Assembly (NCBI GenBank): GCA_963921275.4 | Contig: OZ001293.3 | Span: forward strand, 6,208,001-6,272,000 | From: an uncultured Hormoscilla sp. | GTDB taxonomy: Bacteria; Cyanobacteriota; Cyanobacteriia; Cyanobacteriales; Desertifilaceae | DNA length: 64,000 nucleotides | Direction of reading: 5' to 3' | In this document: positions 1 through 64,000 of the stretch, one piece after another | Layout of the letters: each line of letters begins with the position of its first letter | Numbering within the stretch: position 1 is the stretch's first letter | Made by a program: the position numbers and the translations under genes | Notes under the pieces: generated by a model | Seen by the model: only the letters and a program-made list of their open reading frames with translations | Database searches by the model: none | Told to the model about the DNA's origin: nothing

Positions 1-633
1 TCGCTGTCTTGTTTTTTCTGGAACGGTAGATATCGAGGAAGGCTATTAAATGGCTGAAACCCGCTCGCTTGTGTCCAATGAGACCCTACGATGTCTGAGG
101 GATGCATGGCAAAAACCCCTCAGACATCGCGACCTAAAAATGGATCTTGTGAAAGGGTTTGATGCCCAAGCCACGCCTATTTTTTCCTAAAGTCCCGCTA
201 GAGGGATCCCGGTCAAGCTAACAGCGGTTTGAGACCAGGTCTGTTGGTGGTGAAGCTGCCCAACCCAGTCCATCCACCACCTAGGAAGTCCGATCGCCAT
301 CCGACAAGAGTAATTCTTATACTCTCTAATGCTATGTTACACATCTTGACATGAGAACCCCATCTTTCAGGGTTCCGATCTAACTTTTAAGTTTTCTGCT
401 CTACTTTCACTCTAGCTCCAAATCTTAAGACAATCTTAAATCGCAATAAAACTACATAATTGCGAGAGAAAATCTGCTTTTATGTGCCAGATGAGGTAAT
501 AATCTTGACTTTGTTGGGGAGCGGTGGTAAAGTAAGGTAATAATCTTGACTTTGTAGGGGAGCGGTGGTAAAGAAGATGAGAATGTCGGTATTGATAACC
601 GGGTAACTCTTGTCAGAGCATTGAGGGAAAACG

Positions 634-1557
634 GTGATTTATTTGCTAATCGTCAATTATTACTCGACCGATTTTATCGCAGGTCTCCTCACCTCGATGT
701 CCTCAGCAGATAACCAAAATTTACGGGTAATTATTGTCAATAATTCTCCCGAAGATCGGGCGATAGCTCAGCTAGCTGCTGCCAGAACAGATTTAATTTT
801 GATTACGGCGGAAACTAACTTAGGATTTGGCGCTGGTTGTAACCTAGGAATTAAGTATGTTTATCAAACTAACTCTCAAGCTTTAATCTGGTTGCTGAAT
901 CCTGATACTACCATAGAACCTGATGCGGTTGCCTACATCATGGACTATTTTCAGCAAAATCCCGATTTAGCAATTTTGGGAACTAGAATTAGAGACGCCC
1001 AGGGTAAAATCTGGTTTAGTGAGGGAAGGTTTAATCCAAGGATTGGATCTTTACCACACCGTTCGCGTATCAATAAGCCCGCGCAGGCGGGCTTATTTCG
1101 AGTAGCCCCACCCTTTAGGGTGGGGGGACCTATCCCTTGTCGGTGGGTGTCGGGATGCAGTATGATTCTCAACTTAGCCAGATTCAACCATTGTCCCAAA
1201 TTTGACCCCCATTATTTTCTTTACTACGAAGATAATGATTTGTGTGAAAGATACTATCAACTAGGATATCAGATTGCGGTCACCCAGGATGTTTTGGTGA
1301 CCCATCTGGTTTCTGCTACCACTCACAAAGATAAAACGGCTAAGTTTCGCCACGCTACCTACAGTAAATTGTACTTCCTCAAGCAGCATGGCACTGTTTT
1401 GGCTTTGGGGCTCAATTTGGTTTATATGCTAGCAAAATTGCTGCTGCTTTTACTGCGCGATCGGGCCTCTGCCCTAGGTCGGTGGCAAGGGTTACAAAAG
1501 TTCATCTTAATCAATTCAAAATTCAAAATTCAAAATTCAAAATTCGGTAACCAATAA
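634..1557 (+). CDS. Glycosyltransferase family 2 (rhamnosyltransferase-like)
   Basis: IVNY N-terminus, NLGFGAGCNLG, LLNPD, FLYYEDNDLC motifs. Confidence 0.9.
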   Translation: MIYLLIVNYYSTDFIAGLLTSMSSADNQNLRVIIVNNSPEDRAIAQLAAARTDLILITAETNLGFGAGCNLGIKYVYQTNSQALIWLLNPDTTIEPDAVAYIMDYFQQNPDLAILGTRIRDAQGKIWFSEGRFNPRIGSLPHRSRINKPAQAGLFRVAPPFRVGGPIPCRWVSGCSMILNLARFNHCPKFDPHYFLYYEDNDLCERYYQLGYQIAVTQDVLVTHLVSATTHKDKTAKFRHATYSKLYFLKQHGTVLALGLNLVYMLAKLLLLLLRDRASALGRWQGLQKFILINSKFKIQNSKFGNQ

Positions 1558-1613
1558 AAAAGCTCTCAGCTTTTCTATTTATGTAAATTCAATGTACAGC
1601 AGCTTATCGTCTC

Positions 1614-2696
1614 ATGAACAATCATGAATTGCTAATCAATCTTTCAGTGTTAATGAAGCGTCCGACAGGAGTAAGTACCTATGCTATGAATTTGCTACCA
1701 CGGCTAAAACCCCTGTCTCCGACGCTGCTGGTCTCCGAACCCATTCAGACTTATAATAGTTATCAAATACCTGCAGGTTTAACTCCAGAACAAGGGGCGA
1801 TCGGGCATCTAAAGCGTTTAACCTGGACCCAGCTACAGATGGGAATAATATACCATAAACTCAAGGGAAAACTGCTATTTTCTCCGATTCCGGAAGCCCC
1901 ATTATTTGCCAGTTGCCGGTTTGCGGTCATGATCCATGACTTGATTCCGCTACGCTTCCCGGAAAAAAAATCTCTTCTGTGGTATTACTTTCGTTACTAC
2001 GTTCCCCAAGTATTAGCACGATCAACCCAGATTATTTGTAACTCCCAAGCTACGGCTAAAGATCTTACAGATTTTTACCAGATATCTATTGACAAAATTA
2101 CGCCCATCCCGTTAGCATACGATCGGAATAACTTTAAGTTCCTAGACTTGCCAACGGGCAACTACTTTCTGTATGTTGGTCGCAGCACCCCTTACAAAAA
2201 TCTGCAGAGATTAATTGCAGCGTTTGCGGCAATAGAGGAAAAAGATTGCGAACTATGGCTGGCAGGTACGCCCGATCTGCGTTATACTCCAGGATTAAGG
2301 GTGCTTGTAGAAGAACTGGGCTTGACAGATAAAGTGAAATTCCTCGACTATGTTCCCTATAGTAAACTACCAGTGCTGATGAATCGGGCGATCGGCCTAG
2401 TATTCCCGAGCTTGTGGGAAGGGTTTGGCATCCCAGTCCTAGAAGCGATGGCCTGCGGCACCCCGGTAATTACCTCCAACATCTCATCCCTGCCAGAAAT
2501 TACTGGCGATGCTGCTATCCTAGTAGATCCCTATAATGTGGGAGAAATTACCGCTGCCATGGAGACAGTAGTCAGAGATGCAAGAGTGCGTTCGGATCTC
2601 AGCAGGGCCAGTCTGGCCCGGGCCAGTCAATTCAGCTGGACGAAAACCGGACTTGCCACCAGGGAACTGCTGAGTCAGCTAATGTATAATTGCTAA
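1614..2696 (+). CDS. Glycosyltransferase family 4
   Basis: [26 protein letters not shown] motifs. Confidence 0.92.
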
Positions 2697-2767
2697 TTGT
2701 GAATGGCGAATTGCTAATGCAGTCAATTTTACAGTCAATAGGATAAAATGATCGGAAACGAGGTAAC

Positions 2768-3061
2768 ATGCTCAGAGTTTATCTAGACACTAGTATTTAT
2801 AACCGTCCTTTCGATGACCAAAATTAACCAAAAATTGTATTGGAAACCCAAGCTGTTAACTTTATACTAGAATTGGTTTCAACTCAACAAATTTAATTAG
2901 TTAATTCTGCTATTTTAGAGTATGAAAAAAACAAAAATAATTACTCTAGGAATCCGGAAGCGATGAATAAGTACTTACAAATGGCTATAATTGAACAAAA
3001 TATAAATGAAAATATTAGAGAACAAACTATAAACCCCGTTGATTTCATTTTGTAGATTGAA
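2768..3061 (+). pseudogene. PIN-domain toxin pseudogene
   Basis: Reads MLRVYLDTSIYNRPFDDQN then TAA at 2825-2827, followed by PKIVLETQAV in frame; 3' part appears truncated. Confidence 0.7.
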
Positions 3062-3062
3062 G

Positions 3063-3299
3063 ATGAAAATAAAAGTAATGAGTGACCAGCAGATTCTGGA
3101 AGAAGGATTTAAAGTGTTGATGACCCATTTAGGACCATCGAAAGCTATGCGTTTTGGGGCAGCTTGTAAGTTAGGTGAGGGAGACTATCTCCAACTAAAA
3201 GATAGACTTTTTGGCGAAGAGACAGCAGATAGTCTTTATGAAAAAATTAAAGCCTATCAGAATTCAAAACAGTCCGACGAAAAAAAGGAATTAGGCTAG
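3063..3299 (+). CDS. Small hypothetical protein, probable antitoxin partner of the PIN gene
   Basis: LGPSKAMRF...GEGDY signature of small PIN-associated proteins; adjacent to the PIN remnant. Confidence 0.6.
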   Translation: MKIKVMSDQQILEEGFKVLMTHLGPSKAMRFGAACKLGEGDYLQLKDRLFGEETADSLYEKIKAYQNSKQSDEKKELG

Positions 3300-3380
3300 A
3301 ACTAGAACAGAGGGTGAAAAAATAGTGGCAAAAAGGCGAGCGCTATGGTAAAAAGGACAATGAACCATTAGCGATATGCC

Positions 3381-4580
3381 ATGCCATCCCTAAAATATGC
3401 TCTCGTCCATGAATGGTTAACCCCGGCAGCCACTGGCGGATCGGAACTGGTCGTTAAAGAAATCCTCAAGCATATTGATGCTGACCTTTATGCCCTGATC
3501 GACTTTGAATCCACCAATCCTGACAGCTATCTATTCAAGCGTAAAATTGGCACCACGTTTCTGCAACAGTTTCCCCTGGCCCGTAAAGGGGTTCAGAAAT
3601 ATTTGCCCCTTTTACCGATCGCGATCGAACAGCTAGACTTACGGGACTATGATGTAATTCTCTCCTCTTCCCACGCAGTTGCCAAGGGGGTCATCACTCT
3701 TCCCCAGCAGCTGCACATCTGCTACTGTCATACTCCCATGCGCTATGCCTGGGATTTAACCTTCGATTACCTGAACAACAGTGCAGCAGGTAGGGGAATC
3801 CCAGGCATTCTCACCCGATATATACTACACCGACTGCGCCAGTGGGACGTGGTCTCCGCTAATCGAGTTGATTACTTGATCGCCAACTCCCAACATACAG
3901 CCAGGCGAATTTGGCGTTGCTACCGGCGTCAGGCGGAGGTCATTTACCCCCCTGTTAATATAGAAAGATTTCCCTTTCAGGCAGAAAAACAAGATTATTA
4001 TCTCACCGTTTCGCGGCTGGTCAGCTACAAGCAGGTATCTATAATTGTGCAAGCCTTTAATCAACTGGGACGGCCCTTGGCGATAATCGGTACTGGACCG
4101 GAATTAGGACGCCTGCGCCAGCTGGCTAAACCGAACGTGCAGCTGCTGGGGGCCCAACCCGATCGGGTGGTGGAAAAGTACATGGCAAATGCTAAAGCTT
4201 TCGTCTATGCTGCCTGTGAGGACTTTGGCATAGCCCTGGTGGAAGCACAAGCCTCTGGCACGCCAGTTATTGCCTATGGTGGTGGGGGGGCCCTGGAGAC
4301 CGTGCGGGATCTGCGGCAACACCCGGATGGGGCTACGGGTTTATTTTTTGCCGCCCAGACAGGGGCGTCCTTGGTGGAGGCCGTGAAAATATTCGAGCAG
4401 TCCAGGGGCCAGCTGCATCCGGAAATCGCCCGATCACGCGCCGCCCAGTTTGACGCCAAAGCCTTTGAACAAAGCTACCTTGCTTTTGTGGAACGCTGCT
4501 ATCATGACTTTCAATCCCGTCCGAACTCCCGGGGTGCCTTACCCCCTGACCCCCCGATCTTGCCGACCGATGGTGATTAG
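3381..4580 (+). CDS. Glycosyltransferase family 4
   Basis: VHEWL..GGSE, YCHTPMRYAWD, EDFGIALVEAQASG. Confidence 0.92.
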   Translation: MPSLKYALVHEWLTPAATGGSELVVKEILKHIDADLYALIDFESTNPDSYLFKRKIGTTFLQQFPLARKGVQKYLPLLPIAIEQLDLRDYDVILSSSHAVAKGVITLPQQLHICYCHTPMRYAWDLTFDYLNNSAAGRGIPGILTRYILHRLRQWDVVSANRVDYLIANSQHTARRIWRCYRRQAEVIYPPVNIERFPFQAEKQDYYLTVSRLVSYKQVSIIVQAFNQLGRPLAIIGTGPELGRLRQLAKPNVQLLGAQPDRVVEKYMANAKAFVYAACEDFGIALVEAQASGTPVIAYGGGGALETVRDLRQHPDGATGLFFAAQTGASLVEAVKIFEQSRGQLHPEIARSRAAQFDAKAFEQSYLAFVERCYHDFQSRPNSRGALPPDPPILPTDGD

Positions 4581-4633
4581 GGGTAACTAGCTTTATGATG
4601 AGGACTGTGTGTGGTGTGAAATAGAGGAGTAAG

Positions 4634-5359
4634 ATGACTGCCCAAAGTCAACTGATCTCCGGCAAGACTGTACGGATGTCCGTGAAGCGCCGCTTCCGCA
4701 AGCTGGCGCTTCCAGCTAGACAGCAACATCTGTCCGGTCTCAACGGAGATTTTTTCAAGCGCCTGTTCGATGTCCTGTTTTCACTGTCGGTTTTGATTGT
4801 TTTTTCCCCCCTGTACCTGCTTTTGGGTCTGCTGATTGCCCTCAGTTCCCCAGGCTCAATTCTTTATGTTCAGGAACGGGTGGGGAAAAACCACAAAAAG
4901 TTTCGCTGTCTGAAGTTTAGGACAATGGTGAAAAATGCCGACAAAATGTTAGTGGAAATGATGTCAAATAATCCGCATATTAGTCAAGAATTTGAGGATT
5001 ATTTCAAACTTAAATATGACCCGAGAATTACTAAAATTGGCAGATTTTTGCGGCTGACAAGTCTAGACGAATTTCCCCAATTTTGGAATGTGTTGATGGG
5101 AGATATGAGTGTGGTGGGTCCGCGACCTTTAGTGGTACAAGAACTGCCAAAATACGGTAAGCATATCGACAAGGTTCTGACTATCCGCCCGGGAATTACT
5201 GGGTTATGGCAGGTGTCAGGGCGCAATGACCTCCCTTATCCCCGGAGAATTCAGATCGACATTTACTATGTGAATTTCAAAAATTTATGGATGGATCTGT
5301 GGATAATCGTGAAGACGATCGGGGTTGTCATTTTTCCTAAGAATAACGGTGCCTACTAA
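4634..5359 (+). CDS. Bacterial sugar transferase (initiating phosphoglycosyltransferase)
   Basis: KRLFD, KFRTM, DPRIT..GRFLR.TSLDEFPQ, GDMSVVGPRP, PGITGLWQVSGR. Confidence 0.93.
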   Translation: MTAQSQLISGKTVRMSVKRRFRKLALPARQQHLSGLNGDFFKRLFDVLFSLSVLIVFSPLYLLLGLLIALSSPGSILYVQERVGKNHKKFRCLKFRTMVKNADKMLVEMMSNNPHISQEFEDYFKLKYDPRITKIGRFLRLTSLDEFPQFWNVLMGDMSVVGPRPLVVQELPKYGKHIDKVLTIRPGITGLWQVSGRNDLPYPRRIQIDIYYVNFKNLWMDLWIIVKTIGVVIFPKNNGAY

Positions 5360-5666
5360 GACCAGATCGCATCGGTGTTTATAGCACGAAGCGATTTATG
5401 AATAAGAAACCCGACACGAGAGTAGTTGCCGGGTTTCTGGGTTATACCATCGGTATTTATAGCACCAAGGAGGCGATCTGAGATCTCATACAGCTAAAGG
5501 CGATCGATACGATCCAAGATACCGTTCGGGAAATTTTAGGTTAAGGTAGAGAAGTATTGTCGGGACTGTGGCATTAGCAGGCCGACTATCGGCACTTGTT
5601 AATGCCACAACTCCCTGACAGAAATGACAACAGTTACTCTCACGAATTGCAAGAAGGACATCGAGT

Positions 5667-6698
5667 ATGACGCAAGGCAAGCGGGCATTAATCACCGGCA
5701 TTACTGGTCAAGACGGCTCTTACCTGAGTGAGTTTTTGCTGGAGAAGGGCTATGAGGTTCACGGTATTATCCGACGGTCTTCAAGTTTTAATACCGATCG
5801 GATCGACCATATATATGTGGATCCCCACAGTCAGGATGCAAGGTTGTTTCTGCATTACGGCGACTTAACCTATGGCACCACCCTGCGCCGGGTATTGGAG
5901 GAAGTTCAACCAGCAGAGGTTTACAACTTGGGGGCTCAATCCCACGTGCGGGTGAGTTTTGACTCCCCGGAATACACGGTTGATACTGTGGCGATGGGGA
6001 CATTGCGCCTGTTGGAAGCGATCCAAAACTACCAGCAGCGTACTAGTATTGAGGTGCGGTTCTATCAGGCGGGTTCTTCGGAAATGTTCGGCAAGGTACA
6101 GGAAGTACCCCAGAAGGAGACGACTCCTTTTTATCCCCGCAGTCCCTATTCCTGTGCTAAGGTTTACGCCCACTGGCAGACGATAAACCATCGGGAATCT
6201 TACAAGCTATTTGCCTGTAATGGCATATTATTTAATCATGAATCGCCGCGCCGGGGGGAGACCTTTGTGACGCGCAAGATTACTCGGGCTGTGGCCCGAA
6301 TTGTGGCTGGCAAGCAGAAAAAACTCTACCTTGGGAATCTGGATGCGAAGCGGGACTGGGGCTATGCTAAGGACTATGTGCGGGCGATGTGGATGATGCT
6401 TCAGCAAGACCAGCCGGATGATTACGTGATCGCTACTAATGAAACTCACTCGATCCGCGAGTTTCTCGACCTGGCATTCAACTATGTCAACTTAAAATGG
6501 CAGGATTACGTGGAGTTCGATCCGCGCTATCTGCGCCCAGCGGAGGTGGATCTGTTAATTGGCGACTCGACTAAGGCGCGGCAAAAGTTAGGTTGGCAAC
6601 CCTCTGTCACTTTTAAGGAGTTGGTAGAGTTAATGGTAGATGCTGATATCAAAACCCTGGAACGGCAGGTGAGAATTTCGGGCAACGGGTTTGATTAG
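5667..6698 (+). CDS. gmd: GDP-mannose 4,6-dehydratase
   Basis: [40 protein letters not shown]. Confidence 0.97.
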
Positions 6699-6721
6699 TT
6701 GATGTTTCGGGGAGGATAACA

Positions 6722-7666
6722 ATGAAGGATTTAGATTTAACAGACAAACGGATTTTGGTGACGGGTGGGGCGGGTTTCCTGGGGCGTCAGGTGGTAGACC
6801 AATTGGCTAAGGCGGGGGCGAATCTCCAGAAGATTACTATACCCCGATCGCGGGACTATGACATGCGGGAGATGGATGCCTGCCAGCAAGTGGTGCAAAA
6901 TCAGGATATTATCATTCATCTGGCAGCCCATGTGGGTGGCATTGGTCTGAACCGAGAAAAACCAGCAAAGTTATTTTACGACAATCTGATGATGGGCACC
7001 CAGCTAATTCATGCTGCCTATCAAGCAGGGGTAGAAAAATTCGTCTGTGTGGGCACTATCTGCGCCTATCCCAAATTCACCCCCGTACCTTTCAAGGAAG
7101 ATGACCTCTGGAATGGCTATCCGGAGGAGACCAATGCCCCCTATGGCATTGCTAAGAAAGCCTTATTAATTCAACTCCAGTCTTATCGGCAACAGTACGG
7201 TTTCAATGGCATTTTCCTGTTGCCTGTAAATTTGTACGGTCCGGAGGATAACTTTGACCCCAGGAGTTCCCACGTTATTCCGGCTTTAATTCGCAAAGTT
7301 TACGAGGCCCAGCAACGGGGAGAGAAGACATTGCCAGTCTGGGGTGATGGCAGTCCCAGTCGCGAGTTTCTCTACTCGACTGATGCGGCCCGGGGGATTG
7401 TAATGGCGACTCAGAAATACAATGACCCCGATCCTGTTAACCTGGGAACCCATTATGAAATTACGATTCGCGATTTGGTAGAATTGATTTGCGAATTGAT
7501 GGAATTTGATGGGGAACTTGTCTGGGAAACGGATAAGCCCAATGGTCAGCCCAGGCGGTGTTTGGATACGGAACGGGCGAAAGAGAAGTTTGGCTTTACT
7601 GCCCAGATGGAGTTTAAGCAAGGGCTGAAAAATACGATCGACTGGTATCGACAGCATCCTGAGTAG
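6722..7666 (+). CDS. fcl: GDP-L-fucose synthase
   Basis: [44 protein letters not shown]; follows gmd. Confidence 0.93.
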
Positions 7667-7771
7667 TCAGCCGGGGATTCAAGAAACCCGGTTTTTCCAA
7701 AAAAAAAACCGGGTTTCTCGGCTACCGATGAATATCCCCGCCGCAAGAGAAAATTTTTAAGTTGTCAGCCC

Positions 7772-8029
7772 ATGGAAATCACTACAGTATCTCAACAAGG
7801 ACACGTAATAATTCCTCAAGCAATGCAGAAAGATTACGGCTGGGAAGCGGATCGAGAATTAATATTGATCGACACAGGCGAGGGGATTCTTATTAAGCCG
7901 AAAAATACTTTTCCGCAAACAACTTTAAGTGAGGTAGCGGGTTGTTTAAAATATGAATGTCCACCCAAAAGCATAGAAGATATGAACGATGCCATTGGTC
8001 AAGGAATAAAGGAGCAATGGCATGAGTAA
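7772..8029 (+). CDS. AbrB/MazE/SpoVT-family antitoxin
   Basis: TTVSQQGHVIIP swapped-hairpin start; followed by a truncated VapC-like start (MVVVDINIVV at 8033). Confidence 0.8.
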   Translation: MEITTVSQQGHVIIPQAMQKDYGWEADRELILIDTGEGILIKPKNTFPQTTLSEVAGCLKYECPPKSIEDMNDAIGQGIKEQWHE

Positions 8030-8296
8030 AAGGATGGTCGTAGTTGATATTAATATTGTAGTCAGCCCTTGAGTTGTGGAAGCAGAGGAGATAGAACAAT
8101 GTTAGCCGAAAATCCCAGATTTAATCAATTGATGGATGCGGCTAAACAACGCATCCAAGCAACAGGCGGAGTTAATCATGATGAGTTCTGGAAGCTAGTA
8201 TAAAAGTCAGATCAGAATAAAATAAAAGCCCGATCGAGCCGTTCGTAGTAAGCACGAAGAGTGCTTCCCAGGCGCGAAAGCGCCTAGGGACTGGTG

Positions 8297-8857
8297 TTAG
8301 CCGCCCATTTTTAACCAGCCAAACACTTGAGCGACTGTGAGTTGCAATTCAATTTCTGGTAACATGGGTAATGGATCGTTTCCGTGAAGGAGTACGGGTT
8401 GTTGTTGGGGATAAAATACCAAAATACTCAGGTCGTCCGGATCTACGAACCAGCCTAATTTACAGCCTGCTTCCAGACAGTAGAGAATGTTGCCAATGAC
8501 TTTATTAGATTGCTGTTCGGGGGAGAGGATTTCGATCGCCCAGTCTGGCCGTAGATCGAAGCGATCGGGGACTTGGCCTTCGACAAAGGGGATCCGATCC
8601 CACAGAAAGATGGCGATATCGGGTAGGATGGAGCGATCGTCAAAACTGCACCGTAGTTCGGGGAAAGCGTAGGCGATTCTTGGTTCTTCGGTAATTTGAT
8701 TGATGACAGCACAAAGCTTGCCTTGCAAACGGCTGTGTCTCCCTTTGGGCATTGGCTTTTGACGAATCTCGCCTTTTATGAATTCAGAAGCAGGTTTTGT
8801 CTCTGGGAGTTTCAAAAACGCTGCTAATGTCAGCGGTGGCGTAGCGGTCTGAATCAT
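8297..8857 (-). CDS. Uma2 family endonuclease-like protein
   Basis: PETKPASE, PELRC, PDIA, PDWAIEILSP. Confidence 0.92.
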   Translation of the reverse strand: MIQTATPPLTLAAFLKLPETKPASEFIKGEIRQKPMPKGRHSRLQGKLCAVINQITEEPRIAYAFPELRCSFDDRSILPDIAIFLWDRIPFVEGQVPDRFDLRPDWAIEILSPEQQSNKVIGNILYCLEAGCKLGWFVDPDDLSILVFYPQQQPVLLHGNDPLPMLPEIELQLTVAQVFGWLKMGG

Positions 8858-9165
8858 TATCCTAAGTCTAATCTAGATCGCCGGTAATCAGTGGATGACT
8901 GTCTTCCCGCTACCTTTATTATAGCCACGATCCCGATTGCTCGATGTAAAGAAATAATACAATTTTAGATCGATATGGCGATCTGGTTACAAAAATTAAC
9001 ATTTAGTAGGGTGGGCACCGCCCACCATCAGGGTACATTATACTCTAAATTAGGGACAGAGGGCTAGAGGCGGTAGGGATCCGCCGGTCCCAGGGGAAGG
9101 AGGGAAAACTTATGAGGAGAAAAGAGCGATCGCATTAATTGTCAAGACCTTGAAGTAGCTTTGTA

Positions 9166-9494
9166 TTGAGGAGTAAGATGAAAGATAGGTTAACAGTAAT
9201 TATCGCCCAGCTCCGCCAAGCCCTTGAAAGGATGTATGGAGAACAATTAGTTAAAATAGTGCTGTTTGGATCTCAAGGGAGAGGCGATGCTAGACATGAC
9301 TCGGATATTGATATCTTAATTGTTCTCAACCAGCCATTTAATTATGGAGATGAAAATGAACGAATTAGCTTTCCAGTTGCAGAAATTTGTCTAGAGTATA
9401 ATGTTCTAATTAGTTGTGTCTTGGCCACACTGGAGCAATTACAGCATAATAATGGTGGATTTTTCAGAAATGTTCGCAGAGAAGGAATAGCAGT

Positions 9495-9498
<4 letters not shown>
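9166..9498 (+). CDS. Minimal nucleotidyltransferase (MNT antitoxin)
   Basis: LFGSQGRGD...SDIDILIV motif; overlaps downstream HEPN gene. Confidence 0.9.
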
Positions 9499-10719
<1,221 letters not shown>

Positions 10720-10750
10720 GTATAATCCAGAACTCACCTAGATTAGTGTA

Positions 10751-11585
<835 letters not shown>

Positions 11586-11632
11586 ATATAAGTCGGTAAG
11601 ATAGCTGTAGCCTGTAACAGAAGAGATCCATA

Positions 11633-12196
11633 ATGGAAAAAGCAAAGTTAAGACGAAATATCCTAAAAACACGCAAGGATATGTCAGTTGAAGTCTGGGG
11701 AGAAAAGAGCGATCGCATCTGTAGCCACCTGCAATCTTCACCTTTGTTTGCAGAAGCGAGGACGATGCTAGCTTACTTCAGCTTTCGCCAAGAACCGGAC
11801 CTAAGTCCCCTGTTTACAAATGACCGCAGTTGGGGATTTCCTAGATGTGTTGGGAAATCTCTTTCCTGGCACGCCTGGAAGCCCGGAGAACCCCTGGAAA
11901 AAAATATTTACGGCATTTTTGAACCCTCGGCTGATTCCCCCACCCTACAGCCCAATGCGGTAGATTTAATCCTCGTACCCGCGCTCGCCTGTGACGAACG
12001 CGGGTATCGCTTGGGTTATGGCGGCGGTTTTTACGATCGCTTCCTGAGTGCGGACTCGGAATGGTCATCTCATCGGACGATCGGCATTATCTTCGAGCAA
12101 GCCTTTTTCCCACTGTTACCTACAGAAGCATGGGACCGCCCCTTACAAGCTGTTTGTACGGAAAAGGGTTTGAGGCAAATCATCTTGGATGCTTGA
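11633..12196 (+). CDS. 5-formyltetrahydrofolate cyclo-ligase
   Basis: KAKLRR start, YGIFEP, DLILVPALACD..GYRLGYGGGFYDRFL. Confidence 0.93.
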   Translation: MEKAKLRRNILKTRKDMSVEVWGEKSDRICSHLQSSPLFAEARTMLAYFSFRQEPDLSPLFTNDRSWGFPRCVGKSLSWHAWKPGEPLEKNIYGIFEPSADSPTLQPNAVDLILVPALACDERGYRLGYGGGFYDRFLSADSEWSSHRTIGIIFEQAFFPLLPTEAWDRPLQAVCTEKGLRQIILDA

Positions 12197-12540
12197 TTTG
12201 ACAACAAGAGGCAGAGCCTATAGAATAGCATTACCAGGGAGACCCTGGTAACGAGGGAAAAGTACAAGCAGGTATTGCCTGGTAACGAGAAAAGCTCCCA
12301 TGCTCTCGTTCCCTGGCTCCGCCAGGGAACGATCTCCAGAGGCTCCGCCTCCAGAAGATTGAACTCGGTACAAGATGTCTATTTCAACTATATAGCACCA
12401 GTTGTAACAAGAAGCAGAGCCTATAGAATAGCATTACCAGGGAGACCCTGGTAACGAGGGATTGGTGAGATTGTAAATTGATTTGACAAGAAGAGGCAGA
12501 GCCTATAGAATAGCATTACCAGGGAGACCCTGGTAACGAG
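12196..12540. repeat. Cluster of about 55-60 bp palindromic dispersed repeats (3 direct copies plus 1 inverted relative)
   Basis: GGCAGAGCCTATAGAATAGCATTACCAGGGAGACCCTGGTAACGAG three times; relatives near 22130, 23480-23665 and 59940-60085. Confidence 0.8.
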
Positions 12541-12705
12541 AGAAAAAATGCTATAATAGATAGACAATGTTTGTAGTCGGTTTTAACCGACTTTACCTAT
12601 GACGCAGGGGTTTGAACCCTCGGTATATCGTGGGTAGTGCGAATAGCGCTCCCACGATATACCGAAGGCGGGCTACCGGGAAAGCAAGGACAAGCAGGTA
12701 TTGAC

Positions 12706-14141
12706 ATGATAGATTTCAACGAGGTCCGGGCGGAGTTCCAGAGAATTTGGGGTTATGCCGATTTTCGCCCGCCGCAAGGGGAAATTATTAGCAGTATCTT
12801 GGCACAACGGGATGCTTTGATCGTGATGCCAACCGGTGGGGGAAAGTCGATTTGCTTCCAACTCCCAGCTTTGCTACAATATGGAGTGACTCTGGTGGTT
12901 TCTCCCCTGGTGGCCCTGATGGAAAATCAGGTGCAGGAATTACGCCAGCTACATCTGCATGCGGCTTTAATTCATAGTGAGTTGTCCAGCAGAGACAAGA
13001 AACAAACCCTGCAAGCATTAGAAAAACAACAGTTGCGGTTACTTTACCTTTCCCCAGAAACATTGTTGAGTATCCCAGTTTGGGAACGGTTGTCTCAACC
13101 CCAGTTGAAAATTAATGGCTTGATTCTGGATGAAGCTCATTGTCTGGTACAGTGGGGGGAAACTTTTCGTCCCGCTTATCGCCGGTTGGGGGCTGTCCGT
13201 CCCGCTTTGTTAAAGTCGAAACCGCCGGGGACGAAACTCCCGATCGCGGCTTTCACGGCGACGGCGGATCCGGACGCACAGCAGATTATTCGCGAAGTAT
13301 TACAGCTGCGATCGCCCCAACCTTTCTTACTCAACCCTATCGTGCTAACTTAAACTTAAAGGTGCAAATTGTCTGGACTCCCCGGGGACGCCGCCAACAG
13401 TTGTTAAAGTATATCCAAGCTAGACGCAAACAATCTGGTTTAGTCTATGTGAGAACTAGGCGAGACAGCGAGGAACTGGCTGGATGGCTGGGGGAAAGTC
13501 GCTTCCAGACCGCTGCTTACCACGCGGGGTTGAGTCCCGACGAACGCCGTGCCATTGAAAATGCTTGGCAGAGTGGTAAGATTCAGTTTGTTGTCTGTAC
13601 TTGCGCCTTTGGGATGGGGATAAATAAGCCCGATGTCCGCTGAGTGATTCATTTCCACTCGCCTCTGCTATTATCAGAATATGTGCAAGAAGTGGGACGT
13701 GGTGGCAGAGATGGTAAACCGGCTGAAGCCCTCACCCTGATTAGCGAACCTACTGGATGGTTGGACCCAGCAGATAAGCAACGACGGCAGTTTTTTACCG
13801 ATAGAATGCGCCAGCAATATCAAAAGGCTCAGCAATTGGCGAAAAATCTCCCCGTTAAGGGCGATGTCAACTCTGTGAAAGCTGAATTTAAGGATGGCCC
13901 GATCGCCCTTTCCCTTCTCCACAGCAGCGGACAGCTCACATGGCTCGACCCCTTTCACTATAGCATCGATCGCTCGGTAAAAGCACAGCCATCCGACCAA
14001 TCCCGAGCCGTCCAGCTAATGTCACGGTATCTGACAACCCGTGATTGTCGCTGGAAGTTTTTATTAACCGCCTTCGGCTTTACTCCCGCTGCTAATTATC
14101 GCTGCGGTCACTGCGATAACTGTACCAAAACCAAATCTTAA
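12706..14141 (+). pseudogene. recQ: RecQ-family helicase with frameshift and nonsense codon
   Basis: MPTGGGKS, DEAHC, YHAG, AFGMGINKPDVR, QEVGRGGRDG, C-terminal CGHCDNC; frameshift near 13335; TGA at 13641 where Trp is expected. Confidence 0.88.
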
Positions 14142-14222
14142 CCTCCAGCAAACCTAGAAATAACCCGTTCTTTAGCTGTCAGAGATAAAATAGTAGCCGA
14201 GTTTTAAACCCGGGTAAGTGCT

Positions 14223-14510
14223 ATGGTCTATTCTTTGGCGTCAGAGGCAGTTGACGAAGGAGATTTACGTCAGCTACTGGAAGAAATATATCAAGAACGC
14301 AGTCTCAGCTTTTTCTGTAGCGGTCAAAATATTCCCATGGGCGATCGGGATATCTGGGTGGTCTATCGGGGTGTGGTGCAATTGAATATTCTCTATCTCA
14401 GTGGGGAAGAGGGTTTGCTGGGTTTGGCCGCTGATTATATGCCCTTTGGTCTGCCTCTGACCGCGATCAATGCTTACTACGCAACTACCCTATCAGATAA
14501 CGTCATATAA
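14223..14510 (+). pseudogene. Crp/Fnr-family regulator, N-terminal fragment
   Basis: IWVVYRGVVQL...SGEEGLLGLA...PFGLPLT; ends before any HTH. Confidence 0.6.
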
Positions 14511-14619
14511 TTATTCAGTCTAAGTAGCGTGAGGGCGAGGAAAGACTAAAGTCTTTACTACGAACGGGGGATACGAACGGGGGATAGAAACGGGGGATAG
14601 AAACTTTTCCCGTTCTACT

Positions 14620-15072
14620 CTACCTGCCTAATTTCCAATCTTCCCCATCTGGCAGTTTACTCACTTTCTCCATGATTATACCGCGTATTGTTTGCCTTGA
14701 ATGTTCGTAAGTCAAATTTAGCAGTTGAGTCGCGGCCTGCACTACTGCTGTCTTATCTACCATCTCTTCGAGTTGAAATGGCGTCACTCGCCCATCCAAA
14801 ACTTCCTCACTCGCTATGGCAATTGCATCAAGAAAAGCCATTTCCATGTAGTCATCCCATTCATTTTGCTTAATATAGTAAGAGGTTTTATCCTCTTTCA
14901 GATTTAGACCTTGGATCTTCAGCACCGAATCTCCGATCGAAGCATACCATAAATTATTCATCCTTTCGGAAATTTTGTTTTTAATTAAAAGCACAAGCAT
15001 TCTGACGAGGAAACTCTCGATATTCTGCAAAATGGCTTTCTTACTCATCCCTTCCAGTTCGTCTACTAACAT
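14620..15072 (-). CDS. DUF29 family protein, probably 5'-truncated
   Basis: LVDELEGMSKKAIL...SFLVRML; paralog of 20900-21406 lacking its N-terminus. Confidence 0.7.
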   Translation of the reverse strand: MLVDELEGMSKKAILQNIESFLVRMLVLLIKNKISERMNNLWYASIGDSVLKIQGLNLKEDKTSYYIKQNEWDDYMEMAFLDAIAIASEEVLDGRVTPFQLEEMVDKTAVVQAATQLLNLTYEHSRQTIRGIIMEKVSKLPDGEDWKLGR

Positions 15073-15455
15073 TAATGCCTCATTATACCAGCAATTTGCT
15101 ATAATATCAATACTGCGGTATTAGTGGTATTATTGCCCTTACTCTGTGTATTTATGCTTACTGCCATCGGCCAGCCCCTGAAACCCTCGGTTTTTCGTTG
15201 GCCCGATCGCCTTTTGGGGCCTCTTCGGGAAAACGCCCGACTAGAAGCACAAAATTTTTTTGCTACCTCCATCTGTACGGTTGACAAATTATTTTATTCA
15301 TGTTAGAGCGGTAAATTTATCCGTAAATTGGCTCAAGAACGAATATTAAGAGTATAATATATGGTGCGATTCGTTCTGATGTAAACCAGTAATGGTGAAA
15401 ATCGGGCCTGGTCTTATTTGCCAGGTAACTTTGGTGCCATGAGGGTTAAATTCCC

Positions 15456-16449
15456 GTGCGATGAGTTCCAGCCTAACGTAGTCATATACGGAACTCTGGC
15501 CTAGGAAACTAGGAACTCTGGTAATCATGGGGGTTTAATTCCCCCTCCCCAGGTACAGGGGTAACCGCGTGAGGTGCTGCGAAGTAACATCATCGTGGTG
15601 CCAAGCGAGGACTCAAATGTAGGATAACTGGCAGCCCAAGCCGGTGACTCTGCTAGGAAAGATGTCCATGGCTAGAACAAGCGAACCTATGTAAACCTCG
15701 TTAAACCCAACCAGCGAAATAAGGCTTAATGCGCTGGAACAAAAGTTAATGCAGTTAGTGTTAATTAGGGAATTGGCTAACATTGTACCCAAATAACTGC
15801 CGGGGAAAAGTAGGGGCCTAAAGGCATCGTGAAATGATACCAGGGAACGAAGTAACCTCAGCGAGAGGAACGAAGTAACCCCCGTGGTGCTGTCCTCATT
15901 TGGACAAGTCAGATGTGCGTCCGCGTAGCGTGCGCGCAGCGCATAGCGCATGCCCATGAGGGGAGAGATGGCCCGAGAAGCTAATGCCTAGGCGGTGTCT
16001 GGAGCATGCCTTGGTGTCTGGAGCACACCGAGTCCTTCAGGACAAGAGTGTGCGGAAGACGCCAAAGTCCTTCAGGACAAGAGCATGCGGAAGACGCCGG
16101 TAATGCCTATGGATACGCAGACGCGGGTCGGTGATACTAGTAAACTATTGGTACAAGTAGCTCTAAAATGTCATAAGCCCATTTACAGCGTTAGCGAAAG
16201 CGAGTTGAGGATTGAGGAATGTTTAACTGGTAAAACGGAGTGTTAAATGGTGATACTAAAGGTTATCCGGCAGCTCCACTCACCAACCAGGAAAGGGGCG
16301 GACGTGCAAGTAGTAAGGGACAATGGGAGTAATCCCTAGTAATCCTACCCGTGAAAGGGGCCTAGTACCCAGTAGCCGTGTGCGGTGAAAGTCGCATGCA
16401 CGGTTCCGAAAGGGAGGGTTGTCCCGCGAGGGACAGCTCGACCCCGACT
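15456..16449 (+). mobile_element. Inner ORF-less group II intron type C (994 nt)
   Basis: GTGCG start, intact D5 AGCCGTGTGCGGTGAAAGTCGCATGCACGGTTC, end CCCCGACT; EBS1 GGGAAT (15768-15773) complementary to upstream ATTCCC. Confidence 0.9.
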
Positions 16450-16909
16450 TCCGCCCAGATACGGGGCTGACATCGGTTCTCAGTGCTACGAAGTAACATC
16501 ATCGTGGTGCCAAGCGAGGACTCAAATGTAGGATAGCTAGTAGCCAAACTGGCAACTCCGCGCTTATTAGAGGTTCATGGTTAGAGCAGGCAAATCCCTG
16601 TAAGTATCGTTAATACTAACCGGTGTAATGGCTGACTAACACCGGCCTAAAATAGGAAAGCAGGCAGCGCCTTAGCTTTCATATGTGGCTAAGGACGTAT
16701 CCGAAAGAACTGCCGGTATATAGGGGAGACCTAAAAGCCTCGCGAAATGGCATCAAGGAACGAAGTAACCCCCACGTCGCTGTCCCCAGGGACAAGTTAG
16801 ATGTAAAGCGCAAGTAAGTGTGGGTGGGAGGGATGTCCTAAGAAGCCAACGCCCAGGGTAATGCCTGTGGATATGCAGACGTAGGACGGATATGGTAAGA
16901 AGCCTTGGG

Positions 16910-17850
16910 GTGCGAATCGTTTTGGCGTAAGTCTGAAATATGGCGATCGCCGGGCTGGTTAATACCAGCAACTCTGGTCATCATGGGTTCAATTCCCCTT
17001 CCCCCAGGTACGGGGGTGACCGCGTGAGGTGCTGCGGAGTAACATTACCGTGGTGCCTCCCGAGGACAAATGTAGGATAAGGTCTCAGCCCAGAGACCGA
17101 CGCCGCATGGCTGCGCCACGCTGCGCGATCGGAAAGAGGCTCATGGTTAGAGCAAGCGAATCCCTGTAAGCATCGTCATCTTAAACAAGCGAAAAGAGGC
17201 TGACACGCTTGGTGCAAAATGCGCACGCAGTCCGCGTATCAGTGGTTGCACGTCACTGATATCGTACCCGAAATGACTGCCGGTGTATAGGGGAGACCTA
17301 AAAGCCTCGTGAAATGATACCAGGGAACGTTCCGGACAAGAGCGGTGCTGTCCAGATGGACAAGTCAGATGTGCGTCCGCGTAGCGTGCGCGCAGCGCCT
17401 AGCGCATGCCCGCGTGGGGAGGGAGGTCCTAAGAAGCTAATGCCCGGGGTAATGCCTGTGGATATGCAGACGTAGGACGGATATGGTAAAAAGCTCTAGG
17501 AGATAGTAGCCCTCTAAACGTGCTTAACCAGTGGCAACACTAGGTAGTAATGATGGACTGAAATCCTAACCGGGTAAAAAATTTAGAGGCCCCATACGGG
17601 CACCTGTTAGTAAAGAACGGTCATAGTGGTTTTCTAGTTCTCCCCCGTAAACCTTCCGGAGTTAGGTACTCAACTAGTTCATGACTGACCATAAAGGGGC
17701 TATATTTCATAGGGCAAGGGACAACGGGAGTAATCCCTAGTAATCCTACCCGTGACAAGGGTTTACCAACCAGTAGCCGTGTGCGGTGAAAGTCGCTCTT
17801 CAGGTTCCGAATGGGAGGATTGTCCCGCGAGGGACAGCTCGACCCCGACC
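16910..17850 (+). mobile_element. Inner ORF-less group II intron type E (941 nt)
   Basis: GTGCG start, colinear with the other introns, D5/D6 at 17773-17850, end CCCCGACC. Confidence 0.87.
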
Positions 17851-18561
17851 AGAAACTAGCCTTAAAAAGTCATAGACTAAGGAGCAATCCTAAAGGATGA
17901 ATGATGGACTAAAATCCTAGCCGGGTAAAAACTCAGAACCCCGAGTAAAAAGTAAATGGGGACCATGTTAGCAAAGAGCGGCTAGTGCGGTTTGCTGGTT
18001 CTCCTCCGCGAACCTTCCGGAGCTAGGTACTAAAACGGTCTGTTGGCTAACCACAAAGGGGCAAAATCTCATGGGGCAAGGGACAACGGGGGTAACCCCT
18101 AGTAATCCTGCTGATGACAAGAGCTTACCAACCAGTAGCCGTGTGCGGTGAAAGTCGCTCTTCAGGTTCCGAAAGGGAGGGTTGGGAAGTGATTCCCAGC
18201 TCGACCCCGACCACAAAGCCTGCGAAAAAGACCAACTTTCTCTCCTCTGAGGGAAGCGCGATCGCCCAGCACAAACCCGATCGCCCCACGGGAGAAGAAA
18301 CCGGGTTTCTACTAAATTTTTATCGTCCCGAGAGGGTGTAAAAGAAACCCGGTTTCTAGCAGACACGCGATCGCCTCAAGCAAGCACCGGTGCAAACCAG
18401 CGGTTTCTGGGCGGAAAAAAATTTCCCAAAAGGGTTGACAATGGAATTCGCAGCCATTAAGATGGTAAAAAAGCGGTCGCAGGATTGCCGTACCTGGAAA
18501 ACTTCATATACGGTACTGCGCGAGCGCAGTTTAATGACACTTTTCACACCGAGGTCCCTGT

Positions 18562-18781
18562 GGAAACCATCGAATTCAAGACTATCCTCCAAAGCGGATC
18601 CGTAACCATTCCCCCCGAATATTCTGCCCAGTGGGAAGGCAAAAATATCCGTGTTATCCTATTGGATGATGAGGGAAACTTAGCCCTACCCATGGAACAA
18701 CCCCCAACACCGTCATTTAAGACCATTTCCCTCTATACACGGGAGTTTAAATTTAACCGAGACTCAGCTAATGCCCGCTAA
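18562..18781 (+). CDS. Putative antitoxin upstream of a PIN gene (start approximate)
   Basis: IEFKTILQSGSVTIP...FKFNRDSANAR; overlaps the PIN start. Confidence 0.55.
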
Positions 18782-19174
18782 GATTTTCCTCGACACTAAC
18801 ATCATTATCTGCTGCTATTCCCAAGATGGGCCAAATAAACAAGAACGCGCTCTAGCATGCGTTTGATCGGGGACAGGATTAGCACTCAAGTCCTGAATAA
18901 AACAGTCAACACCTTGAGACGGAAGTTTTTACTGAAATATGCTCAGATAGGTGCGGTTGTCGATGAGCTAAAGCAACAGCTTAAAGTCGCAACTGTCTCA
19001 ATAAACACGATTCAGCGCGCCTTAGAGATCTCCGAACGATATAAATATAGTTACTTCGACAGCCTCATTATTGCCAGTTCTTTGGAAGTTGGTTGCGATA
19101 TCCTCTACAGCGAGGACCTACAGGATGGACAAAACATTGATAGCCAACTTACTGTTATTAACCCCTTCCTCTGA
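18771..19174 (+). pseudogene. PIN-domain (VapC-like) toxin, frameshifted
   Basis: MPAKIFLDTNII in one frame; ISTQVL...YSYFDSLIIASSLEVGCDILYSEDLQDG in another. Confidence 0.8.
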
Positions 19175-19473
19175 AACCTAATGAAATCTCAACAAAAATC
19201 TATGCACGAGGAAGCGCAGAGAAGCGATCGCCCCTAGGGGACTGGCGCAGGATCGGGAGAGAGGCGAAGTCCGAAAGGTACTGTCACTTTTATCTCTATA
19301 ATACTCATTTGCCTGCTGCCCTTTGCTGTTGATTACCTTTATTACACAAAAATCCAGATTCTCAAACGAGTATGGTTGTCAAGGTTCGGGTCTTGGTTGG
19401 TGGGATGCTTATAGATTCATTGTATCCCGTCCCCCGTGAGTAGGAGTGAATGGTCTCATCCCTACCCTAAATT

Positions 19474-20584
19474 TTATTGAGCAAACTCCTTTTTCAGATG
19501 TAAAGCAATGCTGGTGGTTTCTGCCTTGTTTCGTCCCGTGGTTTGAATGCACAACCCATAACCAGCATCCGTCCATGTTAGCACGAATTCCACAATTCCG
19601 TCATCTTTAATCCGCCGAATGGCATTCTTCTGTTGGGAATTAAATGGCAGAGAGTCGATCGCTCCCCTCACGTAGGCAGATCCACATAGCTTCTTGGCAA
19701 ATTACTCTAGTTTGTCCTTCCCACGATCGTCTCTGAGTTTGATCTGTTTCTGTTTAGCAGGACTGTCATTCTCAGGAATTATGGACATAATTGCCCTTTC
19801 CTGCTTGGCGAATTGTAGGCGCGATCCCTCATTAAACAGCACCCCCATTGCGGACAGACTCACCAGGGGGATATCGTCTACAACTTCTTCATCAATTAGA
19901 GAGGACCAATATTTATTGTCCGGAGACTCTTCCAGTTCGGACTTTTCCAGAGTTTGTCCGCTTTCGAGTTATTCAAACCAAGAGTAATTATGCAACCAAA
20001 ATCCCAGAGCCAGCGCCACCGGTTGGAGTGGCAATTCAATCACCTCGGAGAACTTCTCAAATAAATAGTATACGGGAATTTTCAGCGCTTGTCCGATCGT
20101 CCCGGCAAAAGATATTTGTGCTTTATAACCCCCGTAGCATTAATTGCTATTGCTTCGGGACCAAAATTCCTCACTTCGGTACCGATCTCACGGACGAGAT
20201 TTTTCAATCCTGTTGCTTAAAGTCTTTGACGCTATCATCTCGCAACCCCGACAATACTCGCATTTCCACCCGATCGAACCCCAGGGGGTTGCGGTTATTT
20301 TCGTAATACAGTTTCAGCAATGCGCCTGTTTTCTTCCCATCTTCCGTATCGGATACCAAAAAGATTAAACGCAGTCGGTTAGCAAGGAATCCCTTTTCGC
20401 AGATCCGCGCAATGGAGTTAATTTCCGCACCGCACAAGCGGTCCGTGTTCGGTTTATCCAGCAGCAGCAAAGACAGTTGATTCCAGTTTTCCCCTTCCCA
20501 TGCTTGCTTGATGGGGTCTTCCTCATTCCTTTTCAGGTTATTCAACAGACTCGTGCCGACGGTACAGATCAGAGTGCTTCTCAT
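19474..20584 (-). pseudogene. CRISPR-associated CARF protein of the APE2256/SSO1393 family, disrupted
   Basis: ICTVGTSLL, AEINSI, SDT..G, then (shifted) INATGGYKAQIS, PVYYLFEKF, C-terminal TTGRNKAET; two 1-bp losses in G runs and an in-frame TAA. Confidence 0.8.
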
Positions 20585-20605
20585 GATTCTCTCCTTTCAA
20601 ATATG

Positions 20606-20701
20606 TCATTGCGAGGGGGTCTGACAGGGAGTAGAGGACGCGATCGTAACCGAACTGACCCCCGAAGCAATCTCACCACCTATCATACAGGAGATTGCTT
20701 C
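20606..20701. repeat. Palindromic element GTCATTGCGAGG...CGAAGCAATCTC...GAGATTGCTTC
   Basis: Same termini at 21560-21804 and a partial inverse copy near 26500. Confidence 0.7.
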
Positions 20702-20899
20702 TGAGGGTCATCGGGTATTGCAGTTTTTCCCATCCCTCCTGCCAAATGGGAACCTTTCATAACCGTATTAATATACTAGCAGCGGGTGGAAGACCCCTTT
20801 TCCTATTCCTCGTTCCTCCTTCTCAGCGTCCCCGCTGGGAAGGAGAGATATTTCACTTACTGTCGGGTAAGCAATTGATAAATGGCAATTCCAAGAGTT

Positions 20900-21406
20900 T
20901 CAAATCCAATCTTCACCACCAGGTAACTGAGTGAATTCCGAATCTATGACATCCCGTAAGCTATCATCGGAATGAGAATAAGTCAAACTTATTAGTTGGT
21001 TAGCGGCGTTCATAATCTGAGTTTTGTCCACAATTTCTCGGAGTTGACGTGGTTTATATACGCCATTAGCTACTTCCACGCTGGCCTCATAAATAGCATC
21101 CTTAAAAGCCCTTTCCAGATTATCTGTCCATGCCTCTTGCTTGATGTAGTAAGATGTTTTATTATCTTTGAGATTCAGACCTTGAATCTTCAGCAGCGAA
21201 TCTCGAATTGAAGCCGCCCAATAATTTGTGAGACGCTGTTCAACTTGATTTTTTATCAAGTGAATCAGCATTCTGACGAGAAAACTATATATCTTTTGCA
21301 AAATAGCTTTTTTACTCATCTCTTCCAGTTCGTCTACTAACATTAATGCCTTGTCATAGCGACCTGATAGGATGGAAGTTCTGATCTTTGCGAGTTCTTG
21401 AGTCAT
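20900..21406 (-). CDS. DUF29 family protein
   Basis: MTQEL...LVDELEEMSKKAIL...SFLVRMLIHLIKNQVEQRLTNYWAASI. Confidence 0.82.
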   Translation of the reverse strand: MTQELAKIRTSILSGRYDKALMLVDELEEMSKKAILQKIYSFLVRMLIHLIKNQVEQRLTNYWAASIRDSLLKIQGLNLKDNKTSYYIKQEAWTDNLERAFKDAIYEASVEVANGVYKPRQLREIVDKTQIMNAANQLISLTYSHSDDSLRDVIDSEFTQLPGGEDWI

Positions 21407-21966
21407 AGCTGTCTCCCTCCGCGACTTTAATAAAATAGTCTTGCTGTCAATGCAGTGAACCTTGATTGGTTTACAAAATATAGCATTAAAATGCTCAGAT
21501 GTCAACTTTTTTCTGTAGCAGAGCCCTATTCAATACTTCTTGGTTAAGCATCTTATTTGTCATTGCGAGGGGGGGGGTACGTAGCGATTAACTTATGCTT
21601 TACGAGTTAACCCCCCCCGAAGCAATCTCCCCGCCCCATATGAGATGAAGAACACTCCGGCGTCGTTCGCTGTATCCTGGTCGCTCGATGTCTTCTGGGA
21701 GCGCTAGTCGCACTACCCAGAAGACATCGTACTCGCACTACTCAGGATACAGCGCGGTGAGATTGCTAGCCCTCCGGAGCTTGTTGCGAGGCACGAAGCA
21801 ATCTGCCGCTGCGCTTTTACGAAGTGCGCGTAGCGCTACGGGGGGGGATCCAGGCGGGGCTCAACACTGCCGTTGGTTTGGGAGCCCCCCTCGCTCCGGA
21901 CAAGTTATTAACCGAGAAGTATTGGGGCCCTATTCCCTCACCCCCAAAAAAATTTTACAGAAATAC

Positions 21967-21996
21967 TTGACAGTTAAAGGCGATCGATGCTAGATT
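21967..21996 (+). promoter_or_regulatory. Putative tRNA promoter TTGACA-18-TAGATT
   Basis: Consensus -35 and near-consensus -10 directly upstream of the tRNA. Confidence 0.6.
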
Positions 21997-22006
21997 ATAA
22001 ATAGCT

Positions 22007-22087
22007 GCGGATGTGGCGGAATTGGTAGACGCGCTAGACTTAGGTTCTAGTGTCTTTGACGTGAAGGTTCAAGTCCTTTCATCCGCA
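22007..22087 (+). tRNA. trnL: tRNA-Leu, anticodon TAG
   Basis: Acceptor GCGGATG/CATCCGC, D-loop TTGGTAGAC, anticodon arm CTAGA-CTTAGGT-TCTAG, long variable arm, GGTTCAAGTCC; no encoded CCA. Confidence 0.96.
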
Positions 22088-22090
22088 CTC

Positions 22091-22116
22091 GATCGAGCGC
22101 GAGGACACGCTCGATC
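22091..22116 (+). terminator. Hairpin after tRNA, possible terminator
   Basis: GATCGAGCG...CGCTCGATC inverted repeat. Confidence 0.45.
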
Positions 22117-22277
22117 AATCGCTTTTGAGACTCTGCGTTCCCGTGATTCCCAGGAGGCAGAGCCTCTTGTGGACGTTCCCTGCCGGAGTCAGGGAACGAG
22201 GGAAGCGTTTACTACGAACGGGCGGGCAAAGATTAAAGTCTTTACTACGAACGGGCGGGCAAAGACTAAAGTCTTTA

Positions 22278-22952
22278 CTAGGAACGGGGAGAACTGCTGA
22301 GGATTTCGTCGAGTTGGCTAATGCGCAATCTCATTTGCGCTAGTTCCCGATCGAATGCTGCTCGACTCAGCAACCGCCCTTCCAGATAGCAGGTTTTTCC
22401 TTGACTCCAGTCCGTGCTACAGTCGGCTTTTGCTGCTAGAGATTTCATATGTGCTAGGCGTTGAGCTAGATCCCTACGTTCATTTTCTAATTCAAGTCGC
22501 TTTTGCGCGGCTATTTCTAGTTCAGCACTAATTTGGCTCAATTCTGGATCCCATGTTGCTGGCGGTGGCTCGATCGCCCTTCTGATGGCGGGGACAACTG
22601 ATACTAATGCGATCGCTGCACCGGACAGCAGGGATGAAAGGAAAGCTACTTTTATTCCCCGGCGTAGCAGATGTTTTTTACGGGCCCTTTCTAACTCTTC
22701 TTCGAGAGTCAGGCCCGGTTGACCGTTGCTTTTGCTGCGGAATAGCAATGTCCCGCTGTAGGGATCTGCTTCGATCGCGTCTCTCATCTGTTCCGAGTGC
22801 AGCAGGCGATCGCACTCTGTCTTTGATAGCCCTAGCTGGGATGCGATCGCGATCGCCGAGAGTCCCTCGGGATAACCGGATAGTAGGGTATGCAGGGCTT
22901 CGCGATAAGGATGGATGTTATCAGCAGCGGTCTTTTTTCTCAACATAAGCAT
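22278..22952 (-). CDS. Hypothetical membrane protein (HTH-like N-terminus, TM helix, coiled coil)
   Basis: GLSAIAIASQLGLS, hydrophobic stretch, heptad-rich C-terminus. Confidence 0.7.
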   Translation of the reverse strand: MLMLRKKTAADNIHPYREALHTLLSGYPEGLSAIAIASQLGLSKTECDRLLHSEQMRDAIEADPYSGTLLFRSKSNGQPGLTLEEELERARKKHLLRRGIKVAFLSSLLSGAAIALVSVVPAIRRAIEPPPATWDPELSQISAELEIAAQKRLELENERRDLAQRLAHMKSLAAKADCSTDWSQGKTCYLEGRLLSRAAFDRELAQMRLRISQLDEILSSSPRS

Positions 22953-22958
22953 TATCAG

Positions 22959-23342
22959 TTATCTCCTCCCCATAATTTCGTCAAAGATGGTCTGCTCTAA
23001 CTTAGCAACATTCTGTGCTTCCGGCGGTGTAATGTTTTCTTGGAGAATCAACTTTGTGGAAGCGATGATTTTGTCTACTTGAGCTTGCTCTTCCGGCGAC
23101 GCCACCGTACTGAGTTCTAGTTTTTTCTCCAGCTTCCAGACGTTTTGCTCTAACTCGCTAATCTGAGCGTCAATTTTGGCGAGTTTAGGTTCAAGCCAAT
23201 TAACAGAATGCCGTAAAATGGCTGTCCGTTCGAGCAGGCTGATTTCTTCCCTGTATCTTTCCCGGTTCCTCAGCAAGTCTTGATGACTGTCTAGTCCCAG
23301 TCTTGGCAATCTTTGCCGAATATCATTATAGTACTGTAACAA
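22959..23342 (-). pseudogene. Coiled-coil hypothetical protein, probably 5'-truncated
   Basis: TTG start abuts an inverted gene remnant at 23343. Confidence 0.5.
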
Positions 23343-23775
23343 GGACTGGAATCAAGGGAATACCTGTTATCTGGAAGGGCGGTTGCTCAGTCGAGCACAG
23401 TTCGATCGGGAACTAGCCCGAATGAAATTAATGATTAGACAAATCAAGTAATAAATCCTCAGTTTGCGATCTCGATCTCTCGTTCCCTGACTCCGGCAGG
23501 GAACGTCCGGGAGAGGCAGAGCCTCCGGGAGAAGAATGCCGCGAGGCAGAGCCTCCGATCGTCGTTGCTAGCTAGAAACTAGCAACGAGAAAATGCATTA
23601 TTCCCCGTGATTCCCAGGAGGCTTCGCCTCAAGGTGGACGTTAAGAGTCGGAGTCAGGGAACGAGAAAATATCAAATCTCTGCGATCGGGGGGTACTTTT
23701 CGTGTTCCAATAGCTGAGAGGCTCTCAAAGTAAGGGTTTGACGGCGATATCTAGACTGAAATTTGGAGATTCCCA

Positions 23776-24063
23776 ATGAAAACACTGCCCCCTAATGTAA
23801 CAGCCTACCGAGAAACTCCTGTTTTTACGCAAGAGACTATTCCCAAAGGACTGCTCGATCGCCACACTACAAAAGAGGGGAGTTGGGGCAAAATTTGTGT
23901 CATATCTGGCCAACTTTGCTATCGAATCCTCACAGATCCCCCTGAAGAACATGTGCTAACACCTGATTCACCAGGTATTGTTGAGCCCCAGACACCACAT
24001 CAAGTCGAACCTTTCGGCTCGGTGGAATTTTATGTAGAGTTCCATCGCGAAGCGGAAAGCTAA
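23776..24063 (+). CDS. DUF1971 (YeaR/TehB N-terminal-like cupin) protein
   Basis: TPVFTQETIPKGLLDRHTTKEGSWGKI...EPQTPHQV. Confidence 0.85.
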   Translation: MKTLPPNVTAYRETPVFTQETIPKGLLDRHTTKEGSWGKICVISGQLCYRILTDPPEEHVLTPDSPGIVEPQTPHQVEPFGSVEFYVEFHREAES

Positions 24064-24202
24064 CGTTCCTCCGAGAGTAGCTTCGCCCTGGCGAGATTGA
24101 GATGCACTCCACCATCTTTGCTTCAAGATAGTGATTCATGGAAGTCAAATGCATTATTAATTTTCTAACTCATCAATTAATGCTTGAACTTGCGATCGCA
24201 TT

Positions 24203-24430
24203 TTAGGTAACTCCGAAGCGATCTTCAATAATCTTCCACACTACTTCCATATCTACTCCCCAATAATGGTGTGCAAGCACATTCCGAAAATCCACAATAT
24301 CTTGCCAAGGAATATGGGAATAGGTTGCTTTCAGAGCATCTGATAGGTTATTCACCGCCTCTCCAATAATAACCAGTCGGTGTGTCCCGGACGCGCTACT
24401 CGCACTGTCCGGGACACACCGATAGCAACG
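24203..24430 (-). pseudogene. HepT/DUF86 HEPN toxin, 3' remnant
   Basis: RLVIIGEAV...IPWQDIVDFRNVLAHHYWGVD; upstream sequence is not HepT-like; carries a hairpin insertion. Confidence 0.75.
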
Positions 24431-24801
24431 CGGGGCAATTTTCGAGGATTGAACATCATCAACCTTTAACGGGAGCATATCTCTTTGGGCAGATGCATGG
24501 ATCGAGGGTGCGCGAGGGGTCGGTAAAGTAGCTATGGCAGCCCCTTCGAGCTTTGAGCAAAAATACTTATGGCAAAATTGACATACTTCTACTATTGACA
24601 TTTTGCCTGTGTAATGCCATAATAGTAACGATGGACTTGACAATGATTGCTCCTGGCGATTGAGCATATGCAGCCCCTTCGGTAACTGAGCAAAAATACT
24701 TATGACAACGTGAGATGCTCCCACCTTTAACTGGGTGTATCTCACGTTTGTAGCCCTTATCCTAAAGGGTAGTCTATCGAATAACTTTACCTTAGAAAGG
24801 A

Positions 24802-26193
24802 TTGAAAATGCAAGAAATAAAGTATAAAGGATTCTGGTGGCTTCCATCCGATTCCGAGAACAAAGTAGCGGTAGATTTAACCTTTTCTAATTCTAATGGA
24901 ATCAAATTAAACATAATAGGTTCATGGGTTAATCATTGGAATTCATCGATGCTAAACGAGGGGCAATCAGAAACTATTAAAATTATACTAGGCATTTCAG
25001 AAGCGGGAAAACTAATTACTATTTATGACTCCATATTGAAGAATTATGTTTTGCATTCTTCTCCTGGGTTAGATACCCAAAAGTATAGATCCAAAATATT
25101 GTTTATTGACGCTCACTTTACCGATCCTAGTGATATACTATTTTACAAAGCAGAAGTAGATTATAGCTACTTGTCTGACTGGGCTAACCTGCCTGTGCCT
25201 GCTATCAAAGGTCGGGAGTATAATCTTAGTTACACTTATCCAGAAAAAATTAGTGCAAAGATCGCGCAGGGTCAAATATCTGTAGTATACAGATATTCAA
25301 GTGTATATGATTTAAGGCATGTTAGGCTATCTGCCTGCTTGCAAATTGAACCAAAGATGGAATTGTCATTTGAGGATTTTTACTCTCAATTTATTTTCCC
25401 TATTAAAAATTTCTTGACTTTAGCAACTAATAGACCAAATTCGCCGACGAGTGTTCGTTTATATTCCCGAAATGGTACAACCCAAGGCAGTCATGCTCTT
25501 GAGGAAATTCCTATTCAAGCAATCTTTCAAACCGAGTTCCGTGAAAATATAGGTAAAAAATCAAGAGCACTTATACTTTTTTCACTTGAAGACATTAAAA
25601 GTAATTTTAGCCTTGTGATGCAAAAATGGTTCAATGTAGTTAATGAATTGGGCATGGGCAGTCTATGCAATCTTTTTTTTAGCGTTTTTAGCGTTCTTTA
25701 CAGTAAGGAAATGTATGCGGAACATCGGTTTCTCAATCTTGTGCAAGCCGCTGAATTATATCATCGTCTCAAAAAGAATAATCAAGTATTGCCAAAGAAT
25801 GAACATGAATATCGCCGCAATTCGATACTAAATAGTATTCCTGAAGAGCACAAAGAATGGCTAAAGCAAAAACTTGAATTTAGTAATGAGCCAACTCTCA
25901 AAGAAAGATTATCAGATTTAACAAAAGAAGTAATTATACGTTTAATTGATGACCCGGAAAAATGGATAGTAAAAATTAAGAATACCCGAAATTACTATAC
26001 CCACTATAATCAATCTCTTAAGAAAAAAGCAGCTAAAGGTGAGGAGCTTTTTTTGCTTACTCAGGAACTATCTTTTGTCCTACAGACTTGTTTACTTATT
26101 GAGTTGGGATGTTCCCCAGAACGCAGTGCTGAGTTAGTTCAGAAAAACGAGTACTGGAAGTACCGGCAAAGGGTAAAAGAAAATTCCCAATAA
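24802..26193 (+). CDS. ApeA-like protein (ApeA N-terminal domain plus HEPN)
   Basis: YKGFWWLPS N-terminus, FLNLVQAAELYHR, NEPTLKERL, RNYYTH (RxxxxH); AT-rich. Confidence 0.8.
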   Translation: MKMQEIKYKGFWWLPSDSENKVAVDLTFSNSNGIKLNIIGSWVNHWNSSMLNEGQSETIKIILGISEAGKLITIYDSILKNYVLHSSPGLDTQKYRSKILFIDAHFTDPSDILFYKAEVDYSYLSDWANLPVPAIKGREYNLSYTYPEKISAKIAQGQISVVYRYSSVYDLRHVRLSACLQIEPKMELSFEDFYSQFIFPIKNFLTLATNRPNSPTSVRLYSRNGTTQGSHALEEIPIQAIFQTEFRENIGKKSRALILFSLEDIKSNFSLVMQKWFNVVNELGMGSLCNLFFSVFSVLYSKEMYAEHRFLNLVQAAELYHRLKKNNQVLPKNEHEYRRNSILNSIPEEHKEWLKQKLEFSNEPTLKERLSDLTKEVIIRLIDDPEKWIVKIKNTRNYYTHYNQSLKKKAAKGEELFLLTQELSFVLQTCLLIELGCSPERSAELVQKNEYWKYRQRVKENSQ

Positions 26194-26570
26194 TTAAGAT
26201 TTAAGCTATAGCTAATTGCCAATGGATAATTGATAATATTCCGTAGGTTGGGTTGACGCCAGGAAACCCAAACCGCAGCATCGAGAGAAACCCAAAACCC
26301 GCTGCGTTGGGTTGAGGAACGAAACCCAACCTACAGTACTAATTAAACCTTACCCCGCAATGCTGCTAATTTTGAGCTAATGGACAAGGGTTGATATCCC
26401 AAGGCAAAGGCTTTAGAACTATCTAAAGAAACATCCGGTGGTCTGGGTGCTGCTATTTGGGTGTCTTGTTGGCGGAACAATTGCGACAAGAACTCCCCCC
26501 TCGCAATGACAATGTGCCCAGTATAACATGTCTTGATGTACTATTATATATAGAGGAAAGAGAATTAACC

Positions 26571-27651
26571 ATGTCTAAAGCAGCAGACGATTTACTGAAA
26601 CAAGGAATAGGGCAATATCAGACCGGTGACGTAGCAGCAGCATTACAGTCTTGGCAGCAAGCCCTGACCCTCTATCGGGAAGCAGACGATCGCAAACGAA
26701 CGGGGGCGGCCTTGGGCAATTTGGGGGCGGCCCATGAGGCCCTGGGAGAGCTGCCAGTCGCCCTAGATTACTATCAGCAGCATCTGGCGATCGCCCAGTC
26801 AATCTCGGACTGGCGGGGACAGGGAAATGCTCTGGAAAATATAGCTAATGTCTACCATAGTTTGGGAGAACTGTCAAGGGCAATAGACTATTATCAGCAG
26901 CGGTTGGCGATCGCCCGAGAACAGTCCGACCTTGAGGCATCCGGCAGGATATTGGGGAACCTGAGATTGACATATAAGGAGATGGGAAATGAGCAGGAGG
27001 CGATGGCCTGTTGCCGGGAACAATGGGCGATCGCGCGGCAGAGGTTTTCCGCAAAAAAAACGGGGGACTTTATGGAAATCGCGGAACAGGTAGGTTTAAA
27101 CCCGATGGAAGACTTCGCGGGGGCGGACCTGAGTGGAATCAACCTGTACTATGCTAACCTAGGCTGGGCAGATTTACGGGAAACAAATTTGAGTAATGCC
27201 GACTTTAGATTAGCAGACCTGAACAATGCGAAATTAAGTAAAGCCAATCTGAGCAATGCCAAGTTAAGTAATGCGAATCTGCGGGATGCCGACCTCAGCT
27301 ATGCAAATATGACGGGAGCAGATTTGCGGTTATCAGAACAACCACTCGCTAAACCAGGAAAGGGAAGAAAAGACAGGCGGCAAGGGCTAACGGAAGTAAT
27401 TCCTATTAAGTCTACCTATGAAAAGGGCCTAGTACCCAGTAGCCGGATGCGGTGAAAATCGCAAGTCCGGTTCCGAAAGGGAGGGTCGGGAAGCGATTCC
27501 CGGCTCGACCCCATCCAAGTTGGTGGGAACTAAACTCAAAGGGGCGTTCCTCAAGGGGGCAAATGTGGAAAAAGTGGACTTCAGAGAAACATCAGGTATT
27601 TCTCAGCAGATGAAAATTGACCTGATGGAGCGCGGGGCGATTTGTGAGTAA
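26571..27651 (+). pseudogene. TPR plus pentapeptide-repeat protein disrupted by an intron fragment
   Basis: TPR repeats, EDFAGADL, pentapeptides; native tail KLVGTKLKGAFLKGA...ERGAICE* resumes at 27517. Confidence 0.82.
27327..27516 (+). mobile_element. 5'-truncated group II intron type B (3' 190 nt, including D5-D6)
   Basis: Matches the 3' end of 45012-45882 through CCCCATCC, with a small variant just after D5. Confidence 0.9.
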
Positions 27652-27676
27652 AATGATAAGCAATTCAAAATTCAAA

Positions 27677-28276
27677 ATGGAGAAAGCCACGGCTGTAACT
27701 CGGAAACGTTTTACCAGAGAAGAATATCACCGCATGGGGGATTTGGGATTCTTTGACGATCGGGTAGAATTGATGCGGGGCGAAATTATCCAGATGCCAA
27801 GGAAGCAACCACCCCATTCAGTCTGCAATACCCGTTTGTGGAAGGAGTTATTCCAGCTAGTGGGCGATCGGGCCATTGTGCGGGCAGGAGAACCAATTAT
27901 ATTATCTGCTGATAGCGAACCTCAGCCCGATCTGGTAATAGCACGCGATCGCCCAGACGAGTATTTATCGAGTCATCCCGAACCGGTGGATATCTTCTTG
28001 GTGGTGGAAATTGCAGATGGGACATTGAGTTACGATCGCAACAGGAAGTTATCCATCTATGCTGAAGATGGGATTACAGATTACTGGATATTCAACTTGC
28101 AAGACCAGCAACTGGAAGCATACAGCGAACCCGATCGAGATTTGCAGGGCAAGTTTGGCTATGCTAGCAAGGGTATTTTTTTGCCCGATGCAGTTATTGC
28201 TATCCCCGGTTTCCCCGATCGGACTCTAAATTTAGCGAAAATATTTCCAGGGGAGATGCAGTCAGAGCGATTTTGA
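27677..28276 (+). CDS. Uma2 family endonuclease-like protein
   Basis: RFTREEYHRM, SEPQPDL, LVVEIAD, YAEDGITDYWI. Confidence 0.9.
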   Translation: MEKATAVTRKRFTREEYHRMGDLGFFDDRVELMRGEIIQMPRKQPPHSVCNTRLWKELFQLVGDRAIVRAGEPIILSADSEPQPDLVIARDRPDEYLSSHPEPVDIFLVVEIADGTLSYDRNRKLSIYAEDGITDYWIFNLQDQQLEAYSEPDRDLQGKFGYASKGIFLPDAVIAIPGFPDRTLNLAKIFPGEMQSERF

Positions 28277-28296
28277 GGATAAAATAAGTCATAATC

Positions 28297-28701
28297 ATGA
28301 GGAGGATTGGCAAAGCCATGTCTCAAGCAACCATAACTGATGTTTCCTTAAACCAGACGTTCGATCGACTAGCCCAAATCAGCAAACTGCCACCTAATTG
28401 GGATTCTTATGGCGCAGAACCAGTGTCGTCGGTAGCTGTAGTAAAGGCTTGTCAGCTTGTAGTTAATGTGAAAGAATCATGTTATAATTTGGTGGGAGAA
28501 AAAGTGCTACCCTTTGCGGTGGCACCCCTTGCGGATGGTGGCCTGCAAGTGGAATGGCGAGGAACAATGAATGTTCTGGAGGTCGAAATTAGCCCGAACG
28601 GAGAGTTCGGCTATTTGTCGATCGCAGGAGAAGGAAATAGTCGCAAGTTTGAGGAGAAAGATCCTGCTGACTTGGAAGAATTGCTTTCCCTGGTGTTATA
28701 G
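28297..28701 (+). CDS. Hypothetical protein
   Basis: LPPNWDSYGAEP...PLADGGLQVEW; SD-like GAGGAGG before a second ATG. Confidence 0.7.
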   Translation: MRRIGKAMSQATITDVSLNQTFDRLAQISKLPPNWDSYGAEPVSSVAVVKACQLVVNVKESCYNLVGEKVLPFAVAPLADGGLQVEWRGTMNVLEVEISPNGEFGYLSIAGEGNSRKFEEKDPADLEELLSLVL

Positions 28702-28859
28702 GCGATCGGCCCCAATATCGCGCTTGCATAAATCCGCCTGGGCAGACTATAATTGTAAGAGGGAAGGAATTCCAGATCGCCGGTTCACCCGATCGGGCTC
28801 TAAATTTAGGGAAAATATTTCCGGGGAGATGCAGTAAACCTTATAGGTCGAGTAGTGAG

Positions 28860-29105
28860 ATGAGTCTGGTTATTTCCGATGAAATTGTGAAAGCAAGTGG
28901 GCTATCAGAAGACGAACTTTTCTTGGAAATTGTTTTGCTGCTCTTTAAGCAGGACAAGATTAGCCTAGGAAAAGCAGCGGAATTGTTAAATATGTCGCAA
29001 ATTCGCTTTCAGCGGTTGATGGCCGATCGGGGTATTTGCGTCCATTATGACGTGGCTGAATTGCAGGAAGATATCCAGCATTTGACTGCAAAGGGGTGGC
29101 TATGA
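28860..29105 (+). CDS. UPF0175 family protein (predicted antitoxin)
   Basis: KISLGKAAELL..SQIRFQRLMADRGI. Confidence 0.88.
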   Translation: MSLVISDEIVKASGLSEDELFLEIVLLLFKQDKISLGKAAELLNMSQIRFQRLMADRGICVHYDVAELQEDIQHLTAKGWL

Positions 29106-29800
29106 TTATGACAATGTTTTTAGTCGGTTTTCAACCGACTTTAGCTATTAGCCGGGGGTTTGAACCCCCGGCGGGGTAACTGCGCAGACTATAATGGTAA
29201 GAGGGAAGAACTTCACTATCGCCAGTTCACCCGATCGGGCTCTAAATTTAGCGAAAGTATTTCCCGGGGAGATATCGGGGGATTGAAATCCCACGTCCAC
29301 AATTCGGTCTGGGCGGACTATAATAGTAGAATCGAAGGACATCACCATCACCATCATGCCCAAATGACTCAGCCACAGCCAAAATCTCAGCCAACCAGAT
29401 CCCAGTCACGTCCAACCCTCGCACAGCAGTCTCCCCCAGCAGGTACGCGGTTGGGTAGGTTGACACAAAAGCTTGTGCGGAACATTTTAGAGGTTGTGGA
29501 TCAGCTATTGTGGGCGGTGATGGGTAAGCTGGGGAGAACAGTTTACGAGTCAATTCAGGATGCGATCGCACTCAGCATCCTTCTGAAACTACCCGGTTTC
29601 ATCGGCGAATTTATTCTCGGAAAAAAATTCTCCGATTTTGGTGTTTGTAACAAAGAGAATCCCTTGTCGAATTTTATGCTTGTTACCTCATCTTCGCCTC
29701 TGACTTTTTGCTTTGTATCGTTCTAGCGGGTCGAATTATTATTCGTTTTTGGAAAGACATCGACATCAAAGATTTGAGAAACTAATAGGAGAAACGCGAT

Positions 29801-30481
29801 ATGACAAGAGTCAACAGTGAAACAATTAGTCTTTACGAAGAAGCCAAGGCAGGATTAAGTTCTTTGGTCAAGCAAACGGCTCAGGTTGGTGCGGGTTTTC
29901 TGGTGATGCTGCTGCTAACTGGCGGTCAACCATTAGCCTATATCGTGGGGTTTAGCTTTGTTGGAGGAGTTGCCTTTGTTGCTTGGAGCGAACATAAGCG
30001 GTTGACTAAACCTAACATGCCTTTTTCTGCTACCATATATAAACCCTATGAACAAATTATAGAAGACCAAATTAAGCGCATTATTGAAGCAGAAAAAGAT
30101 AATTTTTATGAGCTTGTGAAAAATGAAGATCTAGATCCCGCTGAAGATTTTGCTGGCGCTAACTTAGTGGGAGTTATTGGCGTTGGTTGCAACATGAGGA
30201 GTTTCAACTTCAGCGGTACAGACTTGAGTGAAGCTGACTTGAGTCGCGCAGATATGAGGGAGGCAAAACTGATGAATGCTAAACTGATACGTGCTAAACT
30301 GATACGTGCAGACCTGAGTCGCGCCGACTTAACAAAAGCTCAACTGATGGATGCTGACCTCAGCTATGCTGATATCAGAAATGCTATCTTAGAGGTCCCC
30401 ATTGAGCCCAGGGTGCAAGCTTATAGCGAAAACGGGTCCCGTGCTCCTACGGTAGCTTGTGCCCAATTAAAACTGCTGTAG
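29801..30481 (+). CDS. Membrane-anchored pentapeptide-repeat protein
   Basis: Two hydrophobic helices, LDPAEDFAGANL, A(D/K)Lxx repeats. Confidence 0.8.
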   Translation: MTRVNSETISLYEEAKAGLSSLVKQTAQVGAGFLVMLLLTGGQPLAYIVGFSFVGGVAFVAWSEHKRLTKPNMPFSATIYKPYEQIIEDQIKRIIEAEKDNFYELVKNEDLDPAEDFAGANLVGVIGVGCNMRSFNFSGTDLSEADLSRADMREAKLMNAKLIRAKLIRADLSRADLTKAQLMDADLSYADIRNAILEVPIEPRVQAYSENGSRAPTVACAQLKLL

Positions 30482-30512
30482 TTGAACTGACCTCTTGTAA
30501 TTTATATTAGAA

Positions 30513-31151
30513 GTGATGAATGCTAGTTTCAGCATGAAACAACCCCTACCGATAATGCCTCAGCCACAGCATGAAAACCGATACCCAGACTGCTTGTGGA
30601 TGGAATTGGAAGCTATCCCAGTTCCATCTCAGCAGCTCGACTTGCCAGTGACCATCAAGTTTAACGAACAGTGGGAGCCGCTGTTGAATGGTCGTGTCAA
30701 GTTTGGCCTGAAGGGTGGAGAACTGAGGCTAAAGCTGAAAAACGGTCAAATTCCCTATAATTGTCGTCATCTAACTGAATCATTTGAGCTTTATATCGAG
30801 AACGAGACAGGGGAAACAGATCCGTTCCAGTCAACTTTGTGTCAGGTAACGACGAATGGTTCGGAGGTAAACCCTGGCTGGGTGTTTGAGCTAAAGATGG
30901 GTTCGCAGGTTTTGAAAGGCTCGCTCCAGAAGAAAAAGCTGGGAACTTTGATGGTAACGGACAACTCTTGCGGGGTGGAAGCAACTTTTGAAGTTTTGCT
31001 GAAATACCTGCATTTAACTGATACTGAGGAACTGTGGCCGCCAAACATCAGCCGCAATAAACGGATAGTTTTGGAGAGGGCGATCGCCAAGCATCTCCTA
31101 CAGTCAAAGTTACAGCCCTATCTCAGTCGGACGGTGTTGCAATATGACTGA
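30513..31151 (+). CDS. Hypothetical protein coupled to a pentapeptide gene
   Basis: Clean 212 aa ORF overlapping the next start codon. Confidence 0.7.
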   Translation: MMNASFSMKQPLPIMPQPQHENRYPDCLWMELEAIPVPSQQLDLPVTIKFNEQWEPLLNGRVKFGLKGGELRLKLKNGQIPYNCRHLTESFELYIENETGETDPFQSTLCQVTTNGSEVNPGWVFELKMGSQVLKGSLQKKKLGTLMVTDNSCGVEATFEVLLKYLHLTDTEELWPPNISRNKRIVLERAIAKHLLQSKLQPYLSRTVLQYD

Positions 31152-31740
31152 TGAAGAATCTATCCAGGAACTTCAAGACCTCATCCAGCGGGTTGTCGAG
31201 GCAGAAACAAATGATTTTTCTGAGCTAGCAGAAATTTCTGGTCTAGATATTGCTGAAGATTTTGCGGGTGCAGATCTGAGTAATGCCGACCTGAGCGTTA
31301 GTCTGAGCGGTGCCCTTGCCCTGAGATTTGTTGGTCTGGGCGGTGCCCTGAGCCTTGCCCTGAGAGTTGTTCGTCTGGGCGGTGCCCTGACCTATGGTCT
31401 GACCAATGGTCTGACCGATGGTCTGATCGGTGATCTGAGCGTTGACCTGAGTGATGCCCTCCGGAGGCGTGCCAAACTGAGTAATGCCAACCTGAGGTTC
31501 GCCGACTTGAGGCGTGCCGACCTGAGCAATGCTGACCTGAGCAATGCTGACCTGAGCAATGCCGACTTGAGGCGTGCCGACCTGAGCAATGCTGACCTGA
31601 GCAATGCTGACCTGAGCAATGCCAACCTGAGCAATGCCGACCTGAGCGGTGCAGAAGTAGAAAATGCCCGATTCGGATATAATTCTGGAATTTCTGAGGA
31701 TATGAGACTTTACCTAATTCGACGAGGAGCAATATTTTAG
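31144..31740 (+). CDS. Pentapeptide-repeat protein
   Basis: EDFAGADLSNADL and 15-bp tandem repeats encoding ADLSN. Confidence 0.85.
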   Translation: MTDEESIQELQDLIQRVVEAETNDFSELAEISGLDIAEDFAGADLSNADLSVSLSGALALRFVGLGGALSLALRVVRLGGALTYGLTNGLTDGLIGDLSVDLSDALRRRAKLSNANLRFADLRRADLSNADLSNADLSNADLRRADLSNADLSNADLSNANLSNADLSGAEVENARFGYNSGISEDMRLYLIRRGAIF

Positions 31741-31950
31741 GATTCTTCGGGCGGTTATAAAAGGCGATCGTCCCAAAAATAAGTCCACAAAAATTATGGC
31801 TATCATCCTAAATAAGTTAGATATAATTCGATGATTTCAGCCCGATACAGACCTGCATTTTCTGACAAAATAAACCCTGTTTTTTGACCGATTAAAGGAA
31901 GTCAAGCCACAAAAAAGCGAGATAATGATACTATAATAGCAGAAGTAATC

Positions 31951-33544
31951 GTGGGGGAAATAGATATGTACCAACCAGTGGCGCCTGCGAAGCTCCTAAC
32001 ATTTGAGGAATATCGGTTCTACCAGGGAGAACCGGATGTTCTATACGAACTATTCCGAGGAAGTTTGATCCCAATGCCAACGCCAACATCATTACATACC
32101 AGAATCTGTCATTTTCTCGTCTCTATCCTGCGGCGTCACTTTGCCAGTCAAAATCTAGCTTTAATAGCCACAGATATCACGGGAGTCAGAACAGAAGTTG
32201 ATGGTTCTCGCATTCCAGATGTCGTAGTTTGCTCGACCGAACTCTGGGAGCGATCCTGTGCCAGACCCGGTGCTGGTATTCTTGACTTTGGGGAAACGCC
32301 AACCCTAGTCATTGAAGTAAATTGGCGGGAAGACTACCTTCGCAAACGGGCTGAATATGCCTTGATCGACATTCCCGAATATTGGATAGTGGATGGGGTC
32401 GAGCCGGGAATCGCTTCCCGACCCTCCCTTGAGGAACCGGACTTGCGATTTTCACCGCATCCGGCTACTGGGTACTAGGCCCTTTTCATAGGTAGACTTA
32501 ATAGGAATTACTTCCGTTAGCCCTTGCCGCCTGTCTTTTCTTCCCTTTCCTGGTTTAGCGAGTGGTTGTTCTGATAACCGTTAGTATCACCATTTTCAAG
32601 TCAGTTTTACCAGTTATCCATACCTTATCCTCCACTTGCGTTTCGGATTAGTTCCGTGGCTTTTTAGGATTACTCATTCCAGCAGCTTCCTAGTATCACC
32701 GACCCACGTCAGCGCTGGCTACCCAGCATCATCTACATTACTGTAGATGTTATCCCAGGAATTACCCCGGGCATTCGCTTCTTGGGCCATCCCTCCCCCC
32801 GTGGCTTGCGCTTAACATCTAACTTGTCCTGATGGACAGCACACGAGAGGTTACTTCGTTCCCTAACAACATTTCGCGATACCTTTAGGTCCACACTATA
32901 CCCCGGGAGCTATTTGAGTACTATATTAGCCAGAGTCTAAAACTAATACTAGCTACCATTTCCTTTTTAGGCCAGCGCATATAGCCTTATTTCGCTGGTT
33001 CCTTATAACGAGGCTTGCACATGTTTGCCTGCTCTAACCTTGGATATCTTTCCTAGCGGCGTCACCGGCTTAGGCTGCCAGTTATCCTACATTTGAGTCC
33101 TCGCTTAGCACCACGATGATGTCGCTTCGTAGCACCGAGGACCGGTGTCACCCCCGTACCTGGGGGGAGGGGAATTTAACCCCCATGCGGTCAGAGTTCC
33201 CGGCTAATGAAACCGGGCTAGCGTTCCGTGTTTGACCACGTTAGGCTAGAACGAATCGCACAGACCCTAACAGGGAGCGCGTCTGGATCTTGAGTAATCC
33301 TGAAGGTGACGAAGGTTACGATTGGGTAGAATATCTACGAGGGGAATCCTTCAGTTCGGTGCAGTTTCCCCAACTGGTTTTATCAGTTAATACAGTCCTT
33401 GCACCTCCATTGGTCGAAAATTTAATCAGGGATGAACAAGCACAACTGCAACAGATTCAACAACAGAGAGATGCACAGCAAGAAAGGGCCGATCGGTTGG
33501 CTGCTAAATTACGGGAAATGGGATTAGACCCAGACACCATCTAG
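31951..33544 (+). pseudogene. Uma2 family protein interrupted by an antisense group II intron
   Basis: Joining 32390 to 33262 gives IPEYWIVDPNRERVWILSNPEG in frame. Confidence 0.87.
32391..33261 (-). mobile_element. ORF-less group II intron, type B copy 1 (871 nt)
   Basis: Reverse complement of 45012-45882; 5' flank AGGGTCT pairs with EBS1 loop AGACTCT. Confidence 0.93.
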
Positions 33545-33669
33545 AACCTCAGTCAGTCAAGAAACCGGGTTTCTCTCGTCATATCCTTGATATCTCGTTG
33601 ATAGCTGAACAAGAAACTCGGTTTCTGGCTTCTCTATATTTCCAGTCAAATATAGAGGGCGATCGCCTT

Positions 33670-34032
33670 TTATCCCAGAGTCAGAATACCCGCTGAAAAA
33701 TCCGCCAGCAGCCGCTTTGTCCTCAACCAAGGCAAACCTATAATAGTTTCCCTGATTTCCGGTCCCGCAACAGCTTCAACAGTCAACTCTTGGTCATCCA
33801 ATACCACTTTTGCCATGTAGGTATTAAGAATGGTTTCACCCATTGCCGTCACCAGGTTCCTTGTCTCGATCTCAGACCATTCAAGAGCCTCCAAATCCTG
33901 CTCGTTAATTGCTAGCCACTCTGTCGAACCTGTATCCAGTAGCGCCATTACGGGAAATATTTCTCCATTAGCTGCGATCAAACCAATCTCCAAAAATAGC
34001 TGACCTCACTCATCAAACTCACCTTGAATCAT
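33670..34032 (-). pseudogene. Clan AA aspartyl protease-like protein with early in-frame stop
   Basis: ALLDTGS and IIGLPWL motifs; MIQGEFDE*GQLFLEIGL with TGA at 34008-34006. Confidence 0.75.
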
Positions 34033-34346
34033 ATTCTGCCACAGACTCCTGTTTCATTAATTCGGAAAGTAGCAAATCGCTGCTGCGGGTATTTCTCCAG
34101 TGCCTTCTGTAAGGCTATAATGCTATCGCGATCTATGAAATAGTCTCCGCTATTTGGCTCAATGAGGATGAACCAATTATAGTGGTTTGCGATTAACTCT
34201 GGGCGAACTCGCTCAAAAATCACGCGACCTCGCTGGTGAAATGCTTCCATTTCAGCTTTGCGTTTGGCTATTTCTTCAGGAGACCTCACGATCTCTGGGA
34301 ATATCCTTCCCCGCCGCGCTTTCCAGTTTAATTGCTGTTGTGCCAT
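34029..34346 (-). CDS. Small hypothetical protein coupled to the aspartyl protease gene
   Basis: RRGRIFPE...HYNWFILIEPNSGDYFID...RINETGVCGRI. Confidence 0.75.
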   Translation of the reverse strand: MAQQQLNWKARRGRIFPEIVRSPEEIAKRKAEMEAFHQRGRVIFERVRPELIANHYNWFILIEPNSGDYFIDRDSIIALQKALEKYPQQRFATFRINETGVCGRI

Positions 34347-34423
34347 CTTTTTATCATCTCTACTTCTTTAGCTAGTGGTATAATGGCAGCATCTTACTTT
34401 GAAATCAATGTATGGACTCCGAC

Positions 34424-34852
34424 TCACTCAGACTGTAAAATCAAAGCCAAAGCCCGATCGAGAATTTCCTCTCGATCGACCATTTGTTCTAATTCCCTAA
34501 CCTCGTAGCGTTCTCCATCTATTTCTAAAGAAGCCTTGTTAATAGCTTGTCGATAAGCTTTTTCTAAAGTGAGACGCAAATCTTCTAAATCCAAGTAAAA
34601 CCCCTTAGATTTAGGACGCTGATTTAACTCCTGAATTTCTAGAACAGAGTTGCGAATGGAAACCTCCCAAGAACCGGTAGAGCGATTTTCAACTTGCTGC
34701 TTAATCAGATGCAGCAGTAGAATAACTGCAAAACTACGAATGTTATTAATGATATCCTTTTTGCTCATTTCTTCAAGTTCTTCGACAATGGCTAACGATC
34801 CTGGTATATCGCCTTTTAGCAGCAAGTCTTTGAGTGCAAACAATTCTTCCAT
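34424..34852 (-). CDS. DUF29 family protein
   Basis: VEELEEMSKKD...LLLHLIKQQVENRSTGSWEVSIRN. Confidence 0.85.
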   Translation of the reverse strand: MEELFALKDLLLKGDIPGSLAIVEELEEMSKKDIINNIRSFAVILLLHLIKQQVENRSTGSWEVSIRNSVLEIQELNQRPKSKGFYLDLEDLRLTLEKAYRQAINKASLEIDGERYEVRELEQMVDREEILDRALALILQSE

Positions 34853-34897
34853 AATGATTACCTCAAGCTATGAATGTTTTCATGTAGATAACTACGG

Positions 34898-35227
34898 TCA
34901 TATAGATATCCCCTGCGATCGCATTCTAGCAACAAAAGGAGATTCACCAGCTTCGCGGCGCAACTTTTCAGCATACTGGTATCCTCGTTCCATGTCGGCA
35001 TCAAGCTCTTCTTTACGATCCCAGTAATAGGCTAATGCTGAATAAATTTGGCTCATTTTGATATGAGGATAATGCAAGTGCAGCTCTTGAGGACTCCAAC
35101 CGTAAGCAGTTTGAGCTGTGACTAACTCAATAACTTTCATAGTGGTTCCGGCGATGATGGGAACCCCGGCATCGTTAATTCTTATGTGTTTGTACTCATT
35201 CGCCGTCAGTTCTATTATTTGTTCCAT
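34898..35227 (-). CDS. DUF433 family protein
   Basis: GVPIIAGTTMKV...GWSPQEL..HYPH...QIYSALAYY. Confidence 0.88.
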   Translation of the reverse strand: MEQIIELTANEYKHIRINDAGVPIIAGTTMKVIELVTAQTAYGWSPQELHLHYPHIKMSQIYSALAYYWDRKEELDADMERGYQYAEKLRREAGESPFVARMRSQGISI

Positions 35228-35595
35228 CGGTTTCCCCCATAACGATCGTAGATGATTGCTGTTTACCATTATATTATCCTCCTACAAATGCAAGCCGATC
35301 GCATTCGCGATTTGCATTTCCTTGTTCGAGCAGAAGGGCCAGTTTTGGCTGGCAACAAACGTAATATCCATCTCCTGGGACTATCCCCTTGGGAGTAAAT
35401 GTATTCATCTATACAAATGTAGTACAATATAATTCAAAAATCGGAACCAATGAACCAAGGCTGGCAAAATTAAACAGGCGATCGCCCATTACCAGGTTGA
35501 CAGAGAGAGAAAATATGGTATAATGGCAAAAAAATAAATTTCATCTAGTTAAGCAAAAGATCGATCTCTGTGCTAATCTAGGGAAGTTGTCAAAC

Positions 35596-35665
35596 TCGCA
35601 CATCCAGGATTTCGGGTGTTTCCACTGGAAATGCACCTGGATGGAGGCTAAACCCGAAAGGAGAG
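35596..35665 (+). promoter_or_regulatory. Structured rpsB 5' leader, possible S2 autoregulatory element
   Basis: CATCCAGG...CCTGGATG stem and TTTCGGGT...ACCCGAAA pairing (possible pseudoknot) just before the SD. Confidence 0.55.
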
Positions 35666-35675
35666 ATCGTTATCT

Positions 35676-36467
35676 ATGCCAGTTGTCTCATTAGCTGAAT
35701 TGCTAGAGTCGGGAGTCCACTTCGGACACCAAACCCGTCGGTGGAACCCCCGGATGGATCAATACATCTTTACGGCCCGCAACGGCGTCCACATCATAGA
35801 CTTGGTGCAGACAGCTCAGCTCATGGAGCAAGCCTATGAGTACATGCGCGCGGCCTCAGAACAGAGGAAAAAAGTGCTATTCGTCGGCACCAAGCGTCAA
35901 GCAGCTGGAATTATCGCCCAAGAAGCCACCCGTTGTGGGGCTTATTTCATTAACCAGCGCTGGTTGGGGGGAATGCTGACCAATTGGACGACAATCAAAA
36001 ATCGGGTAGAGCGGCTCAAAGAATTAGAGCGGCTAGAGGAAAGTGGCGGACTCGCCCTGCGCCCGAAAAAAGAAGGCTCCATGCTGCGCCGGGAAATGGA
36101 AAGGCTCCAGAAATACCTGGGCGGCATTAAAATGATGCGGAAAGTACCCGACATCGTGGTGATAGTAGACCAGCGACGGGAGTACAATGCCGTTCGGGAA
36201 TGCGAAAAACTGAAAATCCCGATCGTCGCCCTGCTAGACACGAACTGCGACCCCAACGCGGTGGATATTCCCATCCCCGCCAATGACGATGCCATCCGAT
36301 CGATTAAACTAATCGTGGGTAAGTTGGCAGATGCCATCTATGAAGGGCGTCACGGTCAAGTGTATGTGGAAGAAGAATACGAAGATTTCATAGAAGCAGA
36401 AGAAGAGTACGACTACGACAATGTCGATATGTCGGAATCCTCGGATTCGGAAGAGACAGCAGAATAG
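35676..36467 (+). CDS. rpsB: 30S ribosomal protein S2
   Basis: [36 protein letters not shown]. Confidence 0.99.
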
Positions 36468-36485
36468 CAAGGGTACTAAAGCAAA

Positions 36486-37142
36486 ATGGCAGAAATATCA
36501 GCAAAACTCGTAAAAGAGTTACGAGAAAAAACGGGCGCAGGCATGATGGATTGCAAAAAGGCCCTCCAAGAAACAGATGGAGATCGGGAAAAAGCCATAA
36601 AACGGCTGAGGCAAAAAGGACTCGCCTCTGCTAGTAAAAAAGCAGGGCGGGTAGCAGCAGAAGGGCTGGTCGATAGCTACATCCACACGGGAGGAAGAAT
36701 AGGCGTCCTGGTGGAAGTAAACTGCGAAACAGATTTTGTCGCCCGTGGCGAAGAGTTCCAAACCCTGGTGCGGAACATTGCGATGCAAATTGCAGCTTGT
36801 CCCAATGTGGAGTACGTGAATGTGGAGGAGATCCCAGAAGAAATCGGAGCCAAAGAAAAGGAAATAGAAATGGGACGAGAAGACATGGCGACGAAAAAGC
36901 CGGACATCAAAGAAAAGATTGTCCAAGGTCGGGTAGAGAAGCGGTTGAAAGAGATGTGTTTGCTGGATCAGCCCTATATTAAAGATCAAAATATCACAGT
37001 GTCGGAATTGATCGAGCAAAGCATAGCCCAGCTGGGTGAAAACATCAAGGTGCGTCGCTTTACTCGGTTTGTGCTAGGTGAAGGAATAGAAAAGGAAGCA
37101 CAGGATTTTGCGTCCGAAGTAGCAGCCCAGATGGGCCAATAA
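36486..37142 (+). CDS. tsf: Elongation factor Ts (short form)
   Basis: [29 protein letters not shown]. Confidence 0.99.
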
Positions 37143-37362
37143 TTGTAGGTTGGGTTTCCGCACGAAACCCAACCTATAACTGCTATTAACCTCGTTCGTT
37201 GGGTAACAAACGTCAAGCAAACCTAGGAAGATATGATTGGGAGAAAAAGTTGTGACGGCGGAGATGTTGGCAAATGGGATTAAATATGAATGCTGAGGGT
37301 AAAAATGTCAGTGCTATGAAATCAGTTGTAGGTTGGGTTTCCGCACGAAACCCAACCTACAA
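37142..37362. repeat. Two copies of palindrome TGTAGGTTGGGTTTCCGCACGAAACCCAACCTA
   Basis: Copies near 37144 and 37326; relatives at 26243-26335. Confidence 0.75.
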
Positions 37363-37587
37363 CTGCTGTTAAGGTAGATTGAGTAAAGTCAAAAAAACCT
37401 ACATGTTGTTGGTCATAAAGGTAGATTGGTGATAGAATGAATCAGAGTAACAAGGAGCGAGAAAAAGCAGTCGAGCAGTTAATTTGCATGAGGAGAAAAA
37501 AATAGATCCATGTTATATTTTTCCAATTTTGAACTTGGAATGGCTTAAAGGCTGAGCAGTTGTGATAGTAAATATTGACATGAGATT

Positions 37588-38496
37588 ATGGATAGAGCGG
37601 AGCAGATAGCTCGGGAACTAGGAGCATTGGAAAAAGAGATCGAAGCATTAGCAGCAGAATTCCACCAAACCTACTCAGAATATCTGAAATCACTGGGACA
37701 GGTGGTGCGACAGGGGCTAATTCTGGCGAGCTATCATCTCTGCACTCAGGGGTATCCAGGTCAGTTTCTGCGTTTGAGTTTGAACAGCAAACAAAAATTG
37801 CAGCAAGCGATCAGACAGGTGGCTTCTCAGGCCCAGCCACAGTTGCTGGCCCAGTTACATCCTCCAGGGCAACCAGCACAGGAGAAGCCAAAGGAAACCA
37901 AGGTGGAAGCGTTTTTGCCCGGCTTACTAAATCAACCCTCGGAAAATATCTTAGGAGGCACCAATAGGGTATTGCCCCAGGAGGAGAAGCCACAGGAAAA
38001 AATAACACCAATGGACTTGGCCCAATGGCAGGATAAATTGGAAAAAGCGATCGCCTCGACATTAGATACAGTCTCTCGTCAGACGAATCTGTTACTCAAG
38101 CAAGGAAACATCCTGCCCAACCATCAGTTACCAGAATCGATTGTAGAAGCAGCTAAATCAGCTGCTAGTTCCTCGGAAACTGTCCCCGCTGGACCGCCCA
38201 ACATTATTAATATGTTAATTGAAGCCGAAGGTCCTGGAAAAAAAGAGGAAGGATCTGCTGAAGACCCCGCCTCGACCTCGACGGGGAAGCGGCGCATGCC
38301 CATCAGGATCGTGGAAATTCATTTGCGGCTATCGGAACTAGAATTTGCCGACTCGACAGCGAGTTCTTGGCGTCAGAAAATTCGTAACCTGAAGACGAAA
38401 TTACAAACCCTAGGGCGCAAGTATCAGAAGAAACAACGGGAACGTGCTGTTGCCCTGGCAGAAGCCGCATGGCGTTCCAGCTGGTTCGATGAATGA
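37588..38496 (+). CDS. Conserved cyanobacterial hypothetical protein
   Basis: ILASYHLCTQGYP, IHLRLSELEFAD, AEAAWRSSW; lies between tsf and recG. Confidence 0.8.
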   Translation: MDRAEQIARELGALEKEIEALAAEFHQTYSEYLKSLGQVVRQGLILASYHLCTQGYPGQFLRLSLNSKQKLQQAIRQVASQAQPQLLAQLHPPGQPAQEKPKETKVEAFLPGLLNQPSENILGGTNRVLPQEEKPQEKITPMDLAQWQDKLEKAIASTLDTVSRQTNLLLKQGNILPNHQLPESIVEAAKSAASSSETVPAGPPNIINMLIEAEGPGKKEEGSAEDPASTSTGKRRMPIRIVEIHLRLSELEFADSTASSWRQKIRNLKTKLQTLGRKYQKKQRERAVALAEAAWRSSWFDE

Positions 38497-38707
38497 TATT
38501 ACGATCGGCAGAAACCTGCAGGAGAATTAGTAAATAGCAATGGCGTAATTAGTAGCAGAGAGAGAAGATGTATAGGAATATCATTCAGGATAGTGAGGGA
38601 GGAAATGATCAAGCATAATGAGAGGATAAATGGCAATTGAAAACTTGCCATTTACGGCCTCAAGCAGTAAGATAGGTATGCAAGCAGACAAGAGAGAGTT
38701 TTGACAA

Positions 38708-41176
38708 ATGATAGAAGCACCAGATTGGGAGAGATTAAAGAAAGCCTTGGCTGTAGAAGCAAAACATGGCTTTACCAACATCGTCGGTAAGCAACCCTTT
38801 AGCCAGTTTCTCCAAGACCAGTTTAGCCAGCCACCAGCGGACCTGGCGCCAGCAGAGCGATGTCAGTGGCAGAAATTTGAGCAGGAATTTGCCAGTTATC
38901 CTGACCTCAGTTTTGCTCTCCGACAGCAATTAGTAACACAAGCGCGTCAGTATATCCATAGCTGTCAGCAAGCCTCAGGAAATGGAGCAGGGGGAAAAGC
39001 CCAGTGCGGACAACAGAGTAAAATTGAACTGGGCGCCATCAGTAGGGTGGAATATACAGAAAGCGTGAGTATAGACCAACCTATAGTCAAGCTAAAAGGG
39101 GTGGGATTCAGAAATGGTCGGCTGTTGGAACTGCTGGATTTGTTGACGGTCCGGGACTTGCTTTTATACTACCCCCGTGACTATATTAATTATGCTCGTC
39201 AGGTGCCGATCGAGGAGTTGCAACCAGGGGAAACGGTAACCATAGTGGGAGAAGTAAAGCGAGTCAGCTGCTTTAGTTCGCCCCGCAACAAGAAATTAAC
39301 GATCCTGGATTTGTTGATGAAAGACAGCACCGGGCAAATTAAAGTGTCCCGGTTTTTTGCAGGTAATTACTTTAGCAATAAATCCTGGCAAGAAAAAACT
39401 AAGCGTTCCTATCCAGTCGGGGCCTTGGTAGCTGCTTCGGGTTTGGTGAAGAAAAACAAATATGGCCTGACCCTAGACAAGCCCGAACTGGAAGTTTTAG
39501 AAGAGGAAAACAACAATGCGATCGAATCTCTGAATGTGGGGCGGTTGCTGCCAGTTTATGCCTTAACAGAAGGGGTGACAGCTGCTGTGGTCAGAAGGGC
39601 GGTGATGACAGCCTTACCAGCTACTAAAGACCTAGAGGAGACTCTCCCAGAATCTCTGCGGAAACAGTATGATTTGCTGGAGTTGAAAGAGGCGATCGCC
39701 TCGATCCACTTTCCAGATGATGAAGATGTCCTGAGAACCGCCCGCCGCAGATTAATCTTCGATGAATTATTCTACCTGCAACTAGGATTTCTCCAGCGTC
39801 GCTATCAGCAGAAACAGGATCGAACAGGGATTAAAATTAAAAGTCCTGACAAAGGGAAACTGATCGAAAAGTTTTACAAACTGCTTCCTTTTCAGCTAAC
39901 AGATGCGCAAAATCGAGTAATTGACGAAATCCTGAATGACTTAAAATCAACCACCTCCATGAATCGCTTGGTGCAAGGAGATGTCGGGGCTGGTAAAACG
40001 CTAGTGGCAGTAATAGCAATCCTAGCTGTAATTCAAGCAGGCTATCAAGCAGCATTAATGGCACCCACAGAAGTCCTAGCAGAACAGCATTATCGCAAAT
40101 TATTAGGTTGGTTTAATCTCCTGAAATTACCAGTTGAATTGCTGACAGGTTCAACCAAAACTGCTAAACGTAGAGAAATTCACGCTCGATTGGAGACAGG
40201 AGAACTGCCGCTATTAGTTGGCACTCATGCCTTAATTCAAGACACAGTCAACTTTCACCGCTTAGGTTTAGTGGTAATAGACGAACAGCACCGTTTTGGA
40301 GTCGGACAAAGGGCATTGTTGCAGCAAAAAGGTGATGCCCCCCATGTCCTAACCATGACCGCAACCCCAATTCCTCGTACCATGGCCCTGACCATTCATG
40401 GGGATTTAGACGTGAGTCAAATTGACGAACTTCCTCCAGGAAGAAAGCCCATTCAGACAACAACATTAAGTAGTAGACAACGCAAAAAAGCTTACAATTT
40501 GATGCGCCAGGAAATTGCTCAAGGTCGTCAAGTTTATATAGTTTTACCTTTGGTTGAGGAATCGGAAAAACTAGATTTACGTTCGGCTGTAGAAGAACAT
40601 AAGCGACTGTCGAAAACAGTATTTCCAGAATACCAGGTTTGTCTGTTACATGGTCGCATGAGTTCGGCAGAAAAAGAGGAAGAAATTAATAATTTTCGGG
40701 ATAACAAAACTCAAATTATTGTTAGCACGACCGTGATCGAAGTCGGAGTAGACGTGCCCAATGCCACAGTAATGATGATCGAAAATGCCGAACGTTTTGG
40801 ATTATCCCAGCTACACCAACTGAGGGGTCGTGTGGGTCGAGGCGATCGGAAATCCTATTGTTTGCTGATTGGTGGTTCCCAAACCGCTGAGGCCCGTCAG
40901 CGGTTGAATGTTTTGGAACAGTCCCAAGATGGCTTTTTTATTGCGGAAATGGATATGCGGTTGCGGGGACCTGGTGAAGTTTTGGGAACTCGTCAATCAG
41001 GGTTACCAGATTTTGCTTTGGCAAGTTTGGTAGAAGACGAGGATGTGTTGATATTGGCAAGAGATGCGGCAGAAAAGACTATCCTTCAGGATGAGACACT
41101 TAACAGTTTTCCTTTGTTGAAAGCTGAGTTAGAACGTCGGTATCAACGGATTATGGGTGGCACAATGATGACCTGA
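38708..41176 (+). CDS. recG: ATP-dependent DNA helicase RecG
   Basis: RLVQGDVGAGKT, DEQHRFGV, MTATPIPRT, QLHQLRGRVGRG, DMRLRGPGE. Confidence 0.98.
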   Translation: MIEAPDWERLKKALAVEAKHGFTNIVGKQPFSQFLQDQFSQPPADLAPAERCQWQKFEQEFASYPDLSFALRQQLVTQARQYIHSCQQASGNGAGGKAQCGQQSKIELGAISRVEYTESVSIDQPIVKLKGVGFRNGRLLELLDLLTVRDLLLYYPRDYINYARQVPIEELQPGETVTIVGEVKRVSCFSSPRNKKLTILDLLMKDSTGQIKVSRFFAGNYFSNKSWQEKTKRSYPVGALVAASGLVKKNKYGLTLDKPELEVLEEENNNAIESLNVGRLLPVYALTEGVTAAVVRRAVMTALPATKDLEETLPESLRKQYDLLELKEAIASIHFPDDEDVLRTARRRLIFDELFYLQLGFLQRRYQQKQDRTGIKIKSPDKGKLIEKFYKLLPFQLTDAQNRVIDEILNDLKSTTSMNRLVQGDVGAGKTLVAVIAILAVIQAGYQAALMAPTEVLAEQHYRKLLGWFNLLKLPVELLTGSTKTAKRREIHARLETGELPLLVGTHALIQDTVNFHRLGLVVIDEQHRFGVGQRALLQQKGDAPHVLTMTATPIPRTMALTIHGDLDVSQIDELPPGRKPIQTTTLSSRQRKKAYNLMRQEIAQGRQVYIVLPLVEESEKLDLRSAVEEHKRLSKTVFPEYQVCLLHGRMSSAEKEEEINNFRDNKTQIIVSTTVIEVGVDVPNATVMMIENAERFGLSQLHQLRGRVGRGDRKSYCLLIGGSQTAEARQRLNVLEQSQDGFFIAEMDMRLRGPGEVLGTRQSGLPDFALASLVEDEDVLILARDAAEKTILQDETLNSFPLLKAELERRYQRIMGGTMMT

Positions 41177-41366
41177 TATCTGGTCAAAGCATGATCTACT
41201 CGGAAAGGGATGGACTTGCGCTTTTTGCCGCAGTCAATTCTGTAGCATAAACCAAGACAGGGCAAGGGTTTCGGACGATAGACTCTGGCATGGCAAAAAA
41301 CGCAAATTGAAGCCTATCGCAGTATAATGAATTAAAATAGTTATCGCAGTAAGTAGGAGGCTGAAT

Positions 41367-42704
41367 ATGGCATTTGATTACGACCTGTTTGTAATTGGTG
41401 CGGGTTCAGGGGGACTGGCGGCTGCTAAACGGGCCGCATCCTATGGTGCCAAGGTGGCGATCGCCGAAGAGTCCGCCGACCTGGGGGGTACCTGCGTCAA
41501 TCGCGGTTGCGTTCCCAAAAAACTCATGGTATATGCCTCGGAATTTTCCCATAAATTTAAGACAGCTGCTGAGTATGGCTGGAGTCCGGTGTCAAGCAGC
41601 TTTAACTGGTCGGAGTTCATTGCCCAGAAAAACCAGGAAATCCAGCGTCTCAACGGAGTATACAGCAATTCTCTAGCAGCAGCTGGAGTGGAACTGTTCG
41701 GAGGTCATGTTACTTTCAGGGACGAACATACCCTGTCAGTTGCCGATCGCCAGATTACCGCCGCCAAAATCTTGATTGCGGTGGGGGCTAAACCTCAAAA
41801 ACCGGAAATTCCCGGGAGAGAACAGGCCATTACCTCTAACGAAATCTTTCACCTGGCCCAGCAACCCCAGCGTATTGCGATCGTGGGCGGTGGCTATATC
41901 GGTACGGAATTTGCTTGTATCATGAATGGTCTGGGTTCCCAGGTAACGCTAATCATTCGTCGCAATCTGATTTTGAACGGATTCGATGACGATCTTAGAA
42001 CTGGCGTACAAGCAGGCATGCAGCAACATGGAATTCGGATCCTCTGCAACAAAGAAGTGGAAAAAATTCAACTCTTATCAACAGGTCTCAAAGTCACCTT
42101 ACCCGATGATAGCATGACAGTTGATACAGTGCTGGCTGCTACAGGTCGGATTCCTAATTTGAGTAACCTGGGTTGCGAAAAAGCTGGAGTGAAGATTGCC
42201 AATGGAGCGATCGCCGTAGATTCGGAAAGTTGCACCAGTCAGCCCCATATTTTCGCCGTGGGAGACTGCACCGATCGCCGCAATCTCACCCCAGTGGCCA
42301 TTGCTGAAGGTCGGGCCTTTGCCGATACCGAGTTTGGCGATCGCCCCCGGACGATTAATTATGAATTTATCCCCTCAGCGGTATTTTCCCAACCAGAAGC
42401 TGCTACGGTAGGCATGAGCGAAGCCGAAGCCCGATCGCAATTAGGGGAGGCCGTGAAAATTTATCGCAGCCAATTTAAGCCCTTGTACTATACTCTAACT
42501 CAGGAGAATACCAAAACCCTGCTCAAGTTAGTGGTTGACAGTCAAACCGAGCGGGTGCTAGGCGCTCACATGGTCGGAGAACATGCCGCCGAGATTATCC
42601 AAATGTTGGCAGTTGCCTTAAAAATGGGTGCCACCAAATCCGACCTGGACGCCACCATTGGCATTCATCCTTCGACAGCTGAAGAGTTTGTTACCATGAA
42701 ATAG
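41367..42704 (+). CDS. gor: Glutathione-disulfide reductase
   Basis: GAGSGG, GGTCVNRGCVPKK, IHPSTAEE. Confidence 0.95.
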   Translation: MAFDYDLFVIGAGSGGLAAAKRAASYGAKVAIAEESADLGGTCVNRGCVPKKLMVYASEFSHKFKTAAEYGWSPVSSSFNWSEFIAQKNQEIQRLNGVYSNSLAAAGVELFGGHVTFRDEHTLSVADRQITAAKILIAVGAKPQKPEIPGREQAITSNEIFHLAQQPQRIAIVGGGYIGTEFACIMNGLGSQVTLIIRRNLILNGFDDDLRTGVQAGMQQHGIRILCNKEVEKIQLLSTGLKVTLPDDSMTVDTVLAATGRIPNLSNLGCEKAGVKIANGAIAVDSESCTSQPHIFAVGDCTDRRNLTPVAIAEGRAFADTEFGDRPRTINYEFIPSAVFSQPEAATVGMSEAEARSQLGEAVKIYRSQFKPLYYTLTQENTKTLLKLVVDSQTERVLGAHMVGEHAAEIIQMLAVALKMGATKSDLDATIGIHPSTAEEFVTMK

Positions 42705-42781
42705 CCCCTCGGGAAAATTATGCCAGCAAATCTGGAAAGCTGGTAAACTGATGTTAAGTTTACTTATCCCATGTCACAGAT

Positions 42782-43333
42782 ATGACTTCTCGTCGTCGTT
42801 TTTTTGCCATTCTCCTGGCCAGCTGTCTGGCTTTCATGGCCTCATTTAACTTCAGCCCAGCAGCATTAGCTTTGGGAGGCAAATTACTGGAACTGAACCA
42901 ACCAGCACCGGACTTTACCCTGCCCACTAATACGGGTAATGGGAAAATATCCCTCTCCGATTATCGCGGTCGGTGGGTAGTGCTTTACTTCTATCCCAAA
43001 GATTTTACCTCTGGTTGTACCCTGGAAGCCCGTCTATTTCAGAGAGATTTGCCCAAATATATCGAGAGAAATACTCAAATCCTGGGCATTAGCGCTGATG
43101 ACGTGGACTCCCACGCCGAATTCTGTGATGCTGAAGGTTTGACATTCCCCCTTTTGGCTGATACCACTGGCAAAGTAAGTAAAGCCTATGGTTCTTGGAT
43201 GCTCTTTTTCTCCCTGCGCCACAGCTTTATCATTGACCCGGATGGCATACTGCGGGAAATATACACTGATGTTTACCCGGCAACTCACTCTCTAGAGGTG
43301 CTGGAACGTCTGGAGCAATTGCAGCAAAGTTAG
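42782..43333 (+). CDS. Peroxiredoxin (BCP/PrxQ) with Tat-like signal peptide
   Basis: SRRRF leader; YFYPKDFTSGCTLEA. Confidence 0.92.
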   Translation: MTSRRRFFAILLASCLAFMASFNFSPAALALGGKLLELNQPAPDFTLPTNTGNGKISLSDYRGRWVVLYFYPKDFTSGCTLEARLFQRDLPKYIERNTQILGISADDVDSHAEFCDAEGLTFPLLADTTGKVSKAYGSWMLFFSLRHSFIIDPDGILREIYTDVYPATHSLEVLERLEQLQQS

Positions 43334-43612
43334 CATGCTGTAATCGCAATCGGGAAGTGGTTCATAGTTGATGGTTCCTAGGCTACCAAAAATTATCATA
43401 CTATGAACCACGAACTATTAAATAAAAAGAACGGTACTAAAGAAAGGTGGTTTTGCGGATGTTCCCAGCGGGAATGATTGATACTATGTAAATATCAAGC
43501 GAACAATGAAGCTAAAGGGAGCATGTCCAGAGCATTTTCTAAGTTGTTTTGCTCTCAGACATAATCGCCTAAATACCCTATAGGAAATGGGACTGACAAC
43601 TGACATTGCTAA

Positions 43613-44455
43613 TCATTGAAAACCTGTAAATTGAGACCGCGCTAGCTGGGTTTGCTGCAAGACCTGTGCGAGTGCGGTCCAATCTTCCTGCTGGATATGG
43701 GAAATCAGCTGGTCGAGGGAATGGCGATAATTATGGAGCGATCGCAACAATTCGGGCCGATTATACTGTGCCATCATCAGACCCAATTCGGGATTGCCGC
43801 CTCCCACACGGCTTGTATCCCGGAAACCAGAACTAGCTAGCTGTTGTACTAGCTTGAGTACCGCCGGATCGACCATGCAGGCGTCAATCAAACTGGCACT
43901 GACCATCACCGGCAAATGAGAAATTAAGGCCACGGCCCGGTCATGGTCTGAGGGGCTACAGTGATACACTCGAGCTTGGAGCGAGCAGGCGATCTCGCAG
44001 AGGGTTTGCAGGGAAGCGGGTAGTGTTGAGGCCACAGGTGTTAACACGTAAGGTCGGCCAGCAAACAATTGTCGCTGTGCCGCATCTATACCACTCTGGG
44101 TAGTTCCCGCCATCGGGTGTCCGCCGACAAAATTAGACCAGATGGGGGTAATTGCTTCGACTACTGGCGTCTTGACCGAACCCACGTCTGTTAAAATTGT
44201 CGCGGGAGATAAATGAGGAATAATTATCTTGACAGTGGGGACGATAGATGCGATCGGCGTGCAAATAAACACGATATCGGCGGCGGCAAGCAGACTGAAA
44301 GCAACGCTAGCATCGTCGGCAACCCCGCGCGCGATCGCCAGTTCGCAAGTATGTTGGTGGCGGCTGACTCCCAAAACCTTAAACCCCACCTGGCGCAAAT
44401 CCAAGCCCAAAGATCCGCCAATCAGCCCCAGTCCTACAATACCAATATTCATCAT
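43613..44455 (-). CDS. tyrA: Prephenate/arogenate dehydrogenase
   Basis: GLGLIGGS, DVGSVK, GGHPMAG, HDRAVALISHLP, GFRDTSRV. Confidence 0.93.
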   Translation of the reverse strand: MMNIGIVGLGLIGGSLGLDLRQVGFKVLGVSRHQHTCELAIARGVADDASVAFSLLAAADIVFICTPIASIVPTVKIIIPHLSPATILTDVGSVKTPVVEAITPIWSNFVGGHPMAGTTQSGIDAAQRQLFAGRPYVLTPVASTLPASLQTLCEIACSLQARVYHCSPSDHDRAVALISHLPVMVSASLIDACMVDPAVLKLVQQLASSGFRDTSRVGGGNPELGLMMAQYNRPELLRSLHNYRHSLDQLISHIQQEDWTALAQVLQQTQLARSQFTGFQ

Positions 44456-44530
44456 GGTGCATCATTTTTAATCAGCTCAGCCCTAAAGGCATGATAGCCT
44501 TTAGTCCCAAACAAATCATAGATACCAGCG

Positions 44531-46950
44531 ATGGAAGCAGAGGAAATAGTAAAAAGCTATGCAGCTGGAGAACGAGACTTTGGTGCAATCAAGCTGACTG
44601 AGTTGAATCTGAGTGGCGTCAATCTCAGCGAAGCCAATTTCAGCCGTGCCAACTTATCTGTAGCCAACCTCAGTGGTGCCAATCTGAGTAAATCAAACCT
44701 GTCTAACGCCAAACTGAATGTGGCCAGACTCAGCGGTTGCAATCTCACCCATGCCAACTTCAACGGAGCCATCCTGAATGTAGCTAATCTGGTGTGAGCC
44801 GATCTGACTGGTTCGACATTGGTTCAAGCTGGGTTAATTAGAGCAGTGCTCATTAGAGCCGAACTTTCTTATGTAGACCTGTCTCGCGCTAACCTGACTG
44901 GAGCAGATCTGAGAGAAGCTACCCTCAGACAAGCTAATCTGAGTGGAGCCAACTTGTCGGAGGTGGATTTAAGGGGAACTTCCCTGACGGGAGCTAACCT
45001 ACAGGGAGCCAGTGCGATTCGTTCTAGCCTAACGTGGTCAAACACGGAACGCTAGCCCGGTTTCATTAGCCGGGAACTCTGACCGCATGGGGGTTAAATT
45101 CCCCTCCCCCCAGGTACGGGGGTGACACCGGTCCTCGGTGCTACGAAGCGACATCATCGTGGTGCTAAGCGAGGACTCAAATGTAGGATAACTGGCAGCC
45201 TAAGCCGGTGACGCCGCTAGGAAAGATATCCAAGGTTAGAGCAGGCAAACATGTGCAAGCCTCGTTATAAGGAACCAGCGAAATAAGGCTATATGCGCTG
45301 GCCTAAAAAGGAAATGGTAGCTAGTATTAGTTTTAGACTCTGGCTAATATAGTACTCAAATAGCTCCCGGGGTATAGTGTGGACCTAAAGGTATCGCGAA
45401 ATGTTGTTAGGGAACGAAGTAACCTCTCGTGTGCTGTCCATCAGGACAAGTTAGATGTTAAGCGCAAGCCACGGGGGGAGGGATGGCCCAAGAAGCGAAT
45501 GCCCGGGGTAATTCCTGGGATAACATCTACAGTAATGTAGATGATGCTGGGTAGCCAGCGCTGACGTGGGTCGGTGATACTAGGAAGCTGCTGGAATGAG
45601 TAATCCTAAAAAGCCACGGAACTAATCCGAAACGCAAGTGGAGGATAAGGTATGGATAACTGGTAAAACTGACTTGAAAATGGTGATACTAACGGTTATC
45701 AGAACAACCACTCGCTAAACCAGGAAAGGGAAGAAAAGACAGGCGGCAAGGGCTAACGGAAGTAATTCCTATTAAGTCTACCTATGAAAAGGGCCTAGTA
45801 CCCAGTAGCCGGATGCGGTGAAAATCGCAAGTCCGGTTCCTCAAGGGAGGGTCGGGAAGCGATTCCCGGCTCGACCCCATCCACTTACATGGCACTGATA
45901 TGAGTCGGTCTGACATGAGCGGGGTAGACCTGAGAGAAGCGGACCTCAGACATGCCAATTTGAATCGCACTAATCTCAGTGGCGCTAACCTCAGTGGTGC
46001 TAACCTGAGATGGGTTGACCTGAGTGGAGCGAATCTCAGTTGGGCGGATCTGAGCGAGGCCAAGTTGAGCGGCACCAACTTAATTGGATCTGACTTGAGC
46101 AATGCTAACTTAGTCAATACTAGTATGGTACATGCTGACCTGACCCAGGCAAATTTGATTAAGGCAGATTGGAGCGGTGCGGTGCGACTTTAACTGGGGC
46201 AAAACTTTATGGTGTCTCGCGGTTTTGCCTGAAAACAGAAGGGATGACCTGTGAGTGGGTTGACCTCAGCCCCGATGGGGACCATTCTTATGTCTATCAT
46301 TTCACCCCAGAAGAATTTCAGCAGTTTTTCAATCCCACTCCACCTAAGGTAGAGATTGTTGTCGATGCCAGGTTGGATCACTTAGCTAGCTTGGCATTGG
46401 CTAATGCTTATTATCAAATTGCTCGGCAATACTCAGCCATGAGCAGTCCTCCCAGTATTAAAGTGGGTCACCGTCGCACCACGCTCACATTTGTCCTTGA
46501 CAGCGACGAGCATTATTTCCCATTGCCTACGTTGCCATTCTTCCCTTTAAGGATGCTGCCGCTACTCAGGGACGTCTGAGCGATTTGATGGATACGATAC
46601 GATCGCCCAGTCTGGACGAATACCTGAGGATTAAAGATCACAATCATATTATGAAAGTCAACCAGTATCTGAGTAAAATCATGGGCAAGCTAGCAAAAAT
46701 ATCACTTACCTCAAATCTGCCGACAAAATCAGTTAAATTCTTTGATGTTCCCACCCAGGTGGTGTTGACAGATTCCAGCGCTCAGATCTTAACTGTATAT
46801 CATCACCAAAATTTTGGCAAGCGTTTCTTAAATGCAGTTGCTTTGCCTAAAGATGATTCGGTAAAATATCTGAAATACTTGACATCCCCTCTGCCTACCA
46901 TGAGTCTGATAGCTGATTTTATTAAGGGTTTCTATGACATGGTAAAATAG
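44531..46950 (+). pseudogene. Long pentapeptide-repeat protein, disrupted
   Basis: YAAGERDF start; TGA at 44795; intron 45012-45882; 5-bp duplication near 46180; further frameshift near 46520. Confidence 0.85.
45012..45882 (+). mobile_element. ORF-less group II intron, type B copy 2 (871 nt)
   Basis: GTGCG start, D5 AGCCGGATGCGGTGAAAATCGCAAGTCCGGTTC; removal gives GANLQGANLHGTDM in frame. Confidence 0.93.
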
Positions 46951-47029
46951 TTGGTGTATTATTCATTGATAATCCTTGAGAGGAGATCGAGTTGACAAGG
47001 GATAATTAAAGATTAACAATATAAAGATC

Positions 47030-47391
47030 GTGGCACGAAAAAAAAATCCAAGACTCAGCAAGAAAATAGCGATCGCATCGTCTACCGCGAATTTGGCAAG
47101 GCGGAAAACTCAGAGGCGATCGCTAGGGGCAAACAGCAACTTCCTCCGAACCAGCAAAATCTGAGAGTGCAAGCATCTCGGAAGGGACGTAAGGGTAAAA
47201 CTGTGACGGTAATAAGTGGTTTTCAGCAGCAACCGGAAAGCTTGGCAGAGCTGCTGAAAAAATTGAAAACTCAGTGTGGCGCTGGGGGCGCAGTGAAGGA
47301 AAATACGATTTAAATTCAGGGAGATCATACTCAAAAGCTGCTGGAAATATTGACAAACATGGAATACAAAGCTAAAATAAGTGGTAGATAG
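47030..47391 (+). pseudogene. yciH: SUI1/YciH translation initiation factor, disrupted (absent from ORF track)
   Basis: RKGRKGKTVTVISGF...LKTQCGAGGAVKENTI*IQGDH; TAA at 47311; A9 run shifts the start out of frame. Confidence 0.85.
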
Positions 47392-47409
47392 CGCAAATGT
47401 GGTAAGATT

Positions 47410-48201
47410 ATGTTAGCATTAACAGATCCTTATGAAGTAACCTGGGAAAAGTTACCTGATGATTTTGTTTTAGACAACGATCCCGTGGATAATATTAATC
47501 AACCCCCGATCGCCGCTGCTCTCACAGAAAGCCTAGAAATAGCTGGCAGCCTGCCAGCTAATGCCTTAACCACCACTAATTATGGAATCTGTGCTACTCT
47601 AAATGGCAGAATGGTGGTGAAAGCACCAGATTGGGGGTATGTGCCATTTATTCGGGTAGCCCGAGCAGAAGTAATGCGCAGTTATACTCCCATCCTCCAA
47701 GGGGAACCACCTGCCATTGTCATGGAATTTATCTCGGATACAGAAAGACACGAGTATTCCAGCAAGGAAAGCGATCCTCCAGGCAAGTGGTTTTTTTACG
47801 AACAAGTTTTAAGAGTTCCTAACTATGCCATTTTTGAGCCGCAAACAGGATATCTCAAGGTCTATCAGTTAAGCGATCGCGGACTTTATATACGCAGACG
47901 GCCCGATAGCAAGAACCGTTACTGGATTTCGGAAATGAGCTTGTTTCTGGGCATATGGGAAGGAACCCGTGAAAACCGCACTGGCTACTGGTTGCGCTGG
48001 TGGGATGAAGCAGGAGAACTTTTGCTGTGGGGTTCAGAGTTAGTCGCAAGAGAGCGCCAGCGAGCCGAACTCGAACGCCAGCGAGCCGAACTCGAACACC
48101 AGCGAGCCGAACAGGAGCGCCAGCGAGCCGAACTCGAACGCCAGCGAGTTGAACAATTGATAGCACAGCTACGGGCAGCAGGAATTGAACCAGAGTTGTA
48201 A
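47410..48201 (+). CDS. Uma2 family protein with RQRAELE heptad tail
   Basis: TWEKLPDDF, VKAPDW, VMEFIS, WLRWWD; 21-bp tandem repeats. Confidence 0.9.
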   Translation: MLALTDPYEVTWEKLPDDFVLDNDPVDNINQPPIAAALTESLEIAGSLPANALTTTNYGICATLNGRMVVKAPDWGYVPFIRVARAEVMRSYTPILQGEPPAIVMEFISDTERHEYSSKESDPPGKWFFYEQVLRVPNYAIFEPQTGYLKVYQLSDRGLYIRRRPDSKNRYWISEMSLFLGIWEGTRENRTGYWLRWWDEAGELLLWGSELVARERQRAELERQRAELEHQRAEQERQRAELERQRVEQLIAQLRAAGIEPEL

Positions 48202-48240
48202 GATATCCTCCAGTCACCACGCCCTCACCCGTTCCCAGGC

Positions 48241-48347
48241 CGGTGTCTGGAGCATGCCGTGCCGGCGTCTGGACCGTGCCGAGTCCTTCAGGACAAGAGC
48301 ACGGGGAAGACGCCGGACTTCAGGACAAGAGCATGCGGAAGACGGCG
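48241..48347. repeat. Nested hairpin element (GGTGTCTGGA...CTTCAGGACAAGA...GGAAGACGCC)
   Basis: Same nested unit inside intron C at 15993-16099. Confidence 0.75.
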
Positions 48348-48497
48348 GCAGAGCCGTGGGAACGAGGGGTCCGGCTACGAGGAGGGGGGGGCGAAGACAG
48401 CCGGTGCTACAACTACTTTTGACCACACTTGTCGTGCATTTAAATGCACGACAGCTTAAGCTAAAATCGATAGTAGAAAGTCACGGAAGGTAGGAAC

Positions 48498-49231
48498 ATG
48501 TTTACCGGAACAGATGTTTATGAAGTAATCTGGGAAAACTATGAAGTAACCTGGGAAAAGTTACCTGATGATTTTGTTTTAGACGAAGCCCCAGTAGATA
48601 GTATTAATCAACCCCTGCTCGCGGCGGCTCTTACAGAAAGCCTAGTGATGGCTGGCAGGCTACCAGCCAATGCCTTAATTACTACTAATTATGGGCTCTG
48701 TGCCACTGTAAATAATCAAATAGTTGTGAAAGCGCCAGATTGGGGGTACGTGCCATCTATGAGGGTGGCCAGAGAAGAAATCCTGCGCAGTTATACCCCC
48801 TATATTCAAGGCGATCTACCTGCCATTGTGATGGAATTTCTTTCGGATCCGGAAGGAAACCACGAGTATTCCATGAATGATGATTATCCTCCAGGCAAGT
48901 TTTTTTTTACGAAAAAGTTTTAAGAGTTCCTAACTACGTCATTTTTGAGCCGGAAACGGGAGCGCTCGTAGTCTATCGGTTCAATTCTGAGGAACTTTGT
49001 TATCAACGCCGACAGGCCGATGGCAATAACCGTTACTGGATTCCGGAAATGAGCTTGTGTCTGGGCATCTGGGAAGGCACCCGCGAAAACCGCACTGGCT
49101 ATTGGTTGCGCTGGTGGGATGAAGCAGGAGAACTTTTGCTGTGGGGTTCGGAGTTAGTCGCCAGGGAACGCCAGCGAGTTGAACAATTGATAGCACAGCT
49201 ACGGGCAGCGGGAATTGAGCCAGAGTTGTAA
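48498..49231 (+). pseudogene. Uma2 family paralog, frameshifted
   Basis: Paralog of 47410-48201; frame breaks at the T run near 48905. Confidence 0.82.
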
Positions 49232-49475
49232 GATATTCTCCAGTTAATGCCCATATCTTGTTATATAGGGCATGGCTGATATCAGCAAGATCGGGCGATC
49301 GCCTCGGGACTGAAACAAATCGATTCTATCATTCGTCACTAGCCTCAGTGCTAAGATATTCTTTTCATCCGAAAGGATATCTATTGACAATTGAGCGTTT
49401 TCATGCTAATCTAAAGATATATTTAGCACTCGGAGATCGAGTCACGTTAATGTTTCTGTTTTGAAGGAGGCTTAA

Positions 49476-49637
49476 ATGGGCGATTTAATTAGAATTTTGT
49501 GTGCGATTTTATTGCCCCCCTTGGGAGTATTCTTACAAGTTGGTCTTGGCAAGGATTTTTGGATTAATATCCTCTTGACTCTGCTCGGTTATCTTCCCGG
49601 AATTATACATGCAGTCTGGGTGATTGCCAGGAAATAA
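49476..49637 (+). CDS. YqaE/Pmp3 family small membrane protein (53 aa, below ORF-track cutoff)
   Basis: MGDLIRILCAILLPPLGVFLQVGLGKDFWINILLTLLGYLPGIIHAVWVIARK; SD AGGAGG. Confidence 0.93.
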   Translation: MGDLIRILCAILLPPLGVFLQVGLGKDFWINILLTLLGYLPGIIHAVWVIARK

Positions 49638-49970
49638 TCGCCGCTCTGTGAGATAATTGCTAATAATTTAATGGTTCACGGTCAGGTTAATAACCACGAA
49701 CCATTAATTATTAGAGGCTAATTAAAGATCTCGGCAAAAAACAACTGCATGGCCGACCAAGAACGCCGGTCAGCATCTCGATTGTAAGCTGCCCCTTTAG
49801 ACGGGTCGTTGCCAGCTTTGGGATTTGTAAAGCTGTGGACTGCGCCGCCGTAAGATATCATTTGCCAGTCAACATTAGCTTGGCGCATCTCCTCGGTAAA
49901 GGCTGCAACCTGTTCTTTGGGCACGAAGGGATCCTCGGCACCATGCAATACTAAGATTTGGCCTTTAATA

Positions 49971-50828
49971 ACCTAAGTTGCGACCTATTAAAAAAAATAT
50001 GAATTACCCAACAATTTTTGTTCTTTGTGACGAGCTACTAAAAGCGTTAAATATAAAAGAAGATCCACAAGTAAAAATGAACAATGCCGAAGTGATGACA
50101 GTCGGATTAGTTGCTGCATATTTTTTCGGAGGACACCACGATCGCTCTTGTCAATTTATGGTCGAACACAAGTATATAAAAAATCTGTTAAGTAAAAGTA
50201 GGTTCAATCGTCGATTACACAATATTGACGAACCAATTTGGATGTTTTTCTTCCAAGTTATAGCTCAAACATTTAAAGAGCTCAATCCGGGTCAAGAATA
50301 TATTCTTGATAGTTTCCCGGTGCCAGTATGTGATAATATTAGGATTGATAGATGCCAAATTTATAACAAAGAAGAATATCGAGGGTATATTGCCAGTAAA
50401 AAACGTTATTTTTATGGATTAAGAGTTCATATGTTGGTAAACAAAAATGGAAAGCCAATAGAATTTTATCTAGATCCTGGTAGTTATAATGATGTTAAAG
50501 TTTTGCAATCTTTTGGCTTTGACTTACCATCAAATTCAATAGTTTATGGAGATAAAGCTTATAATGATTATCAATTAGAGGATTTACTAAAAGAGTCGTC
50601 AAGTATAATGTTAAAACCTTTGCGAAAAAAGAACTCAAAAAGAAAAGAATATTCTTGTTTTGAATATATACAAAAAGTAACAAGAAAACAAGTTGAAACC
50701 TGTTTTAGTCGAATCACCAATTTGTTTCCCAAGTCAATTCATGCTGTTACATCTAAGGGATTAGAGTTGAAAATAATTCTCTTTATCATAGCTTTTTGTA
50801 TCCAATTTTTATAGGTCGCAACTTGAGT
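49971..50828 (+). mobile_element. IS982-family insertion sequence
   Basis: Imperfect 18-bp IRs ACCTAAGTTGCGACCTAT / ATAGGTCGCAACTTGAGT; 7-bp TSD TTTAATA (49964-49970, 50829-50835); AT-rich. Confidence 0.92.
49999..50814 (+). CDS. IS982-family DDE transposase
   Basis: SRFNRR, DSFPVPVC, YFYGLRVH, YGDKAY, RKQVETCFS. Confidence 0.92.
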   Translation: MNYPTIFVLCDELLKALNIKEDPQVKMNNAEVMTVGLVAAYFFGGHHDRSCQFMVEHKYIKNLLSKSRFNRRLHNIDEPIWMFFFQVIAQTFKELNPGQEYILDSFPVPVCDNIRIDRCQIYNKEEYRGYIASKKRYFYGLRVHMLVNKNGKPIEFYLDPGSYNDVKVLQSFGFDLPSNSIVYGDKAYNDYQLEDLLKESSSIMLKPLRKKNSKRKEYSCFEYIQKVTRKQVETCFSRITNLFPKSIHAVTSKGLELKIILFIIAFCIQFL

Positions 50829-51463
50829 TTTAATATTATTAGCATCTGTGGGATTGGCTGTATCCAGATTGCCGTGGAAGCTGACTACACCCGCTACTTT
50901 CGCACCGCTACGGGCTAATTCTAGCACCGTGCCGCCGCCGAAACAATAGCCGATCGCCTCCAGGCGGTTGTTTTTGGAAAGGGGATGGTTTCGCAATACC
51001 TTTAACCCAGCGTTCGCCCGATCGCGCATCAACTGACGGTCGGATCGATAGATAGTCGCTTGAGTTTTCGCCTCTTCTCTATTTTTGGGTCTGACGCCCT
51101 TACCGTAGATATCCGCAGCAAAAGCTACATAGCCCATCTGGGCCAATTTTTCCGCTTTTTGTTGATAAAAATCTCCCAGTCCCATCCAGTCGTGGACTAC
51201 CAATACCCCCGGACGTTTTCCCCTGACTGAATTGTCGTAGGCCAGATAACCGCTAAGGATCGTATCTCCTTGCTGGTATTCGACTATTTCTGTATGTAAG
51301 GTCGGTTGCGCTGCCCTTGTGCCCCCGATCGCCTCGATACCGAATAATACCGCACAGAGGATCGACAGAGAGTATTTTTTAATGGTGTTCCTCATGTTTC
51401 TACCTCACTTTTCTCGATCTCTTGTCAGTTGTGGGTTGTCAGTTGTCCAGTAACCACTAACTA

Positions 51464-51844
51464 CTAACCACTTGGTAGTGGCGCAGTGCGGACTTTTAAT
51501 TTTCCGAAGCGATCGCCCCGTTTAATCTTCAACTGCAACCTAGAACCAACAATACTGTCAGCGACAATATTCTGCACCTGCTCGACAGTAGTAATTGTTT
51601 GTCCATTTACTTGTGTAATCGTATCGCCTCGACGAATTCCCGCTGCTGCCGCCGGTCCTTCCTCTGAAAGTAAGGTCACCAATACTCCACTTGATGGTAA
51701 CAGATAAAAAGCATTGGGATCTTTGTTATTCCGTTCTGCCAACTCTGGCATCAGCGTCATCATCTGAATTTCTATATAGGGAGGACCAACTATTTCCTTT
51801 TTGCCCCGGATACTGGCTTTTCTGAAGAATCTAATTACTGGCAA
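51464..51844 (-). CDS. PDZ-domain protein (HtrA-type PDZ only; start uncertain)
   Basis: SGVLV...GPAAAAGIRRGDTITQVNG; hydrophobic segment upstream. Confidence 0.65.
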   Translation of the reverse strand: MPVIRFFRKASIRGKKEIVGPPYIEIQMMTLMPELAERNNKDPNAFYLLPSSGVLVTLLSEEGPAAAAGIRRGDTITQVNGQTITTVEQVQNIVADSIVGSRLQLKIKRGDRFGKLKVRTAPLPSG

Positions 51845-52071
51845 AACCGAGACAAAAAATATAACTAAGAACAGTACGACCAGGAAGACAATAGCAACAA
51901 TCCCGACTAGCCATATGGTCCAATTGTGATAATTGTAAGCTGTCTAATTTTGTTGACAAGCACTCAATCATCGCTTCTTTATCTAACAATATAATAATCA
52001 GATGTTAGTGGTTAGTTGTCCGTTGTTGGTTGCCAGTTGTTGGTTTTCCGCCAACCACTAACTACTAACTA

Positions 52072-53169
52072 CTAACCACTAACTACTAACTGTAGACATA
52101 GAGAGTTAAAGAACTCTATAATATTCGCGGGCGATCTCCTCAATATGGCGGCGCGATCGAGATGATTGATGATGCGCCGGGCATTGTAAAAATCGCGGGA
52201 GTTGCCGTTAATGTAATCGCTGAGCTTGTAACTGGTAAAGGTGCCATCCCGCATACCGATGACCAGAATCTTAGCGGCGATCGGCATCTCCGCTGCTTTT
52301 TCGGGATGATTCACCAGGTCGATACCCAATCGATTACTCCAATCGGTATAATTGTATCGTCCCGTGACTTGCAGAAAGCCGCGTCCCTTATAGCGAGGAC
52401 CGTCTCCGGGCTGAGTATTTCCCAAATCAGATCGCCCTTCATAGGCCCAACCGCTAGCAAATTCTACCATCCATTGTCCCAGATGAGATTCATGTTCTGT
52501 CGTGGCAAAAATATAGGCAATTTGTCCTTTATCAGTAACCCCATTTGCAGCACATTCCTGCAATATTAAGGGAATCGACTGCCCAGCATAGGCACGAAAA
52601 TTTGCTGGCACCGACGCGACAACATGGTCCACGTCAATAGAAGCAATTTCATTCTTGTATGGCCGATAAGCTTCTACATGTTTGCCCTGCAAAGCTGCCC
52701 AAGTATTTTGACCTACAATGCCATCAACTCCTAGACCTTGACTGCTCTGGAATCTTTTCACCGCGTCCTCTGTTCCCCGACCAAATTCACCATCTGATGG
52801 TTCATTCTTGGAAAGCACTCCCTTTTCTTTCAGTAAATCCTGAAGGATTTTAACGTCATTTTTCAATTCAGGGGTATCAATTCCATCACGGAAGCGGAGC
52901 ATTGGATGTCTTTGGGGCGGCGTGGAGGAAACCCGGTTTAAGACTGACCAGGTGTTCGGACCAACAATTCCATCCGCAATTAAGCCGTTATTCTGCTGTA
53001 AACTTTTAACGGCAGCTTCAGTTGTGGAGTCGAATCGACCATCGGATGGTACGTCAGCAGCAAGTACGCTGGCTTTTTTCAATAAATCTTGCAGCTCCAC
53101 GACTTGATTGTGCAAATTAGGGTAATCTATACCATCGCCCTTACGCAGTAGAGGCTGTTTGTTTGCCAT
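52072..53169 (-). CDS. Peptidoglycan-binding plus GH19-like lysozyme/chitinase-fold protein, copy 1 (frameshift in last codons)
   Basis: Two DGIVG PG-binding repeats; AT.EHES, YEGRSDLGNTQPGDGPRYKGRG; native EYYRVL stop at 52106 is out of frame. Confidence 0.85.
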   Translation of the reverse strand: MANKQPLLRKGDGIDYPNLHNQVVELQDLLKKASVLAADVPSDGRFDSTTEAAVKSLQQNNGLIADGIVGPNTWSVLNRVSSTPPQRHPMLRFRDGIDTPELKNDVKILQDLLKEKGVLSKNEPSDGEFGRGTEDAVKRFQSSQGLGVDGIVGQNTWAALQGKHVEAYRPYKNEIASIDVDHVVASVPANFRAYAGQSIPLILQECAANGVTDKGQIAYIFATTEHESHLGQWMVEFASGWAYEGRSDLGNTQPGDGPRYKGRGFLQVTGRYNYTDWSNRLGIDLVNHPEKAAEMPIAAKILVIGMRDGTFTSYKLSDYINGNSRDFYNARRIINHLDRAAILRRSPANIIEFFNSLCLQLVVSG

Positions 53170-53973
53170 TGATTTTTTTTCTCCCTGATATGCTTACTTG
53201 ACTTACGCTCCGGCGATCTGCATAGGTACGGTGGGGCACAGATATAGCCTCTTGCAGGGAGTGGGGAAGAGAAACTAGATCTCTCATCTCCGTTACTCCC
53301 TACTGGGTGCATCTGGTGTTTTGCTTCTCGAGCAATTGAAAATTGAAAATTGTTTCATGGAGCAAGTATAAATTCAGAATGGCTCCATTTTCCATAGCGC
53401 GTAGCGCACTGCGTATACGCAATTCGCAATTAGCCCTTTTCTCTTCGCAAATACAAATGCTTGCATTGAGATGCTCCCTCCCTACTCCCTACTCCCAAAC
53501 CGAGAAGTCTTGGGGTGGGCCATTGCCCACATCTGCTACCTATGGATGGCAGAGTAGCAAGCGTAAGTTTTGACTGTATGGGAATTATCCCAGAAAGGAG
53601 ATCTATCCGTCAAGTAGTTTGCGCAATTACAGAGTCGTTGTGCCCTGCTGGTCAACTTGCGGGGTTTTGACCAAGGCTGTAATGGACTGCTGTTGCCACG
53701 CCGAGGCGATCTCCCCTGCTACATCCGGTGCCTAGCAACAATCCCGACTCGCCTATTCTGGTCCGATTGTGATAATTTTCAACTGTCTAATTTTGCTGAC
53801 CAGTACTCAAGCATCACTTCAAAATATAACAATTCTTAAATCAGATGTCAGCTGTTGCTTGTCAGTTGTTACTTTTCCACTAACCGCTAATTACTAACCA
53901 CTAACCACCTTCTGATTATTATATTGTCAAACCCTGTAACAGTAGCTAGATATCATCCTGTAGACATATACAG

Positions 53974-55038
53974 TTAAAGAACTCTATAATACTCGCGGGC
54001 GTACGCGGCTATATCGGTAGCGCGATCTAGATGATTAATGATGCGTCGAGCATTGTAAAAATCCCTGGTGTCCCCGTAGATGTAATCATTCAACTTGTAA
54101 CTGGTAAAGGTGCCATCCCGCATACCGATTACCAGGATCTTAGCTGCGATCGGGGGTTCAGATGCTCGTTCGGGATTATTCACCAGATCGATACCCAATC
54201 TGTTAGCCCAATCCGTATAATTGTACCGTCCCGTGATCTGCACAAAACCGCGTCCCTTATAGCGGGGACCATCTCCTGATTGCGTATTGCCTAAATCCGA
54301 TCGCCCTTCATAGGCCCAACCGCTAGCAAATTCTATCATCCATTGTCCCAGATGAGATTCATGTTCTGCTGTCGCAAAAATATAGGCAATTTGTCCTCGA
54401 TCTGTAACCCCATTCGCGTCACATTCCTGCAATATTAAGGGAATAGACTCCCGTGCATAGGAACGAAAACTCTCTGGAATCGTAGCGACAATTCTGTCCA
54501 AGTCAAAAGAACCAACTTGCTTGTTGTAGGGCCGATAAGCTTCTACATATTTGGACTCCAGAGCTGACCAAGTGTTTTCACCTACAATGCCATCAACAAA
54601 TAGACCCTTACTCTGCTGGAAACGTTTAACCGCCGACTCCATTTTTGAGTCAAATCTCCCATCTGATGGTTCATTTTGGGAAAGCATTCCCTGTTTTTTC
54701 AGCAAATCCTGAAGGGTTTTGACATGATTTTGCAATTGAGGGGAATCAATGCCATCACCGAGGCGGAGTAGAGGATATCTCTGGGGCGGTGTGGGGGATG
54801 TTCGGTTTAAGACTGCCCATGTCTCTGGATAAACAATTCCATCCACATATAACTCGTTATACTGCTGTAAACGTTTAACCGCATCCTCAGTTCGAGTGTC
54901 AAATCGACCATCGGATGGCACGTTAGCAGCAAGTACACCCGCTTTTTTCAATTTATCTTGCAGTTCTATGACTTGCTGTTGGTACTCCGGGTACTGTATA
55001 CCATCTCCTTTACGCAGTATCGGATTTTTGATTGCCAT
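53974..55038 (-). CDS. Peptidoglycan-binding plus GH19-like protein, copy 2
   Basis: Paralog of 52072-53169, intact to EYYRVL*. Confidence 0.88.
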   Translation of the reverse strand: MAIKNPILRKGDGIQYPEYQQQVIELQDKLKKAGVLAANVPSDGRFDTRTEDAVKRLQQYNELYVDGIVYPETWAVLNRTSPTPPQRYPLLRLGDGIDSPQLQNHVKTLQDLLKKQGMLSQNEPSDGRFDSKMESAVKRFQQSKGLFVDGIVGENTWSALESKYVEAYRPYNKQVGSFDLDRIVATIPESFRSYARESIPLILQECDANGVTDRGQIAYIFATAEHESHLGQWMIEFASGWAYEGRSDLGNTQSGDGPRYKGRGFVQITGRYNYTDWANRLGIDLVNNPERASEPPIAAKILVIGMRDGTFTSYKLNDYIYGDTRDFYNARRIINHLDRATDIAAYAREYYRVL

Positions 55039-55196
55039 TGATGCATTCCTCTTTTTCAAGTCAAAAGTCAAAAGTTTTACTAAGCGCGTGACTTTTCAAG
55101 TCAAAAGTCACGCACCATGGGTGACGGTGAAAAATGAGCCGAGCAGGTAGTAATGGTATTTTACCATCTGGATCCATTCTACTTAATGTTTTTTTG

Positions 55197-56114
55197 CTAG
55201 CAGCTTGTTACTCCCTGCTGCTCAATTTGCAGGGTTTTCACAACCGCTGCAATGGACTGCTGCTGCCAGGCCAAGGCGATCGCCGCTGCTACATCCGGTG
55301 CTGGCCCTGGTTCCACCAAGGCCAACAGAGTCGGTCCTGCACCACTGATTACCATCCCTAATGCACCGGCATCCACAGCGGCTTTCTGGACAACATCATA
55401 TCCGAGAATCAAGCTTTTCCGGTAAGGTTGATGGATGCGGTCTTGCAGGGCCGATCGGATCCAGTCGGCCCGACCTGTTTCTAATCCTCGCACTAATAAG
55501 CCTAAATGGGAAGTGTTAAATATGGCATCGGCGCGACTGTACTGGGTGGGAAGCACCCGTCGGGCCTCGGCGGTAGATAGTTCAAAATCGGGTATTGCTA
55601 CAACTGGAATAATATTGGAATGCCAGGGGATGTCGCAAATCTGGCAACCCCCATCACTGGTGGCGGCCAGACGACAGCCTCCCAAAAGTGCCGGGACCAC
55701 GTTATCGGGATGTCCTTCTAGGGCGATCGCCAGTTCCAGCACCTCAGCTCGATTGAGTGGTTCGCCTGCTAGGAGGTTAGCAGCAACCAACCCGCCGACG
55801 ATCGCGGTGGCGGAACTCCCCAACCCTCTGGCCAAAGGTACGTTGATGGTAAGGTCGATCTGTACGGGTGGCGCAGTCTGTCCTAAATGCTCATACAATT
55901 TGACAAAAGATTGGTAGAGGAGATTGTCAGCACCCGTACTCAGTCCCTTTGCCCCTGCACCGGTGACATTGATATGATAAACCTTGTCGTCATTCTCGGT
56001 GAGGTAGGAGAACTGGAATTGATTGTAGAGAGTTAAAGCTGCACCGATGCAATCAAAGCCAGGACCGAGGTTGGCCGTTGTCGCTGGCACCTTAACTGTA
56101 ACTGTATTGACCAT
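55197..56114 (-). CDS. thrB: Homoserine kinase
   Basis: PATTANLGPGFD, PLARGLGSSA, EGHPDNV, ISGAGPT. Confidence 0.97.
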   Translation of the reverse strand: MVNTVTVKVPATTANLGPGFDCIGAALTLYNQFQFSYLTENDDKVYHINVTGAGAKGLSTGADNLLYQSFVKLYEHLGQTAPPVQIDLTINVPLARGLGSSATAIVGGLVAANLLAGEPLNRAEVLELAIALEGHPDNVVPALLGGCRLAATSDGGCQICDIPWHSNIIPVVAIPDFELSTAEARRVLPTQYSRADAIFNTSHLGLLVRGLETGRADWIRSALQDRIHQPYRKSLILGYDVVQKAAVDAGALGMVISGAGPTLLALVEPGPAPDVAAAIALAWQQQSIAAVVKTLQIEQQGVTSC

Positions 56115-56203
56115 TTTGAATATTTTACTGCCCCATATGCCAGATATTATCAGATATCAGATCCTATTGGCAAGGGGCGATCGACCTGTGAGGACATGAG
56201 AAG

Positions 56204-56818
56204 ATGGGTTTCTATTCTCAAGTAATTTTCCCTCGCGCTTTGGACTGGGTGATGTCCGACCCCCTGTTTACCCAGTACCGTCAAGCAGTTTTGTCTGAGG
56301 TTTCGGGGGAAATTTTGGAAATTGGCTTTGGTACGGGATTGAATTTGCCCCATTACCCAAAAAGCATTCAAAAGCTGACTGCGATCGATGCTAATCCTGG
56401 GATGAATGCCTTAGCAAGGAAACGCATTCAATCTTCTGGGATTATTGTAGCTAATCGAGTCCTGAATGGTGAGAGTTTACCGATGGCGGATAATAGCTTT
56501 GATAGCGTGGTGAGTACCTGGACATTATGTAGCATTGCCAAGGTAAAACAAGCGCTACAGGAAATTCATCGGGTGCTCAAACCTGGGGGAAAGTTCTTTT
56601 TCATCGAACATGGACTGAGTGACGACCCCAAAGTGCAAGTATGGCAACATCGCTTGACCCCTTTACAGAAGATTATCGCTGATGGCTGTCATCTCGATCG
56701 CAATATGAAAAAGCTAGTGGAAAACCAGTTTGAGGTGCTGAAGCTGGAGGAGTTTTATATGGAGGAAACTCCGAAATTTGCTGGCTATATGTATAAAGGC
56801 GTTGCTACAAAAGGATGA
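56204..56818 (+). CDS. Class I SAM-dependent methyltransferase
   Basis: LEIGFGTGLN, FDSVVSTWTLCS, RVLKPGG. Confidence 0.92.
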   Translation: MGFYSQVIFPRALDWVMSDPLFTQYRQAVLSEVSGEILEIGFGTGLNLPHYPKSIQKLTAIDANPGMNALARKRIQSSGIIVANRVLNGESLPMADNSFDSVVSTWTLCSIAKVKQALQEIHRVLKPGGKFFFIEHGLSDDPKVQVWQHRLTPLQKIIADGCHLDRNMKKLVENQFEVLKLEEFYMEETPKFAGYMYKGVATKG

Positions 56819-56947
56819 CAGACTGAGTCTCATAGCCCGCCGGGGGTTCAAACCCTAAGGCTTTTAGCTAAGGGACGAGCAAGAAAATAAAGTAGCGCAG
56901 GGGGGAAAGGGGAACGGGGAACTCAAGGGCGGGGAACGGTCGGTAAC

Positions 56948-57319
56948 GCAAGGTTGGCCCGTGGGTTAGCAAGGTTGGCCCGTGGGTTAGCAAGGTTGGT
57001 CCGTGGGTTAGCAAAGTTGGCCCCTGCAGAGGCAATACTCCCTGGTGCTTCGGTAAGATGCTGCCCTATAGCTATGCAACTGTAAATTAGTTTCTCCGTT
57101 CCAGTCGTGGGTTAGCAAGGTTGGCCCGTGGGTTAGCAAGGTTGGCCCGTGGGTTAGCAAGGTTGGTCCGTGGGTTAGCAAGGTTGGCCCCTGCAGAGGC
57201 AATACTCTCTGGTGCTTCGGTAAGATGCCGCCCTATAGCTATGCAACTGTAAATTAGTTTCCCCGTTCCAGTCGTGCGTTAGCAAGGTTGGCCCGTGGGT
57301 TAGCAAGGTTGGTCCGTGG
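56948..57319. repeat. 21-bp tandem repeat blocks separated by a duplicated segment of about 80 bp
   Basis: GCAAGGTTGGCCCGTGGGTTA about 10 times in three blocks; near-identical inserts at about 57024-57103 and 57191-57270. Confidence 0.9.
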
Positions 57320-57422
57320 GGGGCCAGCAGCGAAGTGAGAGAATTACAGCCACCGTGAAAATAGTTAATCCATTCAGGATCATCTGGCTCCCATAGCGCG
57401 ATCGCCGTAACCATGCTGGGGG

Positions 57423-58459
57423 TTACTGTTCTGGGGACTTGTCAACTTCCACATAAAGACTTAATCCTTTCCTCGCATTAGCATTAAACTTCAATCCCAC
57501 CTCTGTCTCAGTTGTTATCTCCACCGTATCCTGGGAAACATCATCGATTTAAATACTCTCAATTATAACTAACTGGCAGTAAGCTTTTGTCTCACTGGCT
57601 AAAAAAATCCTTTGTTTCACAGATAAAGTGATATCCCTAACCTTTGCTCTTGCTGCTTTTGGTTGCTCAAACCACCTGGTAACTTGACCAATTTCCCTAG
57701 TTTGTTCGATCGATACCTGTTTCAATATTATACGATAAGTCACCAACTCAACCAATGCTTGGCCTAAGGACTCGATAAAATCACATAATTCTAGGAGTTC
57801 GTCAAGCCCAAAATCTCATCTACAACTGCTCCGTGTGCTGCATCATTCCGGTAACTAATCAGTTCATTGAGTCGTCTTTCACTAATATTTTGACTTTCCA
57901 TGTATTTATTTACCCACCTCCAAGCATCGGCAATTCCAGCATCAGCCAACAATCTGTCTAGCTCATCCTTCCGTAAATTTTGCTCGTGCAAGAGAAATGC
58001 TTGAGGTATTAAATAGTATTTTTCTTTGCCTGTTATCCCATCGAATAATTCTTTAACAACATCGATTTCCTGAAGAGTTTTAAATCTCTTCTTTTTTAAG
58101 TCAAGCAGCAAACGCCCTACCCCTTCACGGTGTGTATTCCTGATTCTCTCGTCCAAGTCAGAATAACTGGAAACCTGTTCTGGAAGAAATTCTAACCACA
58201 GAAAAATTAAATCTTCAACAAATTTCTCGTAAACAGCATATAACCGAGTAATAGCAGCACAGCGTTCGTAAATCCGCCATTCATTCTCCTCTGGAATTAC
58301 CTCAATCAGTTCAGTTATTTTTACACTCTCCTCTGATTCCTGTTTCGTTGCGATCGCGATTTCTCTGAGCTTTTGATTGGTCAGGATAATTGCACGAATG
58401 GTATCAATTTTCGGCCTGAGTTTATTGATAAGATTTTGAAGCTTGTCAAAGTAAAACAT
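57423..58459 (-). pseudogene. HEPN protein (MAE_28990/RiboL-PSP-like) with C-terminal extension, disrupted
   Basis: LYAVYEKFVE, RNDAAH; frame breaks near 57800 then LCDFIESLGQALVEL...; second stop at 57549. Confidence 0.72.
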
Positions 58460-58465
58460 GGCTAG

Positions 58466-59641
58466 TTACTCGGCAATAACTTGGGTCAGCATATCGTCGA
58501 AAAGTTGGATTCGCTTCTGGATATCGGCATTGGTTTTTCCACTACCGGTAAACAGACGCGCTTTGTCGTCGTTCAGAAGCTGCCTTGTCCGTGCAATCAC
58601 TTGTTCTTTTCGCGAAATCAGCAAGTTGGTATCGGACAAATGCCTGCTAAACCCCACCATAACAGCATCATAATAAGCTTTATAAGAACGATATTGTCTC
58701 CGGCTAGACTGCCGGTCGAAAGGCTTAAATAAATCCTGCCCGTAAATTTGGTGAGCCAGATCGATTGTTTGAATAAAAATGCTCTCAAGCATTTCAACAT
58801 CTTTATCAGAACAGTGCATACTTTTCATCATGTATAAATCCAATAATTCTGTTAAATCTCCGCGTAATTCCTCAGCATGACGCAAGGCGAAGAAGCGCAG
58901 AACTAACTCGGCGTCTTCCATCTTTTTGTAGAGAGCATTCTTAGACAGTTTTTTGTCATTATCTTCTATAGGTATCCCCCAAGCCTCAGCAAATATCGGT
59001 TTCCGTGCTAGTGTTAGCAAGAGTTCGTTAAATTTTCCTAGATATAAACAGTTTCTGATCTCCTGCCGACTTAGATCGACTCCTTCAGTATTCAGACGCT
59101 CAAAAGCACGCTGCTTTAGAAACAGTGCCTTTTCAGGATTTGGTTCCGACTCAAATATCAATACGATCGAGGATAGAGAACGACGGTTGATCCCAGCTTT
59201 AATTGTTAGTGGCAGGTCTTCATACTTCCGTCCATTTAGTTCTGGCCAAAGCTCTAGTCCTTGAAGTACGAGTTTGTTTTCGTAAAAAGCTTGAAGTGCT
59301 GTTATTCTCTGTTGACCGTCCATCACTTCATAAGAATTATATGCTTTTTCATAAAGAATGATTGGTGGTACAGGAATATTGATAAGAAATGATTCGATCA
59401 ATCGTGATTGTTGGACAGGGTTCCAACGCGCTCTCCTCTGGTAGAATGGGCGCAAATCTATATAATCCGGTTTCTTTAATGATTCAACAAAACTTGGTAA
59501 CTTTTCCCGGTTGATTTCGGTAAGGATTCTTTGCTCTCCTTTATCGTACTTAGCTATAATTTACCTATCTGACATTGTTTTTTGGCTATTTTTCGAGGGG
59601 ATGTTATCCCAGAGTTTTTCTTCAAAGGGTGCAAGCAACAT
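58466..59641 (-). pseudogene. DUF262 (ParB-like/GmrS) protein with in-frame stop near the N-terminus
   Basis: YQRRARW, LIESFLINIPVPP, DGQQRIT, FERLN; upstream frame open except TAA at 59563-59561. Confidence 0.8.
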
Positions 59642-60157
59642 TGGTTGTCTTCTCCTTGGGAATGACTGTGGTACAAGGGCTATAACTATTAGATCACAAC
59701 AGTTGGAACATGGCGGTTAACTTTTTACTCCTGCGTGGGTTCCGGTCCGGTGCCGGTCGGGCTTTCTTGGACTTGTGGCTGTTTGCTCCTGATATCATAT
59801 CATACGCGATCGGGGGAGGGGGGATGCCTGAGGTGAGAGAATTTCCCAAATCTTCTCAGTGCCCCGATCGCTAGCACTGTTTGCTCCTTAGATCCTATCT
59901 TGGCGATCGCCGAGAGGGGACCAGTTTAGGAAATAATTACCAGTATAGCCGCCGGCACCTGGGAGCAGAGCCTCCGGCGTGCCTTCCCAGGTAGAACCAG
60001 CCAACGAGTTGAAATGATTCCCCGTATAGCCGCCGGCACCGGTCGGCAGAGCCTCGGCGTGCCTTCCCTGGCTCTGCCAGGGAAGGAGTAAATGGTGTCT
60101 AACCAGGTTTTCCAGACAGGTTTGCCCGATCGCAAACAGAGTCAAATTCTTGTCCAG

Positions 60158-60310
60158 TCAGGACTTGAGTGATTGATAAGTTTTTCTCATCACCTGTCTG
60201 GCATAGTCGAGAACCAACGAGTCTGGCTTTGTCATCAGATCCGCTTCTCTTACCGTAATAACATCCTGTCCAGCATCCCTTAGCAACTCAACTAGGCGCT
60301 TTGCCTGGGA
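60158..60310 (-). pseudogene. DUF5615/PIN-like fragment
   Basis: SQAKRLVELLRDAGQDVITV...PDSLVLDYA. Confidence 0.55.
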
Positions 60311-60813
60311 ACGAGTTCTAGAGGCGGAGCCTCTAGTTGACAATGGTGCAAGATATGAGTATAATCAATTTTATTATAAGCTATCGCCTGCCCAAGCAAA
60401 GGCTGGAGCCACCAGCTGTACGGTGTCTGATTGGGCTGTGTGGATAAGTTCAATAGCTTATTGTGCTTCCTCTACAGGCTTTTATAGCGTTAGGTATTTG
60501 ATGCTGACGCTAGTATCCAGACAAAGAACTCAACCACGATATTCGTCTCCTTCCCAGAGTCTGCGAATTAGCGGTCAAGAATCACTCATCAACAATCCCT
60601 ATCATCTCCTAATTGTGCAACGCCCAACTACTTTTGACCACACCCCGCAGCATACCATACTCATAGTTACAGGTATGGTAGCAAGAGGAGCTAAACTTTT
60701 GACCACACCCCAAAAACATACACCAAGCTTGATGTATGTTTTTTAGCCATACATCTAACTGGAGGTATGTTCTGAAAGTTAGCGGGCGTTATAGCGGTAT
60801 TGAATCCCGAAGG

Positions 60814-61247
60814 ACTTGACACTGATAAAATAATCGGCAATAATTATTTATGTGTGTTTTCCTGAGACATTATGGGAAGGAGCATCAGTAAAGAACTATC
60901 TCTAACGGATGCAGTTCGCCTGGGAACAACATCCTCATCCCCCTACTTGGGTTCGCCGACATTCGACGAAGTGCCTTTCTACGTTCAGGTGGGCCGTCAG
61001 CCAGCCTTGGGCACCTACGTCATAATTGAACTTGACACCGATAAAATAATCGGCAATAATTATTTATGTGTGTTTTCCTGAGACATTATGGGAAGGAGCA
61101 TCAGTAAAGAACTATCTCTAACGGATGCAGTTCGCCTGGGAACGACATCCTCATCCCCCTACTTGGGTTCGCCGACATTCGACGAAGTGCCTTTCCACGT
61201 TCAGGTGGGCCGTCAGCCAGCCTTGGGCACCTACGTCATAATTGAAC
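60814..61247 (+). repeat. 216-bp tandem duplication of the herA upstream and 5' region
   Basis: 60814-61031 repeats at 61030-61247 with three substitutions noticed. Confidence 0.92.
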
Positions 61248-62647
61248 GCGATTCAGATCGCAGCGTTCATTACGGACGGATAATCGGCGGTACAGAAGAC
61301 AACCCCCGTGCCAACCCGTCCTCAATGCAACAGGATCAGGCATACAATGTCGGTCACAAGGATCCCAGGCCAGGAGATCTAGCTCCTCACGTCACTCGGG
61401 TGATGAATGTCGAAGTCTTGGGCGAGATCCATCTAGATGATGGCGGCAAGATGACCGTGAAGGAACCTAGTCTTCTGGGGCAAACTGGTAAGGGTGTCTA
61501 TGAATTGCCAGCAGACCAGATTCCGTGGTTACACAACATTCCCGATTCGCCGGACAAGGGTTTTCACATCGGGATAATTGAATCGGGGAACCGTTCCGTA
61601 GATTTTGTGCTGCCAATGGAGGCGATCGCCCGGCATCTGGCAGTGGTAGGAAAAACGGGGGTAGGCAAGAGTTATGCTGTAGGAGTTTTGATCGAAGAAT
61701 TAGCAGGCCACGGCATTCCGGTTATTGCCTTTGACGTGCTAGGAGACATGATTTATGCTGCTGAAGACCTCAAAGGGCGTAGCTTTCGAGCTGGAAAAGA
61801 CTTTCGAGTGCCTTACTCGGTGATTGGATGGAATGAGTTTTTGGGATTTGTCCCTAACCTGACATCTGACCAATCGGAATTAGTTTCCCTGGGCTATAAT
61901 GTAGTTTTAGGGGAAGCTTTTCAAAGCTTAGAGCAGACGGGAAGGGTAAACATCCCTATTCAGGAACTTTTGGATGAAATCAACAGGGCAGGTCAGGAAT
62001 TTGGGCAAGCTGCTGTGGCAGGGCGGGCAGCACGCAAAGTGCAAACAACCTTTAACCGCAATCTCCTGTTGACTACTGGTACTGAAGCATGGTTGGGGGA
62101 ATTTACAGAAAAACCAATAACAAATGTATTTGTCGGTCATTTAAACCAACAGCAACGAAACTTGATCGTTGGGGCGACGGCGCGAATGCTTCAAGCACTC
62201 AGAAAGCGCGAGCAAATTCCTCCTTTCGTGTTTGTGCTGGATGAAGCTCATTTTTTCTTACCAGCAGCAGGAAGGATCACGCCTTCTACTAATGTTATCC
62301 GAGAGATGATCCGCACTGCTCGTCACGACGCGATCGGCATCGCGCTGATCACCCAGAGTCCGTCATCTATGGACAAGCAGGTGCTTTTGACTTGTAATAC
62401 GCGGGTGGTATTCGCCCTAGATCCGGATGACATTAAATTAGTATCAGGCACGATGGGAGATGTTGCGGAAGAAATGAAGTTACGCATTCCCAAGCTGGCC
62501 AAGGGAACGGCGATCGTCTCATCTAGTATGGACATTATGCGACATCCAGCACTTGTCAGAATTCGCAAGCGTCAGACCAGAGAAGGGGCGCCAACACCAA
62601 ATATAGCTGAGGAGGTTAAAAAATGGCGAAAAGAGAACAGATCCTAG
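61088..62647 (+). CDS. HerA/FtsK-like ATPase (HAS-barrel-like N-terminus, DUF87)
   Basis: RHLAVVGKTGVGKS, FDVLGD, VLDEAHFF, ITQSPS. Confidence 0.88.
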   Translation: MGRSISKELSLTDAVRLGTTSSSPYLGSPTFDEVPFHVQVGRQPALGTYVIIERDSDRSVHYGRIIGGTEDNPRANPSSMQQDQAYNVGHKDPRPGDLAPHVTRVMNVEVLGEIHLDDGGKMTVKEPSLLGQTGKGVYELPADQIPWLHNIPDSPDKGFHIGIIESGNRSVDFVLPMEAIARHLAVVGKTGVGKSYAVGVLIEELAGHGIPVIAFDVLGDMIYAAEDLKGRSFRAGKDFRVPYSVIGWNEFLGFVPNLTSDQSELVSLGYNVVLGEAFQSLEQTGRVNIPIQELLDEINRAGQEFGQAAVAGRAARKVQTTFNRNLLLTTGTEAWLGEFTEKPITNVFVGHLNQQQRNLIVGATARMLQALRKREQIPPFVFVLDEAHFFLPAAGRITPSTNVIREMIRTARHDAIGIALITQSPSSMDKQVLLTCNTRVVFALDPDDIKLVSGTMGDVAEEMKLRIPKLAKGTAIVSSSMDIMRHPALVRIRKRQTREGAPTPNIAEEVKKWRKENRS

Positions 62648-64000
62648 AACAAAGCCTTCTGGATTTGCTAGCGGCAGAAGATGATGGTTTAACAGTCGCA
62701 GAGATTGTCGATAGACTTAGAGTCGGAGATGGTAATGTTTCGGAAACATCTGTACGCGCTCTACTGAACCAACTTGCTGAGGCAGGTAAACTGAACAAAC
62801 AAAAGCGTCGGGGTAAAGGAAGAGGAAAGACTGCCTACGCTTACTTTCACCAGGATAAATTACCGCGACAGCCAATACCGCAACAGCTAAACATATTCGA
62901 TCAAATTCCTGGGGTAAGCAATAAGTCTCGCTTGATTACAAGAACCGAGGTGGAAAAAGAAGAGCTAGAGCTAGATCCAGAGGAACTTAAACGTCAAAAT
63001 CGAGCGCGTTCTGTTTTGGAAAAAATCGCCTCAAGTCATTTGCAATCGGAAGCATATGCACAGGCAATCGTTGAGATCGCACCTCAATTGGCAGAGAAAA
63101 CCCCTGTAGATCTGGTTGTCGAAATGGCCGCTTGGGTAGTAAAAGATCTCAATCAACTGGGAGAGCAAATTAATCGCCGGTGGCAAAGTGGTAACAGAGA
63201 AGAAGTAAGGAAACTCGCTTCCAGACTGGATGAGCGACTGATATGGGCAAGAAGGTACTTTCAGCGATTTTGGCGACTAGACCGTTCAGTATATGAAATT
63301 CCAGGCATTTTGGATTTGCCTGGACAAGCGAAATATTTCTTTCAGGAAAAAAAACGTGCTTTCTTGAATGAGGAAAAAGCACGAGAAAAACTGGGAAAGC
63401 GGATTTTGGGTGATAAAGTAATTGAGGAGCGAGTGCCACCAACCAACATGCACAAAGCAACAGCAGGCACCGATGCATCTGTGGCAGACATTTTATTAGA
63501 GCACTCTCCAAGCAGTTTTATTCCTCCCGATCCAGTGGTAGTAACAACCTCAGCAGCAGCAATGGTAGTTACCGTCGATAGTGAAGGCAAGCTAAAATAC
63601 CAGGATTTTGATATTTTTCCCGATCATCTCCAAGAGTACGAGGACTTTAGAGCCGCTGAAAATGGATTGGTGTTATCTCCAGACCTAATGAGATCCATTG
63701 GTAAAAACTCAGATTTTAAGCACTCGCGAACCGCAGCGATGGATCTCAGACAATACTCACAAGACCTTCATGTTTCAATGGACGAGTCTAAGTGGCGTCC
63801 CATTGGCAATATACCAGAGTTGGGTATTAATTCCAGACCTACCCTGATATTTCGTGACGGTCGCGTGTTACCTATAGTACATCGTTTAAACTTCTATGAA
63901 GATAAAGGCTTGTATGGTAAAATAGTCCGCAACTGAATTAAGAAGTTTGCTGATGTCATTCACAATACTCTGTCAAACACTAGTGGTAAAATTGTCTATG
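62623..64000 (+). CDS. Winged-HTH plus NurA-like nuclease protein; in-frame TGA at 63934, frame stays open to window end
   Basis: GLTVAEIVDRL...SETSVRALLNQLAEAG wHTH; AGTDAS and IFRDGRV resemble NurA acidic motifs; overlaps herA. Confidence 0.6.

Follow-up and report, generated by a model that had tools for sequence, protein, structure and literature searches.

The closest described counterparts of the locus presented here are the TeI3/TeI4 introns of Thermosynechococcus elongatus, IIB1/CL-type introns of a cyanobacterium (Mohr, Ghanem and Lambowitz 2010, PMC2882425). Among the 28 introns of that genome, ORF-less families with reprogrammed EBS loops are mobilised in trans by RTs, one ORF-less family is targeted to a conserved site of other introns, located at the ORF start in domain IV of ORF-bearing hosts, and the inner copies of the two-intron nests are younger than the outer ones (PMC2882425). 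TeI4f, in which the upper stem of domain V is mispaired, was barely mobile or immobile in E. coli (PMC2882425). In Methanosarcina acetivorans, up to five introns are nested (PMC4424553); coding flanks are lacking, introns home repeatedly and site-specifically into introns, and copies are lost by recombination (PMC4424553, PMC2882425). In the twintron T.e.I7/T.e.I8 of Trichodesmium erythraeum, the inner intron lies near the 5' end of its host and inner-first splicing was shown in vivo; both introns encode proteins and are located inside a coding gene (Pfreundt and Hess 2015, PMC4649490). In the filamentous cyanobacterium Arthrospira platensis, CL-type introns have expanded throughout the genome, with a survey maximum of 101 introns (Miura et al. 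2022, PMC8919778).

The locus analysed here, a nest of three group II introns in an uncultured Hormoscilla sp., shares many of these traits. With T. elongatus it has in common the intron class, ORF-less families with reprogrammed EBS loops, the homing of an ORF-less family to a conserved site in other introns, and inner copies that are apparently younger than the outer one. It differs in that the host is itself ORF-less and has one of its insertion sites in the domain I scaffold, that three introns are nested instead of two in a genome with about 400 introns, and that introns with a mispaired domain V, almost immobile in the case of TeI4f, are present in multiple copies. The non-coding flanks and the repeated site-specific homing into introns are as in M. 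acetivorans, and a damaged second nest may be compared with the loss of copies there. The inner intron close to the 5' end recalls T.e.I7/T.e.I8, but neither protein-coding capacity nor location in a coding gene applies here. As in A. platensis, the CL-type expansion is genome-wide, but 394 introns could be bracketed. By its title, a 2003 paper of Dai and Zimmerly is said to concern M. acetivorans introns homing into related intron ORFs; here, by contrast, the three members are ORF-less and the targets are RNA structure elements. Taken alone, the nest is a tidy example of a known phenomenon. The main interest lies in an intron-targeting family and in introns that multiplied with a damaged-looking catalytic hairpin.

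Architecture of the nest

The window, i.e. the whole stretch of 64,000 nt analysed, corresponds to C1:6208001-6272000 of a Hormoscilla genome of 7.03 Mb in seven contigs. An earlier note made from the sequence had described three ORF-less introns in it, one carrying the other two, and its outline was borne out: three GTGCGA starts (15364, 15456, 16910) and three D5/D6 ends (16449, 17850, 18212) are present. The nest is real, with complete introns placed exactly inside another one on the same strand. Its parts are as follows.

15364-15455, plus strand: outer ORF-less group IIB intron, piece 1, from the 5' end to the domain I hairpin split by inner intron 1
15456-16449, plus strand: inner intron 1, 994 nt, ORF-less, canonical domain V
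16450-16909, plus strand: outer intron, piece 2, with the remaining domain I, domains II and III and the initial 22 nt of domain IV
16458-16463, plus strand: alpha loop of the outer intron, adjoining the first insertion site
16910-17850, plus strand: inner intron 2, 941 nt, ORF-less, mispaired domain V, near the base of outer domain IV
17851-18212, plus strand: outer intron, piece 3, with the remaining domain IV and domains V and VI
18204, plus strand: bulged A in domain VI of the outer intron, 9 nt from the 3' end

When 15456-16449 and 16910-17850 are taken out, an outer intron of 914 nt results. An uninterrupted twin with different flanks was found at G000:C1:2751471-2750557 on the minus strand; the two are 99.34% identical over 915 columns (five substitutions and one indel), and both inner-insertion junctions are base-exact against the twin. 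The proposed colinearity with a free-standing copy thus holds, as does the GAGGG/CCCTC stem across the first junction, whose five pairs are kept in 42/45 to 48/50 aligned representatives. A consensus structure was built from 43 family representatives, and its six domains were named I to VI as is established for group II introns. Among the scorable consensus pairs, 185/209 are kept in the outer intron, 195/207 in inner intron 1 and 186/204 in inner intron 2. Domains I-VI in the same layout are also predicted in the minimum-energy fold of the rejoined outer intron on its own, with a weak folding z-score of -1.5 (30 shuffles). Alpha/alpha-prime pairing is preserved in 48-50 of 49-50 representatives and is formed by several types of pair.

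All three introns begin with GTGCG, in agreement with the GUGYG rule, and contain a tetraloop receptor in domain I and a domain VI with a bulged A. Their longest stop-free stretches are 59, 84 and 57 codons; because none exceeds 84 codons, all three lack an RT, and the note was right to call them ORF-less. Classified by sequence and predicted structure, they are group IIB introns of a CL/IIB1-like type. The 3' ends are ACU and ACC, one base past the AY of the AY rule, and the twin fixes the 3' end at this base. With the 3' end called in this way, the reading frame is restored at 6/22 variant and 43/275 canonical insertions, and with the end shifted by one base at 0 variant and 9 canonical insertions. 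A 3' end of this kind may have been described earlier.

The nest is intergenic, with a PIN-domain gene downstream, and therefore no host gene relies on its splicing. Across the joined flanks, no spanning ORF (12+12 codons, sense) and no Pfam match in the overlapping frames were detected. Matches to a promoter consensus on the sense strand upstream of the nest are at chance level (4 sites versus 4.0 expected).

Target sites and the intron population

Target sites and guide sequences, the latter located by alignment, are listed below.

15351-15363, plus strand: target of the outer intron, IBS2 at about 15351-15355 and IBS1 at 15358-15363; pairs 6/6, 5/6 and 1/1 with EBS1, EBS2 and EBS3
16613-16721, plus strand: guides of the outer intron, EBS2 16613-16618, EBS1 16680-16685, alpha-prime 16696-16701, EBS3 16721
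15441-15455, plus strand: target of inner intron 1, IBS2 15443-15447, IBS1 15450-15455, with IBS3 at 16450; 12/13 pairs
15704-15808, plus strand: guides of inner intron 1, EBS2 15704-15709, EBS1 15768-15773, EBS3 15808
16895-16909, plus strand: target of inner intron 2, IBS2 16895-16900, IBS1 16904-16909; 9/13 pairs
17179-17288, plus strand: guides of inner intron 2, EBS2 17179-17184, EBS1 17247-17252, EBS3 17288

The outer intron thus pairs at 12/13 positions, like inner intron 1, and inner intron 2 at 9/13. Mean values for the families are 11.0 (2 sites), 11.25 (4 sites) and 10.75 (8 sites), respectively. Canonical families reach the same level (10.4-10.6), and 5000 random positions give 5.0-5.8. 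Across families, the EBS3 column and the first exon base (+1) covary. Judged by this pairing, the outer intron occupies an intergenic site matched by its own exon-binding loops.

The target of inner intron 1 is a hairpin of outer domain I, completed by 16450-16451, and the pairs of this hairpin are conserved. Four full copies of the intron exist. Of 14 starts of its type, 13 fall within this hairpin in another intron's domain I and one lies elsewhere, so the family, as far as its insertion sites indicate, specialises in this conserved element of other introns. The targeted motif occurs 334 times on the chromosome. In 12/12 scored inner-1 copies, the intron's own hairpin has a C at +1, which is an EBS3 mismatch, and 143 starts of the largest intron family carry the same mismatching C. 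A simple +1 rule is countered by the second-largest type, in which 78 starts have a matching site and none is occupied. Inner intron 1 is an ORF-less intron that takes a conserved structural hairpin of others as a regular target while its own copies are mismatched at +1. When related genomes were searched, as the note had suggested, the domain I site was found occupied in one of five genomes of the genus; the remaining four assemblies reach 93-97% completeness, and repeats often stay unassembled.

Inner intron 2 is inserted 22 nt into outer domain IV, and its target is the 5' strand of the domain IV stem. Its eight full copies reside at eight different sites, of which the site in the nest pairs weakest. 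The same weak site is occupied in two of three outer copies. One host gene with an inner-2 copy was examined; this glycosyltransferase-like gene is broken further downstream and so offers no indication that splicing is selected for. A second, damaged copy of the nest is located at C1:4515387. It belongs to the same outer family at a third target, holds a different member of the inner-1 subfamily at the same hairpin, and has a deletion reaching into inner intron 2; an insertion-sequence-like element and an antisense intron lie behind it.

On the chromosome, 484 candidate starts and 442 ends were detected, from which 394 introns could be bracketed, 337 of the ORF-less type and 57 of the RT type; they make up 6.3% of the chromosome, and 90 5' ends and 48 3' ends are left unpaired by this count. 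Nests number 37: two introns are combined in 22 of them, three in 11, four in three and five in one. With 15 nests of three to five introns, the rarity supposed in the earlier note does not apply to multiple nesting as such, but the window nest is the sole intact all-sense triple among the 14 nests composed only of ORF-less-type introns. The second nest at C1:4515387, another nest with the same two-sibling layout (C1:6622023) and the five-intron nests of Methanosarcina also speak against rarity.

In one particular site of RT introns, inner copies of four haplotypes are present that are shared with free copies, and the site is empty in two of nine such hosts. Independent re-invasion is, on these haplotypes, the local norm. 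Matches to maturase domains (75) and RTs (93) are numerous in the genome. The single RT examined has PDB 6me0_C as its nearest match (E 1e-113), which we take to be the T. elongatus TeI4h protein. Candidate RTs are thus present, yet the RT introns inspected differ in domain V/VI type from the introns of the nest.

The mispaired domain V

The three domains V of the nest are located as follows.

16374-16405, plus strand: canonical domain V of inner intron 1; RF00029 47.9 bits, fold z -3.28
17775-17806, plus strand: mispaired domain V of inner intron 2; RF00029 20.0 bits, fold z -0.49
18137-18168, plus strand: domain V of the outer intron, mispaired and the same as in inner intron 2; RF00029 23.0 bits

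The scan with D5/D6 and D1-D4 models proposed in the earlier note was positive for inner intron 1 only. Rfam models of domains I-IV gave no match in the nest introns at E up to 5, and the outer intron and inner intron 2 stay below the RF00029 gathering score of 40 because the lower helix of their domain V is mispaired. Under the bulge, G.A, U.C, G.U and U.U face each other, and one of four pairs is kept; inner intron 1 is the only one with a fully paired lower helix. The AGC triad, the 2-nt bulge and the GAAA loop (of GNRA type) are present in all three domains V, and the outer intron and inner intron 2 also retain the upper helix. With a cut-off of 24 bits, as in PMC8919778, these two introns would be missed; since variant introns fall below standard search cut-offs, surveys undercount them.

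The variant 3' strand of domain V was detected at 50/366 ends of this type, canonical ends outnumbering variants about six to one, and in 24 ends the GAAA loop is replaced by UCCA. All eight full copies of inner intron 2 have the variant domain V. A family of 927 nt, in which the mispaired helix is combined with the lack of the GAAA loop, is present in 13 copies at 13 sites, six of them identical; its sites pair at 11.0 of 13 positions versus 5.3 at random. All 16 matches to the end of this family's domain IV precede an aberrant domain V, and none of the 16 a normal one. From these copies, the families with a variant domain V appear to have spread recently. Mispairing in recently multiplied families contradicts the expected immobility: either damage to the catalytic hairpin is tolerated to a far greater degree than assumed, or domain V is supplied in trans.

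Neither the triad nor the adjacent pair nor the upper helix varies in 30/30 collapsed variant copies with diverse flanks, a count that is biased because the search for such copies demanded a near-intact triad. In this search 191 ends were examined, many canonical copies having been filtered out. Among them, no column outside the loop was associated with the UCCA loop. The tetraloop receptor is unchanged in 7/7 UCCA-loop representatives. On a tree of domains I-III the variant block is unclustered (152/500 shuffles as low), whereas it is clustered on a tree of domain IV (1/500 shuffles), a discord that points to recombination.

Among 251 genomes of the order, the variant strand occurs in three, all of one genus. 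It is also contained in two named Hormoscilla MAG records, from a collection that overlaps the 251-genome search and may not be independent of it. In one copy of the present genome and in these two Hormoscilla MAG records, a 5' strand is found that pairs 3/4 with the variant strand; because such strands exist, the mispaired domain V may have arisen by recombination between two sound hairpins. Of five genomes of the genus, one was found to have the UCCA loop (the other four 93-97% complete, with repeats often unassembled), and none was detected in metagenome contigs. Searches with seven short complements of the variant strand gave no pairing partner inside the outer intron or inner intron 2. 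A restriction site as explanation of the variant strand was discarded, since the site is not enriched (704 versus 840 expected). Among papers screened by title and abstract, none concerned naturally mobile introns whose domain V is mispaired, and an earlier description is possible.

Formation of the nest and alternative explanations

The nest was likely formed by three separate RNA-guided insertions, each likely by retrohoming with an RT borrowed from the RT-encoding introns of the genome. The outer intron would have been inserted first. The inner introns are likely later because the outer intron and its twin differ by the five substitutions and one indel mentioned above, whereas inner intron 1 is one substitution and inner intron 2 one indel away from its nearest copy. 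The nest would have no host function and be a by-product of an intron-saturated genome. If it is transcribed, inner intron 1 should leave before the outer intron folds, and inner intron 2 might remain in place like an ORF. A 1.5-kb ORF is normally housed in domain IV, and splicing in vitro is described as not requiring this domain (PMC1874635). Two splicing events before folding, as postulated in the earlier note, are thus probably not required: inner intron 1 in domain I likely must splice first, but inner intron 2 likely need not, because it sits in domain IV. Because of the exact empty twin, the splicing order of the domain I and domain IV inserts is directly testable.

For the introns with a mispaired domain V, three readings were considered. 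We somewhat favour the view that, in the outer intron and inner intron 2 alike, the mispaired domain V would still work in cis, held in shape by the protein, because the families carrying it kept spreading. It is unlikely, if conceivable, that both are dead ribozymes that had a normal domain V at insertion and onto which a faulty block was copied afterwards by recombination or gene conversion. The families do recombine freely, as the disagreement of the domain trees indicates, and the variant hairpin folds no more stably than its shuffles. The little or no mobility of TeI4f also argues that mispairing in domain V can kill the ribozyme (PMC2882425). Against this, the variant is found in all eight inner-2 and all 13 copies of the 927-nt family and a normal domain V in none, although canonical donors are about six times as frequent, and the same variant strand is present in two other genomes of the genus. 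Still more improbable appears a supply in trans, by which the mispaired introns, including the outer intron and inner intron 2, would borrow a working domain V from the hundreds of canonical introns. Domain V was reportedly seen to act in trans in vitro by Jarrell in 1988. The retained receptor of the GAAA-less families, the lack of an associated compensating change, and the scatter of the variant on the domain I-III tree as opposed to its clustering on the domain IV tree would fit such a supply. A bypassed domain V should decay in various ways, however, and yet most variants belong to just two 3'-strand alleles with one main alternative loop, and no change of the triad occurs (30/30). The idea of a trans-acting domain V has long been considered on the route to spliceosomal introns; if the borrowing were true, whole ORF-less families of an intron-saturated bacterium would splice and retrohome with a domain V taken from other intron RNAs, a present-day bacterial stage on the way to introns that depend on a common snRNA-like catalytic RNA.

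Two further readings concern the nest itself. That a composite of the outer intron with inner intron 2 in its domain IV moved as one, and only inner intron 1 arrived separately, is possible but doubtful. The weakest-pairing inner-2 site is the same in two of three outer copies, which occupy different well-matched targets, and RT introns at several sites carry the same antisense intron, which is unable to splice out. The two nests differ, however, by 2/92 bases in the outer intron and by about one event in 599 bases of inner intron 2. Numbers are too small for a decision, but the divergence of inner intron 2 below that of the outer intron leans towards a later, separate insertion, and the two inner-2 copies share no private variant in the part common to both. 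An assembly chimera of repeated introns is extremely unlikely. There are hundreds of similar repeats, and the bridging contigs listed cover the outer boundaries; the junctions, however, are base-exact against the twin, EBS/IBS pairing is sensible at both inner sites, a second nest has the same two sites, and the depth ratios are as predicted. In short-read contigs from four runs, which may include the source sample of the nest, the outer boundaries are bridged at about single-copy depth (in X2, 63 at the left and 78 at the right), the left one in X2-X4 and the right one in X2 and X3. In X2 and X4, the depth of unique outer parts is about double that of the bridges, which is what two copies would give. 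The joint 15455|16450, present in run X4 and considered as a splicing product, is explained by the empty twin in DNA.

Intron ends and domain V variants

At the three intron ends of the nest (window 16449, 17850 and 18212) and genome-wide, the 3' termini read ACU, ACC, or UCC, one base past the usual AY, and a bulged A is located nine bases from the intron end. Domain V, the catalytic hairpin, was found in a second altered form: at 24 ends of ORF-less introns across the genome its GAAA loop is replaced by UCCA, and 16 of these also have the mispaired helix. UCCA-loop introns appear to have multiplied recently, at well-paired target sites; one of them is present in 12 further copies (first line below). 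In some families, both domain V lesions are similar to short words slightly downstream (window 17775-17815 and related ends), and they may therefore have originated by slipped copying in reverse transcription.

Nests and ORF-less families on the chromosome contig

A damaged second copy of the three-intron nest was detected, in which a deletion fuses the two inner introns. It also holds an antisense intron and an element resembling an insertion sequence, the latter showing a duplication of 4 bases. At four other loci, nests of five and four introns combine introns encoding reverse transcriptase, ORF-less introns, and antisense insertions. The two largest ORF-less families comprise 72 and 143 copies. 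Within the largest, a head-to-tail run of three copies was observed (contig 5447656-5450267), and domain IV serves as insertion site for copies of the same family.

Introns and nests (contig or window coordinates; strand where given)
contig 310702-311628, UCCA-loop ORF-less intron
contig 4512300-4515600, damaged nest copy
contig 6406537-6412386; 1147865-1152864; 4756093-4762604; 6630135-6636006, nests of five or four introns
window 9750-10584, 10751-11585, 45012-45882, plus strand, introns of the two largest families
window about 32392-33261, minus strand, intron of these families
window 27438-27515, 3' end of these families; a 5' start was looked for and not found

Small repeats and neighbouring genes

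Peripheral loops of both inner introns carry short palindromic or duplicated insertions, which resemble the small dispersed repeats of cyanobacteria. A copy of inner intron 2 lies in frame within a glycosyltransferase-like gene, which has more frame breaks downstream of it. In the window, a promoter-like site precedes a small ORF and a PIN-domain gene, which together resemble a toxin-antitoxin pair; a stop close to the beginning of the PIN-domain gene appears to interrupt it.

Further features
window about 15915-15950, 16000-16100, 17103-17130, 17371-17410, loop insertions
contig 70500-73500, inner intron 2 copy
window 18435-19174, promoter-like site, small ORF and PIN-domain gene
window 22007-22087, tRNA match (Rfam RF00005)

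Follow-up and report, generated by a model that had tools for sequence, protein, structure and literature searches.

An ORF-less group IIB intron found almost entirely in one domain I hairpin of its relatives, with a likely preference for a rare form of that hairpin

The intron designated C here, an ORF-less group IIB element nested within another intron (B), targets other introns at a single hairpin of their domain I, as an earlier note on this DNA had proposed: 13 of its 14 copies in the genome lie directly 3' of ATTCCC in that hairpin, and only one is found at a non-intron site. The 14 copies remain from 18 fuzzy matches to the 5' end of C, the other four being relatives. This placement is more than chance would produce; complete top-level introns make up 5.2% of the genome, which contains ATTCCC 6028 times when both strands are counted, and among 472 non-C introns just one starts after ATTCCC, a member of a second lineage, F, at the same hairpin. 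We consider it quite probable that C is a specialist whose guides match this hairpin in its relatives, and that it likely splices and retrohomes by means of a borrowed reverse transcriptase (RT). C is likely a parasite of related introns that prefers a rare form of the hairpin.

Intron load of the genome and anatomy of intron C

The window analysed here is a stretch of 64,000 nucleotides (C1:6208001-6272000) from a genome of 7.03 Mb, in the whole of which a pattern search found 486 5' ends and 395 3' ends of group II introns, mostly ORF-less. These figures are far above 101, the largest group II count previously reported according to PMC8919778, though the counting methods differ and the one used there misses outer introns. 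Judged by the RT family, the relatives of the introns and the gene content, the genome is probably that of a cyanobacterium. One class consists of ORF-less introns of about 750-1000 nt and includes burst families of 138 complete copies (type D) and 73 (type A). Every full-length RT ORF for which a 3' end could be parsed belongs to the second class, of about 2.4 kb, and the one RT ORF of this class that was scored reached 339 bits against TIGR04416 (cut-off 300). Nesting hot spots were observed for family 0, about 768 nt into its hosts (4-5 cases, plus 19 antisense nestings), and for family 1, about 238 nt into its hosts (at least 7 cases). Of the copies within long open frames, those of family 0 are sense in 22 cases and antisense in 29; for family 1 the numbers are 18 and 1.

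In intron C (Table 1) domain V is intact (47.9 bits against Rfam RF00029, at 16371-16448, cut-off 40), and there is no ORF, the longest stop-free stretch being 124 aa, in antisense. The 3' end was placed at T16449, one base past the Rfam hit, on the basis of gamma-gamma' covariation, the last intron base covarying with gamma in 253 of 254 of the genome's ORF-less introns. The pair is present in C, the window copy of which ends in CU, not AY, and excision of C with T16449 included recreates the vacant sequence of B and, at the one non-intron site, the reading frame. Across the ORF-less class, 3' ends of ACU, ACC, AAU or UCC were seen, not invariably AY. The IIB2 consensus for the 5' end is GUGCGAUUC (PMC4649490); host B matches it, while C reads GUGCGAUGA and is nested among families that have the consensus.

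The 993-nt copies of C are 99.3-99.9% identical to one another. Divergent forms (91-98% identity) keep the same target, and several copies have 3' halves derived from other families. Domains II and III (window 15940-16110) contain short, repeated and partly palindromic inserts that are absent from the 753-nt form of C. The Rfam search gave no match to a domain I model. When domain I of C was folded alone at minimum free energy (MFE), the target-type hairpin formed and the EBS1 stem-loop did not; EBS1 was assigned from its position in sister families and from the matches of the sister EBS1s to their own flanks.

Table 1. Intron C, its host and the paired guide and target elements, in window positions
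Feature	Position	Strand	Evidence or remark
Host intron B, 5' segment, ending in the target hairpin	15364..15455	+	vacant sister copy at C1:2751379
IBS2a (-14 A) of target	15442	+	EBS2a/-14 covariation and PMC8643678 rule
IBS2 GGGTT (-13 to -9)	15443..15447	+	pairs with EBS2, in a register checked over the intron types
IBS1 ATTCCC	15450..15455	+	complement of EBS1
Intron C, inner intron, ORF-less group IIB, 994 nt	15456..16449	+	5' GTGCG, fitting the group consensus GUGYG; RF00029; gamma-gamma'
C's own hairpin, vacant	15527..15544	+	-14 G (15530), +1 C (15544)
EBS2a (U), middle base of TTA linker	15702	+	covariation
EBS2 AACCC	15704..15708	+	complement of IBS2
ID3 stem-loop with EBS1 GGGAAT (15768-15773)	15754..15781	+	sister-family position; absent from MFE fold
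EBS3 (A), third base of NANA loop	15808	+	Watson-Crick with +1, 23/26 family votes
C domains V and VI, AGC triad intact	16374..16449	+	RF00029 47.9 bits
IBS3 (host +1 T)	16450	+	EBS3/+1 covariation
Host intron B, 3' segment, carrying intron E	16450..18212	+	domain V mispaired, RF00029 23 bits
Intron E, second passenger of B, unrelated site	16910..17850	+	mispaired domain V, RF00029 20 bits

The mispaired 3' strand of domain V is common to E (17772-17850) and B (18134-18212) and is present in 19 or more copies across the genome; this may be an inactive allele that has spread or else a working variant. Given the state of domain V in B, some hosts at least may be dead. A TATAAT hexamer lies at 15353-15358, 5 bases upstream of B, which may thus have landed directly behind a promoter.

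Guide sequences and the target hairpin

The complementarity between EBS1 and insertion site described in the earlier note is exact, GGGAATT (15768-15774) being the reverse complement of 15449-15455, with C starting at 15456. Its statement that the ATTCCC hairpin is present in all five of the intron types that it quoted also held, each being located in the window: A in the introns from 9750 and 10751, B at 15364, C at 15456, D in the introns from 45012 and, on the minus strand, 33261, and E at 16910. At the 13 intron-borne C insertions the hairpin has the pattern GGGTT-N-R-RTTCCC and lies 84-93 nt into its host, counted from the 5' end. From this position it is presumably subdomain IC1, and its 7-nt loop, U-Y-N-R-A-U-U closed by G-C, may resemble the T-loop of tRNA. 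The sequence pattern and variation of the loop fit the T-loop pattern, and no account of a T-loop in domain I of IIB introns was found in the literature searched. In the ORF class a GTGAAAG loop takes the place of the target hairpin, and none of the 14 genomic copies of C was found in the RT-bearing class. The T-arms of tRNAs were considered as targets and rejected, the 13-base motif occurring in 2 of 54 tRNAs (Gly-TCC and Glu-TTC), both vacant, with C at -14 and G at +1. An array of nine tRNA genes was seen at C1:2339135-2339969 on the minus strand.

Targeting by C has four parts, EBS1, EBS2, EBS2a and EBS3, three of them validated by covariation across the intron families of the genome, and the cognate target reads A GGGTT NN ATTCCC followed by U. 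EBS1 and EBS2 match near-invariant positions of the hairpin (GGGTT..ATTCCC), EBS2 with a mean of 4.7 out of 5 pairs over 7 unique C flanks, and the host range of C is broad because the two loop positions that the guides skip are those that vary among the five types. In IIB introns EBS2a pairs with exon position -14, strictly by Watson-Crick rules, and this pair is required for mobility and not for splicing; EcI5 almost never accepts G at that position (PMC8643678). Here EBS2a and -14 are Watson-Crick partners in 59 of 73 EBS2 types (p=2e-23), so that the evolution of ORF-less introns within one genome backs the EBS2a-IBS2a rule; a protein contact to the -14 A was considered and dropped in favour of EBS2a on the strength of the published rule and of this covariation. 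EBS3, like EBS2a a guide specific to IIB introns, is the Watson-Crick partner of +1 according to 23 of 26 family votes. Preferences at -14 and +1 are partly linked, because the two bases are opposite one another in the stem of the hairpin; the type D hairpin lacks both the -14 A and the +1 U, and that of type A lacks one of them.

Host preference, self-avoidance and rival explanations

Hairpins with A at -14 are few, 12 of the 384 scored; seven hold C, two hold F and three are vacant (two of these with C at +1). Those with G at -14 hold C in six cases as against 363 vacant (one, C1:1540347, lies outside the context filter of the scoring). Occupancy by C is 7/10 at -14 A versus 6/369 at -14 G (Fisher p=9e-10, burst copies not being independent). 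At +1, T is present in 9/9 intact intron-hosted junctions versus 151/370 vacant hairpins (p=4e-4, again with burst copies that are not independent), a count that omits four copies: C1:5193398, with an apparent small deletion and C at +1, and three without a 3' junction of their own. The pairing rules are not absolute, since six copies sit at -14 G, the ectopic copy has G at +1, and two perfect sites are vacant, namely that of B at C1:2751379 and a non-intron site near C1:3627958.

C likely avoids itself. Its own hairpin pairs perfectly at IBS2 and IBS1 and mismatches at EBS2a and EBS3; it is vacant in 13 of the 14 copies, the 14th having no such hairpin by pattern. The argument rests on the EBS2a/EBS3 rule and not on the absence of C within C, which at 0/14 has low power, about 0.5 such insertions being expected without discrimination; the suggestion that C might possibly target itself thus found no backing. 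Nor does C use an abundant family, as had been thought: each of the 12 hosts tested has 18 close relatives at most, and none belongs to the families of 138 or 73 copies. The idea of a safe landing site was weakly favoured, all eight C- or F-bearing hosts with both ends parsed being outside long open frames versus 154 among 242 top-level ORF-less introns that are free of C.

The presumed cycle would begin with transcription of C along with its host and excision of C from the RNA, followed by reverse splicing into DNA, steered by the four pairings, and reverse transcription by an RT borrowed from ORF-bearing introns. EBS2a (U) and EBS3 (A) would select the minority of hairpins with an A...U outer stem pair; here the association is shown by the counts and the cause is presumed. 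The outcome would be that almost all A...U hosts are occupied, insertions into G...U hosts are infrequent, and G...C hosts, C and the largest family included, are so far not hit. C likely would have to exit the RNA before the host folds; mobility of the C-free host would then regenerate vacant targets, and the need of the host for its hairpin would likely preserve them. Precedents are trans-mobilisation (PMC2882425) and the sequential splicing of a twintron (PMC4649490).

It seems improbable that C has no true preference, the large families being empty as too recently expanded and C being able to invade itself. The uniformity of burst families 0 and 1 (median identity 99.75%), the six copies at -14 G, the perfect IBS2 and IBS1 of C's own hairpin and the small expected number of self-insertions would accord with this, and age could be an alternative cause of the emptiness of the burst families. 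However, the 993-nt copies of C are equally young, the enrichment at -14 A is more than 100-fold, and -14 G hairpins with a known +1 have T in 4/4 occupied versus 149/363 vacant cases (p=0.03).

Less probable again, and largely refuted by host diversity, is that a single old C insertion, or a small number of them, spread by duplication, by gene conversion or by the co-mobility of composite twintrons. Introns in this genome do recombine, as seen in the foreign 3' halves of several C copies, and two pairs of hosts share a common type. Nevertheless, ten different 5' types are found among the 12 hosts with intact 5' ends (of the 13 intron-hosted copies, one has a host 5' end displaced by an antisense intron and one a truncated host 5' end), near-identical C copies lie in unlike hosts, and guide complementarity is maintained across the 91-98% divergence. 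The tandem hosts at C1:4584358 and 4581308 hold different forms of C. Also against such spread is the 14th copy (C1:5978581), which lies antisense within a broken ORF at a non-intron mimic of the target, with -14 A, GGG and a pairing IBS1 but with +1 G and two IBS2 mismatches; its junction is precise, and its removal in silico restores the frame. We infer that each C insertion was a separate event.

Least probable of all is broad insertion at ATTCCC-like sites with selection leaving only the intron-borne copies, for which the single ectopic copy and the position of all parsed C-bearing hosts outside long ORFs could be cited, but copies of families 0 and 1 have been retained at numerous sites that are in frame or not in introns, so that selection is not purging such insertions, and 11 of the 14 exact AGGGTT-NN-ATTCCC sites in the genome are intron hairpins.

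Contigs of two other runs, X7 and X8, contain part of C. X7 has a 79-nt piece that spans the C junction, with the flank of the host at C1:5193398, and X8 has the 5' end of C and 11 hairpin bases fused to the sequence of C1:6261614 (window about 53600), apparently by rearrangement or as an assembly chimera; neither has at least 31 matching bases on both sides of the junction.

Lineages, wider occurrence and known systems

In a tree of domain I (42 rows; the program dropped one), the C sequences make up a single clade (100/99) nested in families aimed at other targets (100/94), and C therefore was retargeted. Lineage F groups as sister to its G-type host (100/100) and is distant from C, and its copies, C1:5258757 (IS-broken) and C1:1809083 (truncated), both lie at the target hairpin. 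The one readable F guide has U as EBS2a and A as EBS3 and makes 4/5 EBS2 and 5/6 EBS1 pairs, and F's own hairpin differs (TCAAATT, with -14 G and +1 C). These two copies suggest a second, imperfect retargeting to the same hairpin.

The C junction was not found, by exact patterns, in four congeners that carry the intron class, three matches in a fifth genome being non-introns, or in 400 genomes of the phylum; such searches lose repeats where assemblies are fragmented. Two scans of collections gave 7 genome-contig and 23 metagenome matches, in which the patterns used found neither intron domain V nor a host 5' end. Hairpins of the congeners, where the C junction was not found, are G...C in 40 cases and G...U in 4, with A at -14 in 3; they are mostly G...C, and therefore no escape need be assumed for the large families. 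An arms race, with G...C hairpins as a host escape from C, was thus set aside, G...C being the default in these congeners. The immunity of C probably reflects a hairpin still in its ancestral state.

Intron-in-intron specialists are already known from Thermosynechococcus and Methanosarcina; the domain I hairpin as a target would be new as far as we found, a literature search, with subscription papers mostly outside it, having turned up no intron family aimed at this hairpin. C works like the ORF-less F3 (TeI3) introns of Thermosynechococcus elongatus, which are found within F1 (TeI4) introns (PMC2882425), and combines most copies at one conserved intron site, a complementary EBS, a uniform inner intron and divergent hosts, though it is not of the TeI3/F3 family itself. 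TeI3 targets the start of an ORF, between two ATGs, in domain IV of one ORF-bearing family (PMC2882425), unlike C, which targets a domain I hairpin in many ORF-less families, with a sub-preference at EBS2a and EBS3. In Tr.e.I7/I8 of Trichodesmium erythraeum the inner intron lies in domain I of a IIB2 host, by theta, and sequential splicing has been demonstrated (PMC4649490); the Tr.e.I8 site is probably in the same subdomain as the target of C. That twintron, as described in PMC4649490, is a single locus with ORFs in both introns and no family of repeated insertions.

In the arrays of Methanosarcina acetivorans, as reviewed in PMC4424553, there is, as proposed for C, repeated site-specific homing into other group II introns, outside coding sequence, and nests of up to five renew a perpetual homing site. 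C differs in that no C within C was found (0/14, with low power) and that two positions of its own hairpin depart from the cognate target. The lycophyte cox1i1149g2 invades itself (PMC7049729), while self-insertion was unseen for C.

It is doubtful, though conceivable, that C and F form part of a wider retroelement ecology, in which these two separately retargeted lineages would converge on one structurally constrained hairpin, exclude themselves by single-base guide contacts, spare the RT introns on which they depend and, as they fill the sensitive hosts, influence which families reach hundreds of copies. C itself is a natural example, with strong statistical backing, of a mobile intron that specialises on a structural motif conserved among its relatives, with a host range that can be read base by base, and it offers a system for self-avoidance, the use of an RT in trans and the ordered splicing of twintrons.
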